A DNA stretch of 59,376 nucleotides from assembly GCA_964609455.1 (NCBI GenBank), contig CAZSRD010000002.1, positions 13,402-72,777 on the forward strand, given 5' to 3'. Positions within the stretch are counted from its first letter, which is position 1. Each line of letters starts with the position of its first letter. The notes beneath the pieces are model-generated. The model had not been told where the DNA came from and did not search any database. It saw only the letters and a program-made list of their open reading frames with translations. Shown piece by piece: positions 1-59,376 of the stretch. The DNA comes from an uncultured Methanosarcinales archaeon. Lineage in GTDB: Archaea > Nanobdellota > Nanobdellia > Woesearchaeales > JACPBV01. The position numbers and the translations under genes are program-made.

Positions 1-940
1 GAATGCTATATGCCTCCCAATAATTTATTATTCCATCCAAACAAGTACCAGATGCTGCAATCACTTTTCCATTGATTGTACCGCCACCAACACGAACTAC
101 AGTATAATCAACAGGAACTTGCGCATTTATATTATTATTGGCAAGGTCCTCAACCATAATCTTAAATGAAGCAGCTGTTTTATCAAAAACATATGCCGCA
201 TGCAAAGGGCCATAACCGTCTGGAGCATTTCCTCCAGAAGATGGGTAAACTGTCAATAAAACATTATAATTAGTATCGCTCAAACCAAGGGAAGATATGT
301 CAATTGTTGCTTGACCGTATGGCTTGCCGCTAATAATCCCAATAGTTCTGCTTCCTGTTAGCAATACGCCACCACCAGTACCACTACCACTCGAAGAACC
401 GCCACCGCCATCACCTTCACAACATATCATCCACATATTCACATAAGTTATGTCTGTATAATGAGAATCTCCTTTAATTCCAGCAACATAATATCCAGGT
501 AGGCATTTTTTGTCAATATTCCTTGTATTCCACGTCAAAACCCTTTCATAATAACAATTGTCTTGGGCTAAACCACCACCAACACAATTCCCACTACCAT
601 CACAAATAGTTCCAGAAGCCTTTATATCACCAACAACATCAAGTTTTACTGCGGGGTTTGTTTTTCCAATACCCACATTACCCGTAACAGCAGAATACAT
701 ATTGCTTCCAGAAATCGTCCAATCATTATCCGCTCCAGTGCCTCCACCAATCAACCCTTGTGTTATTGCTTCCTGTAAACTGTAGTCTGTTCCGCTAATA
801 CTAACCTTAACAGCATTTGCTTCATGATAAGCACTTGGTGCAGTCCAAGTAGCAAAAGCAATACTCACACCAATAACAAGTACAGCTAAAATAGAGATTA
901 ACCAAAAATGCCTTTTTTCAAAGTGTATTATGAATTTCAT
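1..940 (-). CDS. Membrane-anchored/secreted surface protein, C-terminus cut by window edge (absent from ORF track because no stop lies in the window)
   Basis: Hand translation of the minus strand from ATG at 940 stays open through position 1 (313 codons). Starts MKFIIHFEKRHFWLISILAVLVIGVSIAFATW (TM/signal anchor). Then SGSNMYSAVTGNVGIGKTNPAVKLDVVGDIKASG (tail-fibre-like motif), paired Cys, and linker GDGGGGSSSGSGTGGG. Confidence 0.6.
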   Translation of the reverse strand, partial: MKFIIHFEKRHFWLISILAVLVIGVSIAFATWTAPSAYHEANAVKVSISGTDYSLQEAITQGLIGGGTGADNDWTISGSNMYSAVTGNVGIGKTNPAVKLDVVGDIKASGTICDGSGNCVGGGLAQDNCYYERVLTWNTRNIDKKCLPGYYVAGIKGDSHYTDITYVNMWMICCEGDGGGGSSSGSGTGGGVLLTGSRTIGIISGKPYGQATIDISSLGLSDTNYNVLLTVYPSSGGNAPDGYGPLHAAYVFDKTAASFKIMVEDLANNNINAQVPVDYTVVRVGGGTINGKVIAASGTCLDGIINYWEAYSI

Positions 941-1006
941 AGTTTCCCCTCTTTTTGAATAATTACTTACTTTAAATAAACTTATATAAAAAACTATCGG
1001 AAAAAA

Positions 1007-2560
1007 CTATATATTCTTCAAAAGAAAATACCTAAAACCTTTTTCTATAGCTTCAAGTGAAGCCTCCAATATATTCGTACTAACACCAACCGTACCCCAT
1101 TCATCACCATTGTTTTTGAATTCTATGTAAACTCTAACAGAACTCTCTGCTCCATTATCTTGCGCTATCATAACTTTATAATTTACCAATTGTACTTTAT
1201 CTATATCCTTATGCGCAGACCCTATCATCTTCACCAAAGCATGATAAATAGCATCTACTGGACCGCCTTTAACAGGAGCCACAACCTCAACATTATTTCC
1301 ATTAACAGTTCCTGCCAATATTCCTTCAGAAAACTCGCCATTCTTCTGCTCGCTCATTACTTTCCAAGTTTTAATCTCAAAAACCTTTCCTTTATTGCCA
1401 AAAAATTCTTCCTTTAACAAAAATTTCTCAGCATCCAAGGAACCAATATCATACCCTTTTTTCTCTAGCTCCTCAACCTTCTTTAACATCTGTGAAACTC
1501 TATCATCATCTTTACCAACCTTTAAGCCAAAATTCTTCAAAACTCCAACAATATTTGCTCTCCCGCTTAAATCACTTAAAACAACTCCCCGGTTATTCCC
1601 TACCAATAAAGGATCAATATGCTCATAAGATGCTCCTTTCATTATTGCATCTACATGTACCCCCCCTTTATGCAAGAAAGCATGTTTCCCGACAAAAGGA
1701 TTGCTTTTATTCGGCTTGATATTAGCCAAAGTATAAACCAAATCACTTAATGCAGTTAATCTTTCTAACTTAACTTCCAACTTCAAATTTTTCTTCAACA
1801 CCAAATTAGGTATTATTTGGCATAAATCAGCATTTCCTGCTCTTTCACCAAAACCATTAATTGTTCCTTGTATCATCCCAACTCCAAAATCAACACTAAC
1901 TAAAGAATTAGCAACACCAACACCAGAATCATTGTGAAAATGAACGCCCAATTTAACATTCAACCCTTCTTTCTTCAAAAAATCAACAACCGTTTTTAAA
2001 ATACCCATAACATCATCAACAAGAGTCCCCCCATTAGTATCACACATAACTAAATAGTCAGCCTTAGCCAATGCGGCCTCTTTCAAGCAGCTTAAAGCAT
2101 ATTCTTTATTATCTTTAAAACCATCAAAAAAATGTTCCAAATCATAAAGTACCTCTAAACCATTTTTCTTTAAAAATTCTATACTCTCTCCGATAGCATT
2201 TAAATTCTCCTCTGGCTTTGTCTTAAGCTGCATCTCAACATGCTCTATCCACGTTTTACCAAAAATGCATGCAACATTAGCCTTGCTGTTTAATATTGCC
2301 TGTAAATTAACATCATCCCCTGCCTTTACGCCAACCCTTCTGGTGCTCCCAAAAGCCACAATTTTAGCATTCTTCAGCTTTAATTTGCTTGCCTCTATGA
2401 AAACCCCCATCTCTTTTGCGTTGGCAGCAGGCCACCCAAGCTCAATATAATCGACGCCAAAATCATCTAAAGCTTTAACTACCTCAATCTTGTCTCTAAG
2501 CGAAAAGTTCACATTTGCGCTTTGGCAACCATCCCTTAAAGTTGTGTCAAATATTTTCAT
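1007..2560 (-). CDS. cimA: (R)-citramalate synthase, Geobacter/TIGR00977-type member of the LeuA/HCS family
   Basis: MKIFDTTLRDGCQS, ELGWPAANAKE, AFGSTRR, FGKTWIEHV, HFFDGFK, MCDTNGGT, GTINGFGERAGNADL, HKGGVHVDA, and C-terminal regulatory domain WGTVGVSTNILEAS. ATG at 2560 is preceded by GTGAT; the track's 2569 start is a GTG. Confidence 0.8.
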   Translation of the reverse strand: MKIFDTTLRDGCQSANVNFSLRDKIEVVKALDDFGVDYIELGWPAANAKEMGVFIEASKLKLKNAKIVAFGSTRRVGVKAGDDVNLQAILNSKANVACIFGKTWIEHVEMQLKTKPEENLNAIGESIEFLKKNGLEVLYDLEHFFDGFKDNKEYALSCLKEAALAKADYLVMCDTNGGTLVDDVMGILKTVVDFLKKEGLNVKLGVHFHNDSGVGVANSLVSVDFGVGMIQGTINGFGERAGNADLCQIIPNLVLKKNLKLEVKLERLTALSDLVYTLANIKPNKSNPFVGKHAFLHKGGVHVDAIMKGASYEHIDPLLVGNNRGVVLSDLSGRANIVGVLKNFGLKVGKDDDRVSQMLKKVEELEKKGYDIGSLDAEKFLLKEEFFGNKGKVFEIKTWKVMSEQKNGEFSEGILAGTVNGNNVEVVAPVKGGPVDAIYHALVKMIGSAHKDIDKVQLVNYKVMIAQDNGAESSVRVYIEFKNNGDEWGTVGVSTNILEASLEAIEKGFRYFLLKNI

Positions 2561-2579
2561 TTTAATCACACAGAAACTG

Positions 2580-2607
2580 GCTACATTCCCTCAAGAAGAG
2601 ATGTAGC
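2580..2607 (-). promoter_or_regulatory. Hairpin (7-bp stem GCTACAT/ATGTAGC, 14-nt loop) between the leader ORF stop and the cimA SD
   Basis: Inverted repeat read directly: gctacat 2580-2586 and atgtagc 2601-2607. Confidence 0.5.
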
Positions 2608-2670
2608 TTAAAATATAATAATGATTCCTAAGAAACTCTTGCTTATTTTTTTTATTATAGGACCATTCAT
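2608..2670 (-). promoter_or_regulatory. Candidate Ile-rich leader peptide ORF (20 codons) upstream of cimA
   Basis: Minus strand reads ATG AAT GGT CCT ATA ATA AAA AAA ATA AGC AAG AGT TTC TTA GGA ATC ATT ATT ATA TTT TAA = MNGPIIKKISKSFLGIIIIF. TATA TTTATATATA (minus, 2701-2692) is centred about 27 nt upstream of the ATG. The stop codon abuts hairpin 2580-2607. Confidence 0.4.
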
Positions 2671-2809
2671 ATAACCTAAGAATCCAAAACATATATATAA
2701 ACCTTTTCATTCCTTTTTATGTCGTCCCTTAAAAATAGTTAAAAAAAAGAAAGCTTTAAATAGAGGTAAAATATCCCACCTATAGAAAAGAGGTTCTTAG
2801 GGTGAAATA

Positions 2810-3589
2810 ATGTTAGTGCAAAAAGACTTTTTAAATAAACTAAGGGATTTTGGTTTGAATACTTATGAAAGCAAGATATGGACTGCTTTGCTAAGCAGAG
2901 GAGTTTCTACAGCAGGGGAATTAAGTGATATTGCTAATGTTCCTAGAAGCAGAAGTTATGATGTTCTGGAAAGCCTTGAGAAAAAAGGATTTATAATTGT
3001 TAAGCCAGGAAAGCCAATCAAATATATCGCAGTAAAGCCAGAAGAGGTAATTGAAAGAGTTAAAAATAAGGTAAAAGACGAAACAGACCAAAAACTTAAG
3101 CTTATAGAAAGTCTTAAATCAACAAAAATCCTTGACGAACTCAATTCATTGCACACCCAAGGCCTAGATTTAGTAGAGCCAACAGATTTAACAGGCGCTA
3201 TAAAGGGAAGAAAAAACATATACAACCACTTAGCAACTATGATAAAAAATGCTAAAAAAACAATCACCATAGCAACAAGCTCCCAAGGAATAATAAGATA
3301 CCAGGATATATTATTGGGGCATTTGACAAAAGCAAAACAAAAAGGAGTTAAGATAAAAATTGTAGCGCCTATACAAAACCAAAAAGATATAAAAGAATTA
3401 TCTAAAATTGCAGAGGTCAAAAATACAAGCCTTAAAGCAAGGTTTTGCATAATTGACAAAAAAGAAATATTATTCATGCTTATGGATGACGAAAAAGTTC
3501 ACCCCAGCTATGATATTTCAATTTGGGCAAATACTGAATTTTTTTCAAACGTTCTTGAAAGCGCATTTGACAGCTATTTAATCAAATAG
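2810..3589 (+). CDS. TrmB-family transcriptional regulator (paralog 1)
   Basis: N-terminal wHTH: LGLNTYESKIWTALLSRGVSTAGELSDIANVPRSRSYDVLESLEKKGF. C-terminal TrmB-type effector domain. AGGGTGA SD lies before the ATG. Confidence 0.85.
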   Translation: MLVQKDFLNKLRDFGLNTYESKIWTALLSRGVSTAGELSDIANVPRSRSYDVLESLEKKGFIIVKPGKPIKYIAVKPEEVIERVKNKVKDETDQKLKLIESLKSTKILDELNSLHTQGLDLVEPTDLTGAIKGRKNIYNHLATMIKNAKKTITIATSSQGIIRYQDILLGHLTKAKQKGVKIKIVAPIQNQKDIKELSKIAEVKNTSLKARFCIIDKKEILFMLMDDEKVHPSYDISIWANTEFFSNVLESAFDSYLIK

Positions 3590-3683
3590 TAAGCTTTAAG
3601 ATTAACAAAAAGATTTATATACTACTTCTCTTTATAATAGTTATAAGATATACTTACAGTTCAAATAAAAAGAGGTGGAAAAA

Positions 3684-3872
3684 ATGGTTTTAGGCGTTCA
3701 AGAAGTTACATTGGCAATAATTGTTGGTACATTAGCAGCTATTGTATACTCACTGAGGATTCTTGTTTTAATGGAAAGAAGGATTGCAAGAATAGAGATG
3801 CATATCGAAAATGTTGTTGCAAAAGTAATGAGAGAAGAACTAAAGATTGAAAAGAAACTCAAGAAAAAATAA
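3684..3872 (+). CDS. Small single-pass membrane protein, hypothetical
   Basis: MVLGVQEVTLAIIVGTLAAIVYSL (TM) followed by a charged helix. GAGGTGG SD lies 6 nt before the ATG at 3684. The stop abuts the hjc stop. Confidence 0.5.
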   Translation: MVLGVQEVTLAIIVGTLAAIVYSLRILVLMERRIARIEMHIENVVAKVMREELKIEKKLKKK

Positions 3873-4259
3873 TCAAGCAATCAGCTCTTCAAATAATACT
3901 CCTTTTCTTTCTGCTTTTTCTACATTTATCATAAAGTTCTTGGCAGTTTCCTCTAAGTCATCCAAAGTTAAAAATAACCATTCTTTTTTATTAAATCTAA
4001 CTGCCAAATAAGGCTCAGCATTAAACATCTCTGCAAAAGTCCTTAATTGTTCAACATCCTCTTTCTCAATATACTTCCAGGGGTCTTTGGCAGTTTTACA
4101 CTCTATAGCCAATCTTCTCAGCTTATTAGTCGCCAAAATATCAGCAGAAGGATACCTCATAGAGCCAGAACCAGCTACTCTAAGGCTTGCCCATCCGCTG
4201 CCCCAGAACTTGTGTATCAAATCACGTTCAGCATTTATTCCTTTACTTTTTCGGCTCAT
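3873..4259 (-). CDS. hjc: Holliday junction resolvase Hjc
   Basis: KGINAERDLIHKFWGSGWASLRVAGSG ... DILATNKLRRLAIECKT (archaeal Hjc PD-(D/E)xK pattern), 128 aa. Confidence 0.85.
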   Translation of the reverse strand: MSRKSKGINAERDLIHKFWGSGWASLRVAGSGSMRYPSADILATNKLRRLAIECKTAKDPWKYIEKEDVEQLRTFAEMFNAEPYLAVRFNKKEWLFLTLDDLEETAKNFMINVEKAERKGVLFEELIA

Positions 4260-4302
4260 CTTAAACCTCGTTTAAGATACAGAAAATCCCTTAGGATTTT
4301 AT

Positions 4303-5193
4303 TTATAATTTAAACACCATAAAATCTTTAGCAGCTATCGAATTGTTAAATACATCCTTTGCGTCTTCTTCAACTTCTTCTGTAGTTTTATACCTGGCAG
4401 AAAAATGTGTTAATACTAATTTTTTAGCATTAGCCTGATTAGCGATCAAACCAGCCTGTTTACCAGTCATATGGCCATACTCTTCACCCTTTTCTTCTAA
4501 CTTAGAGCTATAAGTAGCTTCACAAATCAGCAAATCAGCATCTTCCGCCAATTTTACAGCATTTTTGCAAGGTACAGTATCTGCTATTACTGCAATTTTT
4601 TTACCATTTTCAACATAAGTTAAATCACTGGCATTTATTTTCTTGCCTTCAAAGCTAATTGATTCATTGTTTTGCAATTTTCCCAACAAAGGCCCATTAG
4701 GAATGCCAATCTTTTTTACCTTTTTAATATCAACATGTCTAATATCATTTTCAACAAAACTATAGCCTAAAGTTACAATTCCATGCTCTAAGGTTATTGC
4801 TTCCAAATAAAAATCTTTATTCTCAAAAAACTTGCCAGTGCTTATTTCTTTAACCTCAAATTTTACCTTCCTATCAAAAATAAAAGCCTTAAACATGCTC
4901 TCAATATGGTTCTTTGTCCCTTTTGGCCCATATATCTCCAAGGTCTTGCTATACTCCTGTGAACCCAATGTAGACATCACCCCAGGCAAGCCAAAAACAT
5001 GGTCTCCATGCCAATGAGTGATCAATATTTTAGTAATCTTTGTCAAAGGGATGCCTTTCTGCTTAAACTGCCTTTGGGTGCCTTCCCCGCAGTCTACTAA
5101 AATACCTTCATTCTTATATTTAATAAAAAGTGCTGACTGGTTTCTTTCTTTTGTCGGCACCATAGAAGAAGTGCCCAAAAATGTTATTTCCAT
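4303..5193 (-). CDS. rnz: Ribonuclease Z (tRNA 3' endonuclease)
   Basis: MEITFLGTSSMVPTKERNQSALFIKY...VDCGEGTQRQ...ITHWHGDHVFGLPG (metallo-beta-lactamase HxHxDH), 296 aa. Confidence 0.9.
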   Translation of the reverse strand: MEITFLGTSSMVPTKERNQSALFIKYKNEGILVDCGEGTQRQFKQKGIPLTKITKILITHWHGDHVFGLPGVMSTLGSQEYSKTLEIYGPKGTKNHIESMFKAFIFDRKVKFEVKEISTGKFFENKDFYLEAITLEHGIVTLGYSFVENDIRHVDIKKVKKIGIPNGPLLGKLQNNESISFEGKKINASDLTYVENGKKIAVIADTVPCKNAVKLAEDADLLICEATYSSKLEEKGEEYGHMTGKQAGLIANQANAKKLVLTHFSARYKTTEEVEEDAKDVFNNSIAAKDFMVFKL

Positions 5194-5257
5194 TTTATCT
5201 TGCTGGAATATAACTCCCTATTTAAATTTAGCGAAAAAAACAAAGTTTTTTAAATAT

Positions 5258-5854
5258 ATGGGCAACAATAAGGATAATATGTCCAAAAAGAAAAAACAAG
5301 AAACTCAGGAAGAACCAGAGCAAAAAAAACAAGTAGTACAATCAATATTCTCAGAAGAGCGAGTTATAACAGAAAACTCAGATGAAGCAAGAGATTTATT
5401 TAACCAAAGCAGATATGGCACAATATTAGAAAATGGAAAGGTGCAACTTTCTCTGTTAGAATCACTTTATTTATTAGAAAAGGGAAGATTAACAATACTA
5501 GATGGAAGGAATAAAAAAATAGACTTCGAAAAATTCTTAAAAAAGGCAAAAAGATTAGAGCCAAATTTTTGGATAAGATACTGTGTTTTTAAGGATATTC
5601 GTAACAGGGGTTATATAATCAAAACAGCATTAAAGTTTGGAGCAGATTTTAGGGTATATGAAAGGGGCGTAAAGCCAGGAGAAGATCATGCAAAATGGAT
5701 AGTATACCCAGTTCATGAAAGCTCTACCTTAACATGGTACGAATTCTCAGCGAAAAACAGGGTTGCACACTCAACCAGAAAAAAGCTTCTTGTAGGCTGC
5801 GTTGATGAAGAATCAGATGTAACTTACTGGGAAATCAAATGGGTAAGGCCTTAG
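5258..5854 (+). CDS. endA: tRNA-splicing (intron) endonuclease EndA
   Basis: C-terminal catalytic domain GYIIKTALKFGADFRVYERG...HAKWIVYPV. The track ORF (5018) overlaps rnz. In-frame ATGs at 5258 and 5279 each lie about 27-33 nt downstream of a TATA-like element. Confidence 0.8.
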   Translation: MGNNKDNMSKKKKQETQEEPEQKKQVVQSIFSEERVITENSDEARDLFNQSRYGTILENGKVQLSLLESLYLLEKGRLTILDGRNKKIDFEKFLKKAKRLEPNFWIRYCVFKDIRNRGYIIKTALKFGADFRVYERGVKPGEDHAKWIVYPVHESSTLTWYEFSAKNRVAHSTRKKLLVGCVDEESDVTYWEIKWVRP

Positions 5855-5916
5855 TCTCCATCTAGAAACAAAAATTCATAATAAACTATATATACTTCTC
5901 TAAATTATTGATAATT

Positions 5917-6771
5917 ATGGAAGACAATAGGGAAAAAATTCTTCAATACATAAGAGAAAAAGGCCCAGTTTTACCTGTTGACATAGCAAAACAAATAAAT
6001 TCAAACATCTTAATGGCCTCAGCCCATTTATCAGAATTGTCTTCTAATTCAAAATTGAAGATATCTAACATAAAAATTGGTGGTGGCTCCCCCCTTTACT
6101 ACCTTCCAGGCCAAGAAGCCCAACTACAAAAGTTTGCAGATAACCTGAACGAAAAAGAAAAACGAGCATACGACTTATTATATCAAAAAAAGATACTAAG
6201 GGATAGCCAGCTAGAGCCGTTATATAGGGTAACTTTAAGGGCAATAAAAGACTTTGCAGTTCCTTTACAAGTAAATTATAAAGGCTCTTCAGAGATATTT
6301 TGGAGATGGTACTTGTTAACAAACAAAGAAGCAGAAGAATCAATTAGGGAAATTCTAAAAGCAACGGCAACCAAACCAGAAAATGAAATAACTGAAAAAG
6401 AACCAAAAGAGAAAATAATAGAAAAGAAAACAGAAAAAAAAATTAAAAAAGAAGTACACCAAGAAGACACATTCTCAAGCCAAATTTCAGACTATTTTAA
6501 CAAAAACAAAATAAATATCCTAAGCAAAGAGATAATAAGGAAAACAGAAATTGACTTTACCATCCAAGTTCCATCCAATGTAGGTAATCTCGATTACTAT
6601 TGCAAAACAAAAAACAAAAAGAAAATAAATGATGCAGACCTATCTTCTGCGTTTGCTCAGGGCCAGCTGAGAAAGCTCCCTGTAATATTATTGACCAACG
6701 GAGATTTGACCAAAAGAGCCAAAGAAATGTTACAAAAAGATTTTAAAGGGATGAATATTATACATATATAG
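5917..6771 (+). CDS. Hypothetical winged-helix protein with Lys/Glu linker and a possible PD-(D/E)xK-like C-terminal domain
   Basis: N-terminus ILQYIREKGPVLPVDIAKQI (wH-like). KE-rich linker. C-terminus EIDFTIQV...YYCKTKNKK...VILLTNGDLTKRAKE. ATG is at 5917 (track start 5908 is TTG). Confidence 0.4.
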   Translation: MEDNREKILQYIREKGPVLPVDIAKQINSNILMASAHLSELSSNSKLKISNIKIGGGSPLYYLPGQEAQLQKFADNLNEKEKRAYDLLYQKKILRDSQLEPLYRVTLRAIKDFAVPLQVNYKGSSEIFWRWYLLTNKEAEESIREILKATATKPENEITEKEPKEKIIEKKTEKKIKKEVHQEDTFSSQISDYFNKNKINILSKEIIRKTEIDFTIQVPSNVGNLDYYCKTKNKKKINDADLSSAFAQGQLRKLPVILLTNGDLTKRAKEMLQKDFKGMNIIHI

Positions 6772-6772
6772 A

Positions 6773-7807
6773 ATGGGAGTTGCAATAACCGAATTATTAG
6801 TGAAAAAAGAGGTTGATATTGCCACATTATCTGGTAAGACCCTAGTTGTAGATGCACCAATGTGGCTATACCAATTTCTATCATCTATAAGGCAGCCCAA
6901 CGGTTCATTATTATCAGATTCTAAAGGAAATGTTACTTCACATTTAATCGGCCTTTCTTCAAGAATCCCCAATCTTATGGAAAAAGGAATCAAACTTGCA
7001 TTTTGCTTTGATGGAAAAGTTCCAGACCTTAAAAAAGAAGAGAGAGAAAGAAGAAAAGATATGAAAATACAGGCAGAGAAAAAATACAAAGAAGCAGAAA
7101 AAAAGGAAGATTTAACAGAAATGAAAAAATATGCTTCAAGAACCACCAGGCTTACAAAAGAAATGATAGAAGAATCAAAACAACTCTTAGAAGCATTGGG
7201 AATGCCTATAATCGAAGCACCATCTGAAGCAGAAGCACAAGCATCTCACATAGTGAAAAACAACGATGCATTCGCAGTAGCATCAAACGATGCAGATTGT
7301 CTCCTTTTTGGTACACCTAAACTTATCCGAAATCTAAACCTCATAGGAAAAAGAAAAAAAGCAAGTAAGCTTGCCTACGAGGCAATAAAGCCCGAATTGG
7401 TAGATTTATCTGAAAACCTAAACCATTTAGGTATAGATATTGACCAATTAATAGCCCTTTCCATGTTAGTTGGTACAGATTATAACATAGGTGGCATTAA
7501 AGGAATAGGCCCAAAAAACGCATTAAAACTAGTAAAAAAACACAAATCAAATTTAGACTCTTTATTCAAAGAAACTAAATGGGATGAAAATTTTGATATA
7601 CCTTGGACAGAAGTCTTTTATTTAATCAAAAAAATACCCGTAACCGATAATTACAAACTTGAATGGAAAAAAGCAGATAAGGAACAAATTTTAAAAATAT
7701 TAGTAGACGAACACGATTTCTCTGAAGAGCGAGTTAGCAGTACACTAAGCAGGTTACTAAAAGAAACAGAAAACAAACAACAGAAATCCCTGGGAGATTT
7801 TTCCTAA
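6773..7807 (+). CDS. fen: Flap endonuclease 1
   Basis: MGVAITELL...LVVDAPMWLYQFLSSIRQ...GNVTSHLIGL...FDGKVPDLK...EAPSEAEAQ...GTDYN..GIKGIGPKNA. Confidence 0.92.
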   Translation: MGVAITELLVKKEVDIATLSGKTLVVDAPMWLYQFLSSIRQPNGSLLSDSKGNVTSHLIGLSSRIPNLMEKGIKLAFCFDGKVPDLKKEERERRKDMKIQAEKKYKEAEKKEDLTEMKKYASRTTRLTKEMIEESKQLLEALGMPIIEAPSEAEAQASHIVKNNDAFAVASNDADCLLFGTPKLIRNLNLIGKRKKASKLAYEAIKPELVDLSENLNHLGIDIDQLIALSMLVGTDYNIGGIKGIGPKNALKLVKKHKSNLDSLFKETKWDENFDIPWTEVFYLIKKIPVTDNYKLEWKKADKEQILKILVDEHDFSEERVSSTLSRLLKETENKQQKSLGDFS

Positions 7808-7808
7808 A

Positions 7809-8636
7809 ATGGCTAAATTAAAAGAATTACTAAAAAACAAATTAACCAAAACTCAATTAGCTCTAGTTCCATCATCCTTTGATATTGTAGGAGACCTAGC
7901 AATCTTCTCAGATATGCCTAAAGAACTGAAAAACAAAGAGAAGTTAATTGGAGAATCACTTTTAAAACTGCATAAAAATCTCAAAGTTGTTCTTAAAAAA
8001 TCAAAAAAATACTCTGGAAAATTCAGAACACCCGAACTTAAAATCATTGCAGGAGAGAAAAGAAAAGAAACAGAGCTTAAGGAGAATAATGTAAGGTTAA
8101 AGCTAAATCCTGAAAAAACTTATTATTCAGTAAGATTGGCGACAGAAAGAAACAGGATAATGCAGCAGGTTAAAGATGGTGAAGAAATCCTCGTTATGTT
8201 CAGCGGTGTTGGTCCATACAGTGTAGTCATCTCCAAAAACAAGAAACCTAAAGAAGTCTACTCCATTGAGATTAATCCAGTAGCATATAAATACCAAAAA
8301 GAGAATATTCTGTTAAATAAACTAAATAACATCAGATTATACAAGGGAGACGTTAAAAAGATAGTTCCTAAACTAAACAAGAAGTTTGACAGAATCTTAA
8401 TGCCCTTGCCTAGAAGCGCGGAAGATTATTTGCCAACAGCACTTAAAGCAGCAAAAAAGAACACAACAATTCACTTTTACGATTTTCTAAACGAAAATGA
8501 ATTCAGCAAAGCAAAAGAAAAAATAGACAAAGCTTGCAAAGAAGCAAAGAAAAAATACAGAATTTTAAACCTTGTTAAATGCGGCCAATTTGGGCCTGGA
8601 ATTTATAGGATTTGTGTGGATTTTGAACTAATTTAA
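7809..8636 (+). CDS. trm5: tRNA (guanine37-N1)-methyltransferase, Trm5/TYW2 family
   Basis: FDIVGDLAIF...ILVMFSGVGPYSVVISK...VYSIEINPVAYKY...FDRILMPLP (class I SAM methyltransferase of the Trm5 type). Confidence 0.8.
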   Translation: MAKLKELLKNKLTKTQLALVPSSFDIVGDLAIFSDMPKELKNKEKLIGESLLKLHKNLKVVLKKSKKYSGKFRTPELKIIAGEKRKETELKENNVRLKLNPEKTYYSVRLATERNRIMQQVKDGEEILVMFSGVGPYSVVISKNKKPKEVYSIEINPVAYKYQKENILLNKLNNIRLYKGDVKKIVPKLNKKFDRILMPLPRSAEDYLPTALKAAKKNTTIHFYDFLNENEFSKAKEKIDKACKEAKKKYRILNLVKCGQFGPGIYRICVDFELI

Positions 8637-8671
8637 CAAATATTTAAAAATAACAACCTATTCTGATATAC

Positions 8672-8741
8672 TGCGTGCAATGAATTAGTGAACACCCACT
8701 GACGCAAGGATGATGAGAGTAAAGTAACTGACGAGCACGCA
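8672..8741 (+). ncRNA. Candidate box C/D sRNA (or other K-turn RNA)
   Basis: Terminal 7-bp stem tgcgtgc (8672-8678) / gcacgca (8735-8741). Degenerate C box AUGAAUU (8680-8686), 12-nt spacer, CUGA (8699-8702), 7 nt, perfect AUGAUGA (8710-8716), 11-nt spacer, CUGA (8728-8731). Lies in the trm5/Nudix intergenic region. Confidence 0.4.
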
Positions 8742-8751
8742 CTTTCTTAAA

Positions 8752-9264
8752 ATGGCAGAAGAAATCTTTGAAATAGTAGATGATAATAACAATATAATAG
8801 GAGAATCAACTAGAAAACAAGCTCACGAAAAAGGATTAACCCACAAAAGCGTAATGTTCTTCATCTTCAACAAAAAAGGAGAACTATTCCTAAACCAGAG
8901 GTCAACAAAAAAAGAATTCAATCCAGGTTACTACAGCATTGTTTTAGGTGGCCACGTCACAAAAGGCGATTCTTACGAGCAAACTGTAATACGGGAAGCA
9001 AAAGAAGAGGCAGGCATTACAGAAAAGCCCCATTTCTTAGCTAACTTTCAAAGCAGATACAAAGAAAAAGACAAGGAAAACGTAGCATTATACTACTTCG
9101 TAATAAATCGTGAACCAATTTTAGACAAAAATGAGATAGAACATGGTAAATTCACACCAATAGAAAAAATAGAATATTTCCTTAAAAAAGAAAAATTTAT
9201 ACCAGAAACAAAAATATTATATCAGCTCTTAATGAAAAATAAAGATAAAATACTAATTCTTTAG
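8752..9264 (+). CDS. NUDIX hydrolase
   Basis: Nudix box GGHVTKGDSYEQTVIREAKEEAGI, 170 aa. Confidence 0.85.
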   Translation: MAEEIFEIVDDNNNIIGESTRKQAHEKGLTHKSVMFFIFNKKGELFLNQRSTKKEFNPGYYSIVLGGHVTKGDSYEQTVIREAKEEAGITEKPHFLANFQSRYKEKDKENVALYYFVINREPILDKNEIEHGKFTPIEKIEYFLKKEKFIPETKILYQLLMKNKDKILIL

Positions 9265-10424
9265 CCAAACATCCTCAGATAATCATCGCCTTCAAGTTGC
9301 TCTTCATGTTTAACTTTTTTTATAGCTTTTAAGAAATCCTCTTTTGTAACAGTAGTTCTATTACTCCTTATAGCAAAATATCCGGCTTCTGTACAAACCG
9401 CATGTATCTCAGCACCAGAAAAATTATCCATTCTCGCAATTAAACCCTTTGTCTTCAACCCCTTTTCTAAAGTCATATTCCTTGAATGTATCTTAAACAC
9501 TTCAGATCTTGCTTCTTTGTTAGGAACAGGAACTTTAATCAATCTGTCCAACCTTCCTGGCCTTATGATAGCACTATCTAAAATATCTTTTCTGTTAGTA
9601 GCAGCTATTACTTTAACATTATCCAAAGGATCAAAACCATCCAATTCAGCCAAAAGTTGCATAAATGTCCTGTTAACTTCTCTTTCGCCGCTAGTTCCAA
9701 TTTCCATTCTTTTAGCAGCTAAAGCATCAAGTTCATCAATAAACACTATAGCTGGCCCTTTCTTCCTTGCCATCTCAAATATTTCCTTGACTAACTTAGC
9801 CCCCTCACCTATAAATTTTTGGACTAACTCTGAGGCAACTATCTCAATAAAAGTTGAATTAGTAGCTTTTGCAACAGCTTTAGCCAAAAGGGTCTTCCCA
9901 GTTCCAGGTTCGCCATAAAGCAATATCCCTTTTGGAGGGCTAATACCGACTTTTTTAAACAATTCAGGCCTTTTCAAAGGCAATTCCACAACTTCTTTTA
10001 TTTCTCTTATTTGATCATCCAACCCACCAATATCCTTCCAGGTTACTGTTGGTTTCTCAACTATAACAAACTTCTCAACATTAAACTTCCTTGCTGTAGG
10101 TATCTTTTTTATTATTGTTAGATTTTTTTGTTCTGCTAAAACCATATCTCCAGCATTTAATTTTTCACAAGAACTAGCAATATTAACTGAAAATTGATTG
10201 CCATTAGGTATAGAGATTATTGCTGTATTTCCGTGTAATTCCCTCACTTCACAAACCATCAAAGGTGGCATTTTTAATGTTTCTATCTCCACCCTTAATT
10301 GATTAAGTGTTTCCTTAAGAATCTTGTTCTCTTCCTCTAACTGCGAAGACTTGCTGGTATAATTATAAATAACGCTGTCTAGTATACTTTTATCATCGGT
10401 TTCTGGTGGCGCCATAACACACAT
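9261..10424 (-). CDS. pan: Proteasome-activating nucleotidase (AAA+ ATPase)
   Basis: N-terminal coiled coil (LEEENKILKETLNQLRVEIETLK), OB segment, Walker A GEPGTGKTLLAKA, Walker B VFIDELD, and ATNRKDILDSAIIRPGRLD. The second in-frame ATG at 10415 is an alternative start. Confidence 0.9.
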   Translation of the reverse strand: MCVMAPPETDDKSILDSVIYNYTSKSSQLEEENKILKETLNQLRVEIETLKMPPLMVCEVRELHGNTAIISIPNGNQFSVNIASSCEKLNAGDMVLAEQKNLTIIKKIPTARKFNVEKFVIVEKPTVTWKDIGGLDDQIREIKEVVELPLKRPELFKKVGISPPKGILLYGEPGTGKTLLAKAVAKATNSTFIEIVASELVQKFIGEGAKLVKEIFEMARKKGPAIVFIDELDALAAKRMEIGTSGEREVNRTFMQLLAELDGFDPLDNVKVIAATNRKDILDSAIIRPGRLDRLIKVPVPNKEARSEVFKIHSRNMTLEKGLKTKGLIARMDNFSGAEIHAVCTEAGYFAIRSNRTTVTKEDFLKAIKKVKHEEQLEGDDYLRMFG

Positions 10425-10454
10425 AATTAGATTTCCATTTAAAAACTTTTGGGT

Positions 10455-11411
10455 TCAAACCAATAATTTTCCTTCTTTCATTATTTTTTTATCATCCACA
10501 AAAATTGTGGGTTTTTTAATCAAACCATCTATATGCAAAGGAACTTTCACCTTACCGCCAAAACCAGAATTATCTCCTAAAGCAATATGGCAAGTTCCCA
10601 TAACCTTTTCGTCTTCCAGCATATTCCCAGTAATAATTGCCTTATCATTAGCCCCAATACCAAATTCAGCAATATTTTTTGCTTTTTTGCCAACACAATT
10701 TAAATCTTCCATCAATTGCTTAGCATTTATGCACCCTTCAATTTTTTTAACATATCCCTTTTCAACAAAAACTTTGACCGATTTATCCACTTTACCGTTG
10801 CTTCCCAAAGAGCCATCTACAACATAAATACCTTCAGCACTCCCTTCAATAGGAGCAATAAATGACTCCCCATCTGGAAGATTTCCATACTTTCCCCTTT
10901 CTCTGAAAATCCCGCTAGTTCTTCCATGGGATTTTCTGCCTTTAATACTAAAAGAAATTTCTGTTCCTTTCTTGCTCATAACTTTAACAACCCGCCCTTT
11001 ATCCAGCACATCACAAATCTTGGCAATTCTTTTATGAATCTTATCATAATCCACATTCAAAGCCCTTTTTAACATAGCTTTAGTAATATCAGGTAATGTT
11101 GCAATTCTAGCTCCTTTTTTACAAGCTTCTTTCCTAGCTTTAGTGTGCGTTAAAGATTTTGTTGTTATCAATAACTCTACATCATAATTTAGCATTTTCT
11201 TTGCTACTTCCTTTGGAGGTTCATCACCATTGATTTTGCCTACAGGAATCTCTATCAAATCAATATTGCTGGTAAAATTTGAACCAACTTTAACAAACAA
11301 CTTACCTAAGCTTAATTTATTTTTATCAACAACAACAAGAACTCTTTCTTTTCTTTTAACCCCCATATTGATTCTAAAAATATTTAAAATGGCTTTTTCT
11401 AGCAAATTCAT
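10455..11411 (-). CDS. M29-family (aminopeptidase T/S-like) metallopeptidase, short form
   Basis: GNLPDGESFIAPIEG, EFGIGANDKA...NMLEDEKVMGTCHIALG, PLHIDG. Confidence 0.7.
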   Translation of the reverse strand: MNLLEKAILNIFRINMGVKRKERVLVVVDKNKLSLGKLFVKVGSNFTSNIDLIEIPVGKINGDEPPKEVAKKMLNYDVELLITTKSLTHTKARKEACKKGARIATLPDITKAMLKRALNVDYDKIHKRIAKICDVLDKGRVVKVMSKKGTEISFSIKGRKSHGRTSGIFRERGKYGNLPDGESFIAPIEGSAEGIYVVDGSLGSNGKVDKSVKVFVEKGYVKKIEGCINAKQLMEDLNCVGKKAKNIAEFGIGANDKAIITGNMLEDEKVMGTCHIALGDNSGFGGKVKVPLHIDGLIKKPTIFVDDKKIMKEGKLLV

Positions 11412-13195
11412 GCAACAAACTCCCCTTTTTTCAAGACAGAGTGAACCTTTTTATCTTTACCAACCCCATAAATATCAAGTTTCTGTTTAGGTGCATTTAC
11501 AACAATATCCCAATGATACATTGTTTTTCTATCAGGCTCAAACCCTAAACCTAAGGCTACGTGTATCATCCTGGCAATTTTCTCGTTGACAATAAGATAA
11601 TCACAAAGTTTTGCCTTAGGATTTGTATTAACCGCAAACTCGCCAATATTCCAAAAATTTTTCTTATAAATTTTAATAATTTCCTTAGGCAAGCTCCCAT
11701 TCTTTTCAATATCATTAATCTTCTGTCTTGCTTCATTCCTTTCTCTTGCCATAGCATCTTTTATTTTTTTATGTGCTTTTATTACATTGTATCTATTTCC
11801 TGTAAATTCCACTATTATGGGGGATTTTTCAGGTATTACATAACTTCTATCAATATTGATTACAACATCACCAACCATCATACCATAAATGCTTTCTGGA
11901 GTAACAAAAGTTTCACCACTGGGGAAATTTGCATAAGCTCCTGCCTTCATTTTTGTTCTTTTATAATGTTCCTTATCAATTATGCTGGTCACATCAGAAT
12001 CAGCTGCAGTAAACAGCATTCTTCTCCCATCTTTTGAAACCAAATTAACAGTAAAATCTGTTTTGTACCCATCAATTTTCTCGCCAACAACCCTTATATA
12101 ATCACATTTATTGAAGATATCTCTGATCTTCATGCTTCTCTTCCTTAATTTGTTATAGTTGATATTGCAAGTTTCTATAAAAATATCAATCGGTAAAGTT
12201 TCCGTAATAGCATACCTCATCATTGGATCTCTCTTCTCTAAAGCTGTCTGTGGCTCATACCTGTCTTTCAGCATTAATTGCCCTGGGCTGCTCCACCTGG
12301 TTTTTTTGTCTAATGAAGGATACCCTATCGAATCCCCAAAGAAATGCCTCCCATAATAGCCCTTGGCATGTATTCCAAAACCAGCTTGTGTATTGTCCAT
12401 CATATCAATTTTTAACAACTTAGAAAACTCATTATACTTCTTAAAAACATCCTCATCAACAGTTTTACTAAGCTCACAACCCCTTAATGTAGTTATCAAA
12501 TCAGCAGTTCTCACTGGCTTTGCAAGTAAAGAAAACCGGTCAGAAGAAGCCCCAACCCTTAATTTTACTTTAAATTTTTTAGCAGCATAAGCTAGGGCCA
12601 TAGCAATAGAATAAGAGTCCAAATAATCCTCTAATGGAAGTTCAGTGTTTTTTTCACTAGGCACAAGCACAAAAGAAATACCAACCTTTTCCCCTTTTTT
12701 TAAGTTAAATCCTTGTTTCCAAATCTTAGAAGCTGTTCCCAACAACTCCTTCCATCTGTAAACCTTATGCCAGCTATGCTTGTACTCTAACTCCATGGTT
12801 CCGCTAAATCCTTTTTGCTCTGCTTTCAATATTATTTCTGGCCTCTTAAAAATCTCCTTAAATACCTTAGTTTTTGTTCTTTTATTCACAGCGCTTACAA
12901 ATGATTTTAATGCCCCAACTTTCTTTGTTTTTAATCTCCTCTTCACCCAATCACCATAAACATACCAAATGTCTTTTAGAATTTCAAGGTTTATGCTGTT
13001 TTCATCTATAAGCATAACATGCAAATCCCCATTAAGCTCATGTATTGCTCTAGATAGGGGTGCTATAGAATAAAACGCCTTATTTTGTTTTATATTCAAA
13101 ATTACAAAAACAACCTTATTCTTGACCTTGCCTTTAAATTTTTTTATATAATAATCAACTTCTGCATTAAAAGTTTTTAGATTGTATTTCATCAT
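11408..13195 (-). CDS. Divergent M29-like peptidase homolog with long N-terminal extension
   Basis: C-terminal third repeats M29 landmarks: ANFPSGETFVTPE, GEFAVNTNPKA...IVNEKIARMIHVALGLG, HWDIVV. The N-terminal ~350 aa are unrecognised. ATGA overlap with the downstream M29 gene. Confidence 0.55.
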   Translation of the reverse strand: MMKYNLKTFNAEVDYYIKKFKGKVKNKVVFVILNIKQNKAFYSIAPLSRAIHELNGDLHVMLIDENSINLEILKDIWYVYGDWVKRRLKTKKVGALKSFVSAVNKRTKTKVFKEIFKRPEIILKAEQKGFSGTMELEYKHSWHKVYRWKELLGTASKIWKQGFNLKKGEKVGISFVLVPSEKNTELPLEDYLDSYSIAMALAYAAKKFKVKLRVGASSDRFSLLAKPVRTADLITTLRGCELSKTVDEDVFKKYNEFSKLLKIDMMDNTQAGFGIHAKGYYGRHFFGDSIGYPSLDKKTRWSSPGQLMLKDRYEPQTALEKRDPMMRYAITETLPIDIFIETCNINYNKLRKRSMKIRDIFNKCDYIRVVGEKIDGYKTDFTVNLVSKDGRRMLFTAADSDVTSIIDKEHYKRTKMKAGAYANFPSGETFVTPESIYGMMVGDVVINIDRSYVIPEKSPIIVEFTGNRYNVIKAHKKIKDAMARERNEARQKINDIEKNGSLPKEIIKIYKKNFWNIGEFAVNTNPKAKLCDYLIVNEKIARMIHVALGLGFEPDRKTMYHWDIVVNAPKQKLDIYGVGKDKKVHSVLKKGEFVA

Positions 13196-13265
13196 CTTAT
13201 CCTAAAAATTAGCTATTAATAAATCTTTTGGTAGTTGATAAAATTTACTATCAGAAAGCCGATAT

Positions 13266-14339
13266 TTATACAAGTATCAGTTCTTTTCGTGTTTTTGTCA
13301 AAACAAAAACCCTATTGTCCAATATCAAAATATCGTCTTCTATCCTTATACCAAAATTCTTAAAATAAATGCCTGGCTCTATTGTCAATATCTGCCCATT
13401 TTCAAATTTATCGCTGCTTTTTTCTGTTAAGTTCGGTAATTCATGTATCTTTACTCCAATACCATGCCCAAGCCCATGTATAAAGTTTTTTGCATTACTT
13501 CCTAAACTCCTTTTTACGCTTTCGTTTAAATTTTTACATTCCTCGCCAACTTTAACATCTATAATAGCTTTTTTTTGTACTCTCAAAAGTTTGTTATAAA
13601 TCTCAGCATCATTTTTAGTTGGTTTTCCAACATAAACAGTTCTTGTGGTATCAGTGCAATAATTCTTATATCTAATCCCAAAATCAATTACACAAAAACC
13701 CCTTTTAATCTTTTCATCAGAAGTATCATGGTGAACCTCACTTGAATTTTTTCCAGAAGCAACAATAGTAGGGAAAGACAGCTCGCAGTTTCTTTTTTTT
13801 GTTTCATACTCTAAAAATGCCTTTACCTCTGCCTCAGTCTTAAATTTTTTAAAATCCTTAAAACACATCCTTAAAATTTCATCAGAGATTTTACATCCCT
13901 TTTTTATTATTTCAATTTCCTTTTTTGTTTTTATCTCCCTTAATTTGTATAGCTCTTCTCTTAAATCCATTAATCTGCTCTTTTTAAAATTCTTTTTCAA
14001 GTAGTCCTTCAACAATAATGTAAATTCTTCTTTATTAACCCCAATTTTTCTGCTTTTTACTTTACTATGCCTTACTTTTTCTTTGATAAACTCAAAAAGC
14101 CTCTTTTTCTTTGGGAGGACATAACTTTTTATCTTAAGCTTTTTAGCCTTTGCAGCTCCATCCCTGGAAACAATAAGAAATGGTTTTTTATCCTTTGGTA
14201 GGATTAATGCCCCAATACCACCATAACCAGAGAAATAAGCCATATCGCAATCAAATCTAACAAAATCTATATTACAAAAAATAGCAAAATCGATCTTCTT
14301 TTTCTTTAAAATCTCTTGAAATTCCTTTATTTTAACCAT
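13266..14339 (-). CDS. M24B Xaa-Pro aminopeptidase/prolidase
   Basis: CVIDFG..YKNYCTDTTRT, HGLGHGIGVKIHELP, LTIEPGIY, GIRIEDD. Confidence 0.88.
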   Translation of the reverse strand: MVKIKEFQEILKKKKIDFAIFCNIDFVRFDCDMAYFSGYGGIGALILPKDKKPFLIVSRDGAAKAKKLKIKSYVLPKKKRLFEFIKEKVRHSKVKSRKIGVNKEEFTLLLKDYLKKNFKKSRLMDLREELYKLREIKTKKEIEIIKKGCKISDEILRMCFKDFKKFKTEAEVKAFLEYETKKRNCELSFPTIVASGKNSSEVHHDTSDEKIKRGFCVIDFGIRYKNYCTDTTRTVYVGKPTKNDAEIYNKLLRVQKKAIIDVKVGEECKNLNESVKRSLGSNAKNFIHGLGHGIGVKIHELPNLTEKSSDKFENGQILTIEPGIYFKNFGIRIEDDILILDNRVFVLTKTRKELILV

Positions 14340-14383
14340 AGTTTATAAAATTTGAAGCGTGTTTTTTAAATTTTACTGAACTA

Positions 14384-14424
14384 GGGAAAATTTCACAAAT
14401 GTAAATATACCTTGAAATTTTCCC
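14384..14424. promoter_or_regulatory. 12-bp perfect inverted repeat (17-nt spacer) in the divergent M24/M16 promoter region; candidate operator
   Basis: gggaaaatttca (14384-14395) and tgaaattttccc (14413-14424). It sits between TATA-like elements serving 14339(-) and 14467(+). Confidence 0.5.
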
Positions 14425-14466
14425 GTAAAGGAAAAATATATAAAGTTTGTATTTAAATATTGTGTT

Positions 14467-15672
14467 ATGAAAATAAAGCTAAAAAATAACTTAACAATCA
14501 TTCTGGAAAATAAGCCGACACAGACAATAACCATACAAGCAACAGTTAAAACAGGCTCTAACAACGAAAATATCAAAATCAACGGAATATCTCACTTTAT
14601 AGAGCATATGGTTTTTGAAGGCACTAAAAAACGCCCAAATTCTAAGATAATATCAAATGAAATAGAAAGCCTTGGAGGAGAACTAAATGCTTACACCTCT
14701 AATGAAAGAACCTGCTTCTATGTTAAAGTTCCAAAAAAACACTCACGGAAAGCTTTAGATATAATAGCAGACATACTCCAAAATCCATTATTCGAAAAAA
14801 AGAAGATAGAAAAAGAGAGAAAAATAATATTAAAAGAAATCAACTTGCATAAAGATGAACCAAGATTCCATCAATGGATTCTGTTTGATAAAGCTTTATT
14901 CAAAAAACATCCAGCCAAACTACCGCCTTATGGTACGGTAAAGGCAGTTAAAAGCCTAACAAGAAAAAACATGCTAAGTTATTATAATAAATATTACATT
15001 CCTAATAATATCATATTAACCATCGTAGGAAACTTCAATAAAGAGATTATCGAAGAAATAAAAAATCAATTCAAAAACTTCAAACCAAGTAAATTGCCTA
15101 AAAAAAGAAGAATAACAGAACCTAAACAAAGAAAGACAACAAAAAAAGAAAAAAGAAAAATTCTAAACTCCTATATGGTCTTAGGTTATAAAACAGTTAA
15201 TAGGGCAAATCAAGATTCTTATGTTCTAGATGTAATCAAATCCATACTAGGAAAGGGCCAATCAGGAAGAATATTCGACGAGATAAGGAATAAAAGAGGA
15301 TTAGCTTATGAAGTCGGAGTTCACCATGAGGCAGAGAAGGATTATGGCACATTTGCAGTATACTTAAACACAGACAAGAAGAACATTAAAAAAATCATCA
15401 ATATAATCTTAAAAGAATTCAAAAATCTAGCAAACCTAACAACCAAAGAACTAAAAGAGGCAAAAGGGTTTATTATAGGCCAGCATATTTTGCAAAATGA
15501 AGACACCCAAGATTTAGCAGATGAACTGGGATACTGGGAAAGCATTAAAGATGCTAATTTATTGAATGATTATATCCCAAAAATAAAATTAGTAACAAAA
15601 ACAGATATTTTAAGAGTAGCTAAAAAATACCTTACAAAGAATTATGCTTTGGCTATTATCGAACAATCTTAA
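14467..15672 (+). CDS. M16 (pitrilysin/insulinase) family zinc peptidase
   Basis: Inverted zinc motif HFIEHMVFEG with downstream E; 401 aa, two-lobe size. TATA is centred about 27 nt upstream of the ATG. Confidence 0.88.
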   Translation: MKIKLKNNLTIILENKPTQTITIQATVKTGSNNENIKINGISHFIEHMVFEGTKKRPNSKIISNEIESLGGELNAYTSNERTCFYVKVPKKHSRKALDIIADILQNPLFEKKKIEKERKIILKEINLHKDEPRFHQWILFDKALFKKHPAKLPPYGTVKAVKSLTRKNMLSYYNKYYIPNNIILTIVGNFNKEIIEEIKNQFKNFKPSKLPKKRRITEPKQRKTTKKEKRKILNSYMVLGYKTVNRANQDSYVLDVIKSILGKGQSGRIFDEIRNKRGLAYEVGVHHEAEKDYGTFAVYLNTDKKNIKKIINIILKEFKNLANLTTKELKEAKGFIIGQHILQNEDTQDLADELGYWESIKDANLLNDYIPKIKLVTKTDILRVAKKYLTKNYALAIIEQS

Positions 15673-15794
15673 CGTGTAATCTCAAAACCCTTTGTTGTAT
15701 CAAACAGATATTACCATAAACCACCATAACGACGACATATTTATATAGAATCAAATATTTATACGAATAATATGCAAGTGATGGGGTGGTAGTT

Positions 15795-17216
15795 ATGAAG
15801 AAAATAATATTAGTTTGTTTGTTGGTTCTGGTTTTATTAGTTGGCTGTGGACAAAAAGTTGTATGTGATAAACCATACATTTTAGTTGGTTCTGAATGTT
15901 GTTTAGACAATGATGATAATGGTATTTGCGATAGAGATGAAGTCAAAGAAGAGCCTAAAATAGAAGCCCAAGAAGAACCACTTAAGCAAGAGGAAATTAA
16001 GGAAACACACGAAACTACCCCTCTAGAAGAATATACACTTAGTGACCTTCAAGCAAATTTGAATGAGGTCATTTGGGCAAAGAATAAGATATGGTCTTCA
16101 ATGGATAATCTTAGCAATGATACTGTTTCTTTCCTGAAATATGGTTTTGATGATTTGATAATAGCCGAATCTCATAATTTAGATGAATACTCTTATGATA
16201 ACTTTCTAAATGAAATCTTCTTTACCTTAATCAAAGACAAAGAAGTAGAACCAGCTAATTTTATAAGCTCTGATAATTACTTTAGAGACATACATCTCTC
16301 AAGTTTAGATGTGAAAGATAAAAGAGTATATTGGATTTATCAAAACAACATAATAACAGCACATTCTCTTAACTTTAAATGCAGCCCAACTTTATTTGTT
16401 GGAGTAATTCCTGATTACTTTGCCGAATCAACTTCAGCAACAGATGACAAAGTAGACGCAATAAATACTGGATTTGATACCTCTACAAGAAACATAATAT
16501 CTGACGTATACAAAGTATCAATAAACTGTCCGCTTGCAAATAAATATCCTAACAAAATATATGAATTACAACAAAGTATAAACAATGAATTAGGGGTAGA
16601 TTACTCTTTTGAAGTCAAAAAAATCCAAGACATATTGAGCCATATTTCAATAGATGATGACAATTCAATAAAAGTTTATGATGAAATTACCAGAAAATAC
16701 CACCCACAAACATATAAATATAAAAAGATGGTAATTGATGAGTTAGGCAATACAATTACTTCTATTGAAGACTTAAAAGAAATATCTCAAATACATTCTT
16801 CAGAGGACACAGAAACAATAAGTGATAATGAAGAGAACTTTAAGAATTCCTTTAAAAAGCCAAAATCAAATGAGAAAATGGAAGTTTCACTCTTAGACGA
16901 AATTGGTTTTGATGAGGTAAACGAAATAGACCCTAAAACTATAGAGGTATTGAATGGAAAATTCCAAGAATATGAGGTTATATATACCAGAACAGATACA
17001 GAAGATAACAGAAAAGAAAACCATGTAGGCCTAAATGTAGTTCATAAGCTAGTCTTCAAGTGTAAAGGTAATATAACAATATCTGTATATTCAAACTCTA
17101 TTGACTACATATATAACCAATATGTTCAGAGAAATATAGATAACGCATTTAAGTCAAGCAGAAACAATCTACTTAAGGATTTAGAAGGACTTAAAGAAGC
17201 TTGCGAATCTATATAA
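15795..17216 (+). CDS. Secreted lipoprotein, hypothetical, with Cys-rich N-terminal module
   Basis: MKKIILVCLLVLVLLVGC lipobox, then GQKVVCDKPYILVGSECCLDNDDNGICDRDE and an acidic linker. GGGGTGG SD lies before the ATG at 15795. Confidence 0.6.
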   Translation: MKKIILVCLLVLVLLVGCGQKVVCDKPYILVGSECCLDNDDNGICDRDEVKEEPKIEAQEEPLKQEEIKETHETTPLEEYTLSDLQANLNEVIWAKNKIWSSMDNLSNDTVSFLKYGFDDLIIAESHNLDEYSYDNFLNEIFFTLIKDKEVEPANFISSDNYFRDIHLSSLDVKDKRVYWIYQNNIITAHSLNFKCSPTLFVGVIPDYFAESTSATDDKVDAINTGFDTSTRNIISDVYKVSINCPLANKYPNKIYELQQSINNELGVDYSFEVKKIQDILSHISIDDDNSIKVYDEITRKYHPQTYKYKKMVIDELGNTITSIEDLKEISQIHSSEDTETISDNEENFKNSFKKPKSNEKMEVSLLDEIGFDEVNEIDPKTIEVLNGKFQEYEVIYTRTDTEDNRKENHVGLNVVHKLVFKCKGNITISVYSNSIDYIYNQYVQRNIDNAFKSSRNNLLKDLEGLKEACESI

Positions 17217-17256
17217 AGAACACTACAAGATTTGTTTAAAATTAAACAACCCCTCT

Positions 17257-18402
17257 TCAACTCTTACTTTTAGTTAACCACCCAAACTTATAACCCCTAT
17301 GTTGCTTTATAGCATTTTCCAATCTCTTTTGGTTTTCAGGGGATTTTTCTAACAAACCCAATTTTAATATTTTTAATAAGTAAGCCCAATTTACAAATAA
17401 TTCAAATATATACAAATTTTTATTTTTGATTTTCTTTATTTTTCCATTTATACCTAAACTTTCAAATAGTTTTCTATAATCACTTACAAACCCACCATTA
17501 CACTCAAAAACCCTTAAATAAGAATGTAAACACCCTTTTCTATCTCTTGTACTGTAAAAATTACCATCTCCTGCGAGCAAACCTTGCAAGAAATAGACAA
17601 TTAATTTTTTGTTTGATTTACTTCCAATCAAATACTTTCTCACTTCATTCATCATGCTATCTATAATCTCAGCTAAAAGAGAATTGGTTATCCAAATTCT
17701 TACCGTATACTCTTTAATCCTTTTTGCTTGTTTATCATTAATGTTTTCTGCTTTAATTCCTATAGAAATCAATTTATCTTCAACCTCAATTATTTTTTCA
17801 TAATTAAGTTGCGGATTATACCTTATAGTACATTTGCATAGATTCAAGTTAACTAGATATCCCCAATATTTTAGAAAATCTTCAATTAAACCCATATCTG
17901 CATTCGTAAAATTAATCTCTCTGCCTCTTCTTTTTCTTAATTTTACTTTTCCGCCTTCTGCTTGGTAATAGCCGAGCAATCTGAAAAATTCTAGAGGTAC
18001 AAATCTATTTATGGTTATATCGTTTGGCCTTCCTTTAGTTGAATACCATAACTTAATCTTATTTTCTTCCTCTAAAGCAAGGATATCAAAACCAGATAAG
18101 ATTTTTTCAGGAATGAATGATAACACATCTATTTTATTGTTCAAAATAAACTTCTTTGGCCTATAAATGTTTTTTAAGATTGAAAACTGGATTTTAGTAG
18201 GCTCATTTAGAATATTCCATCTCAATTCTTTTGGAATAAAAAACCTGCCTTCTTTAGTTAATTTAGTAATAAAACAAATGTCTCCAATTTTAATCTCTAT
18301 AAATTGATTGCCAATAGTCTTTTGAATACTTTTAGGTAACCAAATTCGATTATTTTTAATATTTACAATCAAATCAAATTTTTTATTATTTTTTAAATTC
18401 AT
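17257..18402 (-). CDS. Free-standing double-motif LAGLIDADG homing-endonuclease-like protein with N-terminal AbrB/SpoVT-like repeats
   Basis: LAGLIDADG motifs LLGYYQAEGGK and FLQGLLAGDGNF are about 110 aa apart. The N-terminus has two RIWLPKSIQKTIG / RFFIPKELRWNI swapped-hairpin-like motifs. The ORF looks very AT-rich by eye. Confidence 0.75.
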   Translation of the reverse strand: MNLKNNKKFDLIVNIKNNRIWLPKSIQKTIGNQFIEIKIGDICFITKLTKEGRFFIPKELRWNILNEPTKIQFSILKNIYRPKKFILNNKIDVLSFIPEKILSGFDILALEEENKIKLWYSTKGRPNDITINRFVPLEFFRLLGYYQAEGGKVKLRKRRGREINFTNADMGLIEDFLKYWGYLVNLNLCKCTIRYNPQLNYEKIIEVEDKLISIGIKAENINDKQAKRIKEYTVRIWITNSLLAEIIDSMMNEVRKYLIGSKSNKKLIVYFLQGLLAGDGNFYSTRDRKGCLHSYLRVFECNGGFVSDYRKLFESLGINGKIKKIKNKNLYIFELFVNWAYLLKILKLGLLEKSPENQKRLENAIKQHRGYKFGWLTKSKS

Positions 18403-18543
18403 CTTGAATCACCGAATTATTTCCTTGTTGAAACTATCTAAATGATTTTTAGCAAAGCAAAAATCATAATTTAATAGTTGAAATATCTTTTAGGTGATTT
18501 AAGGGAATAGAATATAAAAGATTATTGGTTCTACGAATAAAAA

Positions 18544-19623
18544 TTAGCGGGTTATCTTAAAAGCAGCAATTTCCTTAACTAAATTTTGTGCAGTTTTATT
18601 TTTTTCTAGTTTTTTTCTTATAGGGTCTAATAAATCATTCAGATATCTGCCAAAACTTTGTTTTAAATCCATTGGATGTAATTTTTTTTCTACAAATGTT
18701 TTCTCCAATTCCCTATAAGAACTAAATTCCAAATTACCACCCCATTTTTCAGGTCTTTCAATTTTAAATGTATCCAACTTTTCAAAAATTATGTATTTAC
18801 AGTATTCCAAAATTGGATTCTCTTGGGCAATCCCCTCTGGGCAATACGCTTTGTTTACTTTCCTTTTGATATCTTCTTCAGAATCTGTCATGAAAATAGC
18901 CATATCTGGTTTGCTTTTACTCATCTTTAGTTCAATAGCCCTATCTTCAGCAGGTAAATTCATTGCCGGTGGCTGGCCAAGCCCCATTAACATATGATGG
19001 CTTACCACAATAGGCTTCCAAAACCCGAGTTTTGGCCCAATTTCACGGGCTAAAACATTTACTTTCCTCTGATCCTTCCCAAGTTGAACGATATCAGATT
19101 TAAGATAAAAAATATCAGCACATTGCATGCATGGATATAATATCTGCGAAGCCTGCAATGCTTCGTTTTCTTTCCTTCCCATTATCTGGCTGCATCTTAC
19201 GATTCTATTAACTGTATTATTCCTCGCTATCTGCATTACCATTTTCCAATAATTATCGTCTTTAACAAAATCAGAAGCCCATAAAAACTCTACATTATCT
19301 AAATCCATATCACATGCTTTCCATACTTCTATCAAATATTTACCTACTTTTTGTATATGCTCTAAATTACCATCCATCTTGTTATTCGCCCAAGCATGCC
19401 AATCTGCAACAAGAATTTTAAATTTACAGCCAGCCTTAGTCATTTTATTGATATTTATCGCTCTAAGGAGCCCCTGTGCTATATGGATATTTGTCCCACT
19501 AGGCTCAAAACCATCATATGCTATTGGATTCTTCTTCTCACTAAGCAATTTCCTTAGCTCCTCCTCTGTTATAATCTCCTCCCCAACCTGTTTTATCAGT
19601 TCTAGACTCTTGTTTATATCCAT
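18544..19623 (-). CDS. tyrS: Tyrosyl-tRNA synthetase (archaeal/eukaryal type)
   Basis: AYDGFEPSGTNIHIAQG (HIGH-like), ILYPCMQCADIF, KMSKSKPD, RPEKWGGNLEF, LHPMDLK. Close to remembered M. jannaschii TyrRS. The start is taken at MDINK (ATG 19623). Confidence 0.9.
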   Translation of the reverse strand: MDINKSLELIKQVGEEIITEEELRKLLSEKKNPIAYDGFEPSGTNIHIAQGLLRAININKMTKAGCKFKILVADWHAWANNKMDGNLEHIQKVGKYLIEVWKACDMDLDNVEFLWASDFVKDDNYWKMVMQIARNNTVNRIVRCSQIMGRKENEALQASQILYPCMQCADIFYLKSDIVQLGKDQRKVNVLAREIGPKLGFWKPIVVSHHMLMGLGQPPAMNLPAEDRAIELKMSKSKPDMAIFMTDSEEDIKRKVNKAYCPEGIAQENPILEYCKYIIFEKLDTFKIERPEKWGGNLEFSSYRELEKTFVEKKLHPMDLKQSFGRYLNDLLDPIRKKLEKNKTAQNLVKEIAAFKITR

Positions 19624-19668
19624 TACAAAACAAAAAACCATATAAATATAAAAAACTTCCCATATTGG

Positions 19669-20526
19669 ATGATATCTGTAACAACTCTATGTTCATATAT
19701 GTACTGCCCAAGGAAGCTATTTCTTCAATACGTTCTTAAACTAACAGAGCCACCAAAGGAAGCGCTGATTAAAGGATCAATAAGGCATAAAGTATACGAA
19801 AACATAAATTTAGTAGAACAGGAGATTGTAAAAAGCATAAAAGAATTGCATACTTTGGAAGATCTGAAAGGTAAATATCACCAAAGATATAGAGAAATCC
19901 TATTAGATGTCATAAAACAGAAAAAAGAAGATCTAAAACAATTCAATATTCAGCCTCAAGACCTCTTCAAGCAAACTTGGCCTTTAATACTTGCAGAATC
20001 AGAAACAAGAGCCTCACTAATCCACAATTTTATTCTTAAAAATAATATTTTTGGAGAAGAGCTTTGGGAAAAGCTAACCCCTAAGATAGAATCAGAACTA
20101 AGGATAGAATCTAAAAATCTAGGCCTAAGAGGAATCATTGACCAAATTGAAGTATACCAAGTAGGATTTGTGCCAATCGAGCTTAAAACAGGTAAAACCC
20201 CAAAAGAAGGCGTTTGGCCCGGCCATAAAATCCAGCTAATAGCATATGCCTTATTATTAGAGGAAAAGTTCAAAACAGAGGTAAAGGAAGGTTTTGTACA
20301 CTATCTAGACTCTAAACAAAAGAGGCATATTCCCCTAAACCCATTTATGCGTCTTGAAGTCAAAGAATTAATCAAAAAAGTAAATTTCCTTCTAAACTCA
20401 GACAAAATACCAAATTTCGAAAAAAACCAGAATAAATGCATTAATTGTGGCTTAAAAGATGATTGTTATGACGAAAAAAAGCTAAAGACACTACTACAAA
20501 ATAAAAAACAAAAAGTTTATATATAA
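19669..20526 (+). CDS. Cas4-family PD-(D/E)xK exonuclease with 4-Cys cluster (stand-alone)
   Basis: N-terminal YCPRKLF Cys; IIDQIE...PIELKTGK (D..ExK); QLIAYALLLEE (QxxxY); C-terminal CINCGLKDDC (Cx2Cx5C). Confidence 0.75.
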   Translation: MISVTTLCSYMYCPRKLFLQYVLKLTEPPKEALIKGSIRHKVYENINLVEQEIVKSIKELHTLEDLKGKYHQRYREILLDVIKQKKEDLKQFNIQPQDLFKQTWPLILAESETRASLIHNFILKNNIFGEELWEKLTPKIESELRIESKNLGLRGIIDQIEVYQVGFVPIELKTGKTPKEGVWPGHKIQLIAYALLLEEKFKTEVKEGFVHYLDSKQKRHIPLNPFMRLEVKELIKKVNFLLNSDKIPNFEKNQNKCINCGLKDDCYDEKKLKTLLQNKKQKVYI

Positions 20527-20591
20527 CATAACCTAACTTCCGTATAGCAATATACATATTACTGTAATAAAAACCTTGAAGGGGGATTATA

Positions 20592-20855
20592 ATGGCTGAA
20601 GAAGATAAAAAATTTTCAAAACAATTGATTGGAAAAACAGTAGTTTCAAAAACAGGAAAGCGCTTTGGTGAAGTAGGCGACATCATCTTTGAGACTAGGT
20701 CAGGAGAACTAATCCACATAATTCTTAAAAACCCGACATCATACACAGAAAAGCTGGAATTAGAAAAAGACAAAGAAAATAATATATTAATCCCTTTCTC
20801 AGCAGTTATCGCAATGGGAGATTTCTTAGTAATAGCTGAAGAAGATATCATATAG
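20592..20855 (+). CDS. PRC-barrel domain protein
   Basis: LIGKTVVSKTGKRFGEVGDIIFETRSGELIHIIL ... LIPFSAVIAMGDFLVI. GGGGGAT SD. Confidence 0.6.
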   Translation: MAEEDKKFSKQLIGKTVVSKTGKRFGEVGDIIFETRSGELIHIILKNPTSYTEKLELEKDKENNILIPFSAVIAMGDFLVIAEEDII

Positions 20856-20896
20856 AAATAATTAACTTTTTAAACTAGCTTCCTTTCCATATTTCT

Positions 20897-21865
20897 ATGG
20901 CTGAAAAACAGGAGCACGCAATCTGGACTGAAAAATACAGGCCGCAAGATTTCTCAGAGATCAAAGGTCAAAAAGACATCGTAAATAGAGTAAAGGCATT
21001 TGTAGCGCAAAAAAATATGCCTCACCAGCTATACGCCGGCCCGGCAGGGGTAGGTAAATCCACCTTAGCAATAGTTGTGGCAAAAAAACTTTTTGGAGAA
21101 AGTTGGCGCCAAAACTTTATTGAATTAAACGCATCAGATGAAAGAGGCATAGATATAGTAAGGGTAAAAGTAAAGGATTTTGCAAGAACAAAAGCAATTG
21201 GCGACGTTCCTTTTAAAATAATATTCTTAGACGAATGTGATGCATTAACAAGAGAAGCGCAACAGGCATTAAGGAGGACTATGGAAAATTATACTAAGAC
21301 TTGCAGATTTTTGCTTTCGTGCAACTATTCTTCAAAAATTATTGACCCAATTCAATCAAGATGCGCAGTTTTTAGGTTCAAGCCGCTAGACGAAAAGGAC
21401 CTCCATCAGATTATTGACAGAATCACCAAAGAAGAGCACCTAAAAATATCAGAAGCAGCAAAAAAGGCTATCATTCAAGTATCAGAAGGGGACTGTAGGC
21501 GCCTGGAAAATGTAATGCAAAGCTGCACAGCAATTTCAAAAAATATTACTGAAGACCTGATATACAGTTTATCTTCAGTTGCAGAGCCAAAAGAAGTAGT
21601 AGAGATTCTAAATCTGGCTATAGATAACAAGTTTGTAGAGGCAAGAAAAAAATTATTAGATACAATGCTTAATTATGGCTTATCAGGGATAGATATAATA
21701 AAACAGATTCAAAAGCAGATATTAGACTTAGATCTAGACAACAAAACCAAAATGCTAATGGTAGAAAAATGCGGAGAAATCGAGTTTAGGTTAACAGAAG
21801 GCTCTGATGAATTTATTCAGCTAGAAACTTTGCTAGCTCAGTTCACATTGTCAAAAAAACAATAA
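20897..21865 (+). CDS. rfcS: Replication factor C small subunit
   Basis: WTEKYRP, GPAGVGKST (Walker A), IIFLDECDALT (DExD), SRC motif IDPIQSRCAVFRF. Confidence 0.92.
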   Translation: MAEKQEHAIWTEKYRPQDFSEIKGQKDIVNRVKAFVAQKNMPHQLYAGPAGVGKSTLAIVVAKKLFGESWRQNFIELNASDERGIDIVRVKVKDFARTKAIGDVPFKIIFLDECDALTREAQQALRRTMENYTKTCRFLLSCNYSSKIIDPIQSRCAVFRFKPLDEKDLHQIIDRITKEEHLKISEAAKKAIIQVSEGDCRRLENVMQSCTAISKNITEDLIYSLSSVAEPKEVVEILNLAIDNKFVEARKKLLDTMLNYGLSGIDIIKQIQKQILDLDLDNKTKMLMVEKCGEIEFRLTEGSDEFIQLETLLAQFTLSKKQ

Positions 21866-21881
21866 AAAATAAATAAGAAAA

Positions 21882-22811
21882 TCAGGTTGTGTGCTTGACC
21901 ATAACACTAACTTCTTCATGTTCTTTGTAATCATAGACTACCCTCATGTTTACCTTCTTTTCAAAGTCCTTTCCATCTATTGAGGGATCACTAGTATCCT
22001 GTGTGCATCTTAGCATCCTTTTCCCGCCATACAATGTGATATAGCCTGTAGTAGCAGTGCCATCACTCAAGCCAGAGCATTCTAAACCAGTTAAGCCAGT
22101 CTCAATCTCAACCCACATCTTGTTTTTGTCTATAGTATCATCACTGCAATCTGTCTCTTGCTTTGAAACTAATCCAGAGCCCCTATGCACAATTTCAAAG
22201 GAAAAAGTAACTTTATCAGTTCCTGCAATACTCTCTTCAAAATTTTCAATCTGAACAGGAGCAGATGAGCTATAAGAAGTTTTTCTCTCACTAACCTTAC
22301 AGACCTCATCCTTTGTTTTAGTTAGATCATCTAAAACACATAAATCAGCTTGTGCTACTGTCCCATAAACATAACACACATTAGCTCTTATCTTATACTC
22401 ATTATTAGCTGCAAGATTCCCCAAAAACTTAAATCCGGGGAATGTTACATAAGTCACTGTTCCAGGTATTACATTTCCTTCGCTATCAATATAAGATTTA
22501 TCCAAATCCTCATCCGGATTTTTTGTAATATTTGGGTTATTAAAATCAGGAGGATAAAAACCCACTAAATCAATAGTTATCTTATCTTTTGGAACATCAT
22601 ACTCTCCTTTGTTCTCCACATTAACCGCAACCTCAAAAGGATAGCTCCCGCCATCATAAACCTCTGCAGGGGGGCTTCCCTCAACAAGGTCAAACTTTAT
22701 AGCCTGTGTGCCACCAATAAAAGGCTTTGTAAAAGTTGTAGATACATCTTTTTCACATCCAGCTAAAATAAACAAGCTCACAACCAATAACACCATAATA
22801 ATATTTCTCAT
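21882..22811 (-). CDS. Secreted lipoprotein, paralog 1 of a cluster-specific Cys-containing ectodomain family
   Basis: MRNIIMVLLVVSLFILAGC lipobox; GGAGGA SD lies before the ATG at 22811 (the track start overlaps the upstream gene). Shared motifs: SPPAEVYDGG..FEVAVNVENKG, DLCVLDD..VCKV..SSAPVQIENFEE, and a C-terminal C..C pair plus VVYDY. Confidence 0.7.
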   Translation of the reverse strand: MRNIIMVLLVVSLFILAGCEKDVSTTFTKPFIGGTQAIKFDLVEGSPPAEVYDGGSYPFEVAVNVENKGEYDVPKDKITIDLVGFYPPDFNNPNITKNPDEDLDKSYIDSEGNVIPGTVTYVTFPGFKFLGNLAANNEYKIRANVCYVYGTVAQADLCVLDDLTKTKDEVCKVSERKTSYSSSAPVQIENFEESIAGTDKVTFSFEIVHRGSGLVSKQETDCSDDTIDKNKMWVEIETGLTGLECSGLSDGTATTGYITLYGGKRMLRCTQDTSDPSIDGKDFEKKVNMRVVYDYKEHEEVSVMVKHTT

Positions 22812-22836
22812 TTTACCATCCTCCATCTTTTTTTCA

Positions 22837-23817
22837 TTAGCTAAACGAGACTTCCTCAAAAATCTTTATACTTCTCTCAGCAGAAGTTGTATAACCATAA
22901 CTCAACTTGATATTTAACGCAGTTTCATATGCTTTCCCTTGCGCAATACTTTTATCCAATCTGCAGAAAATATAACCCTTACCGCCAATTAATTGTACAT
23001 CTTTATTTTGTGCAGGCCTGCATTCAGTCATAGGCACATCTCCAACAGCAATTTTCTCTATATGCACATTGTTCATGTCTCTCCAATCATAACCTTCATT
23101 AGGGTTATTGTCTATTGCCGATTCAGGAATAACTAAACCGCCGCCAACATTCTCAATATATATTTTAAACAGGAAATCATTGCTTGTAACACTCTCCTCA
23201 ACCTGGGTAACAGCAATAGGCGCTCCTTGGCTACCAACACTTATAGTGTCCTGTATACTGCAAACTTTTTCTCTTACTCTTGTGCTCCTTGGCTCTGGGT
23301 CAACACAAATAATTGGGTTGGCAATTGTATAATAAAAATAAGTTGCAGTAAAAATCAAGCTTGGACTGTAAACAGGCATTCCATCAGGCAGATCATTAAT
23401 ATTTAATTGGAACTCAACAGCACTATAACCACCATCTCTATTGTAAGGGCTTCTGCCCTCAAGCTCTTCTCCTTTTAAATCAACACCCTGGCCAATACTT
23501 GAACCTAGTTTAGGGTATATAGTTAAAATACCTTGATCATATCCTCCTACCCATAATTTGCCGTCAAAATCCCCTAATTCCTCATTCTGGGGGAAAGCGC
23601 CTTTATTTCTTACTTCAACAACAAACTTAACATTATTATCATTTTCATATAATTCAGTAGGTGCATCAGTAGGAAACTCTACTTTCAACCCCTCTGTACC
23701 AACTCTATAATTTACCTCAGACGGCTCATCGGTTCTTTTAATCCCGCATCCAGACAAAGCAAGAATTAAAACTATCAAAATAGCCATTAAAACTCTCTTT
23801 TTTTCCATTTTAATCAT
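22837..23817 (-). CDS. Secreted lipoprotein, paralog 2
   Basis: MIKMEKKRVLMAILIVLILALSGC lipobox. Motifs: APTELYEND..FVVEVRNKG, ICVDPEP..KVCSIQD..SQGAPIAVTQVEE, C..C, LSYGY. Confidence 0.7.
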   Translation of the reverse strand: MIKMEKKRVLMAILIVLILALSGCGIKRTDEPSEVNYRVGTEGLKVEFPTDAPTELYENDNNVKFVVEVRNKGAFPQNEELGDFDGKLWVGGYDQGILTIYPKLGSSIGQGVDLKGEELEGRSPYNRDGGYSAVEFQLNINDLPDGMPVYSPSLIFTATYFYYTIANPIICVDPEPRSTRVREKVCSIQDTISVGSQGAPIAVTQVEESVTSNDFLFKIYIENVGGGLVIPESAIDNNPNEGYDWRDMNNVHIEKIAVGDVPMTECRPAQNKDVQLIGGKGYIFCRLDKSIAQGKAYETALNIKLSYGYTTSAERSIKIFEEVSFS

Positions 23818-23854
23818 TTATTAATACCCCTTTATTATTTTTGTATATAAACTT

Positions 23855-23945
23855 TATGGTTTTTGTTTAAAAACCATAACGGTTTAGGAGTTTGTCAAAA
23901 ACCAAAGGTTTTTGAGCATGCTCAGAAATCGCTTTGTGATTTCTG
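23855..23945. repeat. Three consecutive short perfect hairpins in the paralog 3 / paralog 2 spacer
   Basis: tatggttttt-gttt-aaaaaccata (23855-23878, 10 bp). caaaaacc-aaa-ggtttttg (23896-23914, 8 bp). cagaaatc-gctttgt-gatttctg (23923-23945, 8 bp). Confidence 0.8.
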
Positions 23946-23983
23946 ACATATTCCCAAAACTTTGTGGTTTGCTAAATCAACTG

Positions 23984-24970
23984 TTATTTCCCTAACTTCT
24001 TTATCTTAACCTCCTTCCACCCGGTTTTAGTATAGCCATAATCCAAAGTAATGTAAAGTGGTGCAGAAAACGTCCCCATATTCTCATCAAAACCTTCTTC
24101 ATAAGAGCACACTATTGTCCCTTTATTTTCTTCTAAGGTAACAATGCCGCCATTACTGCATTTTAACATATTCTTTCCATCCTCATTTGATAATCGAGCC
24201 ACCACTTTAATTTTATCGCGTATTACTGTTTTAGAACAAGAATCCTTTATATCAACATCATCCTTAACTACAATACCTTGGTCTAAATTCTGGACTAGAA
24301 TTGTAAACCTAGGGATAACTTTAGAAGAGCTTCCACCAATCGGAATCATCTCGCTCTCTATTTTAGTAACAGCGACAGGCGCCCCTTGTGAATCTAAATT
24401 CAAGTTCTCTACTTTACAAGATTTATCCCTTACTTTTTGTTCAGAACCCGCATCTATACAAACAGTCTCTCCAACTATTGTTTGGTATTTATGGCAGTAA
24501 GTTACCTTGACCTTAACTGGAAGCTCTTTAGCAGTTGGGGATATAACACTTAATTTCTCAGTCTTAAAATTAAATGTCAAAATTTCACTTCCCCCTTCTT
24601 GAAACTCTGCATTTTTTCCATTCAAATCAAATTTTATCATACCATCATCTGTAAATGAAAGCCCTTTAGGAATCAATGAATCCTGATCTAGTTTCAAAAT
24701 CTGATTATTATCAGTCCATACCAGCAAATAGCCATTCTTAATATCAGAAGCTCCTTTATTGAATAATCTAATCCCTACTGGCAATATTCCGTTCTCATAA
24801 ACCTCATCAGGAGGGGCATTTTCAAAAAATTTCCAGGTTAACCCTTCTTTTCCTTTATATATTTTTTCAGTTGTAACCGAAGCAGCGTCATTACTGCTTT
24901 TTCCTAAGAAACCTCCGCTGCATCCTGAAATCAGGAGCAAAACAGTTAGTGCTAAAATTATCGTTTTCAT
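23984..24970 (-). CDS. Secreted lipoprotein, paralog 3
   Basis: MKTIILALTVLLLISGC lipobox. Motifs: APPDEVYENG..GIRLFNKG, VCIDAGS..KSCKVEN..SQGAPVAVTKIES, C..C, LDYGY. ATGA overlap with the upstream 821-aa gene. Confidence 0.7.
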   Translation of the reverse strand: MKTIILALTVLLLISGCSGGFLGKSSNDAASVTTEKIYKGKEGLTWKFFENAPPDEVYENGILPVGIRLFNKGASDIKNGYLLVWTDNNQILKLDQDSLIPKGLSFTDDGMIKFDLNGKNAEFQEGGSEILTFNFKTEKLSVISPTAKELPVKVKVTYCHKYQTIVGETVCIDAGSEQKVRDKSCKVENLNLDSQGAPVAVTKIESEMIPIGGSSSKVIPRFTILVQNLDQGIVVKDDVDIKDSCSKTVIRDKIKVVARLSNEDGKNMLKCSNGGIVTLEENKGTIVCSYEEGFDENMGTFSAPLYITLDYGYTKTGWKEVKIKKLGK

Positions 24971-27432
24971 TTTAGAGACCTGACAAAAACAGGGACAGTT
25001 GTCTGTATTTCGTAAATATAATCCACACTTGCCCTATAAAAATAAGTTGCTATTGGTGCGCTGCCTAAAACGTCCCCTACACTGCCTTGTTTCACATTAA
25101 CCAAGCATCTCCACGATTGGTATGTAGTAATAGGCACTTTAACCTTCTTCATCCTTACTTCCGTAACTTTATATGTTTTATAACCCTCTGCTCCTGCTTC
25201 ACTATCTTCAACTAATTCAAACTCGCCCCTGCAATAAGTCCCGTCATCTGTTTCCAGCTCCAACTTATCTGGTATCTGTATTCTGACATCAGTTACATTT
25301 TTTATCTGTCCATTGGTCCATGCATTTTCAACAGTAACTCCAAGGTAAGGATAACTATCTCCATCCCTTAGCAAACCAATTGGCGGGTCATTTGTGCCCA
25401 TCCCAAGTTTTACAGGCCCATAAGTAGAAACACCAACTCCTTTTCTGTCAGGAATGCCATAATGAATCAAAGGATCAATATTATTTTTCTTCAAATCACG
25501 CATGGTTTGCATATCCATAAAATGAGTTCTTAAATAGGCCAATGTTTCAAAATTAAAATTTACTTTAACTTCAATAGCATTCGTACCCTCTTTCAATTTC
25601 CCAGGTTCAAACCTGCACTCAAAACCAATATCTTCAAATTGATCTATTTTATACCCCTCTGCTTTAGCCAAAACATCAGGTTTGATGGTTCCTTTTTCCT
25701 CACCAGACCAACAGCCCATAGTAATATTAATTGCCTCATCTATTGTTTTTGCCCTCAGGTTGCCCCATACAACTACTACATCATCATTTTTATCAAATTG
25801 GCTATTAGACGGCTTTACATCTTCCAGGTATACGCCAAGCTTACTGCTCGGATCTTGGTTCTCTTCTACCTTGCTGTTGTAATAGCCGCCAGTAGCGTAC
25901 TCTACACTACTTTCAAACTGTTTTTGTATGTTTGCAGGTATAGCCTTTATCTTTGCAATAACATTATCAAAAAATCCTTTTGCTTGGGCTACTTCAGCAC
26001 TATCTACATTTATTTGAGCCCTTATATTTGCCCACCCATACATCCCCTCTGTTAAAGCGATTATATAAAAAATTATTACAGCAACCATCAAAAACTTTGC
26101 AGCTCTGCTTTTTCCTTGCTGGCCAGTATAAAAAACCAAAAACAAAAACCACAAAGGAAACACAAACCTGTTTGCGATTAATGAAGTAGGTGCAAAATAC
26201 CTTAATACTCCAAAACCAAAAAAGTCAATTATCAGCAAAACACTAATCATAAAATTTGGTTTTGTCCAATCTTCACTGCTCTCTCTTAAAACAAAAGCCC
26301 ATATTAAAGCAGCAACCAATAAGTGATGAGGGCCGCTCTCTAACCCGCCTAATGAAAAAATAGTAGAGCCAGTAACCAACAAAACAGCCCAAGAATAAAA
26401 TTTCTCCCTATCTTCAATTAGATTAGACACAATAACCATAGAAGCTAACAAGGTTGTAACCGTAAGTGAAAGGCTTATATATGGAATTTGCCTAACCCCC
26501 ATTGTCGTTTCCAAATAATTTGCTATAGTTAAAGGGATAAGCACAACAACAATAAAAATACCAGCTTTCCTGGATTTTGCAGAACCCAACGCAAGTAAAA
26601 TAATCAAAACAGCTAACACATAAATTGGAAGCATTATCCTTATCAATAATTCTATGCCGCCTGGTCGAATTAATTGAAGAAATACCTTATAATCCAATCC
26701 GCCAAAATGCAGCCAAAAGTAATCAATCACAGACAAAGCTAAAGTCAGTAACATCCAAAAACCAACATAAGCAACATCATGTACTACTCCAACCGCAGAA
26801 GCACCCAATCCAAATCCTGCCCCTGCAGCAGCCCCAGTTGTCATAGCTTTAGCAGCATCAGATTCCCTTTCAATACGTCTTTCATTTTTCTTTGTAGCAT
26901 CTTTTTCAGCAGTTGCAGCTTCCCTAACCCCCTTTTTTTCTGCAAGATCAGCCTCTAACCTCTGTTTATCCCACTTTCTGTCTATAGGTGAAGCTGTGAT
27001 GTTTCTTCGACGATCACCATCCACAAGCTGACCTTTTGCTCTAGCTTCCATAACTGCTAACCCACTCATACGTCCTGCATTTCTATCAGCTCCGCTATTA
27101 GCTATTTTATTCAAAGCAGCCTTTTTATATTCTGCAATTTGTTGAGGGTTAAGTCTTGAAAGGCCTTTCTCTCTTGCGAGACTAAGAATATCTTTCCCAG
27201 CCCCACCACCTTCCCTTGCAGCAGTTCTTGCACTTAATCTAACTGCACTGTTTGCCGCCTTCCAAGCTGATTTTGCACTTCCTCCGGCACCTTTTGTAGC
27301 ACCCCTCACAACTCCACCAGCTCCTCTCGCAACTACAGCAGCCCCTTTAGCAGCCTCAGCACCTGCCTTCACAACAACTTTTCCAGCCTCAGCAGCCCCT
27401 TTAGCAGCTGTAGCCGCTCCTCCAACTACCAT
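24967..27432 (-). CDS. Polytopic membrane protein: Ala/Gly/Lys low-complexity N-terminal region, ~9 TM helices, and a C-terminal ectodomain related to the three lipoproteins
   Basis: N-terminus GGAATAAKGAAEAGKVVVKAGAEAAKGAAVVARGAGG. Hydrophobic segments span about aa 205-470. C-terminus GPVKLGMG..YCRGEF..WRCLVNV..VDYIYE parallels the lipoprotein motifs. AGGAGG SD lies before the ATG. Confidence 0.7.
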   Translation of the reverse strand: MVVGGAATAAKGAAEAGKVVVKAGAEAAKGAAVVARGAGGVVRGATKGAGGSAKSAWKAANSAVRLSARTAAREGGGAGKDILSLAREKGLSRLNPQQIAEYKKAALNKIANSGADRNAGRMSGLAVMEARAKGQLVDGDRRRNITASPIDRKWDKQRLEADLAEKKGVREAATAEKDATKKNERRIERESDAAKAMTTGAAAGAGFGLGASAVGVVHDVAYVGFWMLLTLALSVIDYFWLHFGGLDYKVFLQLIRPGGIELLIRIMLPIYVLAVLIILLALGSAKSRKAGIFIVVVLIPLTIANYLETTMGVRQIPYISLSLTVTTLLASMVIVSNLIEDREKFYSWAVLLVTGSTIFSLGGLESGPHHLLVAALIWAFVLRESSEDWTKPNFMISVLLIIDFFGFGVLRYFAPTSLIANRFVFPLWFLFLVFYTGQQGKSRAAKFLMVAVIIFYIIALTEGMYGWANIRAQINVDSAEVAQAKGFFDNVIAKIKAIPANIQKQFESSVEYATGGYYNSKVEENQDPSSKLGVYLEDVKPSNSQFDKNDDVVVVWGNLRAKTIDEAINITMGCWSGEEKGTIKPDVLAKAEGYKIDQFEDIGFECRFEPGKLKEGTNAIEVKVNFNFETLAYLRTHFMDMQTMRDLKKNNIDPLIHYGIPDRKGVGVSTYGPVKLGMGTNDPPIGLLRDGDSYPYLGVTVENAWTNGQIKNVTDVRIQIPDKLELETDDGTYCRGEFELVEDSEAGAEGYKTYKVTEVRMKKVKVPITTYQSWRCLVNVKQGSVGDVLGSAPIATYFYRASVDYIYEIQTTVPVFVRSLK

Positions 27433-27509
27433 ATAACCAAACCTCCTAGAATATCAACCCAATCCTCAATCTTAAGACTAGCCATTCTTATTCCTCAGAA
27501 AAACACGAT

Positions 27510-28709
27510 TCATTTCTCTTCCAATACAACCTTCAGCTCAACTATGTCTAATGTATTTTGAGGAGTTATCTTGATAAAATTATTATCCTCCTCAATCCAG
27601 TTGTTGATATTTTTGTCATATAGCCTAATTGCCTCGTCTACCCTGGCTAAATGGTCATTTACATTTAAGTCAAATTTCTTCCTGTTTTTGTCATCAACAA
27701 ACTCTATCTTCAATAAAGCATTATAATCCCCTATATCTTCCCAAGTTGTTTCATTTACCTCAAAATAATAAACAGCTTCAGGAGTGTCTTCCTCTGTAAA
27801 TCTCATATTAATCTGCTCTACAGAATAGCTCCCTTTATTTGTCCTAAAAATAACCTTATTCTGTCCAGCGCTTAAAGCGCTTATTGGGACATCCTGCGCA
27901 TATCTGTCATCACAGACAGGAACAGCTGAAAAAACATTTCTATTGTTAATAAAAACATCTAAAACACCGACAGTAGCAGCAGAAGCGCAATAAGGTATAA
28001 ACCGCAGCTCAGCTTTCTCTAGATTCTGGTATTCTGTATCAGTCAAAGCAAAAACATTCTGGCTTTCCTGTCTGCTTAAATCAGTTAGATCTCCAATTAT
28101 CTTAACATTGTCCAGGGCATATTCATTAGTTGTCCAAAATTTAGCGCCAACGCCAGAAACACTAAACTCTAATTCATTCTCGTTTTGCAATAAGCTTTTC
28201 TTAAGCTTTATTGGCTCAACATTCAGGCTGTTTATATCATACTCATAAATAAGCTCACCATTTAATTTTATAGATAAAATTCCTGTTCTTTTAGGGGCAG
28301 AAAAACTCAGAACAACATTATCAGTATTCTCTAAATCAACAATAGTAAATTTGATTACCTTAACTCTCTTATCAAACCACCCATTTCTTACAGATATGGG
28401 GTTTATAGTATCCAAAACCTTGGAATTTGTCGTCTCAAAAATATACACATTAGGAATATCTTTATCTCTCACATTTCCTACTGGGTCCAATCTTCCAACA
28501 TTTTCAGAAAGCAGCTCAATTTTAGCCTCTTTTGAACTGCTGCCCTTATAATCACTTTTTTCTTCCAATAAATCTTTTCTATCCTCTGTTGGAAGAAATA
28601 AGATATAAACTATAATCACAGCAGCAATTACTGCTATTAATATAGCAGCATTCAAGCCGCCTTGGGACTTTAAATTGTGAAGCAATTTATGGCTTTTCAA
28701 TTTTCTCAT
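27510..28709 (-). CDS. N-terminally TM-anchored, beta-rich extracellular protein; first gene of the envelope cluster
   Basis: MRKLKSHKLLHNLKSQGGLNAAILIAVIAAVIIVYILFL anchor, then Asn/Val/Ile-rich beta-like sequence with a Cys pair (IPYCASAA..VPVCDD). GGTGAT SD lies before the ATG at 28709 (the track start is GTG). Confidence 0.65.
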   Translation of the reverse strand: MRKLKSHKLLHNLKSQGGLNAAILIAVIAAVIIVYILFLPTEDRKDLLEEKSDYKGSSSKEAKIELLSENVGRLDPVGNVRDKDIPNVYIFETTNSKVLDTINPISVRNGWFDKRVKVIKFTIVDLENTDNVVLSFSAPKRTGILSIKLNGELIYEYDINSLNVEPIKLKKSLLQNENELEFSVSGVGAKFWTTNEYALDNVKIIGDLTDLSRQESQNVFALTDTEYQNLEKAELRFIPYCASAATVGVLDVFINNRNVFSAVPVCDDRYAQDVPISALSAGQNKVIFRTNKGSYSVEQINMRFTEEDTPEAVYYFEVNETTWEDIGDYNALLKIEFVDDKNRKKFDLNVNDHLARVDEAIRLYDKNINNWIEEDNNFIKITPQNTLDIVELKVVLEEK

Positions 28710-28777
28710 CTGTATCACCTTTTTTAGAGTATTATCTAAGTTTATTGAAATAATAAATAAATTTATATATAAACTTA

Positions 28778-28828
28778 TTGTTTTAGTATACTACTAAAAC
28801 AATACGGTTTAGAAATCAAAATTTCTAA
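28778..28828. repeat. Two perfect hairpins in the divergent region between the envelope cluster and pelota
   Basis: ttgttttagta-tac-tactaaaacaa (28778-28802, 11 bp). tttagaaat-caa-atttctaaa (28808-28828, 9 bp). Flanked by a 15-nt direct repeat aaacttattgtttta at 28771 and 28828. Confidence 0.8.
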
Positions 28829-28853
28829 AACTTATTGTTTTAATCAAACTATC

Positions 28854-29918
28854 ATGAAACAGCTTTACTTAGACTTGAAGAAAGGAACAGCAAAACTTAA
28901 AATCGAAGATTTGGATGATTTGTGGTACCTAAGCCAAATAATCGATATAGGAGATTTAGTTAAAGGCAAGACTATAAGAAAAATAAAGATTGGAAAAGAA
29001 GCAGATAGAAAACAAGCAGTAGCCAAAAAAACAATTTTCCTGAAAATAAAAATTGAAAAAATTGAATTCAGTAAAACCTCAAATACCCTAAGGGCCTTAG
29101 GAATAATAACAGAAGGCCCGGAAGATATTCAAAAAGGAGAGCACCACACCTTCAATTTAGAGCCAAACACAATTTTTACATTAATCAAAGAAAGATGGTT
29201 AAAATACCAGGTTGATAGGTTAAAAGAAGCCAGCCAAGAAAAGCCATCTAAAATTTTGATTGTAGTTATGGACAGAGAAGAAGCGAATTTTGCTTTGCTT
29301 AAAAAATATGGTTACGATCTACTGACAAATATCCAAGGAAAAGTAATGAAAAAGGCAATGGAAGAAAGAAAAGAGGGAAACTTTTATCAGGATATTATAC
29401 AAAAAATTGAAGAATATGTCAAAAGGTACAATATAGTTAAGGTTATATTGGCAAGTCCAGCTTTCTGGAAAGAAGACTTAACAAAAGAACTTAAAGATGA
29501 AGAGCTAAAGAAAAAGATTTTATTGGCAACATGCAATGCAACAGGAAAAAATGGTATTGACGAAGTTCTAAAAAGGCCAGAAGTAAAAGCAGCATTGCAT
29601 GAAGATAGGATAGCTAAAGAAATGAGCTTGGTAGAAGAATTATTGACAGAGATATCAAAAAACAATATGGCAGTTTATGGATTAAAAGATACAGAAAACG
29701 CAGTGAATGCTGGAGCTGTAAAAGACCTGCTGATTACCGAATCACTGATCCAAAAATCAAGAGAAGCAAATAATTACGAAAAAATAGATAATTTAATGAA
29801 AATTGTAGACTCCATGAAAGGCACCATAAACATAATCTCTTCAGATCATGAAGGCGGAAAGAAACTCAATGGCCTAGGTGGAATAGGGGCGATCTTAAGG
29901 TATAAATTAAACTATTAA
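28854..29918 (+). CDS. pelA: Pelota (Dom34 homolog, mRNA surveillance/ribosome rescue)
   Basis: LKIEDLDDLWYLSQIIDIGDLVKGKTIRKIK, central and eRF1-like C-terminal domains, 354 aa. Confidence 0.88.
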   Translation: MKQLYLDLKKGTAKLKIEDLDDLWYLSQIIDIGDLVKGKTIRKIKIGKEADRKQAVAKKTIFLKIKIEKIEFSKTSNTLRALGIITEGPEDIQKGEHHTFNLEPNTIFTLIKERWLKYQVDRLKEASQEKPSKILIVVMDREEANFALLKKYGYDLLTNIQGKVMKKAMEERKEGNFYQDIIQKIEEYVKRYNIVKVILASPAFWKEDLTKELKDEELKKKILLATCNATGKNGIDEVLKRPEVKAALHEDRIAKEMSLVEELLTEISKNNMAVYGLKDTENAVNAGAVKDLLITESLIQKSREANNYEKIDNLMKIVDSMKGTINIISSDHEGGKKLNGLGGIGAILRYKLNY

Positions 29919-29919
29919 A

Positions 29920-30459
29920 ATGAAAAATATTCTAAAAAAGGAAAATACCATATTGATTGTAATAGATATTCAGGAAAAATTCTTGTCAGTTATAAAAAAC
30001 ATTAATCCAGTTATTGAAAACACCCTAAAATTAATAAGATCTTTCCAAATAATGAAAATTGCAATCATAGTAACAGAGCAATACCCAAAAGGCTTAGGAA
30101 AAACAGTTGGAAAAATACAAAAAGAACTAAAATCTTACAGGCCAATCAAAAAGGCATATTTTAATTGTTTTGATGAAAAAAATTTCAAAATACCAAAGAA
30201 AATAAAAAATTTGATTATTTGCGGTATTGAAAGTCATGTTTGTGTTACACAAACAGCCTTGGCAGCAATCGAGAAAGGATTCAATGTTTATTTAGTTAAG
30301 GATGCAATTTCTTCAAGAAAAGAATCGGACTACAAAATAGCACTAGAGAGGGCAAAACAGGAAGGGGCCCTAATAGCTTCAACAGAGATGATAATCTTTC
30401 AATTATTAAAAAAAGCAGGAACTAAGAAATTTAAAGAAGTAATTAAATTAATAAAATAA
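29920..30459 (+). CDS. Isochorismatase-family cysteine hydrolase
   Basis: ILIVIDIQEKF (Asp), LIICGIESHVCVTQTALAA (Cys nucleophile context), 179 aa. Confidence 0.8.
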   Translation: MKNILKKENTILIVIDIQEKFLSVIKNINPVIENTLKLIRSFQIMKIAIIVTEQYPKGLGKTVGKIQKELKSYRPIKKAYFNCFDEKNFKIPKKIKNLIICGIESHVCVTQTALAAIEKGFNVYLVKDAISSRKESDYKIALERAKQEGALIASTEMIIFQLLKKAGTKKFKEVIKLIK

Positions 30460-30552
30460 TGCCAAAAAGTTTAAAAAGGGCCACAATTTCCACTTCTTTA
30501 AGCGAAAATATTTTTGGGGTTTAACACTCATAAAAAACTGGAGGCAAATAAA

Positions 30553-32520
<1,968 letters not shown>

Positions 32521-32779
32521 TTTTTTTTCTTTTTTACCCCCTTCTTAGATTAAAATAAAGTAATATATTAAAATATAGTTTCTTTTGCAACAATATTTAT
32601 ATATAAGCTATACTAACATATCCTTAATTGTTTTAACTAAAGAGTTAAAATTATTTGTTACTAGTCTCAAGTAAAAGTACTTTACCGAGGTAAAAAAGCG
32701 TAACATATATTAAGTAGTACCAATTTTTTACCCCAATGAGAAGTGAAAATACTTCTCCAAAAAAAGGGGGTGAATTTAA

Positions 32780-33583
32780 ATGATTGTGAAAGAGGAGTTT
32801 TTAAGCAAACTAAGAAGATATTTCTCGTTAAACCTCTATGAGGTTAAAATTTGGACTGCATTGCTGAGCAGAGGAGTTTCTACAGCAGGGGAATTAAGTG
32901 ATATTGCAGACGTTCCAAGAAGCAGAAGTTATGATGTTCTAGAAAGCCTTGAGAAAAAAGGATTTGTGATTATGAAGCTAGGTAAGCCAATAAAATATCT
33001 TGCCGTTCCGCCGCAGGAAGTTTTGGAAAGGGTAAAAAAGAACGTTAAAGAAGATGCAAAAGATCAAATCACAAGATTAGAAGAACTAAAAGGAACAGAA
33101 GTTATTAACGAATTAAACGCTTTGCATACTCAAGGTGTAGAGCTAGTAGAGCCAGCTGATTTATCAGGTTCTTTAAGAGGGAGGCACAACCTATACAACC
33201 ATCTAGAATTGACTATTAGAAACGCAGAAAACAACGTTACCATGATGACAACAACCCAAGGGTTCATAAGAAAAGTTGAAGGTTTAAAGCCCACATTTGA
33301 GAAGATAAAGAAACGCGGTGTTAAAATCAGAATTGCAGCGCCAATAACAAAAGAAGCAATGTCATCAGTTAAAGACCTAAAAGGTTTAGCAGAAGTTAGG
33401 CACACAGATAGCAAAGCAAGGTTCTGTATTGTTGATGGCAAAGAGCTTATTTTCATGGTATTGGACGATGCAGAAGTGCACCCAACCTACGATGTAGGCG
33501 TATGGGTAAACACACCATTCTTTGCAAAAGCATTAGACACCCTATTTGATTCAGCTTGGAAAGGCATGAAGCCAATTAAATAA
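32780..33583 (+). CDS. TrmB-family transcriptional regulator (paralog 2)
   Basis: YEVKIWTALLSRGVSTAGELSDIADVPRSRSYDVLESLEKKGF. Colinear with 2810-3589 through the C-terminal domain. GGGGGTGA SD. Confidence 0.85.
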   Translation: MIVKEEFLSKLRRYFSLNLYEVKIWTALLSRGVSTAGELSDIADVPRSRSYDVLESLEKKGFVIMKLGKPIKYLAVPPQEVLERVKKNVKEDAKDQITRLEELKGTEVINELNALHTQGVELVEPADLSGSLRGRHNLYNHLELTIRNAENNVTMMTTTQGFIRKVEGLKPTFEKIKKRGVKIRIAAPITKEAMSSVKDLKGLAEVRHTDSKARFCIVDGKELIFMVLDDAEVHPTYDVGVWVNTPFFAKALDTLFDSAWKGMKPIK

Positions 33584-33603
33584 TTTTTTTTCTTATTTTT
33601 AGA

Positions 33604-33618
33604 CGAAAAGTTTATAAA
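33604..33618 (+). promoter_or_regulatory. BRE/TATA promoter element
   Basis: cgaaaag + tttataaa. The TATA centre is about 30 nt upstream of the ATG at 33645. Confidence 0.55.
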
Positions 33619-33644
33619 CAGGGGGTCATTAATACCTATCTAAG

Positions 33645-33725
33645 ATGGCTATGGCTGGGAAGATAAATTCAATATTGAATGAGTTCTTTCTAGGTCAAAA
33701 TTTCTTTTATTTTTATTTTTGGTAG
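33645..33725 (+). promoter_or_regulatory. Candidate aromatic-rich leader peptide ORF (26 codons) upstream of the aro-tyrA-pheA-pheST operon
   Basis: ATG GCT ATG GCT GGG AAG ATA AAT TCA ATA TTG AAT GAG TTC TTT CTA GGT CAA AAT TTC TTT TAT TTT TAT TTT TGG TAG = MAMAGKINSILNEFFLGQNFFYFYFW. Nine of the last 13 residues are F/Y/W. Confidence 0.4.
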
Positions 33726-33818
33726 GGCCTCTAGGTTAATTTTAATGCCTGGGACCCTCATTGTTTAAAACTGGTAAACAGACTTACACAAAAATAAAAA
33801 ACACAAAAGGTGAAACAA

Positions 33819-34607
33819 ATGGTTGGAAAACAAATAAGGATGCAAAGAATAATGAACAGAAATACAGGTAAAACTGTCGTCATCCCAATGGATCATGGGG
33901 TAACAGTTGGGCCAATAAAAGGCCTAGAGAACCTGAGGGATACAATTAATAAGGTAGCAGAAGGCGGGGCAAACGCAATAGTATTGCATAAAGGAATTGT
34001 TGCTGCAGGACTCCGTTCTGGAGGAAGAGATGTTGGGTTAATAATACACCTCTCAGCATCTACCAGCTTAGGGCCAGACCCCAACCATAAGGTGCAATGC
34101 TGTACTGTTAAGGAAGCAGTAAGATTGGGTGCAGACGCAGTCTCGATACATGTAAATATAGGTGCAGAAGATGAAGCAGAAATGCTGAAAGACATGGGAG
34201 AGGTATCAAGAGAATGTTATAAATGGGGAATGCCTTTGTTGGCTATGATGTATCCTCGTGGAAAGAAGATAAAAGACGAAAAAGATGTTGAAGCAGTTAA
34301 GCTGGCAGCGCGAGTAGGTGCAGAGCTAGGTGCAGACATTGTAAAAACAGTATACACGGGAAGTGTAGAATCTTTCAAACAGGTTATTGAAGGGTGCCCT
34401 GTGCCTGTTATTATAGCAGGAGGTTCAAAAGGAAACGAAGAAGCATGTTTGAAAATGATAGAGGATGCCATGAAAGCAGGAGCTGCAGGAGTGGCAATGG
34501 GAAGGAACTCTTTCCAGTATAAGGATCCTGCAAAATTCGTTAAAGCAGTATGCGAGGTAGTTCACCACAAAAAAAGCGCAAAACAAGCATGTAGTGTATT
34601 AAGGTGA
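33819..34607 (+). CDS. aroA': 2-amino-3,7-dideoxy-D-threo-hept-6-ulosonate (ADH) synthase, archaeal shikimate entry enzyme (class I aldolase family)
   Basis: [37 protein letters not shown]...AIVLHKG...KTVYTG...IAGG. MJ0400-like. AAGGTGA SD lies before the ATG at 33819. Confidence 0.8.
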
Positions 34608-34626
34608 AAAATGAAAAGGTGAAAAA

Positions 34627-35619
34627 ATGAAGATGTTTTGGGTTAATGCACTTAAATGGAATAAAAAAATAATCACAACAGCATTAGAGAGCAATGCAGA
34701 CGCAGTCTTAGTTCCAAAAGGTTTTTCAAAAAAAGTTAAAGAACTTGGCCTGATTAAGACAATAAGCCAGGATGGAGACCTTAAGCTTGGAAAAGATGTT
34801 GTTATAGTGACAATCAACAATAAAGATGATGAAAAAAAGGCATTGAAAGAATCAAAATCAAAATTAGTGATAGTAAAAACAACAGACTGGACAGTCATTC
34901 CTTTAGAAAACCTTATTTCACAGGCCCGTGGCCTTATAGCAGAAGTTAAAAACTCAACAGAAGCAAAGACAGCATTAGAAACCCTGGAAAAAGGCGTAGA
35001 TGGGGTTTTATTGACGACAAACAACCTAAACGAAATCAAAAAAACAGCATCACTTATTAAATCATCTTCAGAAAAAATACCTCTTGTAAAAGCAAAGATA
35101 ATGGGTGTAAAAGCAGTAGGGATGGGAGACCGAGTTTGTATAGACACATGCACAAATATGAAAATAGGCCAGGGCATGCTTGTAGGTGATTCAAGCTCTG
35201 GAATGTTTTTAGTGCATTCAGAATCAATTGAAAACCCATACGTTGCCCAAAGGCCGTTTAGGGTTAACGCTTCAGCAGTTCACGCTTACATAAAAGTTCC
35301 TGGAGGAAAAACAAAATATTTATCAGAGCTGAAGACAGGAACAGAAGCACTGGTTGTAGATGCAAAAGGCAGCACAGAGATAGCAATAATCGGAAGGGCC
35401 AAAGTGGAAAAACGCCCTTTGATGTTGGTTGAAGCAAAGGCAGGTAACAAAAACATATCTTTGATATTGCAGAACGCAGAAACAATAAGGTTGGTTAAGC
35501 CAAACGGAAAACCAGTTTCAATTGTTAAGCTTAAAAAAGGAGATGAAGTGTTAGTTTTTGTAGAGGAAGCAGGAAGGCATTTTGGAGTTAAGGTAGAGGA
35601 AACAATTGTAGAAAAATGA
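34627..35619 (+). CDS. aroB': 3-dehydroquinate synthase type II (archaeal)
   Basis: MKMFWVNALKWNKKIITTALESNADAVLVP ... GDRVCIDTCTNM..GQGMLVGDSSSGMFLVHSE. MJ1249-like, 330 aa. Confidence 0.8.
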   Translation: MKMFWVNALKWNKKIITTALESNADAVLVPKGFSKKVKELGLIKTISQDGDLKLGKDVVIVTINNKDDEKKALKESKSKLVIVKTTDWTVIPLENLISQARGLIAEVKNSTEAKTALETLEKGVDGVLLTTNNLNEIKKTASLIKSSSEKIPLVKAKIMGVKAVGMGDRVCIDTCTNMKIGQGMLVGDSSSGMFLVHSESIENPYVAQRPFRVNASAVHAYIKVPGGKTKYLSELKTGTEALVVDAKGSTEIAIIGRAKVEKRPLMLVEAKAGNKNISLILQNAETIRLVKPNGKPVSIVKLKKGDEVLVFVEEAGRHFGVKVEETIVEK

Positions 35620-37001
35620 TTGCAATACCAATAGTAGCCTCAACAGTAAAAGAGGCTTTGAAAGACATCAGAAAATCAAATGCAGATTTAGTAGAGCTAA
35701 GGCTGGACTTTATAAAAGATATAAACACAAGCAGACTGGAAAAATTACTGAGAACCAACAGGAAGGCTATAGTTACAGACAGAAAAAAACGCCATGAGCT
35801 TATAAAGAAAGCAATAGAGCTGAAAGCAGGCTTTATAGACCTGGACATATCATTAGGAGAAAAATCGATTAAGAATATTATAAAAGAAAAACAAAATACA
35901 AGAATAATCGTTTCTTTCCACAATTTCAAAAAGACAGATAGAAAAGAGATCAATGCAAGATATTCTCAAATTAAAAAGTTAAATCCTGACATAATAAAGA
36001 TAGTTACATATGCAAATTCTATAGAAGATAACCTTATAATATTAGGCCTTATCAAAAAAGCAAAAAAGCAAAAAATAAAAATTATAGCCCTATGCATGGG
36101 GGAAAAAGGGCAAATCTCCAGGATTTTAAGTGTTCCATTTGGGGCATTCCTGACATTTGGCAGCCTAGAAAAAGGAAAAGAATCAGCACCCGGTCAAATA
36201 CAGGCAAAAGCGTTAAAGGAAATATACCATGTAAATGAATTAAAAAACCCAAAAATATTTGGTCTGTTAGGAAACCCAGTATCTCATAGTAAAGGGTACA
36301 TATTTCATAATAGGAAATTTAAGAAATCAGAAAAGATATATGTGAATTTCCTGGTTAATGATATAAGCTCATTTATAAGAAAATTCAAGCCAATAATATC
36401 TGGGCTAAGCATTACAATCCCTTTTAAAAGAAAAGTTATCAGATTGTTAGATAAAGTAGGCCCATTAGCCAAAAAAATCGGGGCAGTAAACACAGTTATA
36501 AAGAAAAAAAACAAGCTAATTGGATACAACACAGACATTACAGGAGCGATTAAGGCAATAAGCTCAAAGACAAGAATCAAAGGAAAAAATGTGCTGTTAT
36601 TGGGTGCAGGGGGAGTTGCAAGGGCAATCGCTTATGGCATAGTTAATGAAGGAGGCAACCTTATAATAATTAACAGGACAGAAAAAAAAGCAAAAAATCT
36701 TAGCAAAGAACTTAACTGTAGTTCAGCAGCCTTAAAGGAATTGCCCAAGCTAAGCTACATCGATATAATCATAAACGCAACATCAATCGGCATGGAACCC
36801 AATATAGAAAATACGCCAATTAAAAAGAAAATATTGAGGAAAATATCTAAAAAAAATGCATTGGTTTTTGACTCAGTATACACACCAAAAACAACAAAAC
36901 TTTTAAAACAAGCAGAAAAACTTGGTTTTATCACAGTATCCGGATACGATATGTTCATAAATCAGGCTGAGGAACAAGCCAGATTATTTTTGGAGGTTTA
37001 A
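35616..37001 (+). CDS. aroDE: Fused type I 3-dehydroquinate dehydratase / shikimate dehydrogenase
   Basis: N-terminal half: IAIPIVAST..ADLVELRLDF, SFHNF, IIKIV (AroD type I). C-terminal half: FGLLGNPVSHSKG, NTD, LLGAGGVARAIAYG (AroE). One 461-aa ORF. Confidence 0.85.
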   Translation: MIAIPIVASTVKEALKDIRKSNADLVELRLDFIKDINTSRLEKLLRTNRKAIVTDRKKRHELIKKAIELKAGFIDLDISLGEKSIKNIIKEKQNTRIIVSFHNFKKTDRKEINARYSQIKKLNPDIIKIVTYANSIEDNLIILGLIKKAKKQKIKIIALCMGEKGQISRILSVPFGAFLTFGSLEKGKESAPGQIQAKALKEIYHVNELKNPKIFGLLGNPVSHSKGYIFHNRKFKKSEKIYVNFLVNDISSFIRKFKPIISGLSITIPFKRKVIRLLDKVGPLAKKIGAVNTVIKKKNKLIGYNTDITGAIKAISSKTRIKGKNVLLLGAGGVARAIAYGIVNEGGNLIIINRTEKKAKNLSKELNCSSAALKELPKLSYIDIIINATSIGMEPNIENTPIKKKILRKISKKNALVFDSVYTPKTTKLLKQAEKLGFITVSGYDMFINQAEEQARLFLEV

Positions 37002-37002
37002 T

Positions 37003-38283
37003 ATGAAACTTGTAGTAGAAAAAACAGAAAAACTTGAAGGGGAAATTACAATCCCGGGCTCTAAATCACATACAATTAGGGCTGTTATAATAGCATCCTT
37101 AGCAGAGGGCACATCGAAAATTCTAAATCCACTAAAATCAGAAGACACAATAGCAGCTATAAATGCTTGCAAAGCTTTAGGAGCAAATATCAACACAGAT
37201 AATGAAAAAGAATGGATTGTTAATGGATTTAACCATCAACCCAATGCCCCTGCAGAAATACTAAATCTAGCCAACTCCGGAACCTCTTTACGCTTAATAT
37301 CAGGGATAATAGCAGCTTTATGTGATTCTGAAGTAGAATTGGATGGAGACGAATCCTTGAGAACAAGGCCAATTCAACCACTTTTAAAGTCATTCAACGA
37401 ATTAGGTGCAGAAGCTTTGTCTGTCAAAAATAATGGGTATTGTCCAATAAAGATTAAGGGTAAAATGTCAGGCGGCTCTACAGAGATTGTTGGGTTGACC
37501 TCTCAATATGTATCCAGCTTATTGCTTGCTTGCCCCTTGCTAGAGCAAGATTCAAAAATTACAGTTATAAAACCTAATGAAGTGCCATATATTGAAATGA
37601 CATTGAAATGGCTCGATGAACAAGGAATCAAGTATGAATCTTCAAAGGATTTTACACAATTCAAGGTATTCGGCAATCAGCGCTATAAGGCATTTGAAAA
37701 GACAATTCCAGCAGATTGGAGCTCAGCAGCATTCCCCCTCGTAGCTTCTGCTATCTTGCCATCAAACGTTTTAATTAAGGGATTGGATCCAAATGATGTT
37801 CAAGGTGATAAAGCAATTATCGATTATATGAAAAAAATGGGTGCAGACATTTCAATAGAAAATAACGGAATAAGGATCAAAGGAAAAGAACTGCAAGGCT
37901 GTGAACTAGATATAAACAGCACACCAGACGCATTGCCTTCATTAGCAGTTCTGGGATGTTTTGCAAATGGCACAACTACCTTAGTTAATGTTGCTCAAGC
38001 AAGAGTAAAAGAAACAGATAGGATAAAAGTAATGACAGAAGAGCTTAGTAGAATGAACGCAGACATCAAAGAAAGGGAAGAGGGGCTGATAATCCACAAA
38101 AGCCATCTTAAGGGAACTAAGGTAAGAGGCCATGCAGACCACAGAATTGTCATGGCTCTAAGCCTGGCAGGCATGATTGCAGAAGGAAAGACCGAGATTA
38201 CAACAGCAGAATCAATAAATGTTACTTACCCAACTTATGTTGGGTCAATGAAAACTCTTGGAGCAAAAATGGAGGTAGTTTAA
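37003..38283 (+). CDS. aroA: 3-phosphoshikimate 1-carboxyvinyltransferase (EPSP synthase)
   Basis: IPGSKSHTIRAVIIASLAEG, LANSGTSLRL, LDGDESLRTRP, DALPSLAVLG, RVKETDRI, DHRIVMA. Confidence 0.92.
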   Translation: MKLVVEKTEKLEGEITIPGSKSHTIRAVIIASLAEGTSKILNPLKSEDTIAAINACKALGANINTDNEKEWIVNGFNHQPNAPAEILNLANSGTSLRLISGIIAALCDSEVELDGDESLRTRPIQPLLKSFNELGAEALSVKNNGYCPIKIKGKMSGGSTEIVGLTSQYVSSLLLACPLLEQDSKITVIKPNEVPYIEMTLKWLDEQGIKYESSKDFTQFKVFGNQRYKAFEKTIPADWSSAAFPLVASAILPSNVLIKGLDPNDVQGDKAIIDYMKKMGADISIENNGIRIKGKELQGCELDINSTPDALPSLAVLGCFANGTTTLVNVAQARVKETDRIKVMTEELSRMNADIKEREEGLIIHKSHLKGTKVRGHADHRIVMALSLAGMIAEGKTEITTAESINVTYPTYVGSMKTLGAKMEVV

Positions 38284-38284
38284 A

Positions 38285-39439
38285 ATGATGGGAAACACTT
38301 TCGGAAGAATTTTTAGAATTACAACAGCAGGAGAATCATATGGAAAAGGAAAAGGTTCTGCTCTAGCAGTAATAGTAGACGGAGTCCCACCTGGCTTAAA
38401 AATTACAAAAGAGGTTATTCAAAAAGAATTAGATGCAAGAAAACCAGGTGTTGGAAAATTAAATTCACCAAGAAAAGAAACAGACCAATGTGAGATATTT
38501 GCCGGAATAGGCCAAGATGGAGTAACAACAGGAGCCCCGTTAGGAATCATCATATACAATGTTGACACCCAAAAAGTCCATATAGAACAGTATAGGCAAT
38601 ATAAAGACACTTTCAGGCCAGGGCATGCAGCTTACCCATTCTACATGAAATATGGGGATGCGCAAGATTGGTGTGGCGCTGGTAGAGCCTCAGGAAGAGA
38701 AACAGTAGGTAGGGTAGCAGGAGGAGCAGTTGCAAAATTCATCTTAGCCAGAGAAGGAATAGAAATAGTCTCATACACAAAAGAATGCATGGGTATTAAG
38801 GCAAAAGAAATGTCTTTTGATGAAATCAAAAAGAACAGAAGGAAAAGTGAAATCAACTGCCCTGACTTAGAAGCAGCAAAGAAAATGGAAAAGAAAGTTT
38901 TGGAGATAAAAGACGAAGGAGATACAGCAGGAGGAATAATTGAGATAATAGCTAGGGGCGTCCCTCCTGGGCTTGGAGAACCAGTCTTTGACAAATTAAG
39001 CGCAACAATAGCTCATGCCTTAGCTTCAATAGGAGCAGTTAAAGGAGTAGAATTCGGAGCAGGATTTGAAGTTGCAAATATGAAAGGCTCTAAAAATAAT
39101 GACCAGCCTTATCTGACAAAAGATGGTAAAGTTAGTTTCAAAACCAACAATGCAGGAGGATTTTTAGGCGGGTTCTCAAACGGAGAAGATATTGTAGCTA
39201 GAATAGCCGTAAAACCAACACCTACAATATCAGTAAAACAAACATCCATAAATATGAAAACAATGAAAGAAGAGCCGCTTTCACCTATAACTAGAAGAGA
39301 CCCAACTTTAGTTGGAAGATTATGGGCTGTAGCAGAAGCAATGATGGCAGTTGCAATATTAGACTCGTTATACATGGCCAAAGCGTATGACGGAATGGCA
39401 AGACTCGATGAAAAATGGATGAAACTAAAGGAAAAATAA
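38285..39439 (+). CDS. aroC: Chorismate synthase
   Basis: FRITTAGESYGKG, RKPG, RPGHAAY, GRASGRETVGRVAGGAVA, GGFLGGFSNGEDI, KPTPTI, RRDPTLVGR. Confidence 0.92.
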   Translation: MMGNTFGRIFRITTAGESYGKGKGSALAVIVDGVPPGLKITKEVIQKELDARKPGVGKLNSPRKETDQCEIFAGIGQDGVTTGAPLGIIIYNVDTQKVHIEQYRQYKDTFRPGHAAYPFYMKYGDAQDWCGAGRASGRETVGRVAGGAVAKFILAREGIEIVSYTKECMGIKAKEMSFDEIKKNRRKSEINCPDLEAAKKMEKKVLEIKDEGDTAGGIIEIIARGVPPGLGEPVFDKLSATIAHALASIGAVKGVEFGAGFEVANMKGSKNNDQPYLTKDGKVSFKTNNAGGFLGGFSNGEDIVARIAVKPTPTISVKQTSINMKTMKEEPLSPITRRDPTLVGRLWAVAEAMMAVAILDSLYMAKAYDGMARLDEKWMKLKEK

Positions 39440-40272
39440 CAATTGGAATAATCGGCGGAACAGGCCGAATGGGTCAATGGTTTAAGAGGTTTTTTGAGAA
39501 AAACCACTACCCTGTTATTATATCTAGTAGAAAAACAAAAATTAAACCGAAAGAATGTGCATCTAAATGCGACGTTGTTGTAATAACCGTTCCTATAGGC
39601 TCCACCATAAGGGTGATCAAGGAAGTAGCTCCTTTTGTTAGAGAAGATGCTTTGCTTATGGACTTAACATCTTTGAAAAAAGATCAAGTAGAAGCTATGT
39701 TAAAATACAGCAAAGCAGCAGTTATAGGCGCACACCCTGTTTTTGGTCCTTCTGTTGGCAAAATAAAAAACCAAACAGTTGTTCTATGCCCCTCAAGGCC
39801 AAGAAATTGGCTGAGCTGGCTTCGTAATTTATTTGAAAAGAATGGTGCTTTAGTAAGGATAACAACTCCGGAAAAACATGACAAGATGATGTCTATCATA
39901 CAAGGATTAACCCACTTTTCAACAATATGCGTAGCCCACACTTTAAAAAAATTAGGAATAGATGTTGAAGAGAGTTTGCATTATACTTCTCCAATCTACA
40001 AACTTAGGATGGATATGGTTGGAAGATTGCTTAATCAAGACCCGGGATTATATGCAGATATCGAGATGCTTAATCCCGACAATAAAAAAGCAATGGAAGA
40101 GTACATCCGTTCAACTCGTGAACTAATAGGGATAATAAAAAGAAAAGACAGGGAAGAATTTATTCAATTCTTCAAAGAAGGTTCTGATTTCCTAGGTGAC
40201 TTCAAAAAAGAGGCAACAGAATATTCAGATTATATAATAGAGCAATTAGTGAAAAAAGGAAGATTAAGATGA
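39415..40272 (+). CDS. tyrA: Prephenate dehydrogenase
   Basis: IGIIGGTGRMGQWF Rossmann, DLTSLK, GAHPVFGP, HDKMMSIIQGLTHF. No chorismate mutase domain. Confidence 0.85.
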   Translation: MDETKGKITIGIIGGTGRMGQWFKRFFEKNHYPVIISSRKTKIKPKECASKCDVVVITVPIGSTIRVIKEVAPFVREDALLMDLTSLKKDQVEAMLKYSKAAVIGAHPVFGPSVGKIKNQTVVLCPSRPRNWLSWLRNLFEKNGALVRITTPEKHDKMMSIIQGLTHFSTICVAHTLKKLGIDVEESLHYTSPIYKLRMDMVGRLLNQDPGLYADIEMLNPDNKKAMEEYIRSTRELIGIIKRKDREEFIQFFKEGSDFLGDFKKEATEYSDYIIEQLVKKGRLR

Positions 40273-41075
40273 TAGCAACACTTGGCCCAAAAGGCACTTT
40301 TAGCCATGAAGCAGTTTTGAAGAGAGATAAGAATGCCGAACTTCTTTTCAAAAATACTGTTTGGGATGTTTTCGAAGCAGTGGCTGCAAACGAAGTTGAT
40401 GAAGGCGTTGTACCTATTGAAAACTCAGTTTCAGGTACAATAGGTTTGACCTTGGATGCATTAATGGAGTTTGATTTGAATATTATTGCAGAAATAATAT
40501 TGCCAATAAAGCATAATCTTGTGGGTTATGATGGTGTTAAAGAGATTAAAACATTATATGTCCATCCTTCTACTTATGAGCAATGTGAAAAATTCATCAG
40601 AAAAACCATACCAGAAGCTAAAATAATACAGACAAGCTCGAACGCAGCATCAGCTGAGATTATTGCTGAGAAAAAAGACCAGACAAAAGCCGCAATAGTT
40701 CCTTTGGAAGCTGTTGAGATATATAAACTAAAGGTAATAAAGAAAAATGTACAAGACAATAAATTCAATATTACAAAATTCATTGTTATAAGCAAAAAGG
40801 AACCCCAAAAAACATCCTCTGAAAGGACATCCATAGCAATATACCCTCAAGCGGATAAGCCGGGTTTGCTTTATTCCTTATTGGGAGAATTTGCAAAGAG
40901 AGACATCAATCTAACCAAAATAGAATCAAGGCCATCTAAAGGAAAGTTAGGAGATTATATTTTTTTCATAGACTTACAGGGAAACAAGGAAGATGCCAAA
41001 ATAAAAGAAGCATTTGCTAAAATAGAAGAGGATTTTTTCCTTAAGGTTTTAGGCTCATACCATAGGGAATATTAA
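40269..41075 (+). CDS. pheA: Prephenate dehydratase with ACT domain
   Basis: IATLGPKGTFSHEA, VPIENSVSGTI, NITKF, TKIESRPSKG (TRF/ESRP motifs), ACT-like C-terminus. No chorismate mutase domain. Confidence 0.88.
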   Translation: MIATLGPKGTFSHEAVLKRDKNAELLFKNTVWDVFEAVAANEVDEGVVPIENSVSGTIGLTLDALMEFDLNIIAEIILPIKHNLVGYDGVKEIKTLYVHPSTYEQCEKFIRKTIPEAKIIQTSSNAASAEIIAEKKDQTKAAIVPLEAVEIYKLKVIKKNVQDNKFNITKFIVISKKEPQKTSSERTSIAIYPQADKPGLLYSLLGEFAKRDINLTKIESRPSKGKLGDYIFFIDLQGNKEDAKIKEAFAKIEEDFFLKVLGSYHREY

Positions 41076-41076
41076 A

Positions 41077-42591
41077 ATGGATAAACTAATCCAGACATTG
41101 CACATTTATGAAAGAAAAGTGCTTAATGTATTGGATAAGGCAAATGATCTTTCTTCTATAGCAAAAGAATCTGGATTGCAGGAAATAGAGGCAATGCGTG
41201 GCTTGCAATGGTTAGAAAATAAAGGTATTGTTAAGATTTCTTCTGAATTAAAGGAAATTGTAGTTTTAGATGATAATGGAAGAAAATACCTTGAAAAAGG
41301 CCTGCCAGAAAGGAGATTCCTGCAGCATTTAAAGAAAGACACCCCAATTTCTGAAATTGTTAAGAATGCAGGTTTAGAAAAAGAAGAAGTCAATATCTGT
41401 TTGGGGGTTTTAAAAGGGAAAGCAGCAATATCGATTAAGAAAGATAAGGAAATGATAATCTCTCCCTTACCTCAAGCTTCTAAATTATTGGAAAAAGAGT
41501 CATTAGAAGAGCAGTTTCTCAAGAAAAGTTTCCCACTAGGCTTATCATCTTTAAGAGATGAAGAGAAGTTTGCTCTGGAAAATTTAAAGAGGAGAAAAAA
41601 CATTATCAAAGTTGAAACTAAGAAACTTAAAAACGCAGTTTTAACAGATCTAGGAAAAAAATTACTCGCTAAAGGAATATCCCTGGAAGAATCCTATGAC
41701 AGGCTAACTCCAAAAATGCTCAAAGATGGTTCTTGGCAAAAGAAAAAATTTAGAAGATATGATGTTAGGATTAATGTTCCATCAATATTTGGGGGAAAAA
41801 AACAGCATTACATGAGGTTTTTAGATGAAGTTAGGCAAAAATTCATGGCTTTAGGATTTAAGGAAATGTTTGGCCCTATAGTCGAAACAGAGTTTTGGGA
41901 TATGGATGCTTTATTCATGCCCCAATTTCATTCCGCCAGGGATATACATGGGGCTTATTATGTTAAAGAGCCAAAATACGGAAAAGTAGAGAAAGATATA
42001 CTAGAAAATGTTAAGTTAAGTCACGAAATTGGTAAGGGAACAATTAGCAAAGGGTGGAGATATAAATTTGATATTGACAAAACAAAACAACTTATTTTAA
42101 GGACCCAGGGAACAGCATTATCTGCTAGGACTTTAGCTTCTAAAGATTTACAAATACCTGGGAAGTATTTTGCAATAGCAAGATGCTTCAGGCCAGATGT
42201 TGTTGACGCAACCCACTCAGCAGACTTTAACCAGGTTGAAGGTATAATAATAGAAGAAAATCTTAATTTCAAGCACCTTAAGGGATTATTAAAAATGTTT
42301 GCAGAAGAATTTGCTCAAACAGACCAAATAAAGATTACGCCAGCTTACTTTCCGTTCACAGAACCATCTGCAGAATTACATGCAAAACATCCAGAACTAG
42401 GATGGATTGAACTAGGTGGTTCAGGTATTTTTAGGCCAGAATTAGTAAAACCTCTAGTTGGAAAAGAAATACCAGTTTTAGCATGGGGTTTGGGTATAGA
42501 CAGATTAGCAATGTTCAAATTGGGGATAAATGACATCAGGGAGTTATTCTCACACAAATTAGAATTTTTGAAGAGTAGTAAGGTAATCTAA
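41077..42591 (+). CDS. pheS: Phenylalanyl-tRNA synthetase alpha subunit
   Basis: N-terminal wH repeats. Class II core: FWDMDALFMPQFHSARD, LRTQGTA, RCFRPD, FNQVEG, PFTEPSAE, GSGIFRPE, AWGLGIDRLAM. Confidence 0.92.
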   Translation: MDKLIQTLHIYERKVLNVLDKANDLSSIAKESGLQEIEAMRGLQWLENKGIVKISSELKEIVVLDDNGRKYLEKGLPERRFLQHLKKDTPISEIVKNAGLEKEEVNICLGVLKGKAAISIKKDKEMIISPLPQASKLLEKESLEEQFLKKSFPLGLSSLRDEEKFALENLKRRKNIIKVETKKLKNAVLTDLGKKLLAKGISLEESYDRLTPKMLKDGSWQKKKFRRYDVRINVPSIFGGKKQHYMRFLDEVRQKFMALGFKEMFGPIVETEFWDMDALFMPQFHSARDIHGAYYVKEPKYGKVEKDILENVKLSHEIGKGTISKGWRYKFDIDKTKQLILRTQGTALSARTLASKDLQIPGKYFAIARCFRPDVVDATHSADFNQVEGIIIEENLNFKHLKGLLKMFAEEFAQTDQIKITPAYFPFTEPSAELHAKHPELGWIELGGSGIFRPELVKPLVGKEIPVLAWGLGIDRLAMFKLGINDIRELFSHKLEFLKSSKVI

Positions 42592-42592
42592 A

Positions 42593-44242
42593 ATGCCAAC
42601 AATAAATTTTTCACTAACAGACTTGCAGAATTTAGTAGGCAAAAAACTTTCAATAGAAGAAGTCTCTAAACTAGCTGAATATGGAAAAGGCTCTTTTGAA
42701 GCTTATAATAAGGGAGAGGACGAAGTTTCAATCGAATTTGGTGATACCAATCTTCCATATTTATGGTCAGTGGAAGGATTTGCTCGCTTAATCAAAGGTG
42801 TTTTAGGTTTACAAAAAGGAATCCCTAAATTAGAGATAAAAAAAGCAGATTATAGTATTATCGTAGACAAATCTGTATCCCTTATCAGGCCATATATTGC
42901 CGCATTTGTGGCAAAAGGCCATAAAGTAGATGATTACTTAATTAAACAGATGGTCCAATTGCAGGAAAAATTATGTGAAAGTTTTGGTAGAAGAAGGTTA
43001 AAGGTGGCAATAGGAGTTTACAGCTATGACAAAATTAAATTCCCAGTGCATTATAAAGCAACAGAACCAGAGTCAGTAAAGTTTACACCATTAGAATTCA
43101 AAAAAGAAATGACTCAGCAGGAAATTCTGGAAGAGCACCCAAAAGGAAAAGAATATGCATGGACACTAGAAGGTTGTAAGAAATATCCAATATTAGTAGA
43201 TGATGCTAATGAAGTCTTGAGTTTCCCGCCCATAATTAACTCTAATTTTACAGGTAAGGTTGCTGAAGGAGATGAACACCTTTTTATCGAAGCTACAGGA
43301 ACAGACCTCGAATCAAATCTTTTAGCCATTAATATAATGGCTCAAGCTTTTTATGAAAGGGGCTTTGAGATTTACTGCGTAGACATAAAATACCAAGGAA
43401 AAAAAATAACAACGCCTTTTATCTTTAAAGACAAAATAAAAATAACTAATCAACAAATAAAATCCCTGCTCGGATTAGATCTTAAAACTTCTCAAATTAA
43501 AGAATTACTGGAAAAAGCGCAATATAATTACTCGACTGTTGTGCAAATACCACCCTATAGAAAAGATATATTGCACCCAAACGATGTCATAGAAGACATC
43601 GGGATAATATATGGGTATGATAATATAAAAGAAGAGCCATTAACTTCCTACACAATTGGGGAAACATCTAATTTAGTAAAATTCAAAGACAAAATAAGAG
43701 AACTGATTGTTGGCTTAGGTTATCAGGAAGCAGCCTCCCCAATGTTAACAAATAAGACTATTTTATATGAAAAAATGAACACCAAAGACTTGGGCACAAT
43801 AGAGTTAACCAATTTCATGTCAGAGACCTACTCTTGTGTAAGGTCCTGGTTATTGCCTATTTTGATGGACTTTCTATCTAAAAACAAACATGTAGAATAC
43901 CCTCAAAAAGTATTTGAACAAGGTTTAGTTACAGTAAAAGAAGGTGATGATGTAATAGATTACGAGCGCATAGCAATAGTCTCAGCAAACGAAAAAGCAG
44001 ACTACACAGAAATAAGGCAGGTTCTTGATTATATGGCCAGGATGTTAGGAATTGAATATTCAATAGAGGAAACAGACCATGATTCATTCATACCCGGAAG
44101 AGTGGGGAGAGTAATCGTAAACAATAAAAAAGTAGCTTATATTGGAGAAATCTCGCCAATAGTCTTGGGAAATCACAGTTTAGAAATTCCGGTTGTAGGA
44201 TTAGAGCTCAATATATCTGATCTATTCCAATCTATGGTCTAA
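42593..44242 (+). CDS. pheT: Phenylalanyl-tRNA synthetase beta subunit
   Basis: MPTINFSLTDLQNLVGK, B3/4 and B5 regions (IPPYRKDILHPNDVIEDIGIIYGYDNI), archaeal size of 549 aa. Confidence 0.9.
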   Translation: MPTINFSLTDLQNLVGKKLSIEEVSKLAEYGKGSFEAYNKGEDEVSIEFGDTNLPYLWSVEGFARLIKGVLGLQKGIPKLEIKKADYSIIVDKSVSLIRPYIAAFVAKGHKVDDYLIKQMVQLQEKLCESFGRRRLKVAIGVYSYDKIKFPVHYKATEPESVKFTPLEFKKEMTQQEILEEHPKGKEYAWTLEGCKKYPILVDDANEVLSFPPIINSNFTGKVAEGDEHLFIEATGTDLESNLLAINIMAQAFYERGFEIYCVDIKYQGKKITTPFIFKDKIKITNQQIKSLLGLDLKTSQIKELLEKAQYNYSTVVQIPPYRKDILHPNDVIEDIGIIYGYDNIKEEPLTSYTIGETSNLVKFKDKIRELIVGLGYQEAASPMLTNKTILYEKMNTKDLGTIELTNFMSETYSCVRSWLLPILMDFLSKNKHVEYPQKVFEQGLVTVKEGDDVIDYERIAIVSANEKADYTEIRQVLDYMARMLGIEYSIEETDHDSFIPGRVGRVIVNNKKVAYIGEISPIVLGNHSLEIPVVGLELNISDLFQSMV

Positions 44243-44285
44243 TTGAAGAAAGGTTTTTATATCTAGTTCTCTATTGCCGATAATA

Positions 44286-44786
44286 ATGAAAACAGTCTTC
44301 AAAAAAGGAAGATATATAAAAACAAGAGCAGGAAAAGAAGTAATCAAAATAGCAAAAAGAATATCAACTTCTTTAAAGCCATTAGCTTATCAACAAGAAA
44401 TTGTTGGATCCATAAGAAGAAAATCTCCTTACCCAATAGATATTGATATTGTTGTAATGCCAAAATCCAAGCATAAAATAATTGAATACCTTTCAAAGAA
44501 GGGAAAATATCTCCAAGGAGGGCATAAAAGAGCATCTTTCAAAATAAAAGGCGTTAAAGTAGAAATCTATTTTGCAAATAGAAAAAGTTGGGGGGCTCAT
44601 CTATTGACCTACACAGGACCATTTCAATACAACATAGGTTTAAGGATGAAAGCAAAAAGAAATGGCTTATTGCTCAACCAATATGGCCTGTTCAAAAACA
44701 AAAAGCAGATAGCAGGCTCAACAGAACTATCGATCTATAAATCCTTAGGAAAACACTACAAAGAGCCTGAACTAAGAGGAAAATAA
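44286..44786 (+). CDS. Minimal family X DNA polymerase (palm + thumb only)
   Basis: IVGSIRRKSPYPIDIDIVV (GSxRR..DxD nucleotidyltransferase motif), LLTYTGPFQYNIGLRMKAKRNGLLLNQYGLF, C-terminal YKSLGKHYKEPELR. Only 166 aa, with no 8-kDa or fingers/HhH region. TATA is centred about 27 nt upstream of the ATG at 44286. Confidence 0.75.
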   Translation: MKTVFKKGRYIKTRAGKEVIKIAKRISTSLKPLAYQQEIVGSIRRKSPYPIDIDIVVMPKSKHKIIEYLSKKGKYLQGGHKRASFKIKGVKVEIYFANRKSWGAHLLTYTGPFQYNIGLRMKAKRNGLLLNQYGLFKNKKQIAGSTELSIYKSLGKHYKEPELRGK

Positions 44787-44789
44787 AAA

Positions 44790-45263
44790 TTATTTTTCAG
44801 CTTCTTTTTTAGCTGGCTTCTCTTTCTTAATTTTCTCTGGTTTTGCTTCTTTCTTCACTACAGCCGCTTCCTTAACTCCTTCATCTTCTTTTTCTTCCTT
44901 AGCAACCTTTTTCTTGGCTGGCTTCTCTTTTTTTGTTTCTTTCTTCTTCCCTTTCTTTATCTCTTCTTCAACAGCCTTCTTCTTGCCCCTAACTTTTCGA
45001 GGTCTCTCTGTTTTTTCCTTTTTCTTTGTATCCCAAACTTCAATCTTTAATTTCTCAAACTCTTTCTTAACATCTTCATGAGAAGCTCCTTTCTTAATCT
45101 CGATCTTCTTATCAGTAGGCTCTAAATGCAATATATTGCACTTACGCCTTCTAACATTACCATCTATTAAAACATAATTCCCATCAAGAATATCTACTAT
45201 GATCGCTTCACGCCCTGCGTCACGACCTGCTAATTTTATTACAATTCTCCCAATTTCAATCAT
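44790..45263 (-). CDS. rpl14e: Ribosomal protein eL14 (L14e) with a ~60-aa Lys/Glu-rich C-terminal tail
   Basis: MIEIGRIVIKLAGRDAGREAIIVDILDGNYVLIDG (KOW), then KKEKTERPRKVRGKKKAVEEEIKKGKKKE... Confidence 0.85.
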   Translation of the reverse strand: MIEIGRIVIKLAGRDAGREAIIVDILDGNYVLIDGNVRRRKCNILHLEPTDKKIEIKKGASHEDVKKEFEKLKIEVWDTKKKEKTERPRKVRGKKKAVEEEIKKGKKKETKKEKPAKKKVAKEEKEDEGVKEAAVVKKEAKPEKIKKEKPAKKEAEK

Positions 45264-45309
45264 TTTCGTTCCTCCAATCTCTCATCAAAATGGCAAAGTC
45301 ACCTTGTGC

Positions 45310-45576
45310 CTAAAGAGATTTTGCTTTTTCAACAAACAATTTACGCATGCATTTTGAGCATAAAAAACCGCCATATGGCCTAGAAGGCCTTTTCTTGCTT
45401 TTGTTCATCCTGACCATCTTATAAGGCCTTTCTCTAGGGACTCCTTTCAATTTATCGCCGCATTTACTGCATTTGCCTAATTTAGGTTTCCTTCTTTTAT
45501 AGTGTATTGTAGTCTTCCCAGTAACTCTCACATAAATTCTTCGCAAACTTCTTGACCTTCTGCTTGGTGATGGCAT
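45310..45576 (-). CDS. rpl34e: Ribosomal protein eL34 (L34e)
   Basis: RSRSLRRIYVRVTGKTTIHYKRRKP..KCSKCGDKLKGV...CSKCMR. Confidence 0.9.
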   Translation of the reverse strand: MPSPSRRSRSLRRIYVRVTGKTTIHYKRRKPKLGKCSKCGDKLKGVPRERPYKMVRMNKSKKRPSRPYGGFLCSKCMRKLFVEKAKSL

Positions 45577-45593
45577 TTTATAACCTCGAAAAC

Positions 45594-46343
45594 TCAGTAC
45601 ACTTTAAAAACCTTTCTCAATATCATGCTAAATATGATTGATAATATGATATAGCCTCCCAACCATCCTAGTTTCCACCCAAATAAATTAAATACTTCCA
45701 TCTTATCATTATCAATGCTTATCTGCCTAACTGTCTTGTCTTTTACTAACTCAATTGTTTTGGCATAATTCTGCTCTTCAGTTATTAATAAATTTTTGGT
45801 GTATGCCTTATCATTCACCTTATACTCCAGAAGATATTCTCCTTTATCGCCTTCTAATGCCCATTTGGCTTCATTACCATCAATAGTCTTGTTTGAATCA
45901 CCATTAACTTTTATGCCTTCTGGAGCGATCAACTCAGCATTGCCTTTAATCCCATCATAAAACATAACTGTCGTAGTAAACTCCTGCCCAGGCATAATCG
46001 GTTCATATGCCAAATGTGCATTCATCCAGCCAAAAATAAGGATTATTGGGATAAAAGTAAACAACATGCTTCTCATCGAATGGCTCATATATTTCATATT
46101 GGTCTGCATCGATTGTTTCTGAACAGCCATCATCTTTTGAGGATCGTTCCTTAGCTCTTTCATCTCTTTCTGCAGCTCTTTCATCTCATCCTTTAATTCT
46201 TTCATCAAATTTTGGTTTGTTGAAAGCTTATAGATAAAAGTGACAAGTAAAGTAATAATAAATGCCATTATGACAACTACCCACGAAATTGGCAAACTCA
46301 ATAAAGGATTAAATACAGGTGACAGAACATTTTCAAAAACCAT
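45594..46343 (-). CDS. DUF106/EMC3-Oxa1-like membrane insertase homolog with a ~100-aa extra-membrane insertion
   Basis: TM1, coiled region MKELKDEMKELQKEMKELRNDPQKMMAVQKQSM, TM2, ~100 non-hydrophobic residues, terminal TM. Sits at the canonical position after secY. Confidence 0.7.
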   Translation of the reverse strand: MVFENVLSPVFNPLLSLPISWVVVIMAFIITLLVTFIYKLSTNQNLMKELKDEMKELQKEMKELRNDPQKMMAVQKQSMQTNMKYMSHSMRSMLFTFIPIILIFGWMNAHLAYEPIMPGQEFTTTVMFYDGIKGNAELIAPEGIKVNGDSNKTIDGNEAKWALEGDKGEYLLEYKVNDKAYTKNLLITEEQNYAKTIELVKDKTVRQISIDNDKMEVFNLFGWKLGWLGGYIILSIIFSMILRKVFKVY

Positions 46344-46360
46344 TTTTTCATACCTCTTTT

Positions 46361-47770
46361 TTAACCGCCCATGAATTTCCTCATGGCAGGATACATATCC
46401 ATCATATGCTGCTTAGCGATATCTTCATATAATCTGTAGACAATCATAACAGTAAGCAATATACCTGTGCCTCTGCTCAAAGCTCCGGTAAGATCAGCTA
46501 TAGCAGCTAAAAAACCAACAGTAATTGCGCCCATAATAGTCAATGGCCAGATATACCTATTAAGCAAGCTTTCTAAAACCCTTTGGTCTCTTCTAAACCC
46601 AGGGATTTGCAAGCCAGAAGCCATCATTTGTTTTGCTTGAGAGCTTGCATCCATTCCAGCTGTCTGAACCCAAAAAATACTGAACAAGACAGCGCCGCCA
46701 ATCATAAATAAAGTGTATACAACAGCCTGGATTATCTGTGAACCAGTTGCTGAATGCGTCAGAATATTGTTGACAATATCAGGGGACTGAAGCCAATAAA
46801 CAAACCCGCCAACAAGCTGGCCAGAAGCTTCACTGAATCTAGCAAATATATTTGGGCCGAACCAATTCTGCACCAATCTGCCCCATAATTGCATGTTAGC
46901 CATCAAAGCGGCAACTAATATAACCGGGATGTTAGATGTATAAATAAAAGCCAATGGCCATCTTATCCCATGCCCCCTAATTCTGCCAAACGAAAGCGGA
47001 ATCTCTACCTTCATAGCTTGAGCATAAACAGCCATTACAAATACTAAAACAGTTGAAATCAAAGCAGCAAGCTTAATGCCTGCAGTTGTAGGGTCACCAG
47101 CAGCTAAAGACTGGAATAAAGCAGGTATTGCTCCAATTGAGTAAGTTACCCCAGTTAACCCGCCAGGCCCAGGCAGCCAATTAAATGCCTGTATAAAAAT
47201 CTGCTGCGAAACACCAGCAGCTATAAACAATGAGATGCCAGAACCAAACCCCCATTTTGAAATAACCTCATCCATGAATAATATGAGTATACCGCCTAAA
47301 AACAATTGGAACACCAATAATAGCTGTAATTGAAAATAAGTAGGCGTTCCCATAAAATTCTCCAAAGGCGCTAACCCGCCCATAAAAACATATATCACCG
47401 CTTCAAAGATAATAAAAAATATTGCTAATAATTTCTGTATTCCTTGGAAACTCTTCTTGCCTTCTGAGGTTGTTAGATCAAACTTAACAATGCCAGAGCC
47501 ATTCAACAACTGCAAAACAATAGATGCCGTAACAATAGGTCCAATTCCTAATGATACCAACGAACCAAAATTAGCAGCCAATATAATGCTTAAATACTCA
47601 AACCTTTGTAAGGCATTTTGTCCAAGCCCAAAAAGAGGCATCAAGCCTAAAACAAAGAATAAAACTAAAACAATAAGGGTCCATTTCAGTTTTTCCTTAA
47701 AAGACAATCTTTTCTGTGTTGGGCCAGCAACTTCAGGAAGATTGTTGATAAAAGAGTTCCATAATGACAT
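46361..47770 (-). CDS. secY: Preprotein translocase subunit SecY
   Basis: 10-TM profile, FKEKLKWTLIVLVLFFVL, GIGPIVTASIVLQLL, FGSGISLFI, 469 aa. Confidence 0.93.
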   Translation of the reverse strand: MSLWNSFINNLPEVAGPTQKRLSFKEKLKWTLIVLVLFFVLGLMPLFGLGQNALQRFEYLSIILAANFGSLVSLGIGPIVTASIVLQLLNGSGIVKFDLTTSEGKKSFQGIQKLLAIFFIIFEAVIYVFMGGLAPLENFMGTPTYFQLQLLLVFQLFLGGILILFMDEVISKWGFGSGISLFIAAGVSQQIFIQAFNWLPGPGGLTGVTYSIGAIPALFQSLAAGDPTTAGIKLAALISTVLVFVMAVYAQAMKVEIPLSFGRIRGHGIRWPLAFIYTSNIPVILVAALMANMQLWGRLVQNWFGPNIFARFSEASGQLVGGFVYWLQSPDIVNNILTHSATGSQIIQAVVYTLFMIGGAVLFSIFWVQTAGMDASSQAKQMMASGLQIPGFRRDQRVLESLLNRYIWPLTIMGAITVGFLAAIADLTGALSRGTGILLTVMIVYRLYEDIAKQHMMDMYPAMRKFMGG

Positions 47771-47771
47771 T

Positions 47772-48209
47772 TTACTCAGCAGACTTTACCTCTTTGCTTT
47801 TACCCAAAATAACCTCTCCACCAGCTTTCTTTATTTTGTCAATAGCTTTAGCAGAGGCCATATCAACTTTAATTTTTAATTTATTTTTGATTTGCCCCTT
47901 GCCTAGTAATTTGTTATACCCTAACTTACCAAGATCAATAACTCCCCCATCTTTTGATGAGAGTTTTTCTTCAACATAATCTATATTAACCGCATTTATC
48001 TTTACAACACTCTTTGAAGTGAATCCATACTTCCCAAAATATTTTTTATTTTTCCAGATTAATGTTTTAATGGAATCGCCCCTCTTACCCGTCCCAGCCA
48101 TGCCTTTTCCGCCTCTATTTCCTGCTCCTCTGTGCTTTTTCTTACTGCCCCATCCATGCGTATGCCTTCCCCTTTGCCTGCTAAACTTTTTTCTTTTATT
48201 AACTGTCAT
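47772..48209 (-). CDS. rpl15: Ribosomal protein uL15
   Basis: RGRHTHGWGSKKKHRGAGNRGGKGMAGTGKR. Confidence 0.92.
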   Translation of the reverse strand: MTVNKRKKFSRQRGRHTHGWGSKKKHRGAGNRGGKGMAGTGKRGDSIKTLIWKNKKYFGKYGFTSKSVVKINAVNIDYVEEKLSSKDGGVIDLGKLGYNKLLGKGQIKNKLKIKVDMASAKAIDKIKKAGGEVILGKSKEVKSAE

Positions 48210-48635
48210 TTAGATCATCCTTTTTAATAAATCATTAATCTTATCTTCCCTGTAACCCAAAGCGCCATGGGCTTTAAAGCTAACTTTGATTCCTTTTCTT
48301 TCAAAGCCGCCCCTAGGAGGATTTAGCCTAAAAAATGGCTTTATCTTTTTACCATCAACTAAGATAAATCTCTTATACTCTATCTTGCCCTTGCTGTCTT
48401 TTTCTTTTCCTTTATATTCTTCTCCTCTTTTTGATACCAATTCTTTGTAAACATCATCGCTTATTTCTCCATAAGTGATATAATCCTTAACTTTATTGAT
48501 CATACCCTTAAATGTAGGATTGTCCTCCACAACAACGCAAAAATTTTTCCTATACAATCTAAGCAAGCTAAATGTATACTTTACATCATCTCTTAAATTC
48601 ACATTTCCTCTGACTCTAATCAACGCTAGTTTCAT
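48210..48635 (-). CDS. rpl30: Ribosomal protein uL30
   Basis: MKLALIRVRGNVNLRDDVKYTFSLLRL. Confidence 0.9.
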   Translation of the reverse strand: MKLALIRVRGNVNLRDDVKYTFSLLRLYRKNFCVVVEDNPTFKGMINKVKDYITYGEISDDVYKELVSKRGEEYKGKEKDSKGKIEYKRFILVDGKKIKPFFRLNPPRGGFERKGIKVSFKAHGALGYREDKINDLLKRMI

Positions 48636-49434
48636 TCTCCTCTACCTTTTCCATCATTTTTCCTTCGACAATTCCTAAGATTTCAAAATGCTTGCTGGAA
48701 ACCTTCATCTTAACCAGGTTCCTGATAGCATCAAGGCAAGCAGCAATCAAATTAATTTTTGTCCTTGTTTGCCCCTTTGTTTTTGACCAAACATCCTTAA
48801 TTCCAGCCAATTTTAGTATTTTGCTGCATTCCTTTTCAACACTCAATCCAGTGCCTTTAGGGGCAGGCATTAATTTAATAACGCAGCTCCCGCATTTTCC
48901 TTGAACAGCAAAAGGTATTGTGTGGCCTTCCTTGCATCCGCATTGCCATGAGCCGCAGCCTCTTCTTATCTTAATTATATTCAACTTAGCTTTTCTAATT
49001 GCCTTCTCCCTTGCTGGAACTGTTTCTTTACTTTTTCCATACCCTAAGCCAATATGCCCATTATTATCTCCAACAACAGCCAATATTGCAAAATGTGGTT
49101 TGTTTCCTTCCCGGGTTTTCTTTTGGGTCTGTTTGAATATCCTTCTTTGCCCGCCGCCAAACTTACCTTTTGACTGGCCAATTAATAATAACTCAGTATC
49201 CAGTTCAGGCAGCAAAATTTCAGTAATCTGGGGTTCTAATATCTTTAAGCCTTTGTCCAGTATTTCATCGATATCCTTTATCTCTCCATTTTTTACTTTA
49301 TTACCCATGCTTGTTTTAGGTTTCCAGCTTCCCTTATCCACCATAGGCTTCTTTTTTGCTTCTTCCACTATCTGCGTCTCTACATCTTTTACTTCTTCTT
49401 CAGTTTCTGGTTCCACTATTTCATCTTCTGCCAT
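48616..49434 (-). CDS. rps5: Ribosomal protein uS5 with acidic N-terminal extension
   Basis: GGGQRRIFKQTQKKTREGNKPHFAILAVVGDNNGHIGLGYGKSKE; N-terminus MAEDEIVEPETEEEVKDVE. Confidence 0.92.
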   Translation of the reverse strand: MAEDEIVEPETEEEVKDVETQIVEEAKKKPMVDKGSWKPKTSMGNKVKNGEIKDIDEILDKGLKILEPQITEILLPELDTELLLIGQSKGKFGGGQRRIFKQTQKKTREGNKPHFAILAVVGDNNGHIGLGYGKSKETVPAREKAIRKAKLNIIKIRRGCGSWQCGCKEGHTIPFAVQGKCGSCVIKLMPAPKGTGLSVEKECSKILKLAGIKDVWSKTKGQTRTKINLIAACLDAIRNLVKMKVSSKHFEILGIVEGKMMEKVEENETSVD

Positions 49435-49436
49435 TT

Positions 49437-49967
49437 TTATACACCCAAAATCTTTTTCCTCACTTCTTCAAACTTGTTAAAGTCAAAACCTTTTATATGT
49501 TTCCCTTTAATCCTATCCTCTGAAGGAAAAATATCCTCTGAACAAGGGATATTCATGCCAACATCAACACAGCCTTTTACAACTGAATATATCCTAGAGC
49601 CCTTTACAGATTTTTGTAGCCCTATATCCACAATTAGATCATTAATATTCTTCTTTTTTGCTTTATTTCCCAACAATAAGCCGACAAGATAAGCAGCGCA
49701 AATATTATTACTGCCCCCCCACCCATATTTCTTCAATTCAGAGGAGTGAGCAGATAATATAACTTTATCCCCCCCTCCATCATAATATACTACCTGAGCC
49801 AGTACATTTTTAAGGCTTTTTCTTATAACCAATCTGGGTTTATTTGCTAATAAAAGCTTCAGCCTTTTTTTATAATTGGTCCTGCCCAATCGTTTTCTTT
49901 TCAATTGCAGCCCATATCTAGTTCTCATTTTTTTAGACCCCGTAATAATCCAATAACCTAAATCCAT
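49437..49967 (-). CDS. rpl18: Ribosomal protein uL18
   Basis: RLGRTNYKKRLKLL, LVIRKSLKNVLAQVV. The internal ATG at 49928 is an alternative start. Confidence 0.88.
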   Translation of the reverse strand: MDLGYWIITGSKKMRTRYGLQLKRKRLGRTNYKKRLKLLLANKPRLVIRKSLKNVLAQVVYYDGGGDKVILSAHSSELKKYGWGGSNNICAAYLVGLLLGNKAKKKNINDLIVDIGLQKSVKGSRIYSVVKGCVDVGMNIPCSEDIFPSEDRIKGKHIKGFDFNKFEEVRKKILGV

Positions 49968-49976
49968 AAATAATTT

Positions 49977-50420
49977 TCACTTCTTCATCCTCTCCTCTAA
50001 GTATATTTTAATGTGCCTCTTACTCCTGAAAAACCCGCCTTTTGATTTTAAGTAAAGTTCCCTAAACAGTTTTTTATCAACAACCTTTTTGTCTTTTAAT
50101 ATCCTCAAAAATTTTCTTTGGGACCTTATCTTATTTATCCATTTCCTTTTTGAGGGTAATCTTGCATTTCTGCTCCCTTTTCTTGAACCAGGGCCTTGCT
50201 GTTTGCCTTTTCTTTTTTGTATTATTCTTTTCCTAGCTCTCCCTCTAGAAATACCCTTTACTGCTACCTTGGTTATTGCATTATCTTTTATTAAAGATCT
50301 TATATCTATCTTTGTTATAGCTTCTTTGATATCATCAAGCCTATCCGGATCAAACCTTACCCTTTTTTCAGAGCATTTTAAAACTTTAGCAGCAAGCCTT
50401 TTTTGATTGTTAAGCTTCAT
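49977..50420 (-). CDS. rpl19e: Ribosomal protein eL19
   Basis: LNNQKRLAAKVLKCSEKRVRFDP...GISRGRARKR...GPGSRKG. Confidence 0.92.
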   Translation of the reverse strand: MKLNNQKRLAAKVLKCSEKRVRFDPDRLDDIKEAITKIDIRSLIKDNAITKVAVKGISRGRARKRIIQKRKGKQQGPGSRKGSRNARLPSKRKWINKIRSQRKFLRILKDKKVVDKKLFRELYLKSKGGFFRSKRHIKIYLEERMKK

Positions 50421-50980
50421 TATAATTCCCTCTTTATCAGCAGCTTATCCTTTTCTTTCTTATCTTTTTCCTTTTTTTCTTCATCACTTAATTTCTCTTC
50501 TAATTTAACATCTCCTTTCTTCTCCTGTTTTCCTTTCTCTTTTATCTTTTCTTCCTTTTTCTTCTTCTTATCAGTCCTCTTCTTCATCTCATCTTCCTTC
50601 TTTTTCAGATATTCATCAACTTTCAAATTTAAGATGGTAATTCCTTTTTCCTTTGCTTTATTTAATAATAGAATCTTTTTTTTAGTGCCAACACTTTTAG
50701 ATATAATCACGCCTTCATTCTCTTTATTTATTTTGTTCAACTCATTTTCATTATAAACCAATACAATCTTTAATCCTTCTTTGCTAAGGCCCCTTACCAA
50801 TTTGGGGGACCCATAACCATCAGAAACAGGTTTAGAATGTCCTGCTTTCTTTAATCTTATTTTTGAATGCAGCCCTCTCGGTTTAACCCATCTGTTCTTT
50901 AATCTCTTCTTATGGGGGTCCTGCCTGACAAAAACAGGCCTATTCTTTTGCATTTTATTTCTTATTTCTAACAAGCTCAT
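50420..50980 (-). CDS. rpl32e: Ribosomal protein eL32 with Lys/Glu-rich C-terminal tail
   Basis: RPVFVRQDPHKKRLKNRWVKPRGLHSKIR...GYGSPKLVRGL; tail KKKEDEMKKRTDKKKKKEEKIKEKGKQEKK... Confidence 0.9.
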   Translation of the reverse strand: MSLLEIRNKMQKNRPVFVRQDPHKKRLKNRWVKPRGLHSKIRLKKAGHSKPVSDGYGSPKLVRGLSKEGLKIVLVYNENELNKINKENEGVIISKSVGTKKKILLLNKAKEKGITILNLKVDEYLKKKEDEMKKRTDKKKKKEEKIKEKGKQEKKGDVKLEEKLSDEEKKEKDKKEKDKLLIKREL

Positions 50981-51531
50981 TTTAGTTCCTTACCATCCTT
51001 TTCAATAATCCAAATACCATCTTGAAATATCCTTGTATCATACTTCGTTCTTCTAGTTAATTTCTCAATATCTGCTGCAACCTGTGATGCTGTCTCTTTA
51101 TTTACAGACTCAACCACTACAAGATCCCCATCAACTTTAACATTAGCTCCTTCTTTTATCTTAAGCACCCTGGGTATTTTCTCTCCAAAAAAATTCTTCA
51201 CAGTAAACTCACTATCCTTAACAGATATGCTCATAGGAAAATGCCCAGAACAAATCTTCAAAACATACTTGCAGCCCTCATTCGCGCTCTTCAGCATATT
51301 CTTCAAATGCGCTTTAAAAGAGTTTACTAACTTTCGTTCCCTTTTTGTTGATTTTAAAGCCTTAATGATCACCTTGTTGCCTTCCTTGATTAACTTAACA
51401 TTAGGATTAAACAATTTTTTACTGACTTCCCCTGCCTTGCCTTTAACCTTAACAGTATATTCATCTATCTCTACATTAATGCCATCTGGAATTTCTATTT
51501 CAACTTTGATTTCTTTCTTTTGTTTTGCCAT
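50977..51531 (-). CDS. rpl6: Ribosomal protein uL6
   Basis: IEIPDGINVEIDEYTVKVKGKAGEVSKKL; two-domain length of 184 aa; position in the operon. Confidence 0.9.
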   Translation of the reverse strand: MAKQKKEIKVEIEIPDGINVEIDEYTVKVKGKAGEVSKKLFNPNVKLIKEGNKVIIKALKSTKRERKLVNSFKAHLKNMLKSANEGCKYVLKICSGHFPMSISVKDSEFTVKNFFGEKIPRVLKIKEGANVKVDGDLVVVESVNKETASQVAADIEKLTRRTKYDTRIFQDGIWIIEKDGKELK

Positions 51532-51532
51532 T

Positions 51533-51922
51533 TTAATAACAATAAGCTAGTAACTTACCGCCAATTCCTTTTTTCTTTGCCTGAGTATGGCCCATAATGC
51601 CATTAGGGGTAGATACAAAAATAATCCCAAAGTCTTTCGCAGGAAGGTACCTGCCTTCAAATTTTTCATATCCTCCCCTTTTAACACTATATCTTGGCTT
51701 AATAGCGCCGCACTTGTTAATATTGCCTAATAAATTAATCTTAAGTAAATTACCCTTTTTATTTATAACCTCATTAAACGAACCAACATAACCCCCTTCA
51801 TTCAATATCTTAAGTAAAGCCTTTAGAATCTTGGATGGAGATACAACTACAACTTCCTTTTTTCCTACCTTTTCAGCATTCAACATTTTTGATAAAGCGC
51901 TTGCCAACGTATCATTTAACAT
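51533..51922 (-). CDS. rps8: Ribosomal protein uS8
   Basis: MLNDTLASALSKMLNAEKVGKKEV ... GIIFVSTPNGIMGHTQAKKKGIGGKLLAYCY. Confidence 0.92.
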   Translation of the reverse strand: MLNDTLASALSKMLNAEKVGKKEVVVVSPSKILKALLKILNEGGYVGSFNEVINKKGNLLKINLLGNINKCGAIKPRYSVKRGGYEKFEGRYLPAKDFGIIFVSTPNGIMGHTQAKKKGIGGKLLAYCY

Positions 51923-51934
51923 TTTTTTTCACAC

Positions 51935-52165
51935 TCAGCTATATTTTTTAAATCCTAATTTATTAGCAAATTGCCTAAAACACCTTCTGCACACATTTAA
52001 GCCATACTTCCCAATATGCCCATGGGGGTTCCCGCATATCCTGCACCCCTTTGTTTTAGGTCCAAATTTCCTCTCCTTAGGAGAATTATGCTTCAAAAAT
52101 CTTTTAAGCTTTACAGGTTTAGCCCTCAACTGTTTGAATACCTTCTCATAACTTGAATAAGTCAT
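51935..52165 (-). CDS. rps14: Ribosomal protein uS14 (zinc type)
   Basis: [25 protein letters not shown]. The ATG at 52165 lies 1 nt after the uL5 stop (the track start 52177 is TTG). Confidence 0.88.
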
Positions 52166-52166
52166 T

Positions 52167-52676
52167 CTAATCACCAACCTCTACCTTAAATTTATTTTTA
52201 ATGAATTCAATCGCTTCCTGAGGGGTTATCTTGTGTTTGTTAGGTATCTTCCTCTTCATAATGCCTCTTTTCTTAATTCTAAAACCCGGTCTTTGCAAGG
52301 TTACACATACCTCTAAACCCATTATCCCTATTTTAGGATCATATTTCAAACCAGGAATATCAATACACTCATGAATTCCAAAAGCTATATTGCCTTCTTG
52401 ATCAAATTGGTGAGGATTCAATTTATTGCTCTTAGCATCTAACAGCCTAGTCAGCATTTCTTCAGCTTTTTTCTTCCTCAATGTTAATTTGCAGCCTATT
52501 GGTAAACCTGGCCTCAATCCCCAGCCAGGAATTCTTTTATTTGTAAATGTTTTAATTGGATCAATACCTGTAATATTCTTTAAAAGCAAAATACCCTTTT
52601 CCAGCCTATTCTGGTCTTTACCAGCACCAATATTCAATGTTACTTTCTCTATCCTTATCTCCCTCATTAAATTCAT
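52167..52676 (-). CDS. rpl5: Ribosomal protein uL5
   Basis: [16 protein letters not shown]...[21 protein letters not shown]...[11 protein letters not shown]. Confidence 0.92.
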
Positions 52677-52677
52677 T

Positions 52678-53364
52678 TTACTCCTTTCCTGCTAAAGAAA
52701 CTACAGGTTTATCCTTACCAACAACAAAAACATATTTCTTTAATGTTTCAATAGTCTCTCCACCACTCATCTTATAGATAATCTTATTGGATATAATATC
52801 TTCAACTTTCCCAATATCCCCGCTATGCTTACCCCCAATAAGGTAAATTAAACAACCTTGCTCTAGACCCATATACTCTTTTATTTCATTTTTAGGAAGA
52901 CTTATCAAAACAGTCCCCCCTACCTTATAATCGTCCTTATCTACAATAATATTTTTTCCATCATACAGATTAAGCTGTGTTTTCCCTTTTACCTTGCTTT
53001 TCCCTATTATTTTACATGGCTTAATATCAGCTTCCTTTTTATCAATCATAATCAAAACTAATTTTCCTTTTTTCAAAGCAATCCTAAAACAATTATCTCC
53101 AAATTTAATAACATCCATAATGCCTACTGGAAACTTACTTTCTTTTCTCCGTATACCGTCTACCAATACCTCATTGTAATAAAGTGAGTTTCTGACCTCT
53201 TTAGCATTTTTAGCAATTGCCAAAACATCCCTTAAAATAACCCTTAAAGGCAAAGCCAATTTAAATGAATGTGGCCCAGGATTTGGTCTGACAACAAAAG
53301 TGATTCCTCTTCTCTTTATTGCCCAGGATTTGGGGATTGCTAGCCTTTTTAGGTGTTTTTTCAT
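52678..53364 (-). CDS. rps4e: Ribosomal protein eS4
   Basis: KKHLKRLAIPKSWAIKRRGITFVVRPNPGPH, with S4 and KOW segments. Confidence 0.92.
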   Translation of the reverse strand: MKKHLKRLAIPKSWAIKRRGITFVVRPNPGPHSFKLALPLRVILRDVLAIAKNAKEVRNSLYYNEVLVDGIRRKESKFPVGIMDVIKFGDNCFRIALKKGKLVLIMIDKKEADIKPCKIIGKSKVKGKTQLNLYDGKNIIVDKDDYKVGGTVLISLPKNEIKEYMGLEQGCLIYLIGGKHSGDIGKVEDIISNKIIYKMSGGETIETLKKYVFVVGKDKPVVSLAGKE

Positions 53365-53741
53365 TTTCTCTCCACTATTTTCTGCCTGATCTTATCATCA
53401 AGATTCAATTCAGTTATTATCAGATTGGAAGCATCTATTCCTTGTCTTGTCTTTGTCCCATCCTTTTTTGTTATCTCCACACCAGTTATATATGCTTTGC
53501 TTTGCTTTAAATCAATACTCTCTACACTTCCAACATGTTTTTTAAAATTGCCCCTTACTATCCTAACTTTATCGCCTTTTCTAAGGCCTAAATTTCTTTT
53601 GCCATACTTCTTTTTCAGCTCTTTTGAAAGATGCGCGCGAACAAACTTATGTTTGGTATGCAAGGGAGCATTATGCCTGTACTTTCTTTGTTTTCTTACT
53701 TGTTTGCTTGATTTCCAGCTTTTTGAAAATTTTTTCTTCAT
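53361..53741 (-). CDS. rpl24: Ribosomal protein uL24
   Basis: KQRKYRHNAPLHTKHKFVRAHLSKELKKKYGKRNLGLRKGDKVRIVRGNFK (KOW). AAGGTGA SD. Confidence 0.92.
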   Translation of the reverse strand: MKKKFSKSWKSSKQVRKQRKYRHNAPLHTKHKFVRAHLSKELKKKYGKRNLGLRKGDKVRIVRGNFKKHVGSVESIDLKQSKAYITGVEITKKDGTKTRQGIDASNLIITELNLDDKIRQKIVERK

Positions 53742-53774
53742 TTAAAATCACCTTAAGCGATTTTTAATGCACTT

Positions 53775-53850
53775 AGAAAAGCTTCGCTTTTCTTGTGCAC
53801 AAAAGATGCTTTGCATTTTTCAGTGTCCCAAAAATTGCAAAGCAATTTTT
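53775..53850. repeat. Three short hairpins in the 128-bp uL14/uL24 spacer inside the ribosomal operon
   Basis: agaaaagc-ttc-gcttttct (53775-53793, 8 bp). aaaa(g)atgc-ttt-gcatttt (53801-53820, 8 bp with a 1-nt bulge). aaaaattgc-aaa-gcaattttt (53830-53850, 9 bp). Confidence 0.8.
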
Positions 53851-53869
53851 AAGGGCATCTTAACTCACA

Positions 53870-54271
53870 TTATACTACAATTTTAGCTGCTTTCGCAACA
53901 CCAGGCCACCTGCTAGTGGCTTCTTTAGCAATTGGCCCTTTGAAAATAGTCCCTTTTGGATTTCCTTTTTCATCTTTTAATACAACAGCAGCATTATCTT
54001 CAAATTTAATTCTCATTCCATCTGGCCTTCTATATTCTCTTTTCTGCCTTACAATGACAGCATGCATTGTCTGTTTTCTCATATCAGGCCTTCCTCTAAC
54101 AACAGAACACCATATCAAATCTCCGACACCTGCAGCTTGCAATCTTCCCTTAACAGTCTTATTTCTATAAACGCTAATTATCTTGATAACTTTAGCTCCG
54201 GAATTATCACAAGTTTCAACTCTTGAACCTACATTCAAGGCCCTGGTTACATTAGCTTTTACTGCTTGCAT
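53870..54271 (-). CDS. rpl14: Ribosomal protein uL14
   Basis: VGSRVETCDNSGAKVIKII...GDLIWCSVV...AAVVLKDEKGNPKGTIFKGPIAKE. Confidence 0.93.
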   Translation of the reverse strand: MQAVKANVTRALNVGSRVETCDNSGAKVIKIISVYRNKTVKGRLQAAGVGDLIWCSVVRGRPDMRKQTMHAVIVRQKREYRRPDGMRIKFEDNAAVVLKDEKGNPKGTIFKGPIAKEATSRWPGVAKAAKIVV

Positions 54272-54689
54272 CTTGCTCCTCCGTTGCTTCTTCTTTCTCT
54301 TTCTTTCTCTTTTTACCTTCTTCTAATGCTTCCATTCTTTCCTGGAAACCTTTCTCTTTTCCTAAATTTTCGATAATAACAAAATTCTTTGTCTTGCTCA
54401 ATGGCCTGCACTCAGATATTTTAACAATATCCCCATCTTTTGCGCTGATGCACTCAGGATTGTGAGCTTTGATTCTGGTTCTTCTTTTTTCATATCTTTC
54501 ATATTTTGGTAAGAAATGCTGTCTTTTGAACTCTACTGTAACTGTTTTTTGCATTTTTGTAGATATAATCGTTCCAGTAAAAATCTTACCCCTGCATTTC
54601 AATCTACCATGAAAAGGACATTTTTCATCATTACATTTTTTATTGGGCAATTCTACTTTCATGCCTATATTCTTACTATCTTTTTTCAT
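54252..54689 (-). CDS. rps17: Ribosomal protein uS17 with Lys/Glu-rich tail
   Basis: CNDEKCPFHGRLKCRGKIFTGTIISTKMQKTVTVE...GDIVKISECRPLSKTK; tail EEGKKRKKEKEEATEEQ. Confidence 0.92.
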   Translation of the reverse strand: MKKDSKNIGMKVELPNKKCNDEKCPFHGRLKCRGKIFTGTIISTKMQKTVTVEFKRQHFLPKYERYEKRRTRIKAHNPECISAKDGDIVKISECRPLSKTKNFVIIENLGKEKGFQERMEALEEGKKRKKEKEEATEEQDASSKS

Positions 54690-54698
54690 TTTTTTCTC

Positions 54699-55007
54699 CT
54701 ATCTTACTTCGATTGTCTCTGTTGCGAAACCAGCTTCAATCAGCATATCCTTAACCTTCTGTTTGTGGTCTCCCTGTAATTCAATCCTTCCCTTCTTCGC
54801 CGTTCCACCACAAGCAAATTTACTTTTTAGTTTCTTAGCCAAATCTTTCAGGTTGATCTCTTTTTGATCAATGCCTTCAACAACAGTGCTCAACTTGTTG
54901 AACCTCTTGTTCACCAGCCTCACTATTATTTTTTGGCTCTCTTTTGCTATTGTTTCGCAAACACATAGTTCTTTAGGTAAACCACACCGTGTGCATATTT
55001 CACTCAT
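54699..55007 (-). CDS. sui1: Translation initiation factor aSUI1 (eIF1 homolog)
   Basis: [14 protein letters not shown]...[19 protein letters not shown]...[26 protein letters not shown]. Confidence 0.9.
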
Positions 55008-55261
55008 GTTTTTTTATTTTCCTCCATTGGTTTCTTTTTGATCGAAGATTCATCAGATTTGGGCATCTCCGATTTCAAATTTTCATTCATGATCGTTAAT
55101 ATCTTGGCAATATTCTTTTTTACCTGCTTAACATGGCCTGGGCTTTTAGGGATTGTGCCTGTTGAAATCTGAGCATTAAATTTAATTAATTCCTTCCTAA
55201 GCTCTTCCAACTTAGATTTTAGGTCTTCTTTATTCATCAACCTTATTTCCTTTGCTTTCAT
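55004..55261 (-). CDS. rpl29: Ribosomal protein uL29
   Basis: [29 protein letters not shown]. Confidence 0.9.
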
Positions 55262-55994
55262 TCTTCTCCTTTACCTCCTTATTCTTCTTTTTCCTCTTCT
55301 TTGAAGGAGGTTTATCCTTAACATCTTCTTTTTTTTCCACATCAGCATCTTCTTTTTTTACATCTGGACCAGGAATCTCTTCAACAATTTCTTTTTTCTC
55401 TTTCAAAATTTCAACATTATCAGGTAACTTGATATCTGGAGGCATTATGGATACCTTAATACCAACAATTCCGGATTTTAACTGGGCAACAACATATGCT
55501 CTGTCTACCCCCTCAATCGAAATATCACCGCATTTTCTTAGATACCCCGAGAAAAATCTCCAGGATTTTGCTCTGGAGCTTGGTATTTTCCCGCTTATTA
55601 TTATTTCAATGCCTAAGGCTCCGCTGCTCATCACTTCCATCATTGTTTTATGCCCAACACCCTTAAAATTTCTGCTTCCAAATCTTTCTAAAAAACTGGC
55701 TATCTTTTCAGCCATTATAGTAGCATTAATCCCAATCTTTTCTACCTCAGAAATTTCTATCTGTGGGTTCTCCAGTTGGAATTCCCTTTTCAAATCTTTT
55801 GTCAATTGCTTAATATTTTGTCCTTTTCTCCCAACCACTAAGCCCGGTCTTGAAGTAAAAACAATTATCTTTTCTCCCAATGGTGTTTTCTGAACCTTTA
55901 TGTGGCTTAAACCAACATTCCTTAAACTGCCCCTGACATATTTCTGAATCTGGAATTCCTTCATTTTTTCACTAACAAATTTTCTTTCTATCAT
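55230..55994 (-). CDS. rps3: Ribosomal protein uS3 with Lys/Glu/Asp-rich tail
   Basis: KH domain IIVFTSRPGLVVGRKGQNIKQLT; C-terminal domain; tail KKEDADVEKKEDVKDKPPSKKRKKKNKE. Confidence 0.92.
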   Translation of the reverse strand: MIERKFVSEKMKEFQIQKYVRGSLRNVGLSHIKVQKTPLGEKIIVFTSRPGLVVGRKGQNIKQLTKDLKREFQLENPQIEISEVEKIGINATIMAEKIASFLERFGSRNFKGVGHKTMMEVMSSGALGIEIIISGKIPSSRAKSWRFFSGYLRKCGDISIEGVDRAYVVAQLKSGIVGIKVSIMPPDIKLPDNVEILKEKKEIVEEIPGPDVKKEDADVEKKEDVKDKPPSKKRKKKNKEVKEKNESKGNKVDE

Positions 55995-56500
55995 TTTTTC
56001 ACTTCTTTCGCCCCTTTCTTAACAGGAACTTTCTTCTCTTTTATCTCTTTATTTTTATCTTCATGTTTTTTCTCTTCAACAATTATCTCAACATTTGTTC
56101 TCTTTGCTTTTCTCCTTCTTTGTCTGCCATAACGCCATGGCCTGCTTGATGAATTAGCGCATATATGTATAATCTTCAAATCTGATGTATTAAGGCCCTT
56201 GGACTGCGCATTTGCTTCCACAGAGTCTAATAATGCAATAATCTCTTTAGATGCATTCTTAGGATACCTTCCTGGGCCAATCTTTCTTTTATGGCTGAGG
56301 TCCTTTTTGAATATCTTGAAAGGAACAGCTTTTTTTCTCTCGATAACATCATTTAATATCTCTTTAGCTTTATTGGTGGTTTTATTTCTAACAAAATTAC
56401 ATATCTCAACACTAAACTTCATTGAAATAGGCAGGGATCTTCCAACTACCCTGGCCATATTCTCCTTATCATAATTTTTAGTTGCATATCTGTAGTTCAT
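55991..56500 (-). CDS. rpl22: Ribosomal protein uL22
   Basis: ARVVGRSLPISMKFSVEICNFVRNK...GRYPKNASKEI...LKIIHICAN. Confidence 0.92.
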   Translation of the reverse strand: MNYRYATKNYDKENMARVVGRSLPISMKFSVEICNFVRNKTTNKAKEILNDVIERKKAVPFKIFKKDLSHKRKIGPGRYPKNASKEIIALLDSVEANAQSKGLNTSDLKIIHICANSSSRPWRYGRQRRRKAKRTNVEIIVEEKKHEDKNKEIKEKKVPVKKGAKEVKK

Positions 56501-56501
56501 T

Positions 56502-56885
56502 TTATTTCACTGATAAGGCTGAAGAGCTCTTCGTAGCGCCAATTCCTGGAGCAGAGTGCTCTACCTTTTTCCTTGTCATTACAAACTCTCCCAAAAAGTG
56601 GCCTATCATCTCATCTTGTATAATTACCGGAACAAATTCTTTTCCATTATGGATCCTTATTGTTGTATTAACCATCTCTGGCAAAACAACCATATCCTTG
56701 CAATGTGTTTCAATATTCTTTTTACCTGCCCTAATGCGCTTTAACAATTTTTTTTGTTGGTCTGTAAACCCTCTTTTTAAGCTTCTTCTTTGCCTTGCTG
56801 GCAGCATAACCATAATATCATTTAAACTCATATTCTTCAATTCTTCCAATGACTTCCCCATAAAAACAAATTCTTTCTTTGCCAT
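56502..56885 (-). CDS. rps19: Ribosomal protein uS19
   Basis: [10 protein letters not shown]...[30 protein letters not shown]. Confidence 0.93.
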
Positions 56886-56886
56886 C

Positions 56887-57603
56887 TTATTTCCCCTTCT
56901 TCCTTCCAGTTCTTCTAGCTGCTATCTTGCCTACCTTTGCTCCAGGAGGAGCGTCTCTTGAAACAGTAGATGCATTTCCTTTAGAATGCGTACTTGACCC
57001 CCCAAATGGGTGTGATACAGCGTTCATTGCAAGGCCGGATGATCTTGGCCAAAATCTATTCCTGGATTTCATAGCATAATACTTAAAGCCCGCTTTCAAA
57101 AAAGGCTTTTCAGTTCTTCCAGAGCCGGCTATCACTCCAACAGTAGCCCTGCATCCTTCATTAAATTCCTTTTCCTTTTTTGATGGTAATAATAAAATAA
57201 CTTTATTTTTCATTTTCCCAATAATTTTTGCAAATGTTCCCCCCGATCTGCAAAATTTTCCGCCATCACCAGGATTGCCTTCCACATTATAAATTGCAGT
57301 TCCTTCTGGAATATCTTTTAAAACTAAAACATTCCCCGGAGCAATTCTTTTTTCACCATTATTAACAGTATCCCCCACCCTTATGCCCTCTGGGGCCTGC
57401 AATAAAACATCTTCACCATTATCATATTTAACTGCCATCAATGGAGCGCTATGGCCCGGACAATGTATCAAATCTAATACTTTCCCGCTCAAAACCTGAT
57501 TGCCATAATTGCCATAAGTAGCTTTTCCTTTGTATCTAAAACTAGGTGCCCTATATGTTGGTGAGCCCTTTCCACGTTTTTGTTGAATTAAATTTTTTCC
57601 CAT
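56887..57603 (-). CDS. rpl2: Ribosomal protein uL2
   Basis: [20 protein letters not shown]...[21 protein letters not shown]...[11 protein letters not shown]. Confidence 0.94.
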
Positions 57604-57612
57604 TTTTACACC

Positions 57613-57882
57613 TTACATCAAACCTAACTGGGTAGCAATGTCAATAGCCTGGGTCTCAGCTGAAAACTTTACATACGCCCTCTTCTTACCATCATGGCCA
57701 ACTAGAGTATTAACCTTGTCCACCTTGGCTTTAAACATTTTTTCTATTGCTTCCTTAATGTCTTTACTAGTTGCTTTTCTATCTACAATAAAAAGCAGTT
57801 TATTCTCACTTTCCATCAATCTTATTGTCTTTTCAGTTGACAATGGATTTTTGATTACTTTGTATATGTCCATTTTACTCAA
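57613..57882 (-). CDS. rpl23: Ribosomal protein uL23
   Basis: [41 protein letters not shown]. Confidence 0.92.
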
Positions 57883-58690
57883 ATAACTTCTCCTTCCCTA
57901 ACAATTCAATAGCCCCTTTGCTCCACAAAGTTAATCTTCCGGGAACAGCTCCAGGAGCCAATAAGTCAGTATTAATATTCTTGACATCACAAACTTCAAC
58001 ACCTGTGATATTAGCAGCAGACTTAATTAATTTGCAATCTTTTGAAACAACAATCAAAACTCCTTTCTTTGTTTTATATCTGCTAACCCTGGACTTACCA
58101 GCTCTGATTTTTCTTTCATGGGTTCTTTCAATTTCATTCTTTAGCCCAAGTTTGCCTAAAATATCCTTAACATTTTTAGTTTTATCCAAATTCTCAATAG
58201 ATTGGTCAACTATAAAAGGGTAATTATCTGAAACCTTATGCCCCCTTTTTTTAACCAAATCCGTATTTATAGTTGCAGCAATAGCAGACCTTATTGCCAT
58301 CAATCTCTCTTTTCTGTTTATTTTCTGCCAAAATATCTTATCAGATTTTGGTGGGTGTGCTCTTCTTCCGCCAACAGTACCAGGAACAATCGCTCCTGCC
58401 CAGTTCATTCTTGTACCCCTTCTTGAAAATATCTTTCTAGGCACTCTTGAAATCCCAAGACCATAACACCCCCTATAGTTGTGCCTTCTTTTAGATATCC
58501 TTCCAGAAGCCCTCTTGCCTGCTTCAGGAAAAGCGCCATACGGTTGCCTTTTATGAGACATAATCGCTAACACAGCTCTTTTAATAAGATCTACTCTTAA
58601 TTCTTCTTCAAACTGCTTTGGTAATTTTATTTTGCCCTTCTCCTTATTCTCTAAATCCAAAATTTTTAATTCAACCATTTTATTGTACAA
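57875..58690 (-). CDS. rpl4: Ribosomal protein uL4
   Basis: [23 protein letters not shown]...GISRVPR...GGRRAHPPK. Confidence 0.92.
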
Positions 58691-59376
58691 TTTGTTTTAT
58701 TGCTGGAGCCTCCTTAGTCACTTTTTTACTGGGCCTGATAGCAAAATTTAGTCTTATCAGTCTTTTTCTTGGTCCAGCTACCGAACCTTTAACAATGATA
58801 TAATTATTCTTAATTAATCCGTACTTTATGAACCCCCCTTTTGGGTTAATCTCCTCTGTATTTTCTCCTATCTTCAAAAGCAATTTATTAAAATCCAATC
58901 TTTGGAAATAGCCCATCTGGCCTGCGTGAGGCACTTTCCACATTATATTCATCTGCCCGCACCAGGGACCTAATGAACCAGGATTCCTTCTGCCTTTTTC
59001 TGATTTATGGCCTTTCAAGCCAATACCAAATCTTTTAACGGGCCCCTGCAATCCTTTTCCTTTTGTAATTGCATGAACATCAAGTTGATTGCCTGCTTTA
59101 AAAATATCGCCAACCTTAATCTCCTTCCCCAAAACACCATTAGCATAATTTAATTTTTCTTCTTTTTTTCCGCCTATTGCCATTTCAAACAATTCTGGTT
59201 TCTTTTTTCCAATACTTGTAAGCTTTGGTTGAGTATATATTACCAACATCACATCATCAAAATCCTTAATGTCCTCCACCTTCTTTTTTTTATTCTTTGG
59301 AAGTGTTATCTTTCTTTCTAATTCCTTATCAAGATTTTCAGCAAGAACATCACCAACAACTTTCATACCATAAACG
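58680..59376 (-). CDS. rpl3: Ribosomal protein uL3, N-terminus beyond the window edge
   Basis: HAITKGKGLQGPVKRFG..LKGHKSEKGRRNPGSLGPW...VAGPRKRLIRL. The reading frame remains open to 59376. Confidence 0.9.
   Translation of the reverse strand, partial: VYGMKVVGDVLAENLDKELERKITLPKNKKKKVEDIKDFDDVMLVIYTQPKLTSIGKKKPELFEMAIGGKKEEKLNYANGVLGKEIKVGDIFKAGNQLDVHAITKGKGLQGPVKRFGIGLKGHKSEKGRRNPGSLGPWCGQMNIMWKVPHAGQMGYFQRLDFNKLLLKIGENTEEINPKGGFIKYGLIKNNYIIVKGSVAGPRKRLIRLNFAIRPSKKVTKEAPAIKQIVQ

Follow-up and report, generated by a model that had tools for sequence, protein, structure and literature searches.

What is encoded by the short open reading frame that lies between pheT and a ribosomal protein cluster in this archaeal DNA, and can a protein of only 166 residues be a working DNA polymerase? 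A preliminary description, made from the letters alone, had read it as a family X DNA polymerase stripped down to palm and thumb, with African swine fever virus (ASFV) Pol X as the one well-known counterpart. We refer to the protein as mini-PolX, and to the whole stretch of DNA that was analysed (59,376 nucleotides, G+C 34.8%) as the window. The gene and its immediate surroundings are as follows:

41077-42591, + strand: pheS, upstream of pheT
42593-44242, + strand: pheT, directly upstream of mini-PolX
44254-44262, + strand: TATA-like box TTTTTATAT, with its first letter ~31 nt upstream of the ATG; candidate promoter for leaderless transcription
44286-44786, + strand: mini-PolX coding sequence (ATG at 44286, TAA at 44784-44786); intact, 166 aa plus stop
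44790-45263, - strand: KOW/L14e-like gene, convergent; mini-PolX ends 3 nt from its stop codon

All three motifs singled out in the preliminary description are present in the translation of this open reading frame: GSIRRKSPYPIDIDIVV (residues 41-57), YTGPFQYNIGLRMKAKRNGLLLNQYGLF (residues 109-136) and YKEPELR (residues 158-164). An in-frame TTG at 44274 is an alternative start, from which the protein would be 170 aa long. The placement of the gene between pheT and the ribosomal cluster was likewise correct: beyond the KOW/L14e-like gene lie L34e, an EMC3-like gene, SecY and then the large ribosomal protein operon.

Mini-PolX is a family X palm and thumb

Several independent searches identify mini-PolX as a genuine Pol X palm and thumb. 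The Pfam model DNA_pol_B_thumb (PF14791) matches residues 106-164 with an E-value of 1.7e-14 and 53.9 bits, against a cut-off of 25; the Pfam palm model alone is below its cut-off (14.9 bits vs 25). We use 'thumb' as the Pfam name for the C-terminal subdomain, which is called 'finger' in the ASFV structural paper (PMC5330486). The NCBIfam PolX equivalog (PRK08609) is matched only over profile positions 157-314 of 571, which correspond to palm and thumb, at 31.6 bits against a cut-off of 426. When solved structures were searched with phmmer, Thermus PolX was found at 3.3e-14 (residues 163-314) and ASFV Pol X, over its full length, at ~4e-8; the alignment to the ASFV Pol X chains also shows that the thumb motif LNQYGLFKN, as given in the preliminary description, is real. 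With a 72-sequence family profile these values improve to 1.9e-24 (89.7 bits) for Thermus PolX and 2.7e-18 for ASFV Pol X, and the eukaryotic enzymes Pol β, Pol λ, Pol μ and TdT score 24-42 bits. Judged by such scores, mini-PolX is nearer to the bacterial/archaeal PolX core than it is to ASFV Pol X.

The fold points the same way. An AlphaFold2 model built on the 72-sequence family alignment (pLDDT 92.8, pTM 0.87) superposes on Thermus PolX ternary complexes with a TM-score of 0.84-0.85 and an rmsd of 1.8-2.0 Å; hundreds of Pol β, Pol λ and Pol μ structures come after Thermus PolX in the ranking, and when a library of viral structures was searched, Pol X proteins of giant viruses and phages came first. 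We place the following elements in the protein:

44289-44324, + strand: N-terminal basic β-hairpin KTVFKKGRYIKT, residues 2-13; candidate extra DNA-binding element
44331-44600, + strand: palm (Pol-β-like nucleotidyltransferase), residues ~16-105; aligns to Thermus PolX 162-260; weak Pfam hit, fold match
44406-44420, + strand: GSIRR triphosphate-binding motif, residues 41-45 (Pol β G179-R183); invariant in 72- and 120-sequence alignments
44439-44447, + strand: catalytic D52-I-D54 (Pol β D190/D192, ASFV D49/D51); invariant; aligned to ASFV Pol X, Thermus PolX and Pol β
44562-44564, + strand: third catalytic carboxylate E93 (Pol β D256, ASFV D100); Glu in place of Asp
44601-44777, + strand: thumb (DNA_pol_B_thumb), residues 106-164, with YTGP, R120, LNQYGLF and YKEPELR; Pfam 53.9 bits
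44643-44645, + strand: R120 (Pol β R283, ASFV R127; template/minor-groove contact); invariant, 79/79 cellular loci

With just 18 residues ahead of the palm and two after the thumb, mini-PolX has no 8-kDa dRP-lyase domain, no fingers/HhH domain and no C-terminal PHP nuclease domain. Pfam, NCBIfam, phmmer and the fold match thus agree with the preliminary description, both on the absence of a lyase or HhH/fingers domain and on the analogy of a palm-and-thumb-only protein with ASFV Pol X.

Ahead of the palm the AlphaFold2 model forms the two strands of the basic hairpin (residues 2-6 and 9-13). In the family alignment its K6 is invariant, with conservation of 90% or more at K7, G8 and T13. The alignments to Thermus PolX and ASFV Pol X do not reach the hairpin, and the viral relatives described below are without it. 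It probably supplies DNA contacts that are given elsewhere by the missing domains.

Active-site and substrate-binding residues

The motifs that bind the triphosphate and the first two metal-ligand positions are strictly kept; Ser42 of GSIRR is retained across TCN and AGY codons among the relatives that we compared for dN/dS. The third carboxylate is the distinguishing feature of the site. Only acidic residues occur at position 93 (E 96%, D 4% in the alignment of the best 120 of 242 homologues), 72 of 79 cellular loci have a DDE triad, and the E93 codon varies synonymously between GAA and GAG among relatives. In human Pol β the equivalent residue, D256, is positioned by R254, and an engineered D256E change lowers activity ~1000-fold (PMC5499815). 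The position equivalent to R254 is Lys91 in mini-PolX and K in 79% of the family. Across the wider family, and in raw counts that ignore kinship, Glu93 goes together with K/R at position 91 in 80/120 sequences vs 41/144 of the Asp forms, and with a small residue at position 108 in 90/120 vs 33/144; we read both pairings as clade signatures. Lys91 and Glu93 may be an adapted pair.

In the thumb, a Y-T-G-P motif occupies the position of the YFTGS-type motif. Position 108, equivalent to Tyr271 of Pol β, is Thr here and small (A/T/S) in the family, and the next residue is aromatic; the equivalent is Tyr in Pol β and Thermus PolX and His in ASFV Pol X. This small residue could possibly relax sugar selection. 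R120 is invariant in the family alignment, and viral relatives have R, C or A there. The counterpart of N279 of Pol β is N116 (N 37%, S 35%, G 19% in the family). Two specializations of ASFV Pol X have no match in mini-PolX. Its 5'-phosphate pocket (R125/T166/R168) is not conserved, the corresponding residues being G118 (99% G), H157 (variable) and K159 (94% K). The His115-Arg127 platform linked to dG:dGTP misinsertion is not matched either: T108 replaces the His, and the Arg is kept as R120.

Proposed function and alternatives

We think it likely that mini-PolX is an active, template-directed, distributive gap-filling family X DNA polymerase that consists of palm and thumb only. We favour this reading because the two-metal site is intact, GSIRR and R120 are invariant, the gene is under strong selection, relatives are fused to DNA ligase (see below for both) and ASFV Pol X provides a precedent. 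The latter is active in BER, where it fills gaps alongside an AP endonuclease and a ligase of the virus (PMC5330486, PMC13252658), and Faustovirus PolX still catalyses synthesis when it is cut down to palm and thumb (PMC13252658).

From these features we infer an enzymatic activity, a substrate and a pathway for mini-PolX. The protein would bind a short gap that arises from base or nucleotide removal, or that is present at a processed break; GSIRR and the thumb helix (N116, R120) would place the incoming nucleotide, and D52, D54 and E93 would catalyse two-metal nucleotidyl transfer. The resulting nick would then be sealed by a separate ATP-dependent DNA ligase: the fusion of relatives to DNA ligase implies such a fill-then-seal process. 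Since mini-PolX has neither an 8-kDa dRP-lyase nor a PHP nuclease, 5'-dRP removal and 3'-end cleaning would have to fall to other enzymes in trans (AP lyase/endonuclease, FEN1). Repair-type nucleases encoded in the window are FEN1 (6773-7804), a Cas4/Dna2-like nuclease (19669-20523) and Hjc (3876-4259); within the window, none of the three is linked to the mini-PolX gene.

In view of the ~1000-fold loss in Pol β D256E, the natural Glu could mean that mini-PolX is a slow or altered enzyme. Taken further, the same substitution, with its cost of about three orders of magnitude in Pol β, would fit a catalytically attenuated or inactive Pol X remnant whose role is structural, or is to recruit a partner such as ligase, through binding of nucleotides or of gapped or nicked DNA. 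Some relatives carry DDN or DDQ triads, and the polymerase site is inactivated in ~27% of prokaryotic PolX proteins (PMC9226535). Noncanonical prokaryotic PolX proteins such as that of Deinococcus radiodurans (AEE) also share with mini-PolX a non-DDD triad with a catalytic Glu. However, they have lost acidic residues and dNTP-binding motifs, with deletions in palm or fingers, and kept a functional PHP nuclease. In mini-PolX, by contrast, all three metal-ligand positions are acidic, neither GSIRR nor R120 varies, and the protein carries no nuclease domain to which its true function could be assigned. Moreover, Asp is the sole alternative to Glu at position 93, and the co-occurrence of Glu with a basic residue at the Pol β R254 position suggests an adapted site, although that count ignores kinship. 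We therefore regard a remnant as unlikely.

Another possibility is that the enzyme is active with a different substrate preference, inserting ribonucleotides or extending ends without a template at breaks, in the manner of Pol μ or TdT. The small residue at position 108 and the aromatic residue after it recall the Gly-Trp pair of Pol μ and TdT, in which the glycine underlies poor sugar discrimination. In addition, engineered palm-and-thumb-only fragments of Faustovirus PolX show untemplated synthesis (PMC13252658). Against this stand the invariance of R120, whose Pol β equivalent contacts the template, and the alignment of N116 with N279; the tight turn between strands 82-87 and 90-96 of the AlphaFold2 model, with no Loop1 of the TdT/Pol μ type; and the fact that the closest solved structure is that of the template-dependent Thermus PolX. 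These points leave a Pol μ/TdT-like enzyme quite improbable, and template-directed gap filling is the function that we retain.

Family distribution, length and selection

A search of 5.8 billion proteins found 242 homologues. Among the best 120 of these the modal length is 166-172 aa, and those that are named are annotated either as 'DNA polymerase (family X/10)' or as a hypothetical protein of Nanoarchaeia/Nanoarchaeota. Scans of species-representative genomes and of IMG/VR place mini-PolX orthologues of 150-190 aa in at least 118 of these genomes and more remote relatives on 205 IMG/VR contigs. The 118 genomes are nearly all labelled Nanoarchaeota, Woesearchaeota, Pacearchaeota or Nanoarchaeia, and one is an Iainarchaeum. 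One carrier genome is labelled Dojkabacteria; we doubt the label because the contig shares the archaeal YchF-mini-PolX arrangement (see below), and it has probably been mis-binned.

The usual bacterial or archaeal PolX is ~570 aa long, with 8-kDa, fingers and PHP domains, and mini-PolX could in principle be a fragment or pseudogene of such a gene after disruption; however, its length is shared by orthologues from over 100 species (at cellular loci, 71 out of 73 complete ORFs are no longer than 200 aa), its gene is flanked directly by the intact and unrelated pheT and L14e-like genes with no PolX-like remnants, and its dN/dS against relatives is 0.06-0.12, a sign of purifying selection, which together rule this out for practical purposes.

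Conserved neighbourhoods and promoter

The order pheT, mini-PolX, L14e is limited to relatives of ~74% identity or more, and we therefore reject the pheT/ribosomal-operon position as a family-wide feature. The wider family has another order: a YchF-like GTPase, mini-PolX, DUF167/YggU, an HExxH 'PhageMetallopep' protein, a 118-aa protein, Kae1/TsaD and L7Ae/S28e/L24e. This housekeeping neighbourhood, from YchF to Kae1, surrounds mini-PolX in 50-60 of 83 loci, and its YchF-DUF167-metallopeptidase-Kae1 cluster is missing from the window. Given two conserved housekeeping settings, the mini-PolX gene is stably resident in the chromosome and has changed its place at least once.

The settings also bear on whether mini-PolX, as a small stand-alone protein of Pol-β fold with weak, sub-threshold Pfam matches to DUF6932 and the L544 NTase, might be a minimal MNT/KNT-type nucleotidyltransferase (toxin-antitoxin or resistance) or an anti-phage defence component: with housekeeping neighbours, no adjoining HEPN or toxin partner, no match for the mini-PolX query in PADLOC, PHROG or PF01909 (NTP_transf_2-type), a thumb above the Pfam cut-off and best matches that are all Pol X polymerases in sequence and structure searches alike, we reject this reading as extremely improbable. 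Neither of the two outcomes that the preliminary description had named as refuting, best matches to non-polymerase nucleotidyltransferases or a disrupted longer polX, was thus observed.

The preliminary description had also given the gene its own TATA box at leaderless spacing. Besides TTTTTATAT at that spacing, the window sequence has no Shine-Dalgarno-like element upstream of the mini-PolX ATG. The same TATA spacing without a Shine-Dalgarno element occurs at no fewer than three other window genes (4306-5193, 13269-14339 and 20897-21862); at most other window genes the box lies around -50 to -55 and is accompanied by a GGAGG/AGGTGA element. A strict TATA-like heptamer is expected in ~2.5% of random 20-nt windows, and this chance rate, together with the repeated spacing, makes a leaderless transcript from an own TATA box a reasonable proposal here. 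It is, however, lineage-specific. Relatives of 78-81% identity have no such spacer: their mini-PolX ORF begins 11-17 nt before pheT ends, so that the two genes may well be co-transcribed there, and compared with them the window contains an insertion of ~36 nt that bears TTTTTATAT. We thus keep the TATA box as a plausible sequence pattern in this genome and reject a conserved TATA promoter.

Viral relatives, ligase fusions and ASFV Pol X

To sample the wider family, the profile was run against 1.84 billion representative proteins, with 10,698 matches at E ≤1e-3 and 143 at ≤1e-30. In the best 150 of the 10,698 matches the catalytic triads are DDD (97), DDE (33), DDN (12) and DDQ (5). The relatives on the 205 IMG/VR contigs are 27-43% identical to mini-PolX; among the best 80 of these contigs, 67 of 78 complete ORFs are no longer than 200 aa, most have a DDD triad, and the residue at R120 is often C or A. 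By bit score, the mini forms are more alike to each other than to full-length PolX. The preliminary description had named ASFV Pol X as the one well-known case of this architecture. The architecture is not rare: mini forms are common in Nanoarchaeota and in uncultivated viruses, so that the predicted palm-and-thumb-only architecture is widespread and no oddity of ASFV.

Nor do the scores support a special sister relationship between ASFV Pol X and the archaeal proteins as stated. ASFV Pol X is closest to the viral protein L150 (167 aa, 36% identity, 95 bits) and to the giant-virus MAG loci L130 and L158; against the archaeal clade it scores at most 60.7 bits among species-representative loci and 65 bits for the metagenomic P0040, against the Thermus PolX core 30.5 bits, and against Pol β 14.5 bits, the last with an approximate Pol β sequence. 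ASFV Pol X is thus nearer to viral mini-PolX proteins.

In eight cases a mini-PolX relative is fused to an ATP-dependent DNA ligase. The ligase is mostly N-terminal and the mini-PolX part C-terminal, with the reverse order in P0218; one fusion also has a GIY-YIG nuclease domain. The ligase-fused relatives are distant from mini-PolX, mostly DDD and virus-like. Two of the fusions could be located, on contigs of tightly packed, co-directional and mostly unannotated ORFs with genes for a phage-type helicase/exonuclease and homing endonucleases, and it is these genes and the packing that make the fusion contigs look viral. For L007, L092 and L093 a viral nature is no more than suggested, by matches to a phage-type helicase and homing endonucleases, and there was no capsid or terminase match among the ORFs tested on the three. 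In cellular genomes an operonic link between mini-PolX and DNA ligase is not general: among 84 cellular loci only L039 has an adjacent ligase. We therefore reject ligase synteny in cellular genomes (1/84 loci), and the link to ligase rests on the fusions.

Comparison with known systems

ASFV Pol X (O174L, 174 aa; PDB: 1JAJ, 5HRB and others) is the closest parallel in design: it too is a stand-alone palm and thumb without 8-kDa, fingers/HhH, PHP or exonuclease domains, and the two proteins share GSxRR, DxD, the Arg at R127/R120, the LNQYGLFKN thumb motif and a C-terminal P-x-x-R. It differs in being viral, not cellular, in having Asp100 as third carboxylate where mini-PolX has Glu93, in its lack of the basic N-terminal hairpin of archaeal mini-PolX, and in its 5'-phosphate pocket and His115 platform. 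In both sequence and structure the best match is Thermus thermophilus PolX (PDB: 3AU2/3AUO; 31% identity, TM 0.85), with the same order of motifs and the same helix N residues. In contrast to mini-PolX, however, this protein has 575 aa, carries 8-kDa, fingers and PHP nuclease domains, and has a DDD triad and a Tyr at the Tyr271 position.

For the ligase-fused relatives, the logic of PgVPolX (Phaeocystis globosa virus) and of bacterial LigD is comparable: a polymerase is joined to a ligase for fill-and-seal repair. PgVPolX is described as having a full Pol-β-like core at the N-terminus and a ligase domain at the C-terminus (PMC5537341). These systems differ in that the mini-PolX of the window is itself unfused, and that the fusions of its relatives are mostly ligase-first.

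Novelty and significance

A search of openly available literature found no description of PolX linked with DPANN, Nanoarchaeota or Woesearchaeota. According to a 2022 survey of prokaryotic PolX in RefSeq, no archaeal PolX has been characterised, and 288 of 296 archaeal sequences were in Euryarchaeota (PMC9226535). A bacterial survey of 2026 distinguishes PolX1 and PolX2 and has no palm-and-thumb-only form. The fold assignment itself is not new, because some database entries are already auto-labelled 'DNA polymerase (family X)'. The novelty lies in a minimal Pol X that is cellular and lineage-wide, and that has a DDE site and an additional hairpin.

A more ambitious account, which we put forward tentatively and consider rather doubtful as a whole, would make mini-PolX an undescribed lineage-wide cellular polymerase with co-adapted Lys91/Glu93 and relaxed sugar selectivity, serving as the dedicated and perhaps sole short-gap repair polymerase of these genome-reduced archaea, and would derive ASFV-type Pol X and the ligase-PolX fusions from a single ancient pool of mini-PolX genes that large DNA viruses and DPANN archaea have exchanged with each other.

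An entire archaeal lineage keeps the palm-and-thumb-only design in its chromosomes, stably and under selection. The enzyme bears on the origin of the viral mini-PolX enzymes and would offer a handle on DNA repair in genome-reduced DPANN archaea. With its natural Asp-to-Glu change and the accompanying Lys, it also lends itself to testing how the Pol X active site tolerates a substitution that cripples Pol β. The protein is also a very small scaffold for polymerase engineering. A 2026 paper still describes ASFV Pol X as the smallest known DNA polymerase, with a unique architecture (PMC13252658), and mini-PolX has 166 aa vs 174 aa.

Genomic context of the archaeal mini-PolX genes

In Nanoarchaeota, the mini-PolX gene occupies a conserved gene order that runs from a YchF-like GTPase to mini-PolX, DUF167/YggU, an HExxH 'PhageMetallopep' protein of 133 aa, an unannotated 118-aa protein, Kae1/TsaD, L7Ae, S28e and L24e. 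This neighbourhood was found at loci L004, L005, L010, L031 and L039, and at about 50 further genome loci. We also obtained an archaeal-type relative from a genome whose label, Candidatus Dojkabacteria, assigns it to the CPR bacteria:

L032:4001-4489, archaeal-type mini-PolX, 49% identity

This gene too is set in the archaeal YchF-miniPolX arrangement; it is probably not a bacterial gene but part of an archaeal contig that was mis-binned.

Another family member lies on a 117-kb JGI contig:

L007:6001-6555, P0114, 184 aa

P0114 retains the FKKGK motif of the basic N-terminal hairpin, and yet its catalytic triad is DDD. Its gene is surrounded by a run of unannotated ORFs on the same strand, with DUF5661 among them, and the contig may represent a Nanoarchaeota virus or mobile element. 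DUF5661 is also found in the vicinity of a ligase-PolX fusion in L093 (see below).

Viral, ligase-fused and long relatives

Stand-alone mini-PolX proteins are encoded on 205 viral contigs in IMG/VR. Among the best 80 of these 205 (L094-L173), the proteins are mostly 145-200 aa in length, their triads are variable (DDD, DDE, DED or DDN), and many of them carry Cys or Ala in place of the template-contact Arg. Among the loci compared, the nearest relatives of ASFV Pol X are L150 (L150:5001-5420; 36% identity) and the giant-virus MAG loci L130 and L158.

Eight relatives (P0151, P0141, P0127, P0134, P0140, P0155, P0185 and P0218) carry a fused ATP-dependent DNA ligase, usually on the N-terminal side; the order is reversed in P0218, and P0185 has an additional GIY-YIG domain. 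Two of these fusions were placed on contigs:

L092:2470-4128, ligase/mini-PolX fusion P0151
L093:8001-10439, ligase/mini-PolX fusion P0141

Both contigs are virus-like: their small unannotated ORFs are co-directional, and their genes include a phage-type helicase/exonuclease as well as homing endonucleases.

In five long proteins of 600-945 aa (P0223, P0228, P0236, P0244 and P0251), a DDD palm and thumb module lies towards the N-terminus (about residues 62-220); the 400-700 residues that follow it gave no Pfam match.

Gene starts and other genes in the window

Comparison of upstream sequences divides the gene starts into two classes. In most genes a Shine-Dalgarno-like GGAGG/AGGTGA is accompanied by a TATA-like box at around -50 to -55; genes 4306-5193, 13269-14339, 20897-21862 and 44286 (mini-PolX) have the box near -30 and no Shine-Dalgarno sequence, a pattern that would be as expected for leaderless transcripts. 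No tRNA or Rfam match was found across the entire 59-kb window; the 723-nt gap between divergent genes (5194-5916) also has no gene-map ORF.

Mini-PolX is convergent with its neighbour, and 3 nt separate the two stop codons:

44790-45263, minus strand, KOW/L14e-like gene

The C-terminal tail of the encoded protein (about 80 residues) has a very high content of Lys and Glu. Finally, genes 2810-3586 and 32780-33580 are paralogues whose products, each about 260 aa long, are nearly identical in their N-terminal regions (...KIWTALLSRGVSTAGELSDIA.VPRSRSY) and are probably winged-helix transcription regulators.
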